The position numbers were made by a program, and so were the translations under genes. Shown here in pieces: positions 1 to 64,000 of a DNA stretch of 64,000 bases. Source of the stretch: the human T2T-CHM13v2.0 reference genome, Homo sapiens; assembly GCF_009914755.1 (NCBI RefSeq), contig NC_060926.1. The stretch is one strand, 5' to 3'. The notes under the pieces are model-generated. The model did no database searches and was not told the DNA's origin. It saw nothing but the letters and a program-made list of their open reading frames with translations. Each line of letters begins with the position of its first letter. Positions within the stretch are counted from its first letter, which is position 1.

Positions 1-120
1 TCTGCATTGTTCAATGCAATAGTCACTGGCCCCATGTGGCTATGAGCACTTATATGTGGTTATTCCAAATTGAGGTGTGTCTTGACTGCCAAATACTCAC
101 CAGACTAAGAAGACATAGTA
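1..120 (+). mobile_element. MER33/MER3-like hAT-Charlie DNA transposon fragment
   Basis: CACTGGCCCCATGTGGCTATGAGCACTT...AATTGAGGTGTG resembles the MER33 consensus. Confidence 0.55.
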
Positions 121-439
121 TAGACAGACAGAACAACCTTCAGTTTCAAGCGCCCTGTGCTGGAATCTTATCTGTGGAAGTTTAGCTGTGTAAAAATCAT
201 CTGACAGCTAGTTAGAAACAGATTATTGGATTCTAGCTCCGTAACTTTTTATTCCCCAGTCTGAAATGAGACCTTGAATTATTTTTTTTGTTTTTAATTT
301 CCCAGGCAAAACTTACGTGCAGCTACGTTTGGAAAACAAGAGTCCTCATCAACCAACCTCGCAGCCAGTTAAGTAAAGATGATAGGGCCCAAAGGCAAAG
401 GAAAGAACCATTTTTTACATCTTTATGAGATAAAACAAA

Positions 440-1130
440 GCCAAATACGACATCATTACACATCCACCAGATTGCCAAAAGTTTAGTGTCACAATACCAA
501 ATGCAGACTACAATGTAGAGCAATGGGATTTCTCATACGTGGTCAACAAGTGCTTTAGAAAAAAATTCAGTATTTTCTTACAGGATTGAAAATAGTCCTA
601 CCCATGACAGAGCACTCCAATACCCATGTGTCTAACATGGGGACTAGGAGAGGCATGTACAAGAATGTTCAATACAATGTTGTTCATAATAGCCAAATGC
701 CAAGGAAAAATAAAACCTTTAACAGCAAAATGGCTAAATATATTCTGGTTTATCTGTACAATGGGAAATCACACAGAACAACGAAGATGAAGAAACTATA
801 ATTTCTAGAAGAATCCATACATCTCAAGTCAATTCAGAGGAATATATATACAACATATAAATGTACTTCACAAAAAGTTCCAAAAAGCAAGCAATAAACC
901 ATACTGTCTGGGAATGCCTACATAATTGACATGAAAATGACAATCACTGAAGTCACTGAAGTGTTTACGTATGAAGGGAGAGAACGGGTTATAATAGTGA
1001 CAGACAACAAGGGATTTTGTGGGCTGGTAATGTTTCTACTTTTTGCCCAGGGTGGTTACACAGATACTGACTTTTAGTTTTTTATTAAACCTTATGTATT
1101 ATTAACAGTAACACTATGTACTGTAATAAA
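440..1130 (+). mobile_element. Old L1M (L1ME-like) 3' region
   Basis: Degenerate L1 3' motifs (ACAAGAATGTTC...TTCATAATAGCCAAA; GGGCTGGTAATGTTTCTA...GGTGGTTACACAG). Confidence 0.6.
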
Positions 1131-1199
1131 TAGACACAAAAAATATGTAATGGCTCTAATGAAACAGAGGTTCACAAAACTGTCCAAAGCAGATACCCT

Positions 1200-1691
1200 G
1201 CTCAAAGAGCTTCACTCGAATAAATGGAAACGCAAAACATTCTTGGATGGGAAGACTCGGAATCATAAAGATGTTACTTTCTCCCTATGTTAATCATTAA
1301 ATTTAAGTCCATACAATAAAAATGTCAATAGGATTTTTAAAAAATAAAATTTGATTTTAAAACTAATATTGAAATATAAACATGTGAGATAGCCAGAAAA
1401 TTTATGACCTTCCTTTCACAGACTAGAACACATTTTTTAGAACCTAGAATGATGAACAGACGAACAGACAGATCAGTGAAATATAACTAGAATTCCAGTG
1501 ATAGATCCAAACACATAATGGGTATTCAGAATATGATAAAGATAATATCTGAAATATTTTGAGTATAACACAAACTTTGGAAACAATAAAAAAAATTAGA
1601 TACAACTTCATCACATAAATATAAAAAATTCCTTCATGGGCAAAACACCATAAACAAAGTCAAAGGACAAACAACAAACTTAAAAGCAATA
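1200..1691 (+). mobile_element. Old L1M ORF2 fragment, left part of the host element interrupted by the L1PA
   Basis: TTCTTGGATGGGAAGACTC...ATCATAAAGATG and CAGATCAGTGAAATATAACTAG are degenerate ORF2 sequence; homology resumes after 7345. Confidence 0.6.
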
Positions 1692-2194
1692 GTAGGCAGT
1701 TCCAAGATGGCCGAATAGGAACAGCTCCAGTCTACAGCTCCCAGAGTGAGTGACGCAGAAGACAGGTGATTTCTGCATTTCCAACTGAGCTCTGAAGAGA
1801 GTAGTGGTTCTTCGAGCACGGAGTTTGAGATCTGAGAACAGACAGACTGCCTCCTCAAGTGGGTCCCTGACCCCCGAGAAGCCTAACTGGGAGGCACCCC
1901 CCAGTAGGGGCAGACTGACACCTCACATGGCCAGGTATCCCTCTGAGACAAAGCTTCCAGAGGAACGATCAGGCAGCAACATTTGCTGTTCAGCAATATT
2001 TGCTGTTCTGCAGCCTCTGCTGCTAATACCCAGGAAAACAGGGTCTGGAGTGGACCTCCAGCAAACTCCAACAGACCTGCAGCTGAGGGTCCTGACTGTT
2101 AGAAGGAAAACTAACAAACAGAAAGGACATCCACACCAAAACCCCATCTGTATGTCACCATCATCAAAGACCAAAGGTAGATAAAACCACAAAG

Positions 2195-3203
2195 ATGGGG
2201 AAAAAACAGAGCAGAAAAGCTGAAAATTCTAAAAATCAGAGTGTCTCTCCCCTTCCAAAGGAATGCAGCTCCTCGCCAGCAATGGAACAAAGCTGGATGG
2301 AGAATGACTTTGACGAGTTGAGAGAAGAAGGCTTCAGACGATCAAACTTCTCTGAGCTAAAGGAGGAAGTTTGAACCCATCACAAAGAAGCTAAAAACCT
2401 TGAAAAAAGATTAGACGAATGGCTAACTAGAATAACCAGTGTAGAGAAGTCCTTAAATGACCTGATGTAGCTGAAAACCATGGCATAAGAACTAGGTGAT
2501 GAATGCACAAGCTTCAGTAGCCAATTCGAACAACTGGAAGAAAGGGTATCAGTGATTGAAGATCAAATGAATGAAATGAAGCGAGAAGAGAACTTTAGAG
2601 AAAAAAGAGTAAAAAGAAACGAAAAAAGCCTCCAAGAAATATGGGACTATGTGAAAAGACCAAATCTACGTCTGACTGGTGTACCTAAAAGTGACGGGGA
2701 GAATGGAACCAAGTGGAAAAACACTCTGCAGGATATTATCCAGAAGAACTTCCCCAACCTAGAAAGGCAGGCCAACATTCAAATTCAGGAAATACTGAGA
2801 ATGCCACTCCTCGAGAAGTGCAACTCCAAGACACATAATTGTAAGATTCACCAAAGTTGAAATTAAGGAAAAAATGTTAAGGGCAGCCAGAGAGAAAGGT
2901 CGGGTTATCCACAAAGGGAAGCCCATCAGACTAACAGCGGATCTCTCGGCAGAAACTCTACAAGCCAGAAGAGAGTGGGGGCCAATATTCAACATTCTTA
3001 AAGAAAAGAATTTTCAACCCAGAATTTCATATCCAGCCAAACTAAGCTTCATAAGTGAAGGAGAAATAAAATACTTTACAGACAAGCAAATGCTGAGAGA
3101 TTTTGTCACTACCAGGCCTGCCCTAAAAGAGCTCCTGAAGGAAGCACTAAACATGGAGAGGAACAACCAGTACCAGCCACTGCAAAAACATGCCAAATTG
3201 TAA
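2195..3203 (+). pseudogene. L1 ORF1p, disrupted
   Basis: ATGGGGAAAAAACAG start. Fragments EIWDYVKRPNLRL and ARREWGPIFNILKEKNFQPRISYPAKLSF...HAKL*. In-frame stops and a frameshift. Confidence 0.92.
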
Positions 3204-3266
3204 AGACCATCGATGCTAGGAAGAAACTGCATTAACAAATGAGCAAAATAACCAGCTAACATCTTA

Positions 3267-7087
<3,821 letters not shown>

Positions 7088-7345
7088 ACAATGAGAACAC
7101 TTGGACACAGGAAGGGGAACATCACACACCGGGGCCTGTCGTGGGGTGGGGGGAGGGGGGAGGGATAGCATTAGGAGATATACCTAATGTAAATGCCGAG
7201 TTAATGGGTGCAGCACACCGACATGGCACATGTATACATATGTAACAAACCTGCACATTGTGCACATGTACCCTAGAACTTAAAGTATAATAAAAATAAA
7301 TAAATAAATAAAAGTAACTCAAGCTAAAAAAAAAAAAAAGCAACA

Positions 7346-7860
7346 ATATAAGTCATATCACCAAGAGCTAATTTCTTTAATCTATCTGAAGCTCCCACAT
7401 ATCAATAATAAAAACAGTATAATAGAAAAGTAGGCAGAGCATAGGCACAGTCAGGTCTCAGAAAAAGAATCACAAATGATTCATTCCTAAGAAAAGATGC
7501 CCAAACCCTATAATACAAGAAACGGAAATTAAAATCAAAGTAAAATAACATTTTCATCTATCAGATAGACTTCAGCAGTATTCTGTACTGTCAAGTGTAT
7601 AAGGAAACAGGCACACTAAACATTGTTGGTGGAAGTATTTAATATATACTGACATAACGTTAATAGTGAACAATTTGGAAATAGGGAAGACGATGTATTT
7701 ACATTTATAAACATGTACTGCAGCACAGTGATAATATCAAAATTGGAAAAGACAGAGACTACTAAAGCATGGTACATGAAGTGAATGGAATGAATGCTCT
7801 CTAGCCATCACAAAGAATGAGGCAGCCCTGTACCAAGTACCAAGTACTAAGATGAAATGA
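7346..7860 (+). mobile_element. Old L1M fragment, right part of the host element
   Basis: Degenerate L1 ORF2 end / 3'UTR motifs (GAAATTAAAATCAAAG...CATTTTCATCTATCAGAT; CATTGTTGGTGGAAGT). Confidence 0.55.
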
Positions 7861-7864
7861 TCTT

Positions 7865-8330
7865 TTAGATACCCCATAGCAGTATACTTTCTCCTTGCTA
7901 AAAGAACCCAGATGTTGTTCAGTAACCAGACCAGGCAGTCATGTGTTTTAAGAAAAGCTAGACTCTTCACTAGTCTCATGGGATGAATAGTGACTGGTCT
8001 CAGCCAATCATCACCAACAACTAATTCTGGGAATGTAACTGTGCTGCAATTCTGTTCAATGAGAAATATGGCTAGGGATTACTGGGAAAGTCTTCCTCAC
8101 TCTTAAAAAGGGATACAACAAAGATACTTGCTTTTCGCCTGTGGACTCTGCCAGGTACGTGAGACACACGGAAGGGGAAAGACACCCGGGAATCATGTGG
8201 CGGGCAGCCTAGGAGAAATAAATAAGAAAGCAGAACAGAAAGATTAAAGAACCCAGGCCTTGATGAGGTTGCTGAGCCACTGAATTAACCAATCCAGAAA
8301 GCATGCTATCTCTGTATTTCCAAGAGGTAA
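7865..8330 (+). mobile_element. MLT1J-like MaLR LTR
   Basis: AGAACCCAGATGTTGTTCAG, GGATGAATAGTGACTGGTCTCAGCCAATCAT, CTGGGAAAG and CCTTGATGAGGTTGCTGAGCCACTGAATTAACC are collinear with the recalled MLT1J consensus. Confidence 0.7.
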
Positions 8331-10579
8331 CAGACGTCTCCAGCGGAATATCTCTGGAAGGATACCCAGTAACTGGAAACAATGGCAGCCTCTGAGGGTG
8401 GAGGATGTGGTAAAAGTGAGACTTATTTTTTCATTATGTACCTATCTCCCTTGATATTTCATGGGCATTTATTATCTACTCCCAAATAGATGATTTTTTA
8501 AAATAATACATGCTTGCTTTCAAATTTCCAAACAAGAAGCTAAGCACCAAAATTTAAGATAGTAATTACCTCATCTCCCTATACTGAATCTGCTCGTTTC
8601 ATCCCACTAAATTTTATGCAATGGCAACCACACCTTAAAGGATGCAAGCATTTTCATCCTAGGCATTTCTAGGCCATTGCCACAGAAAAAGCACTTTTTC
8701 CAAGCATAATGTAAGCAGAAAGTTGGCTCTACCACTTAGAGCCAACTTTAGTAAGGTAATGGAGAATATCTAATCCAAAAGTATAGCCTCCTCACAAACA
8801 ATGAAGATGAATTCAAAGCTACCAACTGGGGAAAGTGCTTTCTATAAACCAACACAAAAATCTACAGATTACCTAGAAAGAATAACACTCTGCACAAAAC
8901 TCAAACTGAAAACATCCAAAAACTGAATTATTTACTGCACTTGTACCTGACCAATGCCACCATCTTACCAAATCTGCCTCGTTTCCTCCTGGATCTCCTA
9001 TTTTACTTAATGGGGTCACTTCTACCCACCTCTTCAACCTAGAAAGTAGAACCTTTATTCATACTTTTTGGGATCCCAAAATACTTTTAAAGTAATTTCT
9101 GTACGTGCTTATATTAAACCGTCACTCACTGGCCTGTGAGTCTGACTTTCCTTTTTGATTGTGAGCTTCTGATGGCTTGGGAACAAATTTTATTCATCTA
9201 TGCATTACTACCAATCCCTGAGTGGAAGGCCTGGCTCTATCTGTGCCTTTCATTCACTGAAAGGAAAATGGGGATGAGCACGTGGGGGCAAGAATCATGC
9301 CTCAAGAGTTTGCTTAAAATCAAGGGGAGCAGACTAATACAACAGCTCATATTTATCTTCCATCTTTCCTAAAGGGAAACATTAATTGCTACAACTAGAA
9401 ACTTTATAACCACAAATGTAAAATAAATACATGAAGCGTAAGGACACATTCTATCAACATTCTGTAAACACTTCTTGTATAGGTACAATGGATGAACACC
9501 ACAGCCATGGTTGTCCCCGCACTCACAAAACTTACAGGCCAGTAAAAGAGGACAATTAAATGAACAATACAAAAAAAAAAAAAAAAACGATGGCCACTAA
9601 GTCTTATGTTAGGCAGAGAAATAGCATCATGAGAACACAAAGTAGAGAGATTTATTTGGCATGCCTCTCTTAAGACTCTTTCTTATCTCCTGAATTATAT
9701 GGCCACTGCCCATTCTAATTCCACCTACACCAAATACACTGGGTTCAGCCAGCAAGAAGCCCTGTTCTGCAGGACAAGCCTGTACATCAGACACAACATC
9801 CTCTCCTCTTCCTCCCCAGACAACAGCACAGAGAACTGCCAATCTACAGCCCAGACATCCATATGTTGTTAAAAACAGCCAGACTCCCAAAGGTTGATTA
9901 ACTCACAAATCCCTAAATATATTCTCAGACCATCATACAAACCAAAAAGCAGTGAGTTTTCCCAAATGCATGGAAACAGAAGCAGAAAGCGAGCGATTTA
10001 ATCAAGGCACCACAGAGATTAAAGGTAGGCACCTACCTACCAGGCTAATAATGAGTGCTTGTCTCATTTTGATCTCTGTCTTAACCAACTATAAAAAATT
10101 CCTATGAACTGAGAAGGAATTTATTTACACTCTCCTATGAAATTAAAAGGTACTAGATTAACTGCATCCACAACTGCTTAACTATGAAGCCTAAGGAAGG
10201 GTTAAACTATGAAGCTTCAGTAGGCGACCTACTGAAATAAATACAAGCCAGATAAAAAATAAGTAAGGCTCAACAACATACACACATCCCAAAGCATCAC
10301 ACAGAACACAGACGCACAGAAAGGATGGGCCTGCTTCCTCTCCAAACACTGTCAAGCTTGCTCTGACAAATGAGAAGCCAAGCAGCCCATCCCTGAACAG
10401 GAAGAAGGGGGATGAATACCAGAACAAGGAAACCCTTCCATAAAGCGCGTTCAGAGCGTGTCTCCCTGTGTGTGCACATCGACACGTTTAATCTCTTAGG
10501 TGGTTACAAATAATACCAGCAAATCAGAAGACCTGCTGAAAGGAAAAAGAAAGTAGTCTAACTTCATAATGACTGCACA

Positions 10580-10990
10580 AGTGAATCTGGTATAGTCATA
10601 CAATAGGATATTACTTACTTAGCAATAAAAAGGAATGAACTATTGACACAGACAACAGCATGGATGAATCTCAAAATAATTATGTGGAGTCCAAGAAGCC
10701 AGAAAGAGAGAAGAGTGCCTACTATATGATTCTATTTAGATGAATTTCTAGAAAACCCAAACTAATCTATAGTGACAAAAAGCTTATCAGTGGTTGCCTG
10801 GGGATGGAGGCCAGGGAGAGGCAGGAGGGAGACGGTACTGAAGGGCACAAGGAAACTGTTGGGGTGTCAGATATGTCTATCATCTTTATTCTGGTAACAG
10901 CCTTATGGGTGGATACCTATGTCAAAACACCAAATTTTACACTTTTACTATGTACAGCTTTGGTGTCACTTATACCTCAATAAAGCTGTT
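10580..10990 (+). mobile_element. L1ME/L1MC 3' end
   Basis: GCAATAAAAAGGAATGAAC...ATGGATGAATCTCAAA...TATACCTCAATAAAGCTGTT. Confidence 0.75.
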
Positions 10991-11379
10991 TAAATTTTTT
11001 TTTAATAAAAATAAGTTCACATTGACCACCACTGGGTTCAACTGAAAACCTTGCAATGTGATTGAGATTACTTTCCCTCTCAGAAGGGTATTTCATTGAA
11101 GTTACATATCACACTTTGTGGACAAGCAATTGTGGAATGAATACAGATGTGGAATACTGAAATGTCTGTATTTCTTCCCCATTCATCCTTTCAATGGCTT
11201 AAAAGAAGCTAGAGCATTTTAGAGAAAATTCTCATCACTTCAAGTTTCTTACAAAGGCTCTTAGAACTCGATGAACATCTAATTTTTGGAAAGGAGGACC
11301 TTAAAGACCATCCTGTCCAACTTTCTCAGTTTAAGGAAGTAAACTGCAGAGCCCACTCCCTAATGGGGAGTTCATCCAG

Positions 11380-12250
11380 TCCTATATGGCTCTGAAGTGA
11401 GCTCTATGTTGCTGACACCTTCCTCTGTCATTTTAGTCTTGACCTCTCTGATGAACTTCAGACATTTATTCGGCTGTCCATTAAACTATCTCACTTGACT
11501 ATCTAATGAGTATCTAAAATTTACTGTGGCCACAAGGGAACTGCTGATTCCCCTCACCACCAACTTCTCCTCCAAGTTGACCCATGTGAGTAACTGCACC
11601 ATCACACTTCAACCAAAACCTTGCAATCAACCTCTGACTGCTCATCTCCTGCCCTCCACAAGGAATCCATGCTTCAGTTCCTTAGCTCTATCTTCAAAGC
11701 ACATCACAAAGCTGGCCCGGACTCTGTCTCCACGGCTGCGATGGCTTCTTATCTGGACAATAGCTCTTTAAGGTCCCCATTTCCTCTCCTGCCTCTACCA
11801 GTCAGTCCCTACACAGCAGCCACAGACATGAGGCCACCAATACCCAGACCCTAAAACATTCTACAGACTGCCATGATTAAAATAAAATCTCCGCTCCTTA
11901 CTCTGCCCTGAAAGACCAAGGCCCCTTCCACCTCTCCAGCCTCATCTCGCACTGTTTCTCTCACTGGCTATATTCCAATATATTGACCGTCTCCAACACA
12001 CTCAACTCACTTCCACCCCAAAGCTGACACTTCCCCACCTCCACACATGGAATGCACACAGATGTTTCACCATTCACAACTCAAATAACATCTTCCAAAG
12101 CTTCACAGACCTTACAATCTAAAGAAGCATCCCCAATCACTTGTCATGGACCCCATGTTACTGACTTTATGGTATTTTTCATTATATAAAATGATCTTGT
12201 AAACAATTTTACTTATTTATTATATTTGCTAATAAAATTTATCTGTTCAC
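11380..12250. mobile_element. L2 LINE fragment
   Basis: Pyrimidine-rich degenerate L2 motifs (GACCTCTCTGATGAACTTCAGAC, CCTACACAGCAGCCACAG, CCACCTCTCCAGCCTCATCTC). Confidence 0.6.
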
Positions 12251-12383
12251 TCATTCATTCCTGCTATGACCATCAGAAGCATTAGCCCAAATAAGAACTG
12301 TGATCCTTTCCTAATTTAACTTGAAAGCATTCCTCTCCAAGTGCCTAGGTCTATGGGGTAAAAGGCATCCACCTGAGTTGAGT

Positions 12384-12616
12384 AATGAGAACACATAGAC
12401 ACAGGGAGGGGAAAAACACACACTGGGGCCAGTCAGGGGGTGGGGAGTGAGCGGAGAGAGAGCATTAGGACAAATAGCTAATGCATCGGAGCCTAAAACC
12501 TAAATGACGGGTTGACAGGTGCAGCAAACTACCATGGCACACGTATACCTATGTAACAAACCCGCACATTCTGCACTTGTATCCCAGAACTTACAGTAAA
12601 ATAAAAATTAAAAAAG
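12384..12616 (+). mobile_element. 5'-truncated L1PA (about L1PA8-11) 3' end
   Basis: AATGAGAACACATAGACACAGGGAGGGG...TGTAACAAACCCGCACATTCTGCAC...A-tail, with degenerate TSD AAAGGCATCCACCT / AAAAGCACCCATCT. Confidence 0.85.
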
Positions 12617-12667
12617 CACCCATCTTAAAAAAAAAAGGTGGTGGGGGGAGGCAGGGGTCTATTTTGA

Positions 12668-12772
12668 ATCCTTTTTTAATTCCTAAGTGTGATGACTGGG
12701 TTTCCACACTCATGTGTGAGATGTGCTTTCCTCAAACCTTTTTTACAACATCAGCACACTACCTATCTGTTA
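12668..12772 (+). pseudogene. U13 (SNORD13) snoRNA retropseudogene
   Basis: ATCCTTTTTTAATTCCTAAGTGTGATGACTGGG...TGTGTGAGATGTGC...ACTACCTATCTG aligns end to end with the recalled U13 sequence. Box C (GTGATGA) is intact, box D reads CTGT. A-rich 3' flank; antisense to MBOAT2. Confidence 0.85.
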
Positions 12773-14434
12773 TTTAAAAATAAAGGTCAATTTCAACAGT
12801 GCTACTAATTTTCAAGTCTTCAAATTATGCTTCTAAAGAACAAAAAAACTCCTCTACTGGCCTGCCTCATTATCATCAGATTTCCATTAGATACAATGTC
12901 AGCTTATCAACTTATGGATATGTTGACTTGATTTTGAAATTATACTGCTTCCCACTAAAATAGTACACTTTTCAAGAAGGATCAGGTCAATATAAAAAGT
13001 ACTAACTTTTAATGATTAGATTGGGATCAGTGGTATCTTGCCTTTGGGATATTTAACCAATAATCACTTACATAATACACTATCTAAATGAACCAATTTA
13101 GGCATTTTTAATTTATTTTTCTTTTTTAGAGTTTTAAAGTTTCCAGACATTGCTACCAAAGAAAATCGCAATAGATTATTTTGCCTCAATGTCACACATG
13201 ATGAATGATTTTCTAGGAAATCGTTAAAATAATCACTGGGATGTGCATTTTATAAGGACCGTGATTCTTATCTGTTTTGTTCATTGTATCCCCCAGCACC
13301 TAGTCCCACCACATTTATCAGCTTAACAAGTATGTGTTGTTAAGATACTTGCAAGCTCATGTTTCCTTTTATTTTATGCAGATCATTGTATTATTCCAAA
13401 TTTAGGGGGTACTGCCAATATGTGTAATCTCTTCTTGCTATTGCTTGATGCCATTATAATATTAAGCATGAGTTTAACAGCAATTCTAAATCACACGTTT
13501 TTGACTTCCAAACTATACAGCGACATGTGGCAAATCGATGGCAAGAGATCAACATAGATTCTTACATAAGGTGTGATCAACAAAGATTCTTTCATGTTGT
13601 GCTGACAACGCAAGACTCAACATGGAGTCCTGATACGCAGACTCCACTACTAATACGCCTAACAATAGTGTCTCTTTAGGGCTAGGGAGAAAGCCGCAGA
13701 TGGAAAACCATCTGTGCATCCCAGACTATGGACTGCCAGAATATCACATTTTATACCAACCCCAAGGTGAATGTTAAATAGCCCTACACAGCTGATAAAG
13801 GTCACCATAATTAAGTAGTCAAAGGCAGCAATTGTGAATCATAGAAAAGTAGCTCAGTTTTGGTATGCTGCAAGTAATTTATACAAATGAAAATTAAAGT
13901 AGTCAAGTTTGTGAACAATTTAATAAAGATTATTCCTGAAATATTACTCTTGCCCTCACATTTCTAAGAAAAACAGCAGTAGAGATGCAACTAGGTTGTG
14001 GGAACTACATATAACACAGTGAACACAGTGGGAATGTGTGCCACAGGAATGCACCTACCACATCACAGCAGGCTGACAACAGCGGATCTGAGGCAAGCAA
14101 CTCAACACCACCCAATCAACCCTAAAGACAAATCCCTGTTCTAGCCCTGACCAAGTAACCTCTGGCATTTACAACCTCTTTATACCATAGTTTCTTAATA
14201 AGAAAATAAGAATAATCCCTATCTGCACTTGTAGATTATGAGGTTTATAAAGAAAAAGAAAAACAAGCAAACATCCACTTCTGGTCCTTTGAGTGACATG
14301 GTCTGCCTACCTGGCCACCTAGACTGAGGTGGAAAAGGTTCAGAGCCCACTGGGAGAGGTCCAATACAAGGCAACAAAAACAAGTAAACAGGCAACTGTT
14401 CAAAAAACAAAACAACCTTTTTATAAAATATTAT

Positions 14435-15130
14435 GCACTATACCACTTCACATCCACCAAGATGCCTACAATCAAAAAGATCGTTAAGTGTTGACAAGAA
14501 TGTGGAGAAGCTGGAACTCCCACACACTGCTGATGGGAATATAAAATAGTACAACCACTTTGGAAAACAGTTCCTCAAAATGTGAGACATGGTTATCATA
14601 TGATCCAGCAATTCCACTCCTAGGTATATACACAAGATAACTGAAAACTTAAATCTACACAAAAACTTCTACAAAAATGTTCACAGCAGCATTATTCATA
14701 ATAGCCAAAATGTGAAAACACCCTAAATGTCCATCAACAGATGCATAAATAAAATGTGGCATATCCATATAATGAAATATTATTTGGCAATAAAAAATGC
14801 ACACTGATATGCAAAGATAGATAAACCTTGAAAATATTATAATGAAAGAAGCCAGATACAAAAGACCACATATTGTATGATTCCACTTACACGAAACAGG
14901 CAAACCTACAGAGATCGAAAGTAGACGAGTGGCTGCTTAGGGCTGAGGGATTTGGGGAAATGGGGAGTGACTGCTAATGGTACAAGGCTTCTTTTTGTAA
15001 TGAAAATGTTCCAGGTTAGACAGCAGTGATAGTTGCATGGCTCTGAGTACATTAAAACCATTGAATTGTACACTTTAAATGGGTGAGTTGTATGGTACAT
15101 GAACTGTATCTTGATAAAGCTATTAAAATA
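14435..15130 (+). mobile_element. L1MB-type 3' end
   Basis: CATATGATCCAGCAATTCCACTCCTAGGTATATAC...TTGAATTGTACACTTTAAATGGGTGA...TAAAGCT. Confidence 0.85.
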
Positions 15131-15179
15131 TACTGTGCATTATCTTTACATAATAATTATAGCTTTCAGCCATCAAATA

Positions 15180-15590
15180 TGTCTGATCAAGATGAAATAC
15201 AGATATGCTGTCGCCCCCAACAGCCCCATTCCATGTAGTTTCACAAAGTCCTGTCACAGCCACAGGCCCCAGGAACAAAAGTCTTCCCTAGGGCATTTCT
15301 GCCAGAGCCTCAGAGAAGACGATGCTCTCCCTTCCCAGGATCACAAGTGGAGCTGGTTTCAAATGAGCTGCTTCTGTGACAGGAGTGAATGGGCCAACAC
15401 TCAAAGAAAAGCAGGATGAGAGAGGGGGTAGGGCAGTGGGATAAAGAGGGAGGGGGAAACAGGAAGGACAGAGAGGAAGGGAGACAGAGATGAAGAACAC
15501 AGTGTTTATTGTTGGACTATGTGTATCCAGCCATGTTGGCTAGCTGAAGTGGGTTTCTGTAATTTGCTTTAGGGGTGTCCTAATATGTTA
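15180..15590 (+). mobile_element. MLT1-type MaLR LTR, degenerate
   Basis: Ends GCTAGCTGAAGTGGGTTTCTGTAATTTGC...TCCTAATA, typical of MLT1 3' ends. Confidence 0.45.
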
Positions 15591-15689
15591 TTTCATTACA
15601 AACTATTTCCATATTTAACTGATGAACTTTCTGAAGATCTATACCCAAAACTAAATCCCAGGCCTTTTTTATTTAATAAAAAGACATAT

Positions 15690-15960
15690 GAAACATTGGA
15701 AAGAGCACACAAAACTCAATGGTTAATGAAGACAGACAGACTTAGATCCAAATATGAGTAGTGGGCTTACCTAAGCGATGCTGGGTACATACCACTCAAC
15801 TTCCCCAAACCTTAGTTACTTCTGTAAAGTGGAAGCGAGCCCAGGTTTGGTTTCCTCTCAGATAGGCTGCTGTCCGGATTAAGCGAGATAACCCATGGCA
15901 GGGTCTCAATACAGTACCTGGCACATGAAAACGCTAATGTATGACCCACCATTATTAGCA
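15690..15960 (+). mobile_element. MIR SINE
   Basis: AGACAGACTTAGATCCAAAT...CTTAGTTACTTCTGTAAAGTGG...ACAGTACCTGGCACATG. Confidence 0.6.
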
Positions 15961-16473
15961 GTCAACTCGTGATTTACCACAGACATATTTACAGCATAGG
16001 AAAGTTTTGTTTTAGAGCAAAGATAGTCTGAGTAAGACGAGTAGGTAAGACCTGGAGAAAGCTGTACTACACTTCACAAAAAAATATTTCTCATTCACTT
16101 GGAAAGCATTATTCTTAAGGTATGTTAGAAACTAAACTTAACAATGATAAACACAACAGCCAGAACCAAAAATGCTAATTCATAAAAATCAATTCTAGTT
16201 CTTCGCGAACCTTGTCCAATATATACTTTGGTCAGAGTAACTTCTTCTTAGCCTTCCGTCTGTAATCACTTTTGGAAACCACTCCTCACTTGCAAACAGT
16301 CAGCTCTAGACAACTGTTTAGATTGCTAAGCTTTCTTTGCTTCTATGACACTGCGTACTGTTGCACCCACCTTGGAGAATTCCCTCCATCCATCTACTTC
16401 CAGTGGATATCACTAACTTAGCTCAGATGTAAGATCTCCCCAAAAGTGACCATGCAATCAACCCACCTCTGAG

Positions 16474-16570
16474 TTTATTCATTCATTCAACAAAGATTTA
16501 GTGAGACACCTACTATATGCCAGGTACTGTACCAGGTGCTAGAGATGCAGAGGAGAATAAAACAGGTACC
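16474..16570 (-). mobile_element. L2 3' end
   Basis: TTTATTCATTCATTCAACAAAGATTTAGTGAG...CTACTATATGCCAGGTACTGT is the reverse complement of the L2 tail. Confidence 0.7.
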
Positions 16571-17079
16571 TCTTTTCTGTGTTCTCATAAGGACCTGTTC
16601 CTTCCTCATCAGAACACAAACCACTCTGATTCCCAATTTCCTAATTACTTTTCCATAACCCCTCAGAGACTCTAAGCAACCTGGGGGCAGGGACCATAGC
16701 GGATCTGATTTTCACTGTATCACACTGTTTTGAATAATAAGTCATGGAAAAAAATTGAAATAGAACAAGGTGTGTGCACAGAATAGCCACAATACAACTA
16801 TCCGCAGTCAGAGAGACTCATGCATAGCAAATTCTGAAGTGTGTAAAGCCACAGACTTTACAGGTCACTGAGACTCCCATCTGTGCAGAATACAGCCTGC
16901 CACTGAGGTCCTGGCTGCATCTAGAGCTTGATCCAAATTATATGATACAGATATGAAATCATATGATACAGATGTAAAATACATATTTTCACAAATACAT
17001 ATTGTATTTTCATTACAAATATATCTAAAGTAAGGAAGAATAAAACTGCACACAGATTAGCTAAAATGGAAATTTCTTA

Positions 17080-18175
17080 GGTGAAATGCACCAATTCCAT
17101 ACTCGAACTACTATAACTCACCCAATATGAAACAGATAATTTAAACAGCCCTGTAACTGTTAACGAAACACTTTGGAATTTAAAATCTAGAAAAAAACAT
17201 CTCTAGGCCCAGATGGTTTTACTGGAGAATTCTATCAAATGTTTAAAAAAGAATTAATACCAGTTTTACACAGTCCCTTCCAGAAAACAGAAGAGGAAGG
17301 AATATTTCTCAATTCAATAAAGGGAGTGTTCCAGACTTAAGGAGACTAAAGAGACATGCGAACTAAATGCAACCTATGATTCCAAACTGGACCCTGTTGC
17401 TAAAAAGGACTTGATGTGATAACTGGTAAAACTTTAAGTCTGAAGATTGGATGATAGAAATTTACTACTTTCCTAATTTTGATGGTCATTTTGAGATTAC
17501 ACAGAAGAATGTCCTTTTTTGTAGGAAATATCACAAAAGTATCCAGAAGTGATGGAGCAGTGAGTCAGCAACTTACTCTCAAATGGTTCAGGAAAACATT
17601 CTCTAAATTGTACTTGGAACTTTTCTGTGAATTTAATATTGTTTTAAAATAAAGAAAAATTATTTCTGAAAAAGATAATATAGGAAGATATCTTTACAAT
17701 CAATCTCAGCATACAGAAGACTTTCCTAAACTAGGTACAAAAATATCACAAATCATGAATAAAATGTTACAATTTCAATCACATGGAAATTAAGAACTAT
17801 GAATAGAATATTATTTAGCTTTTACAAGGAAAGAAATTCTGACTTTTATGAGGTCCCATAACATACCTCACATGTGAAAACATAAATGAACCTTGAAAAC
17901 ATATGCTAAGTGAAATTAAACCAGTCACAAAAAGACAAACACTATAGGTTTCCACTTACACGAAGTATCTAGAACAGTCAACTTCACAGAAACAAAAGGC
18001 CAGGGGTTGGGGTGAGGGGAAAATAGGGAGTTGCTTAATGAATATGCAGCTTCAGTTCTGCAAAATGAAAAAGTTCTGGGGATCTACTGCTCAACACTGT
18101 GAATATACTTATCACTACTGAGCTGTGTGCACTTAAAGATGGTTACGATGGCAAATTTCATGTTTATTACCACAT
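17080..18175 (+). mobile_element. Cluster of old L1M fragments (ORF2 piece, L1MC/MD and L1MA/MB 3' ends)
   Basis: GGCCCAGATGGTTTTACTGGAGAATTCTATCAAA; GACTTAAGGAGACTAAAGAGACATG; ATGAAAAAGTTCTGGGGATC...CACTTAAAGATGGTTA. Confidence 0.7.
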
Positions 18176-19189
18176 ACATACATACGTTTGTGGTTAACAC
18201 TACGAAGAAAGCAAGGAAATGATTAACACAATATTCCAGAAGTCATTCCTCTCTGGGATGGGGTCTAGAAAGGGCATGCAGGGAGCTTAAAAGGGTGTTC
18301 CTTAAGTGGGAGCGCAAGTGGCTTTCATCATCCTCTAAAAGCATACATTCTCTTGCAAATCTAATTTCCCAAATCAACTCCCCAGAAAAGGGAGGATGTA
18401 CTAGTACAGAAAGCTCTAAAAATAAATAAAGAACTAGGGGGGAGGGAAGGGAAGAGAAAAAACCATAAATTCTTCCAATATTATTAACTTAAAATTCTCT
18501 TTTCTGAATAATAATCAATTTCCACAACAACTTAAAGTTATAAGTGGTATTGGCCAAATTTTATTTAATTTTACATAACTACCTTTTAAATAGGGAGCCA
18601 AATAATATCAATCCTTCAGCCTCCCTATCTTCATTACCAAAACAGGAGGAGTCAGACAGGAAAGCCAGTCGCCCCCAATGGTCTGAACAAGGGGAAGCAG
18701 AAAGAGGGGCTGAGGGCCAGTGTTCTCCTGGAGAAAGAGAAAGAAAAGCTGGCGGCTACACAGAATGCAGCTTGTTCAGAGGCCTCCCACTCCTGACTAG
18801 TTTCCCTCTAAGAAAAAAATGTAAGGCTCAAAATATATGCATATAGTTCCTCAGGGGAAAAAAAAAACTAAAATGTCTAGTTCCTTTTCTCAACGGCTTT
18901 AAGATATGCAAATCAAATTCTTCATCTTCCACTGCTCAACTGGCTATATTAGCTGAGAGTTAGGTCAGACACAGACAGGTCACACTGATGCTGATTGAAA
19001 AATGATCTACCTTTTACCGTTTTTTCACAATGCTTTCAGGGGAAAAGAAAGTTTGATTTAAATTTTTTTCATCATTCGAATCAAATTACCACAGGTTCTT
19101 TATTCTATCAAACTAACTTCTTATTCTGAAAATACATGGAATTCTTTAAAGATAAAATGTGTGACCCCCAAATAGAATATTGAGACCTA

Positions 19190-19665
19190 ATCTATACCGG
19201 AACTCCAGACTCACATCTTCAATGGTCTACATGTTTATACCTCAAAGTCTAACAAACATCTGAAACTTAACACAGCCCAAAGGAAAACCTTTCATATCCA
19301 CCCTTCCCATGCTCCAAAAGCCACTTCTTTTCCAGTCCTCCCCGCCCTGTCCCCTAGCTTCCCATAATTATCTGCCCTAGCTGCTTAGGCCAAAAACTTA
19401 GGAAGCGTCATCCTTCAGTCTTCTCTTTTTCTCATAACCACATTCAATCCACCAGTAAGTCATATCAGTTCTACCTTCAAGTATATGCCAAATGAGGCCA
19501 CTCTGCACCACACCCGCCATGACCACCATCACCGAGCCTAGACTACTGTGACCACAAGCCAACTCCCCTCCCTGATTCAACTCTTGCCCTCCACACAGTA
19601 ATGAGAGCTTCTTCAGAGGTAAACCAGAGTAGCTAATTCCTCTATTCAAAGCATCCACAGCTTAC
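19190..19665. mobile_element. L2 fragment
   Basis: GAACTCCAGACTCACAT...ACATCTGAAACTTAACA...GCTGCTTAGGCCAAAAAC...CATTCAATCCACCAG. Confidence 0.65.
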
Positions 19666-20066
19666 CCCTATGCATAGGCTGCTCAGAATGGCTTCTTCCA
19701 AAGAATGCAATATGGAAAGTGGGAGTAAAAAGAGAAACTTTACAGTGGAGAAATCTGACAGACACTGCCTCAGCCAGGTGATCAAATTAACATCAAGAGT
19801 GATCAGTCACACTCAAAGTACATACCCTTGGAATGATGTGATGAAAACAACACTTCATCTTTGTGGTCTTCCTCTCAAACACCCATAAGCACAGACTCAT
19901 GAGAAAAACATTCAATAAATCCCACTGGAGAGATTCTACAAAATCCATGACCAGTTATCCTCAAAGCAGACAAGGTCACCAAAAAAAAAAAAAAAAAAAA
20001 GTAAAGTCTAAGAAACTGCCTCAGTCTGGAGGAAGCTAAGGAGACACAATGACTAAATGTAATATG

Positions 20067-20350
20067 GGCCAGGCATGGTGGCTCATATCTATAATCCCAG
20101 CACTTTGGGAGGCTGAGGCAGGCTGATCACTTGCGAGACCAGCCTGGGCAACATAGTGAAATCCCCTCTCTCCAAAAAATACAAAATTAGCCGTGCCTGG
20201 TGGCGCATGCCTGTAGTCCCAGCTACTCAGGAGACTGAGGTGGGAGGATCACTTAAGCCCAAGAGGTCAAGTCTGCAGTGAGCCGTGATCACATGACTGC
20301 ACTCTAGGCTGGGGGAGACAGGGCGAGATTCTGTCTTTAAAAAAAAAAAA
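20067..20350 (+). mobile_element. AluJ
   Basis: GGCCAGGCATGGTGGCTCA...GGAGGATCACTTAAGCCC...A-tail, flanked by GTAATATG / GTAATACG. Confidence 0.9.
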
Positions 20351-20392
20351 GTAATACGGTAGCCTGCATAAGATCCAGGAACACAAAAGGAC

Positions 20393-20785
20393 TCTATAGA
20401 CTGAATGTCTGTTTCCCCCCAAAATTCATATGTTGAAGCCCTTACCCCAATGTGATGGCATTTGGAGATGGGGCCTTTGGAAGGTAATTTGGATTCCATG
20501 AGGTTGTGAAGGTAGGTAGGGCCCTGGCCTGACTGGATTAGTGCCCTTATAAAAAGAGACACAGAGGGCTTGCTCTCTCTTTCGCCAAGAACGCATCTAG
20601 AAAAGACCACGCGAGCACACCCCCAAGTGGTGGCTGTCTGCAAGGCAGGAAGAGAGCCCTCACCAGAACCCAACCATGCTGGCACCTGGATCTCAGACTT
20701 ACAGCCTCTGGATCTGCGAGAAAATAAATTTCTGTTGTTTAATCCACACAGTCTATGGTTTTTGTTATGACAGCTAACTAATACA
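20393..20785 (+). mobile_element. MLT1A-type MaLR solo LTR
   Basis: CTATAGACTGAATGT...CCCCAAAATTCATATGTTGAAGCCC...AAATAAATTTCTGTTGTTTAA...ACTAATACA. Confidence 0.85.
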
Positions 20786-23700
20786 GACCTTAACCTTAAG
20801 TAAAAACTAAAGAAATCTATCAAATAAAGTATAGAGTTTAGTCAATAATAATTATCAATACTGCTTCACCAGCTGTGACAAATGACCATACTAATGAAAC
20901 ATGTAAACAAGAGGAAAAACCGGATGTGGGGTATGTGGAAACTAGCTGTACTATCTTCACAACTTTCCACAAATTTAAAACTATTCTAAAATTAAAAGTA
21001 TATTTTCAAAAATCTCATGGCTTCCCATCATATTTATATTATGACCAAAGTCCTCCCAGTCTTTTCTACTCAGCATCTAACACTTACACCTTGCTCACTC
21101 TGGCCTACTATGTTCACCTTTACAAGGGTTACACAGGTTATGAGTTACACAAGTGTACACATTTGTCAAAATTGGTCAAACTGCACAATTAAGATCTATG
21201 CATTTCACCATATTTAAGTTACATTCGATTAAAATTTTTTAAAAATATATGATTGCCAAATGAAAACTCTGATGACCTAAAAAGTACCCTTGAATTTGGC
21301 AGCTGAAAACACTCACATTTCTTTTGCTCTGGAATCTGGAATTTGGGCAAGGTTCAGCATGGACACCTCATTGTTTCTCTATTTGGCATCAGAGACTGGA
21401 ATTATCTAAAGGCTTGCTCACTCACATGTCAGACAGTGGATGCTGGCTGTCATCTGGACTTTAGCTGGACCTGTAGGTTCAAACACCTACACAAGGCATC
21501 TTTATATGCCCTGGGATTCCTCACAACGTGGTGGCTGCGTTACAAAAATTTTATGTTCAGTATGAGCCCAATTTTGTTTGAACATACACACACACTCTAA
21601 TAAAAATATATTAACAAAAGTTGTCTCTGGACTGAAGGGTAATGGGTGATTTTTAAATTTTCTATTTATACTTTTTTATTTTATAAGTTTCATATGATAA
21701 AGATGTATTACTTTCTCAATCAGATGAGAAATATACAAACTAAATTCAGTTCCCTACTAGAGTATATAACACATTACTGAAAACACAAATGAAATTAGAA
21801 ATGCAAAAATGTTAAACATATTTGCATGTCATAAAAGAAGAATTAGCTCTCAAACAGCAAAAACATTATGAAGTACCTCATTTCACCTCCCTTTTTAAGG
21901 TACAGATGAACTGAACTTTGGCTTTGTCCTTGGTTAAGCCCAAATCCCCACTATTTTGCTTTGGTTTGGGTCTTGGCCTAATATCTACTTGCTGGTCATT
22001 TGTAGCATCCTTAAATTGGTGGAGGTCAGTGACCATCTGATAGCCTAAACTACCACCATTTCTGATAAGCAAAGTAACATCAAAAATACAAACAATGCAT
22101 GTCATTCATATTTATTGTTACTATATGAACATCAACTTTCAAATATGTATAAACACTCTACAGTTACCTTGGGGTGTAAAGAATAAATGACTTTATATGA
22201 TTTATATATTACTATTGTATCAGTTTAAATATGTTTTATTACAAAAATACAATACTATAACTGAGACTAGGGAAACAAATGAGTTAATGTGAGTATTGAG
22301 AAAGGATTCATTATATGACAACTTTTGAAAGAACATTATATCCTTTGAGCCAAATTTTTTAAGAAGTCATTAAGAGATTCGATTATTTCATAATATATTA
22401 TTTGTAAGCTTGTTTAGTATGCCAACATTAAACAAAATAACCCTTAGGAGCTGTATTTGATTTTGAGTTATTTAGTTCCATTCAAATAATGAAAAACAGC
22501 CTTTTTCATGAAAAAGCTCTATTTGTGAATTCTACACATCCTGTGAGAATGAATTAAAAGGAGAACAATTAGCTCTGACATCTCAATATTGCAAGGAGAA
22601 AAAAAATCCTAAACTCATGCATAATAATATCCATAATGAATCATACACAATAAAATAAAGTATATGAAGAAAAAAGGGAAGTGTTAAAGAAAACTGGAGT
22701 ATCTAAAACATGTATTGTTCTCACTAATCAAACCTGAAATTAAGTCTTAGAATGTTTTAATAAGATAGTTCCTATTGTTTTGAATCTATGGAGGGAAACA
22801 AATGTTTGCAGAAATGATTAGATGACACTGTTGATCGTTTTCAGGAGTTGAAGACAAAGAAATCTTTGAGATTTGCCTGGATAACATTCAGCTTTAACTC
22901 AATGTTGATTTTAACACTAGCATTAGACATCTGACCAAAAATATGCTTTGATGAGCCCCTATTTCAGGTAATCTTAGGTAACACATTTCCAGCACACCAC
23001 CTGTGTCCTTCAGTGATGCTCCTTTGTCACACCTGACACCCATCAGCCCGTTAACGTCAAATGAGTCTACTGCGTCTGAAGAAATGGTATTGTGGGCATG
23101 CCTCATGGGTTCTATCATTGGCTCAACAGGATAATTTATGAGAACATGCTTATTACTAAATTAGCCATTTTACTTTCACTACATTTTAGTAAACAATAGA
23201 GGCAAAAAAAATCTTCAAATAAGTACACCAATACTGCAAAACTCTAGAGAGGACAACACTTAGAAAGTGAACTTTCAAGATACGGAGCTGTATCATCCCA
23301 GGAGAGCTAGAAATGTTCAATCATGAGCCCATGGATTTCACAGAAGACTGAGGGCTACTGATGCCTAATGTACAAATATGCAGCTGTTCATAAGCCAGCC
23401 ATGTGAAAAAAGAATAGGAAGTGTCCAATTCTCTGAAAGGTAACCACGAAGAAGTGGACTTATTCAGACCACTTCTGGGTTACTCCAGAAAGTTTGCAAG
23501 CATGTAAATGACAAACTCTCTAGCAACTACAACTATCTAGAAATGAAACTGGCTGCCCTAACAAAGGGAACAAGCGCTGCACCAGAAGAAGTGTTCAAAT
23601 ACAATCCAGATAACCAACACCTGATAAAACTTTATTTCACACAAGCAGTTTGCACAAAAGGTGCAATGGCAGCCATGGCTGCCATTTATAGAGTACTCAT

Positions 23701-26069
23701 TACACACTACACTCTTGTGCACACAGATAAACTCACACAGCTTGTAAGGGATGCTACGTTGCAGAACCACAACTGGAACACAGGTTGACTCCTCAATCCA
23801 CGATCTTAGTCACTATAATCTAAATGTATGAAACACGTTTGTTTTTTCATTTGCTATATCATCAAACCCTGCCAACTCGACCCTCTGCTCTCTGAAATTT
23901 GAGGCCTAGGAAAAAGCCTGGCAATCAATAAATACTGAATGAGCTAGGCTGTCCCTTCTTTACACTGCAGTTTCCTTAACTAGAAGTTGCACCTTTGCTC
24001 CAGGATTCTGAGAAAATTTATACTTTCTCCTTCATTTCACAAGGGCTAAACTCCAATATCACACATTTATCAAATCTGGAGATAGAGACAAAATAGGAAA
24101 AGTAGTTTAATATTTTTATATTATTTTCTAGTGGTTCCTGCTTTCAATAAAATACAAAAAGGAAAGCAATCCAAGTCCAGCCTCTGGCACTATAGTCTTT
24201 GCTGACATGGTACTAACATCCTTTTATCTTTAATATACTATTTTACTATTAATTTCTAAGAATTTTTTAATCTACTGAAGCATTTCCTACCCAATGAAAT
24301 ATTCATTTAAAAATTATTTAATAGATCACTTTATAATCCTATAAAGTAAAACTCTGAGTATATGCCAAAAACCTTCTTGGAATATTTCTCCATTAATTTA
24401 TATTTCTTACACCTTAAAAAGAAACTTGAATCCTTAGAAATGAATTCCTTCAATTCACATAAAAATTGCAACAATACTTAGAATTAATTTTGATTAACAT
24501 ATCAGAATTTCCATCCAGGTCTAATAGACAGCTGAGGCTCAATGTTTGATGCCAAGTTTACCAAAATTTTCCTTTACTATGTGGCTTTAAAAGTATTTTC
24601 CAAGAACAAAAGGTGAAGACATAACTAGTCTCATCGTACAAGAAATACACAAGGGCTATAATTACAGCACCCAAAATTATAAGCTTATACTAAGGACCCC
24701 TTAACTATCTCCAAAGATACTAAGTACTAGTTCAACAAACCTCTCCCCTGTCCTCTACCTTCATCTTCTTGGCTCTACTTGCAAACCAAAAATCTCTGTC
24801 ACTGCTATTCTTGGGATATAGGTAATAAGAACAGCTGTGTCAGTCCTAGTATTAGAAAAGGCATGCTGACACTCACAGTGAAGCACACTACAGATTAAAC
24901 CTAAACTCCAAAGCTGATAACTCCAGAGTTATCACAAAATAAAACATTTTGGCCAAAAATCAATATACACTTTCTAGAAAAACGAAAAACTGACAGGGAC
25001 TTATCAAGACCTTTCCAAGTATTACTTTATTCCCCTCCAGCTAGACATTTATTTTAATGTCACATACCATAAAATAGCCTTGACAATGTAAACCAATTAA
25101 TAATAGTAATACTGGATCTGCAAAAAGAATAAAATGATAGTAGTGTGAAATTCCAACCTTCCACTGTAATGGGGTATTAACTTTCAAGATTATTTCCAAG
25201 ATGTGATCTTCTCCAAATGAAAAGAACTAGTCAGATAAAATTTGAAACTCTTTCAGCCAATTTAAGGATGAAATTACTAAACGGTGAAATATAAGAACTG
25301 TATCTTCAACTACTGCTTGACATGGTTTCCAAGCATTATGTAGTCCTCAGTGCCCTGCTCTGGTTATAATCTCATTTGTCAATGTTCCTTTTAAGTCTCA
25401 GAACACAAGTGTACTTCAGATTGGACTGAACACCACAAACTTAACAGAAACTGTTACCTAATTCCTGGTGGCCAATAAACTAAATCTAGTCTAGATGTGT
25501 TATCAGGGCTCAAAAAGAGAAAACTTAAAATTTTACCCCAAATTTTAAAAATCCTGTTTTCACAAAAAATCCAAATTTCCATCTTCCCTTGACAAATCAG
25601 CTTTGGCAGCACCAAGCGAACATTCCTTTATGGTCATCATTAGCAAAAGTGAGTAGGGGCTTTCCCTTTAGCCTGGGAATGGGCTTTCAGACGGTCATGC
25701 TGTCCACACCTCAGAAAACCCACGCATCTGCCTTTCCATTCATGTTCCTTCCCTGGTACCCTCCAGACATCTGAACTTGGAATTTATGTTGGGACTAGCT
25801 ATTTCGCCTAACCTCACAATCTGGTCAGCTAAGCAACACCATACAATAAACACAAACTCCCAGGCTTGTTGATAAAATGTACTTCCGGTCTCAAGTCATT
25901 TTCTGTCTATACAATTAATTTCTAGACCTTTATTGCAGGTCTTTACATCTATCTTGAAATTTAATATTGTTAAATTAGATGCATCCAATTTTACTATTTA
26001 TTGAGCACCCAGTAGATAAATGGTTTTGTAACTACTTGTTCTGTAACAGCCAGCACCTCTCTCCATTCA

Positions 26070-26216
<147 letters not shown>

Positions 26217-27689
26217 TGAGTTTTAACAAGTAAAGTATCACTTAGATGTTTTTCATGTATATATTGTAGTTTTAGCTATAATCTAGTTTCAAAAAGAAAA
26301 TTAAAAGAACCAGAATGTTTTGTTTGTACAAGCAGGGAGCTATCTATTTTATTTTAACATATACCATACATGTATTGAACTACTTAAATATATCTAAAAT
26401 TATATGTTATGTATCACCCTGACCTTCCACTAACACCTAAGTCTGGCGGAGAAAATCTCCAAAACCTGAAAAAGTTTCTATGAGATGATGGATTAAAATG
26501 GGAAGCTATGTCTTTGTCCAACGCCTAGACAGAAGCAAGGCATGCTGGTCAGAGCTTGGGACTTCCCAGAAGAATGTGGTCCACGGGGTTGGCAGCTGGC
26601 TGGTCGCCTGGCTCAGCAGAGCTTTCCCCACTCCACAGGGACACGGGTTTACCTGTTCCTTTGAGCTGCTCTGGGAGGATCTGTCAATGATTCATCTGCT
26701 GCTGCCAAAAAGCCAGGCTTCCCTGGACTGGATGGATGGCTGGAGGACATGGAGGGTGGGTGAGATATCCCAAAGGAGTCTTTCTAGAGGGCCCTACTAA
26801 AGGGACACTAAAAGTGGCAGTCCTTTGTTCTCTATCAATAAAGACAATTGTGCAACTGCAGGCTTCTTTTATCTGAATCTCTTGATTAAAATGCTCATAA
26901 AGCTTCTTTTTCCAACCACACCTGACACTGTAATCATCCAGCTGAAAATAGTGGTACCTCTCAGAATTATCTTCAATTCTTTTTGAATAATCCAGCCAAA
27001 ATCCCCCAAAATTCTTCAATGCTTTGCATGTCCTCAGCCTCCTTTTAAGTAACCCATTTTAAAAAGGTTTCTATCACTCACTTCTTACCTAAGAGAGACC
27101 TGCTGCGCGGTCCTTCAGTGAGCCTAACCACTAAAGGCATCGGAATGCTCAAGACTCCACAGCAGTAAGAGGCACAGACCAGCTGCAAGAGAAAGCAGCT
27201 GCAGAGTGACCAGAAGCTGATTAGGGGAGCTCAGTCTGTGGAGAAGCTTGTTGGCCAGTGAAGTGAGTGTCCACAGATTTCCTAGCCCCTAACCTGCCTT
27301 CTACCTAGCCCAGGAGGCGTGAGTGCCAATGAAAGACAGGAAAAGTGCACAGTTCCCAGGAAAAGTCCCCTGGGAACACCCAGCATGACCCCACTAGACC
27401 CACTAGACCGCATCCCTCAGAACCTGGCCTTCCTAACTTCCTCAGCAGGACCTGGCCCTCTCTACCAGGAAGTGCTCCAAGGAGCTGCGGTGTTTTATGT
27501 CTGAAAATCACTGCATTCAACTGCAGTACCTCCGCTGTACCCTGTGTCTTGTTCACCACCTGGCATACATGAGACACTTCACTCCTTGCAAAATGGATGA
27601 CAGAGAACACTCTCCTAGGCTCTGAAGAAAGTAAAGCCTTAAACAGCATGGTGCCCTCTCCAGCCCCTGGAAAAGCACTTAAAGTCAGT

Positions 27690-27910
27690 AACACCCAAAA
27701 CGCCAGGTTCTGACTCCGTGTGCATTGTCTCCTCAGTGCTAACCACAACTCCGTAGGGAGACACCCACTACGTGAACTACTTTATAGATGAGGAAACTGA
27801 AGCAAATAAAAGATCAGCACCTTGCCAAGAGCACACAGCTAACAAGGGACAGTCAGAAGCTGAGCCAGTCTATGCTTTCATCACACCAGCCCTGCGGACT
27901 CTAAACATGC
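27690..27910 (-). mobile_element. MIR
   Basis: TTTATAGATGAGGAAACTGAAGC...CTTGCCAAGAGCACACAGCTAA. Confidence 0.65.
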
Positions 27911-29340
27911 TCCGTGCCAAGAATGGTCCTAGGCAGACGGGACACAAAGATGAGTAAGTGGAGGTCCTTATTCTTAAGGAATTTAGTTTGGGAGGGAGAC
28001 TTGTAAAGCAAACAAAAAAAAAATCAATGCTCCAGGTGTTATCAGAGTAGAATACAGTGAAAGCGGGGCATGATGGGACTGTTCGGAGGGCCCTAACCAA
28101 CAGGGCAGCCCAGGCATTCTCTCGCAGCACTGCTTCCTGGAGTTGGAGGGGTACTCACATATGACAAGAAGGCAGTGGAGAGGGGCGAGGACCCCGCATG
28201 GGATCTTGCCATTAACTCCTTCCTAAGAAAGAACTGGATGACACTGGGCTTCTGCTGTACAGAAACAGGACAGGCTGGTTAGTCCAGAGCAAAGGAGAGA
28301 GGCAGATCAGGAATACCAGGGGCCTCTCTTCTCTCGGTCCTTCTCCAGAACACTGGCCTCATGACATAAATGCTGCATGGGATGCGAGACAGCTGTGTGA
28401 AGAGGTCCCAAGTCATGGGTCCACCTGGAATGCCTGCAGCCTGAGGCAGAAGAATTACAAATACTTAGGGCATGTAGGTGTAGCATGCACGAACATATCA
28501 TGCATGCAAGATACCCAAAAAGGGAGGAAAGGATGGGGCAAATCTTAAAACGCTTCATCAAGGAGGCATAGGCTTTAGCTGACTATTGAAAAATACGGAT
28601 CTGCCAAGCCAAAAAGTGTAGCAGGGATTTCAAGAGGAAACAGCTTAATCAAAGGCAAGGAGTTAAAAGAGAGAAAATGTATTGAGGAGCATTTTAAGTA
28701 ATTGAGTATGCAAGTACTTTAAGCAGCAGAAAGCCAGGATTTAAATTCCAGCTCGCCACATACGTTGCTCTAAGCAATTTACTCGGCATGTGTGGAAAGA
28801 GTGTGAGAGTTTGTCAGGGGTCGGGGGTTGAATAAGCCATCCTTCTGAGGGTCCAAGCCTACCCCATCAGACAGAGACTTTCAAAGGTAAGCTCACAGTA
28901 AGAACAGAACTGCCACATAATCCGGCAATCTCACTACTGGTTGCAGTGAGCCGAGATTGAGCCACTGCACTCCAGCCTATCTCAATCAATCAATCAATAC
29001 AATTTTTAAAGGAGAGAAAAAAAAATCACATGGAGCAGGCTCTCTCACAGAGTAGGCCAAAAGGGACACTTGGCTCAGGCCTCCCATTCCGGAAGGACCC
29101 CAAATGTAGACGTTCAACATTTTCTACATATGAGATTATACATACAGTCACCAGAGATGCAGTGACAGGACTGAAGGGAGATGTGTACACCATCCAACTT
29201 TAATATTGTCTTGTTTCAGGGCCAAATTGCCTAGAGTAGAGTACACAGTGAATTTTATTTTTCCCTTGTGACTATATTGTCAATAGCACAATTACACTGC
29301 CTTACGTTTTGGCGAGTACATGTTAATGTGTTAAATATAA

Positions 29341-29685
<345 letters not shown>

Positions 29686-30194
29686 TTAATAATATGAACA
29701 GCCTAAAAACTTTGGCCCAAGTCTGTTATCTGTGATGGTGGTGGGAGGTGGGGGGAAGCAGGGGCCCTGTCGAAAATGCAGACTCCCTGGCCCTCATTGG
29801 GTATACCCTGAGTAGAGCCTGGGAATGTACACTTTTAATAACAATCCAAAGTGATCTTTGACACAGGTGGTCTCAGAGCCACACTTTAAAAATGCACCGC
29901 AATGGCTCGGCAGCTGGAAGCTGTTAAGAGTTTTAAGCAAGGAAGTAACTGATGAGTGCTGCATGTCTCAACATTTGCCACTGGATTTCATTCTGAGTAT
30001 CAGAGACGGAAGCCTGATTATAGTGGTTTTAAAAGTGAACTGGAATTAGGAAATCAACTATTCTTTCAAAATGTATGACTGAGAAGAAAGAGACAAAATA
30101 ACAATGTGCATAAAGGAGTCTGACAACAGGTTTTTTATTTGTATTCATCGGGTAGAGAAGTAAGTCATATTGAAGCAACCCTAACGTCCTGGAT

Positions 30195-30620
30195 TGTATT
30201 TAAATGCCCCTCCAGATCCACTCTCCTCTCTATTCTGTGCCCCCAAAGCACCAACTTGTCCTCTGAAGTAGACCCCAGCAGGAGATGAGAGGATGGGAGA
30301 AGCGAGAGGCAGGGGCATGCTCTCCCGGCCGCAGCCCTCACTCAGGTTCGCTGTAGGCTGGCTGCGTCCTTCAACTGGAGGCCATAGCTCTTCCTCCCCT
30401 GCTGTGAAGCAGCCCCTGCTCCACAGCCACTATCTTGGGGTTCTGCTCCTTCCTTCCCTCTTGACCCTCCACATCTAGTGCAGCTGGCTCGGGAACTTCG
30501 CTATTCCTTGCTGATTTCCCAAGACCTGCCCACATCTTTGTAAATAGCTCTTTAAGTTACCTGGTTGCCTTAGTTACCTACTTCAATCTGTATCTCTTAG
30601 CAGAACCCTGAATGATACGT
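30195..30620 (-). mobile_element. LTR33-like ERVL LTR
   Basis: GCCCCTCCAGATCCACTCTCC...CTGTGCCCC...CAGGAGATGAGAGG...CCCACATCTTTGTAAATAG. Confidence 0.6.
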
Positions 30621-31409
30621 ATAACATTAAGCAGAATGTAAATGCCAGAACAATGCCAAATCCAAAATACTCTCGTGGCTCAAATAAGGAAGCAGTCACA
30701 TCAGATGGGATTCAGAAAAAGATTCGTGTGCAAGGTGCAGTGGATACAGGAAGGACGGTTAGGATTGGGAAGCCATGGTAGAAGAGGCACGTCACCAGTG
30801 CCTGTTCCGATCTCCTGAATCCTGAGCCTACCTTTCCACCCATCAGCTGCCCCAGTTGCCACACACTACATACTGAGAAAAGCCTGCTTCAATCACCCAT
30901 AGCACGCATAAAAATCATTAAAAGACCACTCTGCTGAGGGTCGTATTTATGGCTGCTTTTATTTTAAAGGAATCTTACCAAGTGCTATCATTGTAGAGTC
31001 CCACCTGTTAAACCAACTGGAGCCAAAAGCTGAGTGTGAGTTGTTTTTATTTCCCTGGAAAGTTGGCCCTGATGGACCCAATAAACCGAGTTGAAGGAGA
31101 TGAAGGCTGTTTGTACCTACAGAGGCAGTAACAACATAGGAAGCATTTTTAAAGCAGGGAGACAAAGAGCTCTTGAAGCAGTGAGGAAGCAGAAAAACCA
31201 CTTTTGACTCCAAATTCAAAACTAGATTTTAATCCTAGTTTAATCACTGTGTGGGCATACGACCGAACCCAAGCCTTGTATTTCCCTTCCTAAAAAGCAA
31301 GTCCTAAAGATTAAAAATGAAATACATATGAACAGATGTTAACGTCTCAAAATAAAAACATAAATAAATTCCAGAAATTTGATAATTTGTAAAGAGGAAG
31401 GAACTGTGC

Positions 31410-31620
31410 ATCAAACATCTACTAGAGGCCTGGCATTTTACAAAGATTATGGTTTCAATCTTCACAATAACCTACAAATAGGTACTACTACTTATTATTA
31501 TCCTTATTTTACAGATAAGGAAACCACGGCTTAAAGAAAAATTTAGTGTTTTGCCAAAGAGCACAAGGCTGGCAGAGTCTGGCTGCCAACCTAATCATGC
31601 CATTTCCACTACACCACTGC
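31410..31620 (-). mobile_element. MIR
   Basis: AATCTTCACAATAACCT...ATTTTACAGATAAGGAAAC...TTTCCACTACACCAC. Confidence 0.7.
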
Positions 31621-34330
31621 CCTACTACTTCCTCTTAATGAAGGACATGGAATACAGGGAAACCTACATTAGCTGCAATTGTCAGGGCTCGTGGTATTTT
31701 GCTTAGCTGCTCTGAATTAAACAGAGAGGCAGTTTCAACTCTCTTTACTATTGAAAACATCTTCAAAATTTAGTAGTTCACTTTCCTCCTCTAAGTTTTT
31801 ATTTATTTTCTCTCCAATTTGGTCCAAAAAGAATTTGGGCAGCTTTATCAGTTAATAAGACAAACAGAGAATCATGGAATTTTAAAACTAAGCCCAACAC
31901 ACATAGAGGAGGAAACTCATTCATGTATAGTAACATATCTAAAACCGTTAACTGACAGGAGCTAAAACACAGATTCAAGATTCTCAGTCCCATATGCCTT
32001 CCTGATGAAAAGGAATCGTTCACAGCAGACTCTCCGGGTTTTCAGTGTTCTCATGATGAAGACTAATGCTCATTATGAGTGTAAAAGTAGACAGGAGAGA
32101 GAAATGAGTTAAATATTTATGTTCTAAACCTAGAGCATTCAAATGGCAAGTTGAAAATAAATCTTTGATCTGCTTGTTTTGTTGCCATTCACCTTCTCTT
32201 CCTAAAAGTCATACTCTTAAGAAGGCTCAATACTGAGAACTTCACCTGTTTCTTCATCTATAAAATGGAATTCATCATAGTACAGACCTGCAGGAAGATT
32301 AAAGAAGTGAATGTTTTCAACTACCCTTTTCCATAACATCAACTTCACTTCACTGGTTATCTGCACGGTGCAGGGGAAGAGCGGGGGGCGGGGGTTGGGA
32401 ATATATAGAAAAGATCAGTCAATGAACTGTCCAAAAAGGAAACAAGGATCTCGTAAGCCCACAATGCTTTCTCTCCCTTACACATCATCATTTTCTCTGT
32501 GTCAACCACAACCCCTAGTCCTTCAGTGTCGACTTCAGGGACCTTCAGTTGCTCTCCTCCTTTCCCTCCAAAAATATGATCTAAAACAATGATCTACCAA
32601 AAATATTTGCCACATATTATTAAGACCATAAACTAAACCTGACCTTTTTTATTCAAATGGTAAATACATACGTGCACGCACACACACACCCGTGAAGCTA
32701 AATACTTCAGGTCTTGAACTTTATCTGACTTCACCAGGTGTTGTGAGGATTTGATTAAATAATATAATCTGTGTGAAACAGCTTTGAAAACTGTATTAAG
32801 TGTTAGACATTATAATTATTATCTGACTTTGCAGGATTAGTAACATATAACCATTCCTCCTTCCCCTTCCCCGTCCAAACCTTTCAAAAGATCCTGAGTC
32901 TCCATCTTGCCCCTTTCCCTGCCCGGAATTCAGCATATTATCTGTAAAACAATGAATGACCCCTGTCCCTAAACATGGCTGTTCAATGACTTTATACAGG
33001 CCAGCTTCATCCCTAACTGGCCTTCTGCCAAGTATGCCATCCTGGATATCACATCACTAGGGAAATTTACTCTAGTTTCATAGCAGTAATTACAGCATCA
33101 TGAGAAATAAGGACAGAAAATGGTTAAAAAGGCAAGAAAGAGATGGGAGGGAGGGAGGAAGAGGGAAAAGGCTGGATAGCAACCTCAGTTTGGTAACCGG
33201 GAGTTAGGCAAATCGAATGTAATAGCGTACAGGATATGTTAAGATTGAAAAATAAAAACACTCTAAAAAATAGGTTGATCTGGGACATTTAATTATTTTG
33301 TTTCATTTTGGTGCTCGCTTTCGAGTCTTAAAAATCCAGCACATCAGCAACTATTAATAATAAAGAACACAGATACCTTCAGTGATTCCTGATGTTGTCT
33401 AAACAGCACACTTGGGCCTTTTCTTGGCACAGCTCTTTCTCAGTCCATTTCCCTCCTCAAAACCCACTCTCCATACATTCCTTTAATCATAACCACCTAC
33501 TAAACATTACCCTAGAAATAAAGTCATCTGGAAAACAAGGCCTAGAAAGGCAAACATCAGATGCCGATACTTCCTATCTTAAAGCATCATGTAACTTCAC
33601 TTGATAATAGATTCTACATTTTTATTAAAATTTAAGGCCTATTGAACAAATACTATGGCTACCTAAATTCCAATACCTCTGGAATTCTCAGTAAAAATTA
33701 AGCAACCCAGGAGTCTAAGGCAAAGTATTTTGCTTCTTTTCCTTCCCTGGCCTCAGCCTAACCACAAAACACTTCCTCCTTTCTGCTACCTTGCCCTGCA
33801 AGGTGCATTCTTACATTCCATGCAGACCCATAATTTCTATCATCTCATAAATTCCACACTTACCTAGTAAAAAGTTAATTGTTTTTCTTACACTAAAGTC
33901 CTTTTCTTCCTCGGACATCAAACAACTGCTTTTATAATTTCCCAATTTTTCAAAACATTGTTAATTAGCACATACCAAATTAACATACTAACAAGTTATA
34001 TTTTTACACTTTTCATTTCCTGATTTGTCTTTTTCCTGTTGAATCACACTATGTGATTATAACAAATTCATAAGATTTCTCTCAACTTGGAATAAATGAT
34101 TTACATTATAAAAATTTTTATTTTGCTCAACTTTAAAATAATGGATAAATGACTTTAGTCATCCAATTTTACAAAATTGAGTTTTTAGTTATTCCAACAG
34201 CTTCATCAACAAGAAAGTCAACTCTAAGGTGCTTCAAAGAACAACTTATTATCACTATGAAAAGTTAAGGCTTGTGTGGTATTAATCCAATATTTTAAAG
34301 CCTTGCTCAAAGAGAAAACAACTCAAACTA

Positions 34331-35323
34331 CAGTCATGTGTCACTTAATGATGAGGCTATGTTCTGAAAAATGCATCATTAGGCAATTTTGTTGCTGTGT
34401 GGACACCATAGTGTACTTACACAAACCTAGATGGCATAGTCTGCTACACACCTAGACCAGATGGTACAGCCTAGGAGGGTGAGTGACCAGCGTGTGAATG
34501 CAAAGGTCCAGGACTTTACCGTACACCACTGTAGACTTCATAAATACTCTACATTTACGCTACACTGAATTTATAAAATATATTTTCCTTTCTTCAATAA
34601 TAAATTAACCTTGGCTTACTGTAACTTTTTTACTTTATTAAGTTTTTAATTCTTTTATAATAACAGCGTAAAACATACTGTACAGTTGTATAAAAATATT
34701 CTTCCTTTATATCCTTATTCTATCGGCTTTTTTCTATTAAAATTTTTTTAATTTAAAAAACGATTAAAAACTAAGACACAAACACACACACTAGCCTAGG
34801 CCCACACAGGGTCAGGATCATTAACATCACTGTCTTCCACCTCCACAGCCTGTCCCACTGAAAGGTCTTCAGGGGCAATAACATGCACGGAGCTGTCATG
34901 TCCTACAATAACAATGCCTTCTGGAATATTTCCTGAAGGCCCTGCCTCAGGCTGTTCCACAGTTAATTTTTTTTTTAAATAAATAGGAGTATACTCTAAA
35001 ACAACAATAAAAAGTATAGTAAATACATAAACCAGTGATGCACTTAGGATTATCAAATATTACGTACTGTACCTAATTGTGTAGTATACACAATGTGCTA
35101 GACTTTTATAGGACTGGCAGCACAGTAGGTTTGGACTGGCAGCACATTAGGTTTGTTTACACTGGCATCACCACAAACACATGAGTAATGCGTGGTGCTA
35201 CGACATGACAATGACTACAGCTTTACTAGGCAATAGGAATTGTTCAGCTCCATCATAATCTTACGAGACCACCAGCAGACATGTGGTCTGATGACCAAAA
35301 TGTCACTATGCAGTGCACGACTG
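34331..35323. mobile_element. Tigger3(b) TcMar DNA transposon deletion derivative
   Basis: Terminal inverted repeats TA|CAGTCATGTGTCACTTAATGA ... TCACTATGCAGTGCACGACTG|TG (decayed TA target duplication). Internal GTGTACTTACACAAACCTAGATGG motif. Confidence 0.85.
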
Positions 35324-36779
35324 TGCTATACAAAGTCAGGGCTACACATGGCTGTACAAATTTAGAGTAGTCCCAAGGTACCAACTTAAGACCTTTAGCT
35401 AATAAAGAAGGATGTCAAAAATTTTAAGTCCTGTCACTTTCCCTTGATTCTCCTGCTTACTTCAGTACTGAAAAGAACTTTCTCTGGATGCTTAAATGCG
35501 TTCATTAATAGCAAATCACTTTAAAAAGTTATAAGCATTATATAAATGAATAGGTATTATTAGCATAGTCAAGAAAATATTTCAGCATAGCAGGGACGGG
35601 TAGGGCTATGGCAGACATGGAGCGGGAGGGAAAGAAAGATGGGGGAGAGAAAAAGGGAACGTGAACATGTGCCCATCTCTCTGAAAGAAATGTAAATATA
35701 TAAACCTATCTCCCTTGCTCCTCATCAGCAAAGAACTTTTCAACAGACACCCACCCTGCATTTGCTGATATACTGGAAGTAGCCTATTTAAGGCAGGAGT
35801 GTGATATGCTAAAAGGTCATACACTGCACACCAGTGTGGAAATGTCAGCAAGAATCCTCCGCGGGGCCGGGAGGATGAAAAACCCTAAATTCTGGTCAAT
35901 TTATTAATAAAGAGAGAAGAATATTTTCTTCGAATACACGATTAATTTCACTACCATACTTTATTAGCAAGACACCCATTAGAACTCTTGTTCAAGACAG
36001 GTGGGGGATAGGTACTTTACTATTAACCAGAAGTTATGACCGCGATGTGGAATTTCAACAGAAGCCACAATTGTTTAACACTCCTTCGACATACTTAAGG
36101 CGATTTTATTTAAAACAGTAAAGCACAAAGCAGCTAGTATCCTAATGTCAGGTTTCCAGCTTGCTGCTATGGAAAGCCGTCTGGACAAGAAGGAATCCCG
36201 TATTGAAGTGAAATCCCTGAAGACTAAATGACAGCAGCACCTTCAAGTTCAAGACAGTGAACCAGTATCCCGTGTGAAGTCCAAACACTTCCAGGTTAAG
36301 TACACTTGAAATAACTGTAAGCAAAATTTCCAAAGTTAACTACCTTTAGCCTGGGGCTAGAGCAATCACCTAACTATACACCCCCGCCCCCCAGCCCCCG
36401 CCTCATTAACAACTTCCCTAAATCTCACTGTCACAACAAAATACTTCCAAACTTTCTTTTCTCAGTAAAAATGGCGCTGCTTTTCCCATCACAATGCTGT
36501 TTATTTCTCAGTAATCGTTAGGCCCTTTAAACCATCAAACTCGATTGGCCTCATTTAAATACCACCCTTCCCTAGACACTGTCAAGAGCTTTTCTGAGGG
36601 CTGGGCAAGGAGGTAAAGTGGCTGCATCAATCTACAAGGTTGCCACTTTGTCAGCAAGAATCCTGGGATTAACTCCGACTTTTCTTCATAACCTGTCTGC
36701 CTTCCCACAAACTGTTGCCTCTGTCTCTCTTAAGCCACAATCCAACGCAAACTGTCCCCAAAGTGCAGTAGCGCTTAAG

Positions 36780-38300
36780 CCTCTCCGGGCCCCTAGCACC
36801 CATCGACGCCGTCTCTAAGGCACCCAGCACACCCAGACCCATGCATCAGCCTCTCCGGGGGTCGCTCAGAGGCGCGCGCGGGGCAGGCAGCACCACGCCA
36901 GGCTCCCCAAAGCGCAGCCTTCCGCACCCTTTCCACAACCCGGTCCATGCGCACCGGGGGCTGCTCCGGGACCCGACCACCGGATCCGAGCGCCGCTGCC
37001 GCGAAGGGCAGGGACCGCATGCACACCCGCACGCCCATACGACCACCCTCCCCGGGGGCTGTCGCCGGCAACAACGCCCGGCCCACCTCCCGCTCGGCCC
37101 GGGGATGGCGGGCTGGGGGCGCACCCAGGAGGGAGGGGGCTCTGGGACAATAACCGGCTTGTTGCCCCCTCCCTTCCAGGGAGCGGCGGGTAGGGGGGCA
37201 CCGGGCGCCCGGCCCCAGCCCCCACCCTCCTCCCGGGCCCCCGGTCGGGTGGCACCGCGGCGGGGAGGGGCGGCGAGGGCGCGACGCCCGGCGCCAGGGC
37301 GCCTCGGGGTACCTGGTCGATGGGCAGCTGCACGGCGTTGCTGAGGGGCTGCAGCAGGGTGGAGCCCGTGGTGCTGGTGGTGGCCATGGCCGGGCCTCGG
37401 CGCTCCGGCCGCCCGCGCCGCTCGCCCGCTCGCGCTGTGCCGGGCGACGACGAGGATGGGGATGCAGCGGCGCGCCCGCCCCTGGGCCGCCCGCGGTCGG
37501 AGCTCTGCGCGGGGAAGGCCGGGGAGGGGCCGGGGGCGGTGCCCGGCTCGCACCTCCCCCTCCGCCGCCACCTCCTCCCGCGCCCGCCGCCCCCGACCGC
37601 CCTGCACAGGCGCGGCCCGTCCTGCCGTCGCCCCCGTCGTCCCCGCCCCGGCGCCCCAGCCGCATCCCCCGCCCCCGACTTCCAGCAGCTTCCAGCGGCC
37701 CCCTCCCCACCTCGCGCGCTCTCGCTCCAGACAGCTGCGCGACCCAATCGCGGCGCGACGCCCTGACGCCCGCAGCCAATCAGAGAGCGCCGGCCGCGCC
37801 ACGCCCCTCCCCCGTGCCGAGGACCCGGGCGAGGGCGCCGAGGCGCGGCCCGGGCCGTCGCCGGAGAACGGCTGGCCAGCGTCGTGGGGCGCGCTCCTCG
37901 GGTGAGAGCATGGAAGAGCGTCTTTGCCCCTCACTCCTCGGTTTCTCCTCCCTGGAATGTCGCGGCCCCCCACCCCTCTCTGGGAGAGACGGCAGACAAC
38001 AAAGGGGCCCGGGGTGGCGGCCGGAGGGACGATGTGAGGGACGCCGCCGAGCCAGCGCCAGGGGAAGTTGGGGACGAAGGTGGGGGCTGGGAGGACGACA
38101 AACCAAAACAGCGACCTGGCTGAGAAGCCCCTTTGTCTGGGAGAGTGCCGGGTGAAAGCCCAAAGCTGAGAGCAGCCCCGGGGTCTGACGCTTTCGTCAC
38201 CCTGCAGCCGCACCCGGGCCTTTGGGTGGTGAGAGCTGGGCCTGGGTTCGACGCCCGCGGGCGCAGGGAGACCGGCTCCCCTTTGCTGTGTGAAAGTTTA
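36780..38300. promoter_or_regulatory. CpG island / MBOAT2 promoter
   Basis: Very GC- and CpG-rich tract around exon 1. Two CCAAT boxes (37744-37748, 37776-37780), TGACG half-CRE (37764-37768), GCCACGCCCC Sp/KLF site near 37798-37807, several GC boxes. Confidence 0.93.
37313..37387 (-). CDS. MBOAT2: MBOAT2 (membrane-bound O-acyltransferase / lysophospholipid acyltransferase 2), coding part of exon 1, codons 1-25
   Basis: Minus strand reads GCC-ATG-G (strong Kozak) MATTSTTGSTLLQPLSNAVQLPIDQ then CAG|GTACCC donor (GT at 37312-37311, phase 0). The peptide matches the recalled N-terminus of human MBOAT2. It sits in a CpG island; later exons are outside the window. Confidence 0.96.
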
Positions 38301-38599
38301 GTTCTTTGTAGCCAGCCGCCCTCGTTGAAGGCCCCACCTTCTTCCTGAGAAAGTTTCTAAGCATCCCTTCACCCCTTGAGCGCAGGCACCCCCAGACTGT
38401 TGAAGTCCGCCAGGTTTACATACCCTGGCGGGTCACGTGTATATATAATCCCCCCAACTTCGTAAAAGTAAGCCATTTGAGTTCCTTTAAAATGCAAACG
38501 TCAACTTCTGTTCAGAAGACTTTAAAAGAGGAGAAATGCCACAGCAGTTATGAGGACAAATCAAGACTCAAGGATTTGGCAGTTTAACTTTGGTAGAAA

Positions 38600-38800
38600 T
38601 AACTAATGTTTACTGAGAGTTTAACCACAGCTTTAATACTTTTGGTATTTAATCCTCACAATAACCGTGTGAAATAGACACTTTTACACACCCTCCTTCA
38701 AGGAAGTTGAGTCACAGAAGAGGTAACTTGCCCAGGGGCACACAGCTGGTAAGTAGATTGGAATCCAAGTAAATCTACATTTAGAGCCGACCTTATCACT
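38600..38800 (-). mobile_element. MIR
   Basis: ATTTAATCCTCACAATAACC...GTAACTTGCCCAGGGGCACACAGCTGGTAAGT. Confidence 0.7.
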
Positions 38801-39498
38801 AGGCCTTCATCTCTCTCACACTTAACACCCATTCCAGAAACTCCCGTCAGCTATCAGTTATACCATTGGGTTGATGACTAGCTTAGAGTCTTGAATAAGA
38901 AGGCAGCACAGATAAAAATACACCTGCCTTAGTAATCAGTCTGTGGGCTTACGTTTGTCTCTCTGAAAAGGAGGCAGTGGAACTCATCAGTGCAATCCCG
39001 TCTTGCCTAGAATCCTTTCACTGGTCGACTCAATCCTAGTTTGGTGGATTCTCAGCTGAAATGGAATAGAGGATAAAAGGAAGAGTAAAAAGAACAGGAC
39101 CTTCATTCCCCCAGGGGAGTGTTCCAGTGGGATTTGTAATCAATTAGAGAGCTGCTTATTACAGTATATTAATCCAAAAACCCAGACCTATTAATATTAT
39201 ATTAGAAAGAAACCATTTTTTTTTCCTTTTCTTCACTTTAGAAAAGTAGAGGAAGCGCACAGGTGGCTGAGCATACAAACTGAAGAAAAAATTGAAATGC
39301 CATTTTAAAAACTTGAAAGGTGGGTGTTGGGAACATATTGCAACCTAAAGTAAGCAGCATGGAGATACAATCTCAGAGCTAGAACAAATAATGTCTGCAG
39401 AAAGGAGTTTCCTTAAGCTAAATTTTTATTTTAGTCAGACATGACAGAACATAATCTGTATTTGGGGTAACTACATGAAATTATTTAATATCTAGAAT

Positions 39499-39605
39499 GG
39501 TTGAGCGCTGTGGCTCATGCCTGTAATCCCAGCAGTGAGCTGTGATCGCACCACTGCACCCCAGCCTGGATGACAGAGTGAGACCCTGTCTCAAAAAAAT
39601 AAATA
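39499..39605 (+). mobile_element. Internally deleted AluJ-like element
   Basis: Alu 5' end (...TGTAATCCCAGCA) joined directly to the Alu 3' end (GTGAGCTGTGATCGCACCACTGCAC...GACCCTGTCTC) plus A-tail. Confidence 0.8.
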
Positions 39606-40230
<625 letters not shown>

Positions 40231-40242
40231 TTAAGAAAGATT

Positions 40243-40318
40243 ATATTAGAGTTCTCCAGAGAAACACAACCAATAGGAGATAGATATGGTTTTGCTTCTC
40301 TGGAGAACTCTAGATAGA

Positions 40319-40364
<46 letters not shown>

Positions 40365-40832
40365 AATAGATATGGAAATAGATAGACAGAAGTTTATTAT
40401 GAGAGATTGGGTTGAGATTATGAAGGCTGAGAAGTCCCACGATCATCTGCCATCTGTAAGCTAAAGGCCGAGGAAAGCCAGTAGTGTAGGTCCAGTCCAA
40501 GCCCAAAGGCCTGAGAAACACAGGAGCCAACAGTGTAGTTCAGTTTATGTCCAAAAGCCTGAGAACCAGGAGCAATGATATCCGAGGGCAGGAGATGATG
40601 GATGTCCCTGTTCAGAGTGAATTCACCCTTCCTCCACCTTTTTGTTCTATTTGGGCCCTCAGCAGATGTGATGACGCCGGGGTACGTGGGTGAGAAAATC
40701 TTTACTCAATGTACCAATTCGAATGCTGATCTCTGCAGGAAACATGCTCAAATACACATTGAGAAATAATGTTTCAATAGCTCTATCTGGGCACCTTTTA
40801 GCCCAGTCAAGCTGACACATAATATTAATCCA
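40243..40832 (-). mobile_element. MLT2 (MLT2B-like) ERVL solo LTR
   Basis: TATTAGAGTTCTCCAGAGAAAC..AACCAATAGGA at one end and GCCCAGTCAAGCTGACACATAATATTAA at the other; GGCTGAGAAGTCCCACGATC internally. Confidence 0.85.
40321..40360. repeat. (AGAT)10 tetranucleotide STR
   Basis: Directly visible perfect run. Confidence 0.95.
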
Positions 40833-41289
40833 AGAAATTTAGTATAATTCTGAAAATGGAAACCATTTGTTTCGTATTAAATATACTACCTCTTCATGTT
40901 TTTAATGAAGAATTGAAGCTGGCATTTTAAGCTGATAACTCATTGATGGTAGCATAAACTGTGTGCAGGCCATACAATTAGCCTGACCAGTATCTGCTAA
41001 TTATACCAGAAGCTCTTCAGTGGAGACAAAAGAGAAAAGAATTAAACTAATTGTATATAATGCCTCACTGCCCTACCTTGGGTAACATCCATCCTATAAA
41101 GAGCAATTCTTGTGTTAAAACATTTATTGACCACTTACTATGTTCAAGGAGCTATGTGGGGTGACGTAAAGGATAAATGATGCCTGTAATCAAAAGAAGA
41201 AAACAGTCGTATTCACAAATTCACATGTTACAAGAAAAGTATCAAGGAAGTTTCTTTTTTTAATGTTAAAATCAAAGGAATATGTCTGT

Positions 41290-41480
41290 AAGAAAGAAGC
41301 TTAGCTTGAAGTTAAAAGACCTGAATTTTAACCCTAACTTTTCCACCAGATAGCTATGAACTTTAGAAATTGGCTTAGCTTCTCTGTGCCTTAAGTTTCC
41401 CATTGTTAAATATGAATAATGGTAACTGTTCATCCTACCTCATAGGAGTGTTGTGACTATGAGCATGAACTTAATCATAG
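41290..41480 (+). mobile_element. MIR
   Basis: AAGACCTGAATTTTAACCC...CTCTGTGCCTTAAGTTTCC...CCTACCTCATAGGAGTGTTGTG. Confidence 0.6.
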
Positions 41481-43699
41481 ACTCAATTATTTTTAAAGTT
41501 ACTAGTACTGTTAGTCTGAGAAATAATAACTAGTAGTAAAGGGATTTCAATATAGCAGCCACATTGTTAACAAGAGTTACTTAGACAAAGGCACAGGAGC
41601 ACCAGGCAGCATCCACGTGTGGTAAGATGGCAGTGCGGCAGTGCTCTTGTCCTGGGTTCATTGCCCTCGCCTCCTAAAATCGCTGTGATCATTAAAGATT
41701 GCTAAAATGAGATGTTTCCTTCCCAACTTATTTTTAACATTGAAGAAACCACTGGGAAGAAATGAATAATCTGCCAAGCTGCTTTTGTTTTGTAAAAATA
41801 GTATGTGCCATGAAATTCCATCTCTCAGGCAATTATTTTGCCTATTCTATGTTCCTATACCCTGGAATAATTTTGATGGATGAAGAACATTGAACCATAC
41901 ACATAATAACAACCCAAGTTAACTAGAGGGGCATCTTTAAGCACTTGCAAGCTAACCTTAGCCTGAGACTAGAAAATGGAACGAGAATGTCACCCTTTAA
42001 GACCTAACATAGTTCAATTAGGAAATCACAAAGTAGGCTGAACAAGAGGTAGCAAACACAGTAGGAGAAGTCCTGGCTCCACTGTATTCTGGCTCCACCA
42101 CGGACGTGGACTGTACCAGCAAACAAATCACTCATCTTCAATTTCATTGGGAACATGTTAAGAGATTTGTTAAATAAATGATTTCAATTGTCACCTCTTC
42201 CTCTAAAATTAAATGATTCCCAAGAATTTTTGGGACTTTCTCTGTCTCTGTGAGACCACAGTCTAGGTTTAAATTAGGCTAAAAGATGCAAATGAAACTA
42301 TTACTCATCAGTTTGGGAATAGCACTGCTTTCTAATTATTCCACAGGTTCCAGGACTACCTCAAATGTATTACGTCTCTAATCAGTCTTTCTCCTTAAAA
42401 ATGCCTATTATTTCTTGGTGGCCTGCAAAGATTTCTGTTTTATATCTGCGCATCTTGGGAAACATTTTATTTTCCTCATAGATTTATTTGGCATTTTTAT
42501 CTTTATATGATTGAGTCAAATCTCAATACAAAGAACACCCCTTTCATGCTTATTTATTACAACATGAGCATGCAGCCTCCAACCCCTGATTCCTAGGTAC
42601 AGAAAAATAAAGTTCAAGCTTTTTCATGCTTTTGCATATCTGCATAATAGTTTTTGTGTCCAAATTATGAAACACCTTAAATATAAATTGCTGTAGCCTC
42701 CCCAGGGTTCATCATAATCACCGTCACCACTAGCAGCATTTATTGCATCTGCTGGGGTCACTGCACTGGGGAAGAAGGCCTCATTTTCTCAGTTCGCCTA
42801 ATATTCCAGGTTCTTTCTGTTTATCTATAATTGTAAGAAGAGTTGCCCTTCTGATACATGTTGACATATCACTGTTCTGCTAAACAGTGTAGTCTGGCTA
42901 CTAGGGGAGGAGTTACACCCACCCTCTTCTGCTGCCAGCTCTGTGACAAAGAGAAAGCTGTAAGTTATTCTCCAGCCTGCTGAAGAGTTTTGTGTAGTCC
43001 CCAGCAGCCTATCACTTTCAGCAGAATTCCCTCTTTAGAAGTAAATGTGTCAAACTGCATATTTTGTTATGGGTATTTTATGCCTAAACCCTTCCTCCCT
43101 TATTGTCATTTTATAGATGCTGGGTTTTGGTCCACAGATTACAATACCAGTGTCCTAACTAATGTCAGAGTTCTAGCCAGTGAAAAATTAGAAATGAGAG
43201 TCATCTCTTCCCATCATGTCTGGGGTTACCACATCTAACCTGGTTCTCTTGCCAAAGAACTTGCTCTCCAGGATGGATGACTCTGGATAAACATGAGTTA
43301 CCTGCTAAGGAATGGCCTTATAATCAGATGATAGTCTGGTTTCAAGCTCATCAAATTATCTTTTAATTTATTTTCCATTTGAAATCAAATAGTTATTCCC
43401 TCTTATTTACATTCTCATCTAGGCCTAAAATACTGTTTATCACAAGACAGTTGTTATTAAAACCACAAAACATTAAGTTTAAAGGTAAACCTATCATGAA
43501 AGAGATATTGTTCCCAAGGAAGCTTAAACCAATTTATTATTAAATTTACAAATAATGGGTTGCCACTTCCAAAGTGAAGATGTAGATCAGGTGGAAATAA
43601 CACGAAAGGAGGGTCCTTTATTAGATACTTCATCTGAAGTTTTGTCCTTAACTTTGTTGAGGCATCGGGTGGGGAGGGTTACATTAATAGAAAGCAATA

Positions 43700-43952
43700 G
43701 ATAAAGAAGTTGGGCACTGGAATGAGAAATGAGACTGCCTTAAGTTCGAGGCCTTCTTATTTGATTTGGGGAAAGTTACTTAACCTCCTTGGGCCTCAAT
43801 CTTGTCATCTATAAAAAGGGAGTAATAATGATTTGTTGTGGTGTTCAAATAATACACTTAATGCTTGTCACATTGTAAGTGCTCAATAAATATTAGCCAT
43901 CATCACCTTCATCAGCAGCAGCAGCACCTTCATCATCATCATCATCACCATT
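43700..43952 (+). mobile_element. MIR with (CAT/CAG)n tail
   Basis: AAGTTACTTAACCTCCTTGGGCCTCA...GTAAGTGCTCAATAAATATTAGC then CATCATC/CAGCAG repeats. Confidence 0.75.
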
Positions 43953-44031
43953 ATGTCTTACAGCATATGGTTACATTTATCATCATAGGTACCATATGCT
44001 AGATAGAAGGGTAGATTAAAAACAAGTTGTT

Positions 44032-44258
44032 ACATGAGCACAGGGAGGGGAACAACACACACTGGAGCCTGTCGGGGGTTGGGGGATGGGTAGGGGGAGC
44101 ATCAGGATAAATAGCTAATGCCTGCTGGCCTTAATACCTAGGTGATGGGTTGATAGGTGCAGCAAACCACCATGGCACACATTTAGCTATGTAACAAACC
44201 TGCATGTCCTGCACATGTATCCCAGAACTTAAAACAAAATCTAACAAACAAACAAACA
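44032..44258 (+). mobile_element. 5'-truncated L1PA (about L1PA10-13) 3' end
   Basis: CAGGGAGGGGAACAACACACACTGG...TGTAACAAACCTGCATGTCCTGCACATGTATCCCAGAACTT with (AAAC)n tail; TSD AAAAC(AT)AAGTTGTT. Confidence 0.85.
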
Positions 44259-45004
44259 AAACATAAGTTGTTGCTTTAGTCAGCTTATTCCTCCAGATTG
44301 AGGGGGAAAAAACACTGAGGGCTAAAATATAGGGTATAAAGAGTACGTTAAGTGATTTAATAAATTCCTGGCCTACCTCACCTGAAAGCATTAACAGAGT
44401 TTTGCACTTAACGGAAATAAATTGGGCGACAACTAGTTTTGAACATTTTCTTCTTAAATGCTGGAATATACTGTGGTTAGATATTTTGCTTTTAACTGTT
44501 AGTATCTATTCTGAACCTTTACAACCTACACAGTAGGAAAGGGATTTTAAAAGGACAAACAGTAACTCATATAAAGATTTCATGGATAAGAACTAAGCAA
44601 TTGAATGCATAATTTATAGTTTGGAGTACCATATTACTTTGTGGCACATTTAAAATTGTTACTCTGATTGATTATTTTGAAAATTCCAGGCACCATTAGA
44701 TTTCATCCCTCTGCACAGTATTTCTCTAAATACCATCTCTGAATCCACAAATATTTATCTTTTTTTGGTTAGCATCCAGCTGGTAACCAGTAAAATGATC
44801 CTACATTATTCTAGGACAGGAGCCAGGAACTTGGTCTTATTGCATAAAGCTACTCTATTCCTCTTTGTGTGAAATATATTCCACTACTGGTCCCTAGATA
44901 CTTATTTAAGAGAGCACTTAAAATCGCTCCCTTTGGAGTTGCCTGAGTGTCATTGAGAAATAAATCAAAAGACAAAATCAACTCAAGTATGTCTGATACA
45001 ACTC

Positions 45005-45200
45005 AACAAGGCAGTGTATCTCAGTGGGGTCCCAAGATCTTCTTTATTAGAATCACTCAGTATGCTTATTTAAAATCCAGATTTCTGGGCAAGTCAACAC
45101 ATAAAGAATCAGAATTTTCTATGTCAGAGCCTTAGAATCTGCATTTTATTAGTGTTCATGGGTAATTCCTAAGTACCCACTGAAGTTTAAGAACTATTGC
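45005..45200. mobile_element. MER5-like hAT element
   Basis: CAGTGTATCTCAG...TTAGAATCAC...GAATCAGAATT...GAATCTGCATTTT...TGAAGTTTAAGAACTATTG. Confidence 0.6.
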
Positions 45201-45970
45201 CCTGGGCCCTTAATATATCGTATTCTATTAAGAACTTCATTATAATTAAGCAAATAGAAAAATAATTCATATATGCTGATTCATATGCCATAATAAATAA
45301 TTTAACTAGGTTTTATTGTGTCTTTCCAATTTACAAATAATCCACAATCCTTTCTCTATGTTAAAATGTTAAATTCTCTAACAATACATCAGTACTAATA
45401 ACTATGACAACTAACATTACTAGATCCATTTTCTAATGTAAATAAAATAAAAATCAAATGTCCAGGGTTCTTATTGATTATGTGTAATAAAGATATAAAT
45501 ATTCTTGTATATTTCTGAGTAGCTATGATTTCTTACAAATTTCAGAAACCTGCCAGCTTTGAGATCCTGCATTTGAGAGCCAGCATTGGCTGGATACACC
45601 ATGCAAGTGATAGAGCATTTGGACCAGGAAGAGAATTTGGAAGTAAAGGGAATTGATGTAGCACAGTGTTCAGTTTTAAGAGCTTCATCTAGGTGAAGAC
45701 TCATAAGTAATATACATATGGTATAGCCAAGGTCTTTTATGAAGGAAAAGTAATCACAGACAAAAATTGTCAAAGAAGAAAATGAAAAAAAGAAGCAATT
45801 AAGAAGTTTTAGAACAGGGCTGGCATTTTTCTCTTGTTTTTATTGTTTGGATTTCACTTTATTTGTATTAAACAATTTTAAGAGGCAAATAGCACTATAA
45901 GATTTTAGCAAAAAAAGAGAAGTCCCTGTTCTATCTTTTCTCATTCCTAAATTTTGCTTCCTATAGTTAA

Positions 45971-46296
<326 letters not shown>

Positions 46297-47489
46297 AACA
46301 CTTTCAACTCTTTTAACTATTTCTATTGGAATTGACCTTCACATTTTCTGGGGTAAAAAAAAAAAAAAAAGATGTTTATAGTGCTATTTCAGGACTTTTC
46401 CATTTTAAACATTGTACATTGACAACCTAACTGTGGATGATGAGAATAGAATTATTTTCCCATTCTCCTTTCAACCTGATTCTCCTAATATATTACTACT
46501 TTGGGCAAAACAAATATTTAGTGTTTCCATTATTATGAACTCATAGATATTATTCAGAGAGGAGCCACATAGTATATTATGATTATGTTTTCATTCCTCT
46601 ACAACTTCGTGTTTTTCCTGGAGCTAACAGTTGCCTTTCCTTAATCATTCAGTTTTCTATGTAAGTATCATTAATTTGAATTCATTTCCAAATCCTACCA
46701 CAGAACTCTAGAACTCCTATCAACATGGCCAGGTGCACAGAGTGATCTATTAGTTCTGTGTTTTTCTGGGTATCCTGGACCCCTGTGTTCTTCTGCTTCA
46801 CTCTGTCCTGGCCACTCTTAAGCCCTAAAGCAAGCCTGCAGCCAAGGATTTTCCTTTGGTGTGATGGAGGGATTCCTTTCATTCCTCTCCCATAATGGGA
46901 CACCTGGATGTTACACACCCAGGAACAACACCCAGTCCCACCGTAGGACTGCTCTAATAGTAATCCCACAGCCCCCGCCACTTGCTGTTTGGTACGTAAC
47001 AACTCTAGGGACCAGATAGTACATGCATTGTCAATGGCGGTGAAAATTGGTTTTAGGAGATTGGGAGTAATAGATATTTATATAGTACATAAATAGGTAA
47101 ACAATATATCTATGATCTTCAAATTTCGTGGGTAGGGTGGTTAAAGGAAAATGTTTCTAAAAAAGCTCCACAGAGGAGCAATAATGAAAGAAAAAAGGAT
47201 GAGAAACACAGATAGCAGAGCCTTTGCCGCAGGTGCCCCAGAATATGTACTACCTCTGTGTGGTTACCATTTCTTGTCTCCAATGCCCAAATCTCTCCTG
47301 GGTGAGTTTGCCTGATGGACCTCAGTGACATGCAGAGCTGCTGCTGCAAGGGAGCCTGGGAAATACAGTTTTTTCTTTCTAGTGTCTAAAACAGAGGAAA
47401 GCTGTTAGGAAGGGGATGAGGGAGTGGGTGTTGAGTGCACCAGTCTGTGATATCTGCCCAAGATGGGTCTAGAATTTCAGATTGAAACC

Positions 47490-47950
47490 CTCATCACTTA
47501 GAATTTTGAAGGCATTGCTCCATTTTCTTATAAGTTCCAATGATGCTATTAAGAAATGTCATTTTAATTTCTGATTCTTTAGATGTGACCTGGTTTTTAA
47601 TTTTTCTTCCCTCTCTAGAGATATTCTTTTTTATCGCTGATGTTCTGAAATTGTAGTGATCTGTCTTAGGTGGGCCTTGGCTATTCATTGGGCTGGGTAT
47701 TTTGTGGACTCTTTGGATGTAGAAACACAAGACCTTCAGTTCAGGAAGTTTTTCATGTTTCTTTGATAATTGTCTTCTCTTCATTTTTCTGTTCTCTCTT
47801 TGTGGAATTCTTATTTGTAGGATAGTGGGCTTTCTGGGTTAATCCTCTAACTTAACTTTTGTCTTTATTTTCCAGCTTTATCTTTTCTTCTATATAACTT
47901 TCTCAACTTTATCTTCCAACCTTCTCCTGATTTACTAATATTTTCTTTAG
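47490..47950 (-). mobile_element. Old L1/HAL1 ORF1-region fragment
   Basis: Minus-strand translation PELKVLCFYIQRVHKIP...QVTSKESEIKMT resembles degenerate ORF1p. Confidence 0.6.
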
Positions 47951-48386
47951 ATATTTTTCATTAAATTGTTCACAAAAATATATACATTCCCCTCATTGAA
48001 AATTCCTGCAATGAATATAAGTAACAAAATGAAATAAGAATGAAATAATGTTTCATACCCTTAAAAAGTTTAAGTTATGAGAAAGGGGGTTTGTTCAATA
48101 AAAGAAACAATAAATAAATGTGAACAAGCACCCAGAACACATCCAAATGTCTATGCAAAGACTGTTCCCAACAGCTATCCCACTGCACGTTATGGTTTAT
48201 GTAACTCCTCAACCAACCACTTATGAAATGTAAGTTAAGAAATATGAGATCTACCTCATGTTTCTGATTTTCACAATATCAGTGCCAAACTCATACCATC
48301 TTCACTAACTCTAAATGTTGAATGTTTCCAAAGTGAAAAGCAAACAATTCTTATAACCTGCTGAGCAGATTTTGCTGAAATAGTGA

Positions 48387-48789
<403 letters not shown>

Positions 48790-50734
48790 TCAGCAAGAGT
48801 AATGCCTACACATATTAAAGTATCCATTTAAACCATGTTCTAATTAAATAGAATGTCCACTAAGTCAATTTTATATATCATTACACGTAACATGATATCA
48901 AAGAATATGACTTTATCTATTAGGCATTTCCAAATACCTATTCCCAAATTAATATTTATGCACTTGTTAAGACTTACAGTTTACTTAGAAATAAAACAGA
49001 AACAAACACACATGCATTTTTATAATTTAAAATATTTCATGTTACACATGAGCAATGTTCAGATTTAAGTTTTAAGCCAAGTTTACTTTTTCCTAAGTTG
49101 TATTTATGCCAAGGCTTTCTTACAAAAATATATCTTATGTGTATAAATTGGACAAACTTACAGTAGTATTTCTAATGTTCAATTTGAGATGGGAAAACAT
49201 AAACCTATTCTGAATAAAGATATTTGTCAAGGTTTGGGGTGTAAACATTTTGTCAGGCAAACAATTTAGTAAAAAAAAAATTGACCTTCATTTAAAAATA
49301 TACGCAATCTCATAATAAGCCCCTGGACTTCCAAGTTGAAATACAGCTTGCATTTCTAGCGAAGACATATGCTTTATTTAAAGGGACAGGGTGAGTTATA
49401 AATTCACCAACATGTTGAAAATGCATTAGTTTTAAAAAAGCCAATACTGCTTCTGAAATGTAGGCAGTGGGTTATAATGTGTTCACAAATTTCAGAAAAT
49501 ATTGCTTCTCCCCTTTGATGATATTCCTGTAGTAAGTAAAATACAAGACTTTGACTCTGGTCAGTGGTCTCATTTGATGGCCGGGGTAATATATTTGATT
49601 TTATATATACAAACAAGCATTTCCTCCCCAGATGTCCTATTCACAGTGTCAAAAATTATAGTTCTATTTAGAAGTAATAGTGATAGAGCCAGATGAACCA
49701 TCACTCCTTGTTGCTAACAAAGCAGAAATTCTGAACAATGTTTTCACCCATGGCTATTTTGATATCTGTAAGAGCTTCGGCACAAGCTAAAATTCTCATC
49801 AACCTTTAAAAAATGGCAATGAAAACAACAACAAGATCAATCATGGAAACTTCTCCACTATTCCTGATACACGTTCAATCAACTAATACAAAGCAAAGCT
49901 CAGTGATGCAGTAGAGAGAGACCAGGCCTCCAGAGTGATGCAGAATTATGCAGAAGAAGAATATTCCTTCTGCGGTCATGACTATTCCAATTTACTATGA
50001 ATGTCCCCATCTGGAGAACAAAACAAACCTGATTCAACCAGAATGGATAAGCAGAGTTAGCTTTCATGGTCCTATAATATTAGGTGACACAGCTTTGGTC
50101 TTTAAAATTTGCACAGGTGACAAAATAAAATAAACTCAACAATATAACCAGATGGCTCATTCAGTTGCTGGAGAATAGTTTTAAATGCATGTAAAATTTA
50201 TTAAAGTAAAATTTCTCTAAGTATTGATTATTATTCACTGATTCATTTATTCACAAAATATTTATTGAGTTCCTAAAATATCAGATACTGTGTTAATCAC
50301 TGGGAATATCAGAGTGAACAAAAATGTCAGGTCTCCAAAGAGTGGAGTATCTTTATGTTTACTGAGGAGATTATAGAAACATATCGAACAGCGTTTCTGT
50401 GAACTACAAACCTCATTTATCACGTTTAACCACCACGCACATGCCACTTCCACTTCATTCTAATACACACTCTGAAAGGTCTGACAATTGGGAAGCATGG
50501 TGCTCCAACACAATTTTTATTATCTAAAATGTTTCTAAAGATCATAAATAGAACATAAGGTACATTTTATTCCTACATCAGTGGGTTGAATCTTTTCAAA
50601 AACAGCTGAAATCTTTTAAAAATTTGATGTGATAGTACATTAAATAGGTGTAAAATAGTGGTCAAATTAAAAGAGAACTTACTTTAATCAATGAAAGAGA
50701 AGGACTCCTTTTATGTCCACTATTTTGTTTATTT

Positions 50735-50743
50735 TTTTCTTTT

Positions 50744-50778
<35 letters not shown>

Positions 50779-51050
50779 CCTTCCTCTGTTGCCCAGGCTG
50801 AAATGCAGTAGCACAATCATAGCTCACTGTAACTTCAAACTCCTGGGCTCAAGTGATCCTCCAGCCACAGACTCCTGAGTAGCCGGGACTACAGGTAGGC
50901 ACCACAGTGCCTGGCTAAGCTTTTAATTTTCTTTTTTGTAGAGACGGGGTCTCTTCCTGTTGCCCAGGCTGGTCTGAACTTCTGGCCTCAAGTTACCCTC
51001 CTGTCTGGGCCTCCCAAAGCACTGGGATTACAGGTGTGAACCACGACACC
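50735..51050 (-). mobile_element. AluJ
   Basis: Long poly(T), then J-type CATAGCTCACTG...CTCCTGGGCTCAAGTGATCCTCC. Confidence 0.9.
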
Positions 51051-51596
51051 AATCCCCCATTATTTTCATATTTCAGTAACAAAATGTGTATTTGAACCAG
51101 ACTTCTTCTTATAGCTTCAATGTGAAAACACAATTTTGATTACTCTCTCACTATATTTCTGCAATTTTTAGCCCTGAAGGGGAGGGAGAAAAAAGATTGA
51201 AACTCTATGGGCCTTTGTTCAAAATCATTAGTGGCAAAAATAAGGTAAGACATAAGAAATGAAGAATTATTAAATGAACTTTAAACTTCCAGGAACCCAG
51301 GGCACACTTAATTACCTTCACCAAGTATCTTGCAAATGTATTTCATGAGCCACAAGGGAAACGGGTGGAGTGTGGACAGACTGATATAAAACCAGCTTAA
51401 CCGCTGAAAAAGACAACCCAAGCGTCTGGGGTCCCGGGTCTCAGCTTGTCTGTGCCTCTATCCAAAGTCATTATCACGACATCTATGGTACAGAAAAATT
51501 TCGTCAAATGAAATAAGGAAAGGATCTATGAATGGTTCAACAAATATGTGCAAAATGTCACTTCTAAGACTCTTGGACACCCCCCCAAAATTATTG

Positions 51597-52773
51597 TTTT
51601 TTTTTTTTTAACTTAGGAGCGTTTGGAATGTCAACAAAACAGCTGCAACTTTTTTTTTTTTTTGCAATTATAGAGTGGTATTCAGAACAACAATGCTAAC
51701 AGAACAACAATTATTTCCTATAAGCTGCATCAGAGACAACTGAAGATGAAAAAGCTACCATCCCTGTATATAACTAATTTGTTCTGTACACCAACAAGGA
51801 CCTGCTTTACATTTGCCTGTCAATTTACAATCCCCATACTGTACCAGGCAAGGCTAGTGGCTATTGAAAATACCACCAAGACAGGGTTATTTAAAGACAT
51901 ATTTGGTAATGTAACTGTACAAAAAAAGACACTGTACAGTTTAAAAACAAATCTTACACAGCCTTATATTTCAGAGTTTTTTTCTTTAAAAGGAGTGAAT
52001 TATGTACGGGGTGGTTAAATGCTTTATAGACAAGGAAAAACTGCACTAAAACCAACTTAGTCATCATCATCTTCTTCATCTTCCTCCTCCTCATCATCCT
52101 TTTCATCTTCCTCCTCTTCCTTCTTTGCTTTTTTCAGTCGTGATGACTCTTTTTTTTCCTGCTGCATCCAGTTTTCCTTTAGCTGAGTATGCAGCAATAA
52201 GCAATATCGTTTTTGTATTTTTCCTTCAGCTTTGCAGTCTTCTTTTTACAAGATTGCCTTTCACCAGCAGCACTGTTATTCTACACCTCTCTGTTTCTTT
52301 ACAACATCACCAATGGACACACCAGGATGTTCTCCTTTAATGTTGGAGTCCAGAACAAGAAAAAGGCCGAAGGAGGCCTCTTGAATGCATTGGGATCCCG
52401 GAGCTTCTTTTTTATTTCTCCTTTGGGAGGGATGTAGGTTTCATTTCGCTTTCATTTCACAGGCCTGGTCTGCCTGTGCCATGTCCTCAGATTTTGCTTT
52501 CTCTTTAGCTGACGTGACCTTCCACTTCCCTGAGCACTTCTTAGAAGGCTCTGAGAAGCTGACGGAACCATCTGGGTGCTGCTTCTTGTGCTCCTCCTGG
52601 CCAGTTTGCACAAAGGATGCCTGTGATGACATTCTGCCTCTCGGCTTTTTAGGATCGCCTTTGCCCATAGTTAGTTATGTTTCCTTGGCAAGGCACAGCC
52701 TCGCCCCATGCCCATCCGGCTCTCGTGGGCTCCTGGCGCAGTCTCTATGAAACTCAATGTAGTGCCATGCTGT
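51597..52773 (-). pseudogene. HMGB1P25: Processed HMGB1 pseudogene (probably the locus annotated HMGB1P25)
   Basis: Intronless copy with HMGB1-like 5'UTR (52669-52773). CDS remnant 52057-52668 starts [15 protein letters not shown], with a premature stop at 52441, frameshifts and acidic-tail codons. About 450 nt of HMGB1 3'UTR ends in an A-run. The pseudogene number is from memory of the locus. Confidence 0.9.
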
Positions 52774-52847
52774 TGAATCTTTTTTAATAGCTGAAACCTG
52801 TTATCATATCAATTGACATATATACACACATTAAAAATCTCAAAATT

Positions 52848-53140
<293 letters not shown>

Positions 53141-53659
53141 TCTCAAAATGGTTTCCTAACCCAAAATTGTTTACATTTTCATCTAGAACATTAAACTGCT
53201 GAAACATAACCACACAAATACTGAACCACTGATTTTAGAACAGGAAAAGCCACCTACTGCCCTCCAATTTAACAAACAGGAAAACTGAGGCACAGAGACT
53301 TATGTTAGTTTGCCAAGTTCACAGAGCAATTGAGTGGCAGAGCAAAGACTTTAAGCCAAATCTTGGTACCCAGAGCTTTCCAAACCCCATGCAGAGCACC
53401 TGCCCTGTGCCAGCATTCTACAAGGGACACGAGAGAGTTACAAAGAGCATGCGGAGGACTTCCTATGAAACCAAGAAGGCAAAATCCAGACTTCTACACC
53501 CCAAACAACCTGCGACAACCAACAACACAAGGCTGTACGTGATAATTAAACAAAAACAAAAACAAACAAAACAGTAAAGCGCTGTGGGATTTAGAAAGGG
53601 GAGATGATTTAGGTTTGAGAATTAAACAGTTTCATGGGCTATATCTTAGAATGGTAGAA

Positions 53660-54990
53660 CTTCTTAACTTTTGTTTGAAAATAATTTCAGCCTTAAAATA
53701 ATTACGAAAATAAAAATAGTACAAGGAACATTTGTATACCCTTTATCCAGATTTGGATTCACCGGTTGTTAACATTTTACCTCATTTGCTTTATCATAGA
53801 TGCTTGCTCTTTATTTATTTATTTCTTTTACACACACTTTAAAAAAATTATTTAAGGGTAAGTTACATACATTATGGCCCATTACCACTAAATACTTCAA
53901 TGTATATTTTTTAAGGTTAGGATTTTTTCTTAAATAACCACAGTACAGTTATCAACTTCATAAATTATATTGATACATAACGCATTTCTCTAATCTATCA
54001 ATCTATAATCCATTTTCCGATTTTTTCCCTTCATCTAGTAGCATTTTTTAAGGCGCTTTTCCCAGTACAGGATCCAGGTCAAATATTGCATTTGTTATTG
54101 AGGCTCTTTAGCCTCCTTGAAACCACAGGCTTTCTTTGACCTTCATGACACTGACGCTTTTGGAGACTATGGTTTTAGTTCCCACTATTTTTACCATGAT
54201 AACAGTACTTATTTGTGCTTATCTGCTGTTCCTTTGTGGTTACACTGGGTTTATGTGTTCTTGGCCAGAAGACGGCACAGGCAAGGTTGTGTTCTTTTCA
54301 GGGTATCGCATCTGGTAGCACATGATATCCACCTGTCCTTCATAGGCGATGCTTATTTTGATCATCTAGTTAAGGTGTTGTCTGATCTTTCCAGTCTATA
54401 ATTATGATTTATTTTTCTCCCTTGTAACCAATAATGAGTTTTATTAGAGACTGGCACATTAAGAACTTACAAATATCTTGCTTCTCATCAATATTTCCCT
54501 TACACTTAGCAGCTGTTAATTGCTGGAGCCAACATTGAACGTGATGGTTACAAAATTAGGATTTTCCAACTCCAACGCTCCCACCATAGTTTCCATTTGG
54601 CTTTGACATTTTGGTATAAGCAAGAGACCTACCTCATTCTCCCTCCTTCTCCTCTATATCTATCTATCTATCTGTTTATCTATCTATCTACCTATTTATC
54701 TATCTACCTGTCTATCATCTATCAACATATCCTTCTCTCTTTTTTCCTTCTTCCTCCTTTTCTTTCATATATATTTATTATTGGTCTAAACTCATGAATT
54801 CCTGTATTATTTATAATTCATTACTGTACTTTTTAATTTTGGTGGCAAATGGTAACAGATTTGGCCAGTGAGATCCCCTTGAATGTCCCTATAATTTGTG
54901 TGTGTGTGGGCATGCTTTCTTACTTCCTAGCGCATGGACCACTTCTGGAACAATAAGTTCCAGACTCATCTTGAAGATACTGTGCCTTAG
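53660..54990 (-). mobile_element. L1MC4/5-like 3' region with internal (CTAT)n
   Basis: TTTGAAATAATTTCAG...GTATACCCTTTATCCAGAT...GTTAACATTTTACC...CTAAATACTTCAATGT; (TATC)n at about 54656-54722. Confidence 0.7.
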
Positions 54991-55164
54991 TTCTGGGGGA
55001 GGAAATAATCTGGAAAAACACAATCTCCTATACTTGGATCTTTGTATAGTTTCTAAAGACGGGTAGAATTTTGATAGGTAGGGAGAATAGAAACTAGCAT
55101 TGTAGCATATGCAGAAAAGGAATATAGATGCTAAGCACAGGGAAAGGGTTTCCCTTTTCCTTCT

Positions 55165-55620
55165 AGATTAATCAGGGTTCTTCAGAGTAACAGAACCAAT
55201 GGAATACACAGAGATATACAAAAGGAGATTTATTATGGGAATTGGTTCAAATGACTGTGAAGGCCAAGAAGTCCCATGGTCTGCCCTCAAGCTTGAGACC
55301 CAGGGAAGCCAGTGTGTCTGAGTCCAAAGGCCTCAGAACCAGGAGCACCAATGTCTGAGGGCAGGAGAAAATGGATGTCCTGGCTCAGGAAGGAGAGAGA
55401 TTTCACCCTTCCTCTGCCTTTTTCTTCTATTTGGACCCTTAATGGAGTGGATGATGTCAGCCCAATTGGTGAGAGAGGAGGCTTTTTACTGGGTCTATTG
55501 ACTCAAATACTGATCACTTCTGGAAATACCCTCACAGACTAACCCAGAAGCAATGTTTTGCCTGCCATCTGAGCATCCTTTAACCCAGTCACATTGACAC
55601 CTATGATTTAACCACCACAC
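55165..55620 (-). mobile_element. MLT2B-like ERVL LTR
   Basis: ATTAATCAGGGTTCTTCAGAGTAACAGAACCAATGG...CCCAGTCACATTGACACCTATGATTAACCACCACA. Confidence 0.8.
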
Positions 55621-55627
55621 CTCCTTT

Positions 55628-56104
55628 ATATCAGTTTTCTACAGCTGTGTAACAAACTATCCCCAAACATATTGACTTAACCATTCTGTGGATCTTCAGT
55701 TGGGGCAACTCTCAGTGGAATGTTTTCTCTCTGATTCACATGGTGGCAGCTGGGCTGAATTAAGGCTAGAGGTTGCCAGATGGCCTGACTCATATATCTG
55801 GGACCATGGCACTGCCTGTTGGCTGGGGCACCTCAGTGTTCCTCCATGCGGCCTCTCTGTCCAACAGGATAGCCTGGCTTCCTCACATTGTGGTTCAGGG
55901 ATCCAAGAGAAAGAAAGTAGAAGGCTGCCAGACTTTTTACCCCCTTGGCTTAGAACTAGTACAGTGTCACTTCATTGATCAAAATGTCACAGGTTAGTCC
56001 AATCTCAAGGGAGGAGAAATGCACTGCACCTCTTGGTAGAAGGAGAAGCATGCATGCATAGGGATGGGCAGGATTCTTGTTGGCCATCTTTGCAGTCAAC
56101 CACA
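55628..56104 (-). mobile_element. MLT1-type MaLR LTR
   Basis: ATCAGTTTTCTACAGCTGTGTAACAAACTATCCCCAAA...GGCCATCTTTGCAGTCAACCACA. Confidence 0.65.
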
Positions 56105-56874
56105 CCCTCCTTTTACCCTTTCCATTTCTGCAAGTAAATTAGTAGTTTTTAAGTTCCAACATACGAAGGAAAAAATGGGGATTTTCAGATAGCTGAATGA
56201 GAAAGACTTATGTGAATTTTATTTGACCTCTAACAGAACAGTGCCCTCAGTGATCAATAAATTCTTGTTCACTACATTGAATGAAAGTTGTCAACATGAA
56301 AGATGAAGATAAATATTCAAAAGTTATTGGAATAATTTATACAGGTATCTTAAAAAACAAAAATTTAAAATTCCAAACTAAATAAAATTGAGGATCTGGA
56401 CAAGTTCCAAGGTAGATACATAGTAATGATTTTTTAAGAAGAAATTATCCATAAGGAAAGCTTGAAAAATCAGAGATTGGGGGCAGAAAGGTAGGTAGCT
56501 AGGGAAAGGAATTTGATTATTCTTTTTTTGATTCTTTATAACATTGTTTCCCATTTTTGGTAAGGGCAGAATAACAACAGCAACAAAACAACCAGTACTG
56601 TATTTCAACATAAATAGAATATTGATTAAAGTGGCAAATGAGGAAAATGATCTTCCTGAAAATCCATTTTTTATTTAGTGTGCAAAAAATACTGTGCTAT
56701 GGACCACTAGTGGGAAAATGAAATAAGACATAGCCCTTCCCTTCAGGAGCTCAAAGTTAGATGCTAACAGATCATTATCATATGAAGTGCATAATAGAGG
56801 CATGGCAGCACTTTAAGAATGCCAGAGATACAAACTGTCTGGCCATATTTGAATGCTGTTCAGCAAAGATGTCA

Positions 56875-57339
<465 letters not shown>

Positions 57340-57353
57340 AAATCTTGGGCTGA

Positions 57354-58160
57354 AAACAACACATGAAAAAATGCTCAATGTCACTAATCATCAGAGAAAT
57401 GCAAATTAAAACCACAATGAGATATCATCTTACTCCAGTCAGAATGGCTATTACTGAACAGTCAAAAAACAATAGATATTGGTGTGGATGTAGAGAAAAG
57501 GGAACATTTATACACTGTTGGTGGGAATGTAAATTAGTTCAATCTCTATGGAAAACAGTATGGAAATTTTTCAAATAACTAAAAATAGAACTACCATTTG
57601 ACCCAGCAATCCTATTAATCCTATGCCTGGGTATCTACCCAAAGGAAAAGAAATCATTACATAAAAAAGACATCTGCACTTGTATATTCGTCACACAGCA
57701 ATATTCACAATAGCAAAGTCATGGAACCAACCTATGTGTCCATCAACGGTTGACTGGATGAAGAAAATGTGGTATATATACACCATGGGATACTATGCAG
57801 CCATAAAAAGGAATGACATCATGTCCTTTGCAGCAACATGGATGGAGCTGGAGGCCATTATGTTAAGTGAACTAACTCAGAAACAGAAAATCAAATACTT
57901 CATGTTCTCACTTAAAAGTGAGAGTGAACTAGTGGGTACACAGGGACAAAAAGATGGAAATAATAGACACTAGACACTGGGGACTCCAAAAGTGGGGAGG
58001 GTTGAGGAGGTGAGGGTTAAAAAATTACTTATTGGGTACAATGTTCGCTGTTTGGGTGATGAGTATACTAGAGGCCCAATCCCACCATGACACAATATAA
58101 CCATGTAACAAACATGCACATGGGCTCCTGAATCTAAATATAACACAATTTTTTCAAAAA
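57354..58160 (+). mobile_element. 5'-truncated L1 (L1PB/L1PA15-16-like): ORF2 C-terminus and 3'UTR
   Basis: ORFs [29 protein letters not shown] and AIFTIAKSWNQPMCPS...; 3'UTR ends CATGTAACAAACATGCACATGGGCTCCTGAATCTAAA. Confidence 0.9.
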
Positions 58161-58507
58161 GTGGAAAATTTGAAAATTTGAACATTGAAATCCTAGGTCA
58201 TTCTTTTGTGAGGAAATATTGTACCTATGTGCTTTGGGGATTTGACATTAGTTATTTGGTTGACCCTAGGAAAGGAAGTAAACTGAATCCTCTTAAATGA
58301 GATTGTTTTTATGATTAAATTTTTTGGTATTCTTTGTGTAAAACTGATTTAAAAGATTCTATCTTTTCTGATTATTTTTCCCTCTATAAGGAAGTACATA
58401 TATTTCAATGTTATCAATTCCTGTAACTATTTATTAACATTTCCTTATGTGTTTTCTCCAGATGTTGGAAGTGAAAAAAAAAAGGCCTTGTTAAAAAGAA
58501 GAAGAAG

Positions 58508-58510
58508 AAA

Positions 58511-58553
<43 letters not shown>

Positions 58554-58555
58554 AT
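58508..58555. repeat. (AAAT)n STR
   Basis: About 12 perfect units, preceded by (GAA)n. Confidence 0.95.
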
Positions 58556-60092
58556 CTTGGGCTGAGAAAATCTGCAAATAAGCACATAATTGGCTCTGAG
58601 TTTCTTGGGGATGAAGACAAAGAGGGAAACACACTGATTACATATTTTTCAGTGTCTTAGAAAATGAAACACTCCAGTCCATCATGAAACAATTGTTTTC
58701 TGGCTCTCCTGTCTGTGAGCAACTTCTCAAGTGGGTGGATTTAGTAAGTAGCACGCCGGACAGTGTCCCCCCAGTCTCACAAGAATGGCCCAAAAGTTCT
58801 ACTCGTGACTGTTTCTTATGAAGCTGAGCCATGCTGCGAAGTTTTTCTTCTGTGATGAAGGGAATACAGGTTGGGTCCAAGCTTTCTAGAGACTCATCTT
58901 GACACAGGGCTAAAACTCAGGGAACTTCAAGAAACAGGGTCCTTGGCAAATGACATTTGTCTCAGCTGGAGTTTTGAAATGAGCTATATTCAGACAGTTC
59001 ATAAGTTGAGTCTCTAACATGTAGCTGAAGGTCAGATAACCAATATTGTAACTGAAGGGAAAGCCACATGCTCCCATTGCCAGATACGTAAGCAGCAGAG
59101 CACCCTTTCGTGAACACTGAGGCGTCTGCATTGCACTCTCACCAGAGGGGAGGCTGCCCCCTCCACTCTGGAATTGGCCATAGACACACGAAAATACTTT
59201 GGTCATATAGATTTCTTATTTTTCAGATTTGGCTTTTTCCACTGGAACATTTGAAAGTCAATTTTACATCAGAGTGGATCCACATTGAATATCCCTGGAG
59301 GTTATTTCCAACCTTTCCATCATTATTTAAAGTGTATCTTTCCAAAAATTATCTTTAGTCTAATTAATATTAGCTTTTCCAATAAGTGGTTTCATTTATT
59401 ATACTCCAATAGTGCTTTTTCTCTATATTATACGCTATATTATACAAAAAATTATCTATGCTCTTGTTGTTTAAAATTATACAAATGGTACATCAAGAGA
59501 ATATTCAACATGATGTATTTTGAAGAGATGATTGGTGATGAGCAATGTTTTGTGCCTTGTAGGGGTTATTGTGGCTTTATCTGATTCACGTGACTTCTAA
59601 CTATTATCTTGTTTCTCTCCTGGATCAGATACGTACGTATACAGGATCCACTAAGATTGCTGTTGTGAAAATGTATTCTGGGTATGTGGCCACAGTGTGA
59701 GTTGTAGGATAGAGCAACCGGTGGAACAAGATAACTGCTTCCCCCTGAAACAGCCCTGTTTAGGAATGTTGTCCAGATTGTAGGGAACTCAAACAATCCC
59801 TTTAAGTAGAAAGTAAATAGATTAGGAAAACAGCCACAAGGTTTGACACACCATCAGTGACTTTTTTCCCCTTTCCCTTTTCTTTTCATGGTGTAAGAGA
59901 ACAGACAGCATGCATTGCAAGATCTGCCTTGTCTTGCTGCCACCCTGGACTGCCTCACATGTAAGTTCCCCCTGAATAAATCTTTGACGACCTCCCAGAC
60001 CGGAGTGGTCTACGTCTTTCTTTGGTCTGAGCTTGCTCTCTGCTTAAAGAGGGCAGTTTTCTGTTCTGGCAGGGAGTTTTCCCAACAATTAC

Positions 60093-60307
60093 ATTTTCCA
60101 ATATGAGAGTGATTACCCACATGTGGCTATCGAAATTCAAATTGATTAAAATAAAAAAATCCATTCTACTAAGATTCAGTTGCACTAGCCACATAAAGTG
60201 CTCAATAGTTCCCCATGGCTAGTGCTAGAGTACTGGATACAGCGGAGAGAGAGAGGGGAGAGATTTCCATTTTCGTCATCATGGGAAATTCTACTGGACA
60301 GCACTGC
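60093..60307 (-). mobile_element. MER3 hAT-Charlie element
   Basis: CCACATGTGGCTAT...CAGTTGCACTAGCCACAT..AGTGCTCAATAG...TTCTACTGGACAGCACTG. Confidence 0.75.
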
Positions 60308-61103
60308 TCCAAGAAATAAAATCGATGCTCTATTGCCATAAGAAATAATATCTATAAAGTCATAGCTATGCAGATTAGTGGAACTGATGACAATTAGAAT
60401 ATACCTGAGACTCAAAGAGAAAGGATTCTGGTCTAACAAGAAAACAAAAAATGGTTAAAATGGTAGTTCATTTGGAGGTAGAGGTAGAAGTAATGTGTGT
60501 TAATTACAAGGACTGTAACCATCAGGATCAAGGTCCAGGAGAAGGACAATCATCTGACCAAATTGCAGTGGGGCAGGAAGTGCCTGCAAGCGGGTATTTG
60601 GTGCGGGTTTTCTACTTATTGCACCAAAAAGTGTTCTGTGGTCTGTATACTCAGGAAAGTATGGGTTTAACAGAGCCAGAAGGGTTTCTTTACTTTCAGT
60701 CTTTAGTATCTTGAGAGCCCTACTATTTATCCAGGGTTTCCCAGTCCTTTTTGAATTTGGGGTCCTTTTCTAATGTGAATCATGTTCTGGGGAAACCCTT
60801 TGGTTTAGGACGTGGCTGAGGGCAGCCTCCTCTTTCAATCTCCCCTCGTACCACACTGACTCACCTTATCCCTGTCCATCCCCAAACATCTATGTAACTT
60901 ACAACACGATAGGGACTCCATGGCACTCTGCCCGTCAAGGAGATTTCCTTATTTTGAAATGTGCTCGCCTATCTGCTCATGACATGGCTGTGATCTTGCC
61001 TTCTGCCAATATTTCATGTTCTGGTGAACACATTTGCTCACAAATGGGGTCAGTGCTGCACCTATTTCCAAAGTGTCATGGAAGCATTTCAAGCTGGATG
61101 TCA

Positions 61104-61424
<321 letters not shown>

Positions 61425-61794
61425 AAAATCAAGTTTTATATTGAGGAGGAAAAATATGGTGGAGTGGAGAGAGCTTAATGATAAGCAGGTAATTAAGGAT
61501 CGTTAGAAGTCCTGTAAAATCTTCAAGGGTATCGTAAAGTAGCCTGGGAGGAATGATCAAGTACATGAATAGTGGCTGGAGATGCCCATGGCCTGAGCAC
61601 GCAGTGACTTCTAAGGGTTTGAAGAGAACAAAAGAGCGGTTGCTGATGTATAATTCCAGAACTCATCTTCACAGGGAATATGCAATACTGCCCACAATCC
61701 CTAACGGTGCTGGTTTACTTACAGTTCCCACTTCCAGGAATGCATCTCCTGGGCTAAGTGTGGGACAAGTAGAACTCGTGGGATATACTTGCTC

Positions 61795-62371
<577 letters not shown>

Positions 62372-63220
62372 TCGTTCAACTTTTAGAGTGATACCGTCTA
62401 ACTTCCTTCATAGCATGGAGGTGCATTTTAACAAACTATTTGAACTGGATTATGGTGGGCATAGTGAGAAAGAAGATTTGCCTGAGAAGAGGTAGCTGGG
62501 AAAAGCAAAGATGTTGCGTCTTTGAAGTATTTATCTTTTTTCTAAGCACGTGGGATGGTTGATGGCAGCAGAATGACCCCGAGGAGACAGAGATGGGGAA
62601 ATGTTTGGTATTTATTTTATCGTATCTCAACTCTCCTCTGGAATATCTGCATTTGAATGTCTCTGTGATGCCTGAAACTTCACACTTAGAAAACCAGGCT
62701 CATTGTACTGGAAATGCTCGATTCTCCACTTCTCCACACTTCCAGAAAATTTCTATACTAACTCAACCTTTGACACCTTCCAAATTCTCCAACTCATCTG
62801 TCATTTTGTCAATTCCTTTATCATTAATAAAATGAAAAAATGTTTCTTCTTTACCATTTCCATGTTATCAACTTAGCCCAGGTCCGATCAGAGGTATATC
62901 AGTCTGTTTTTGAACACAAGATAAAAAGACAAAAGCACCATTTTATGTGCTGATGGCAGGAATTTATTGTATCGCAGAACTGGCTTCTAGAAGCTGCTTA
63001 TACTCTTGGTTCCTTCCTAGAAGAACAGCGTGTTATCAGTTACCTCAAAGTCAAAATCATCTATTTAGCATTCAGATAGTGAATGCCAACAATTCTACTT
63101 CATAAAGTGAAATGATCTACTTCACTTATTCAAATGATCGGGAGGTTGGTTTGTAATACCTTATTGTACTAAACCCTCCCAAATGAAGTCTAGCTCAAAG
63201 TTACATGTTTTACAAATGTA

Positions 63221-63483
63221 GGGCCGAGGCAGGCGGATCACTTGAGGTCAGGAGTTCGATACCAGCGTGGCCAATACGGTGAAACTCCGTCTCTACTAAA
63301 AATACAAAAAAAATTAACTGGATATAGTAGCATGTGCCTGTAATCCCAGCTACTTAGAAGGCTGAGGCAGGAGGATGCCTTGAGCCCAGGAGTTAGAGGT
63401 TACAGTGAGCTAGGATCGTGCCACTGCACTCCAGCCTGAAGACAGAGCAAGACCCTGTCTCAGAAAAAAAAAAAAAAAAAAAA
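63221..63483 (+). mobile_element. 5'-truncated Alu, S-type left arm with J-type right arm
   Basis: Starts at GGCCGAGGCAGGCGGATCAC and ends GACCCTGTCTCAG plus poly(A). Confidence 0.9.
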
Positions 63484-64000
63484 GCAAATTTTTTTATGTT
63501 AAATGGCTTTGGCTTATGAACAGCTTCAAAAAAAATCTAATTTTCAAAAATGGTTGATTTAATTCCTCAATTCCCTGGGGATTTAGGGCTTACAACTCCC
63601 CTCCAAGGCAGGTGGTAATTTTAAAGCAATGAAGTCAGGTCCCCTGGTATAGGTTTATCCTTTAGCTGCCCCTAGGAACACCATGACAACAAATCATGCC
63701 TCGCTAGCCCTGCAGGTAGGACCGTTGGTGGTTATTAATTTTATGAGAGCTCCTAGGTTGTTTACTATTATAGTTAGTGGGCACCCAGCTGTGCCGGGTC
63801 AACTCTGGGCAGTAAAACAAAAATACCTCTCCCTAATCCTGTGTTTTGGTAGCTCAGGACAGTTTCACTCGCAGCCCCTCATATAATGTGTGGCACAAAG
63901 ACTGAATCACTCTAGTGAACCCTGAAAGGCAATTGATACTTTAGGCAATTATAATATAATAGAATTTTATAACTGGATAAGAACGCAGAGGTTATCTATT

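What the first reader, a model, noticed from the sequence alone, without database searches (positions are those of the whole stretch)
1692..2194. L1 whose 5'UTR intron is precisely spliced out (SpIRE 97/622-type integrant)
Seen: the L1 starts with its normal first ~97 nt (...TTTCTGCATTTCCAACTGAG, ending 1789) and continues directly with CTCTGAAGAGAGTAGTGG (1790). The whole 5'UTR is only ~500 nt. Known: in full-length L1PA, CTGAG is followed by the donor GTACCGGG (about nt 98), and CTTTGAAGAGAG follows the acceptor CTGTCTGACAG (about nt 622). The missing ~525 nt is therefore exactly a GT...AG intron, the signature of spliced integrated retrotransposed elements (SpIREs). Inference: this copy was reverse-transcribed from a spliced L1 mRNA and was promoter-crippled on arrival. 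The class is described, but this is the most distinctive structure in the window.
Basis: partly seen in the sequence, partly recalled or inferred. Interest (0 to 1): 0.8.

Follow-up and report, generated by a model that had tools for sequence, protein, structure and literature searches.

The report
Old L1 copied from spliced RNA
This is a dead, roughly 20-30-million-year-old L1 retrotransposon that was copied into the genome from an L1 RNA whose 5' leader had been spliced, a class already described in print, although this copy is missing from the published list.

Summary
The L1 at window 1692/1695-7339 (+) joins ...CCAACTGAG (1789) directly to CTCTGAAGAGAGTAGTGG (1790). All 48 unspliced relatives fetched from the same genome carry one extra block of 493-543 nt at this point. 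The block begins GTACCGGG and ends CTGTCTGACAG. The same junction occurs at 157 places in this assembly and 0 in the reversed control, with unrelated flanks in the 18 copies checked.

The structure is a SpIRE97/622 as defined by Larson et al. 2018 (PMC5860796). On a tree, 11 spliced copies lie scattered among 48 unspliced ones, and the window's nearest relatives are unspliced. That fits independent splicing events rather than a spliced lineage.

The element is dead, with 7 stops in the ORF1 frame. It has an A14 tail and only a weak candidate target-site duplication.

It is not among the 116 published copies.

By-products:
- About 8 copies of an older 5'UTR type share the junction.
- 20 places show donor 97 joined to an acceptor near position 315.
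- One copy has lost two introns.

Interest is low to moderate.

The parts
1682..1694 (+). Candidate 5' copy of the target-site duplication (AAAAGCAATAGTA). Its last 3 nt may instead be the first L1 bases.
   Evidence: AAAAGCAA is repeated exactly at the end of the poly(A) tail (7336-7343). It can be extended only with a 3-nt indel. It is not above chance in a shuffle test (947 of 2000 shuffles score as high), because the flanks are A-rich.
1695..1789 (+). L1 5'UTR 'exon 1', the part up to the splice donor, ending ...CCAACTGAG.
   Evidence: It is 95-99% identical to the first ~95 nt of 39 other L1 copies. In 26 of 27 intact relatives the next bases are GT(ACCGGG).
1790..2194 (+). L1 5'UTR 'exon 2' of 405 nt, from the base after the acceptor AG to the base before the ORF1 ATG.
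   Evidence: It aligns over its full length at 90-94% to the stretch that follows ...CTGTCTGACAG in intact relatives.
2195..3214 (+). ORF1 remnant, broken.
   Evidence: 7 in-frame stops in 340 codons; the fragments match Pfam Tnp_22_trimer, Transposase_22 and Tnp_22_dsRBD.
3275..7087 (+). ORF2 remnant, broken. The limits are approximate.
   Evidence: the longest open frame is 343 aa; 3322-3768 matches Exo_endo_phos and 4865-5896 matches RVT_1. The position of the ORF2 end is read from recalled L1 anatomy and was not computed.
7088..7325 (+). 3' UTR, AATAAA-rich end, and a 12-nt non-A stretch (GTAACTCAAGCT) before the tail.
   Evidence: read directly from the sequence.
7326..7339 (+). Poly(A) tail (A14).
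7336..7352 (+). Candidate 3' copy of the target-site duplication (AAAAGCAACAATATAAG).
   Evidence: Weak, as described for the 5' copy. The implied cleavage site on the bottom strand is TTTT/A.

Best explanation
The element is a spliced integrated retrotransposed element of the 97/622 type.

Proposed history:
1. An intact, L1PA5-like L1 was transcribed.
2. The spliceosome removed the ~525-nt stretch of its 5'UTR between the donor after CTGAG (G98U99) and the acceptor before CTTTGAAGAGAG (A620G621).
3. The L1 proteins copied this spliced RNA into an intron of what is now MBOAT2, on the opposite strand, by target-primed reverse transcription.

The new copy kept both ORFs but lost most of the internal promoter. 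It probably never gave offspring and has since decayed.

Shown here: the exact GT...AG-bounded absence, recurrence of the junction at many independent sites, scatter of spliced copies among unspliced ones, the poly(A) tail, and the dead ORFs.

Inferred: the splicing event itself, the weak promoter of this copy, and the age of roughly 20-30 million years.
For: 1. Junction. 48 of 48 unspliced relatives show one single gap of 493-543 nt at UTR position 96-98. The donor is GT in 26 of 27 and the acceptor is AG in 23 of 27 by projection.

2. Recurrence.
- 40 of 40 scored genome matches to 1692-2194 are colinear across the junction; the 39 others are 91-94% identical.
- The junction 30-mer has 157 places against 0 for the reversed control.
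- The 100-nt upstream flanks of 18 spliced copies are unrelated: the best local score is 34 of 100 and the rest are 16 or less.

3. Spliced copies are a minority of the same sequence type.
- CTTT...AGT type: 1562 places, 2 of the first 100 listed are spliced.
- CTCT...AGT type: 38 places, only the window is spliced.

4. No spliced lineage.
- Of the 29 nearest relatives by ORF1 region, 0 are spliced.
- The window's 5'UTR is 94.0% identical to the unspliced L027, L019 and L022, and 93.8% to the best spliced copy.
- On a tree of 59 rows, the spliced label needs 9 changes for 11 copies. The shuffled mean is 10.4, and 67 of 500 shuffles are as low.

5. No near-identical copy exists elsewhere; the best non-self hit is 94%. 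That fits an element with no offspring.

6. The class, its sites, its ~1.8% frequency and its weak promoter are published (PMC5860796; sections read).
Against: - The target-site duplication is weak: 8 exact bases, not above chance in the shuffle test.
- A 2-nt AG ambiguity at the junction means a microhomology deletion would leave the same sequence at a single locus.
- Larson et al. did not detect 97/622 splicing by RT-PCR in transfected HeLa cells. The splice is therefore inferred from genomic copies, not seen as RNA there.
- The tree is nearly a star (34 of 56 inner branches have support under 80%), so descent from another spliced copy cannot be strictly excluded.
- Relatives were sampled as top hits to the window, not at random.
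- No orthologous primate locus could be examined.
Confidence: 0.9

Rival explanations
1. The window's copy was made from an already spliced genomic element transcribed from a neighbouring promoter. The splice would then have happened one or more generations earlier.
For: - Larson et al. allow this in principle.
- A 2025 preprint (10.1101/2025.02.02.635956, passage seen) reports a SpIRE in RAP1GDS1 that regained mobility through the host promoter.
- The tree has little resolution.
Against: - The nearest relatives by ORF1 region are 0 of 29 spliced.
- Spliced copies are not clustered on the tree: 9 changes for 11 copies, no better than shuffles.
- The window's 5'UTR is as close to unspliced copies as to spliced ones.
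Confidence: 0.06
2. A full-length L1 inserted here and later lost the ~525 nt through a genomic deletion between the two AG dinucleotides.
For: The 2-nt AG ambiguity at the junction is compatible with a microhomology-mediated deletion.
Against: - A deletion would have to hit the same two bases independently at 157 sites, and those bases are exactly a GT donor and an AG acceptor.
- Other deletions in this region do occur, but they have different ends: gaps of 308 and 402 nt in L059 and L065.
Confidence: 0.03
3. The short 5'UTR is the native form of an L1 subfamily, and the ~525 nt was gained by other subfamilies.
For: Many copies share the short form.
Against: - In each of three sequence types the short form is a small minority: 2 of the first 100 listed, 1 of 38, and 2 of the first 100 listed.
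- Short copies are scattered among long ones on the tree.
- The boundaries are GT...AG.
Confidence: 0.01

Closest known systems
SpIRE97/622 (Larson et al. 2018, PLoS Biol, PMC5860796)
   Same: - Same donor and same acceptor, with the same ~525-nt absence.
- Near full length (about 5.65 kb, against 5.6 kb for their PA4/PA5 copies in S1 Table).
- Poly(A) tail, intronic position, and opposite orientation to the host gene, as in most of their intronic copies.
- One of its nearest spliced relatives, L003, carries the distinctive exon-1 stretch of their clone 15, labelled PA5. This was matched by eye.
   Different: - It is not among their 116 copies. I read S1 Table in full. Its chromosome 2 entries start at 193.0, 161.5, 131.4, 96.4, 77.1, 76.9, 49.1, 48.1 and 20.9 Mb; none is near 9 Mb.
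- 'MBOAT2' and the window's flank and junction strings have 0 hits in the supplements. Long sequence runs are cut in the stored text.
- It carries CTCT instead of CTTT just after the junction, plus other private changes. It probably fell under their cut-off of more than 95% identity to an L1.3 probe. That is an inference.
SpIRE97/790, 97/853 and 97/976 (same paper; Belancio et al. 2006 and 2008, cited there)
   Same: Same donor at position 97 and the same route through a spliced RNA.
   Different: These use acceptors further downstream (A788G789, A851G852, A974G975). The window keeps all sequence from 622 onward.
Ordinary full-length L1PA5/L1PA6 insertion
   Same: The body, ORFs, 3' end and level of decay are the same. 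The nearest relatives are such copies, at 92-94% over 1.5 kb.
   Different: The window lacks 5'UTR positions 98-621. By recalled L1 anatomy this stretch also holds the antisense promoter; that was not tested here.

Membership tests
SpIRE97/622 | Exon 1 ends at the G98U99 donor (...CTGAG | GT in intact copies). | tested here: met
   The window ends exon 1 at CTGAG (1789). 26 of 27 intact relatives continue with GT.
SpIRE97/622 | Exon 2 begins just after the A620G621 acceptor (...CTGTCTGACAG | CTTTGAAGAGAG in intact copies). | tested here: met
   AG by projection in 23 of 27; the other four are two point changes and two indel shifts. CTGACAG precedes this motif in most of the listed places.
SpIRE97/622 | The absence is a single clean block with no other rearrangement of the 5'UTR. 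| tested here: met
   one large gap (493-543 nt) in 48 of 48 pairwise alignments.
SpIRE97/622 | Hallmarks of L1 integration: poly(A) tail, target-site duplication, TTTT/A-like cleavage site. | tested here: inconclusive
   The A14 tail is present. The candidate duplication AAAAGCAA(+) would imply TTTT/A, but it is not above chance. Larson et al. report the same difficulty for old copies.
SpIRE97/622 | An independent insertion, not a segmental duplicate of another spliced copy. | tested here: met
   the best non-self match is 94%; the upstream flank is unrelated to those of 17 other spliced copies.
SpIRE97/622 | Reduced promoter activity of the spliced 5'UTR. | not testable with these tools
   Published for an L1.3-based construct only: about 7-fold against about 267-fold.
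SpIRE97/622 | Same junction, or an empty site, at the orthologous locus in other primates. Never an unspliced copy there. | not testable with these tools
   No primate genome is held. The genome search covers only the window's own assembly and prokaryotes.
L1PA5 (or L1PA6) subfamily | Subfamily diagnostic positions, as in RepeatMasker/Dfam assignment. | tested here: inconclusive
   No named consensus is available. The nearest spliced relatives lie close to entries labelled PA5 in Larson's S1 Table: chr12 4.34 Mb, chr2 77.1 Mb, chr12 107.7 Mb, chr3 57.6 Mb, chr1 210.6 Mb. The coordinate matches across assemblies are approximate. The end branch is 0.048 changes per site.

The most novel reading that the evidence does not exclude
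The published catalogue of spliced L1 integrants may be incomplete in kind as well as in number.

- Number: this assembly has 157 junction matches of the 97/622 type, against 116 published for the hg38 reference.
- A further integrant type: donor 97 joined to an acceptor near position 315 occurs at 20 places. All 4 copies examined keep the rest of the 5'UTR.
- One copy (L040) has lost two introns and keeps a 155-nt internal exon.
- About 8 copies with the 97/622 junction belong to an older 5'UTR type. Larson et al. found one such copy in L1PA6 and none in L1PA7 or older.

If this holds, the L1 leader was spliced in more ways, and for longer, than reported.
Probability: 0.45. Interest if true: 0.4.

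Novelty: new member of a known kind. Interest (0 to 1): 0.25.

Why it matters
For this locus, very little. It is one more dead L1 in an intron of MBOAT2, on the opposite strand, with no sign of function.

Its value is as a check on a catalogue. A clear SpIRE97/622 is absent from the only published list, probably because that list was built with a young-L1 probe at more than 95% identity.

Old spliced integrants are therefore undercounted. Estimates of how often, and for how long, splicing drained L1 amplification (about 2% of full-length copies over about 27 million years) should be redone on a complete assembly with subfamily-matched probes.

Tried and rejected
- **MAFFT alignment.** The multiple alignment of the window with three unspliced copies pushed the 98-nt exon 1 against the end of the intron instead of opening one long gap. 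This is an alignment artefact. I replaced it with BLAST projection and affine-gap pairwise alignment.
- The tree therefore rests on 11 spliced copies, not all of the roughly 157. Two much smaller fetches went through.
- **CTCT variant as a lineage marker.** I tested whether CTCT after the junction marks a spliced lineage shared with the window. It does not. CTCT...AGC is the normal state of an abundant older type (663 places, nearly all unspliced). Those copies are only 84-90% identical to window-type copies.
- **Target-site duplication.** The shuffle test was not significant.
- **Coordinate search in the supplement.** This found nothing because of how the text is tokenised. I read the table in full instead.
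- **Sources not available.** Belancio et al. 2006 (PMC1415225) is not held, and I did not see the 2008 paper. I cannot say whether an acceptor near 315 is already in print.
- **Format errors.** Searches failed on term format.

Full report
**What is there.** Window 1692/1695-7339 (+) is a near full-length L1. Its 5'UTR is only about 500 nt...gtgatttctgcatttccaactgag ends at 1789, ctctgaagagagtagtgg follows at 1790, and the ORF1 ATG is at 2195.

- The body carries L1 ORF1 domains (Tnp_22_trimer, Transposase_22, Tnp_22_dsRBD) and ORF2 domains (Exo_endo_phos, RVT_1).
- It is broken. There are 7 in-frame stops in the first 340 ORF1 codons, and the longest open frame is 343 aa.
- The 3' end has an AATAAA-rich stretch, 12 non-A bases and an A14 tail at 7326-7339.
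- According to the annotation supplied with the task, the element lies in an intron of MBOAT2, on the opposite strand.

**Checking the junction against intact copies.** No named L1 consensus was available, so I used relatives from the window's own assembly.

- A search with the first 98 nt alone returned 29 non-self loci. In 27 of them the two halves of the window's 5'UTR are separated by 505-530 nt. One (L013) is spliced like the window, and one (L040) has a 155-nt piece.
- In the 27, the extra piece begins with GT in 26 (typically GTACCGGG). By projection it ends with AG in 23 (typically CTGTCTGACAG). The other four are two point changes and two small indel shifts.
- I added 21 more unspliced copies from a search with the ORF1 region. 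All 48 of 48 then give exactly one large gap (493-543 nt) against the window's 5'UTR in affine-gap alignment.
- The aligner puts the gap at position 96. Because exon 1 and the intron both end in AG, positions 96-98 are equivalent, and position 98 gives GT...AG.
- A MAFFT multiple alignment misplaced exon 1 and was discarded.

**More than chance, and not a local deletion.**

- All 40 of 40 scored genome matches to 1692-2194 run colinearly through the junction. The 39 others are 91-94% identical.
- The 30-nt junction, with up to 3 mismatches, has 157 places (88 forward, 69 reverse) and 0 for the reversed control. The window is the only exact match.
- The 100-nt upstream flanks of 18 distinct spliced copies are unrelated, so these are separate insertions.
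- A few of the 157 may be duplicates. For example, two places on contig 24 have identical strings.

**Spliced copies are a small minority of each type.** I searched with patterns that accept either CTGAG or CTGACAG before the exon-2 motif.

| Exon-2 type | Places | Spliced form |
|---|---|---|
| CTTT...AGT | 1562 | 2 of the first 100 listed |
| CTCT...AGT (the window's) | 38 | only the window |
| CTCT...AGC | 663 | 2 of the first 100 listed |

This matches the published figure of about 1.8% of full-length L1PA1-6 copies.

**Is there a spliced lineage?**

- Of the 29 nearest relatives by ORF1 region (92-94% over 1.5 kb), none is spliced. 21 have gaps of 500-543 nt, two have odd gaps of 308 and 402 nt, and six show no exon 1.
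- In the 5'UTR the window is 94.0% identical to the unspliced L027, L019 and L022, and 93.8% to the best spliced copy.
- The means are 92.7% to 48 unspliced copies and 93.7% to 10 spliced copies. The spliced set was chosen as top hits to this very stretch.
- A maximum-likelihood tree of 59 rows (11 spliced, 48 unspliced; exon 1, exon 2 and 560 nt of ORF1) needs 9 changes of the spliced label. The shuffled mean is 10.4, and 67 of 500 shuffles are as low. The window pairs with an unspliced copy.
- Rows left out of the tree were L011 and L041 (the window again), L071-L077 (too short), six loci without exon 1, and three with odd gaps.
- L003 has a long branch because it is 3'-truncated. It corresponds to Larson's clone 15.
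- The tree is close to a star, so it argues against a spliced lineage but does not exclude one.

**Comparison with what is known.** Larson et al. 2018 (PMC5860796) define SpIRE97/622 by the G98U99 donor and the A620G621 acceptor.

- They found 116 copies in hg38, using a 100-nt probe from L1.3 at more than 95% identity. There was one copy in L1PA6 and none in L1PA7 or older.
- The spliced L1.3 5'UTR drives a reporter about 7-fold over a promoterless vector, against about 267-fold for the intact one.
- They did not detect this splice by RT-PCR in HeLa cells.
- They regard SpIREs as dead ends.
- The window meets the two site criteria and the single-block criterion. The target-site duplication is only a weak candidate (AAAAGCAA exact, extendable with an indel, not above chance). 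The same paper reports this as common for old copies.

**This copy is not in the published list.** I read S1 Table in full. None of its nine chromosome 2 entries is near 9 Mb. 'MBOAT2' has 0 hits in the supplements. The window's flank and junction strings also have 0 hits, with the caveat that long sequence runs are cut in the stored text. I infer that the copy fell under the identity cut-off.

**Age and subfamily.** The nearest spliced relatives lie close to S1 Table entries labelled PA5 (coordinates across assemblies match only approximately). The window's end branch is 0.048 changes per site. I read this as L1PA5-like, possibly L1PA6, and roughly 20-30 million years old. That is an inference.

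**By-products.**

1. *An older type with the same junction.* Seven fetched copies (L071-L077) share the junction but have an older 5'UTR type.
   - Their mean pairwise identity is 89.8%, against 93.2% within the window's type and 87.6% between the two types.
   - A 32-mer search with up to 1 mismatch lists 10 places: six of the seven fetched copies, one further place with the CTCT...AGC motif (C4:148546012, not fetched), the window, and two of the CTTT type. With the seventh fetched copy (L077), that makes about 8.
   - Their unspliced counterpart is abundant.
   - None lies near an S1 Table entry.
   - Whether they are L1PA6 or L1PA7 is open.
2. *A doubly spliced copy.* L040 has lost two GT...AG blocks (98-314 and 470-621 in the numbering of relative L036) and keeps a 155-nt internal exon. 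That exon is bounded by ...TTTTCCAATGGTCTTAG| and |GTAAACAAAG in intact copies. Its second junction is unique in the genome.
3. *Donor 97 joined to an acceptor near 315.* L040's first junction occurs at 20 places, against 0 for the control. All 4 of 4 fetched copies (L078-L081) lack only 97-313 and keep the rest of the 5'UTR. This acceptor is not among the four that Larson et al. list. I could not read Belancio et al. 2006 or 2008, so I cannot say it is unpublished.

**Verdict.** The element is an ordinary, dead member of a described class, and it is new only in being unlisted. The wider point is that old spliced L1 integrants are undercounted and that more splice forms exist. That point is modest and needs a proper genome-wide census.

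Noticed in passing
L040 (G000:C1:226419925-226423018, L1 on the minus strand); junctions at locus 1500|1501 and 1345|1346: An L1 copy with two 5'UTR introns removed (98-314 and 470-621 in the numbering of relative L036). It keeps a 155-nt internal exon bounded by an AG acceptor and a GTAAAC donor. The second junction is unique in the genome.
   Followed up: partly
20 places listed, for example L078-L081 (C5:159106628, C10:95044559, C15:74297587, C2:186802098): Donor 97 is joined to an acceptor near position 315 of the 5'UTR. All 4 of 4 fetched copies lack only about 217 nt and keep the rest. This acceptor is not among the SpIRE acceptors listed by Larson et al. (620, 788, 851, 974). The literature before 2018 could not be checked.
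   Followed up: partly
L071-L077 (C2:149155831, C23:67209686, C23:79609618, C3:163134061, C10:84008359, C1:90090963, C1:104735369), plus C4:148546012 (not fetched): Copies with the 97/622 junction in an older 5'UTR type (CTCTGAAGAGAGCAGTGG). Mean pairwise identity is 89.8%. The unspliced form has about 650 exact places. None is near an entry of the published table. The subfamily (L1PA6 or L1PA7) is not assigned.
   Followed up: partly
Genome-wide, for example C23:97007014, C23:94789825, C23:106428790: This assembly has 157 junction matches, against 116 published copies in hg38. Several window-type copies on the X chromosome have no counterpart among the five X entries of the published table (approximate coordinate comparison only). 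Two identical hits on contig 24 (25084030 and 26703972) are probably duplicates.
   Followed up: no
window 7313-7325: Twelve non-A bases (GTAACTCAAGCT) lie between the AATAAA-rich L1 end and the A14 tail. This is either a very short 3' transduction or a decayed tail.
   Followed up: no
L059 (C18:9428883) and L065 (C11:105021277): These L1 copies have only 308 and 402 nt between exon 1 and exon 2. They have partial losses inside the intron region with ends different from the splice sites. They were not examined further.
   Followed up: no
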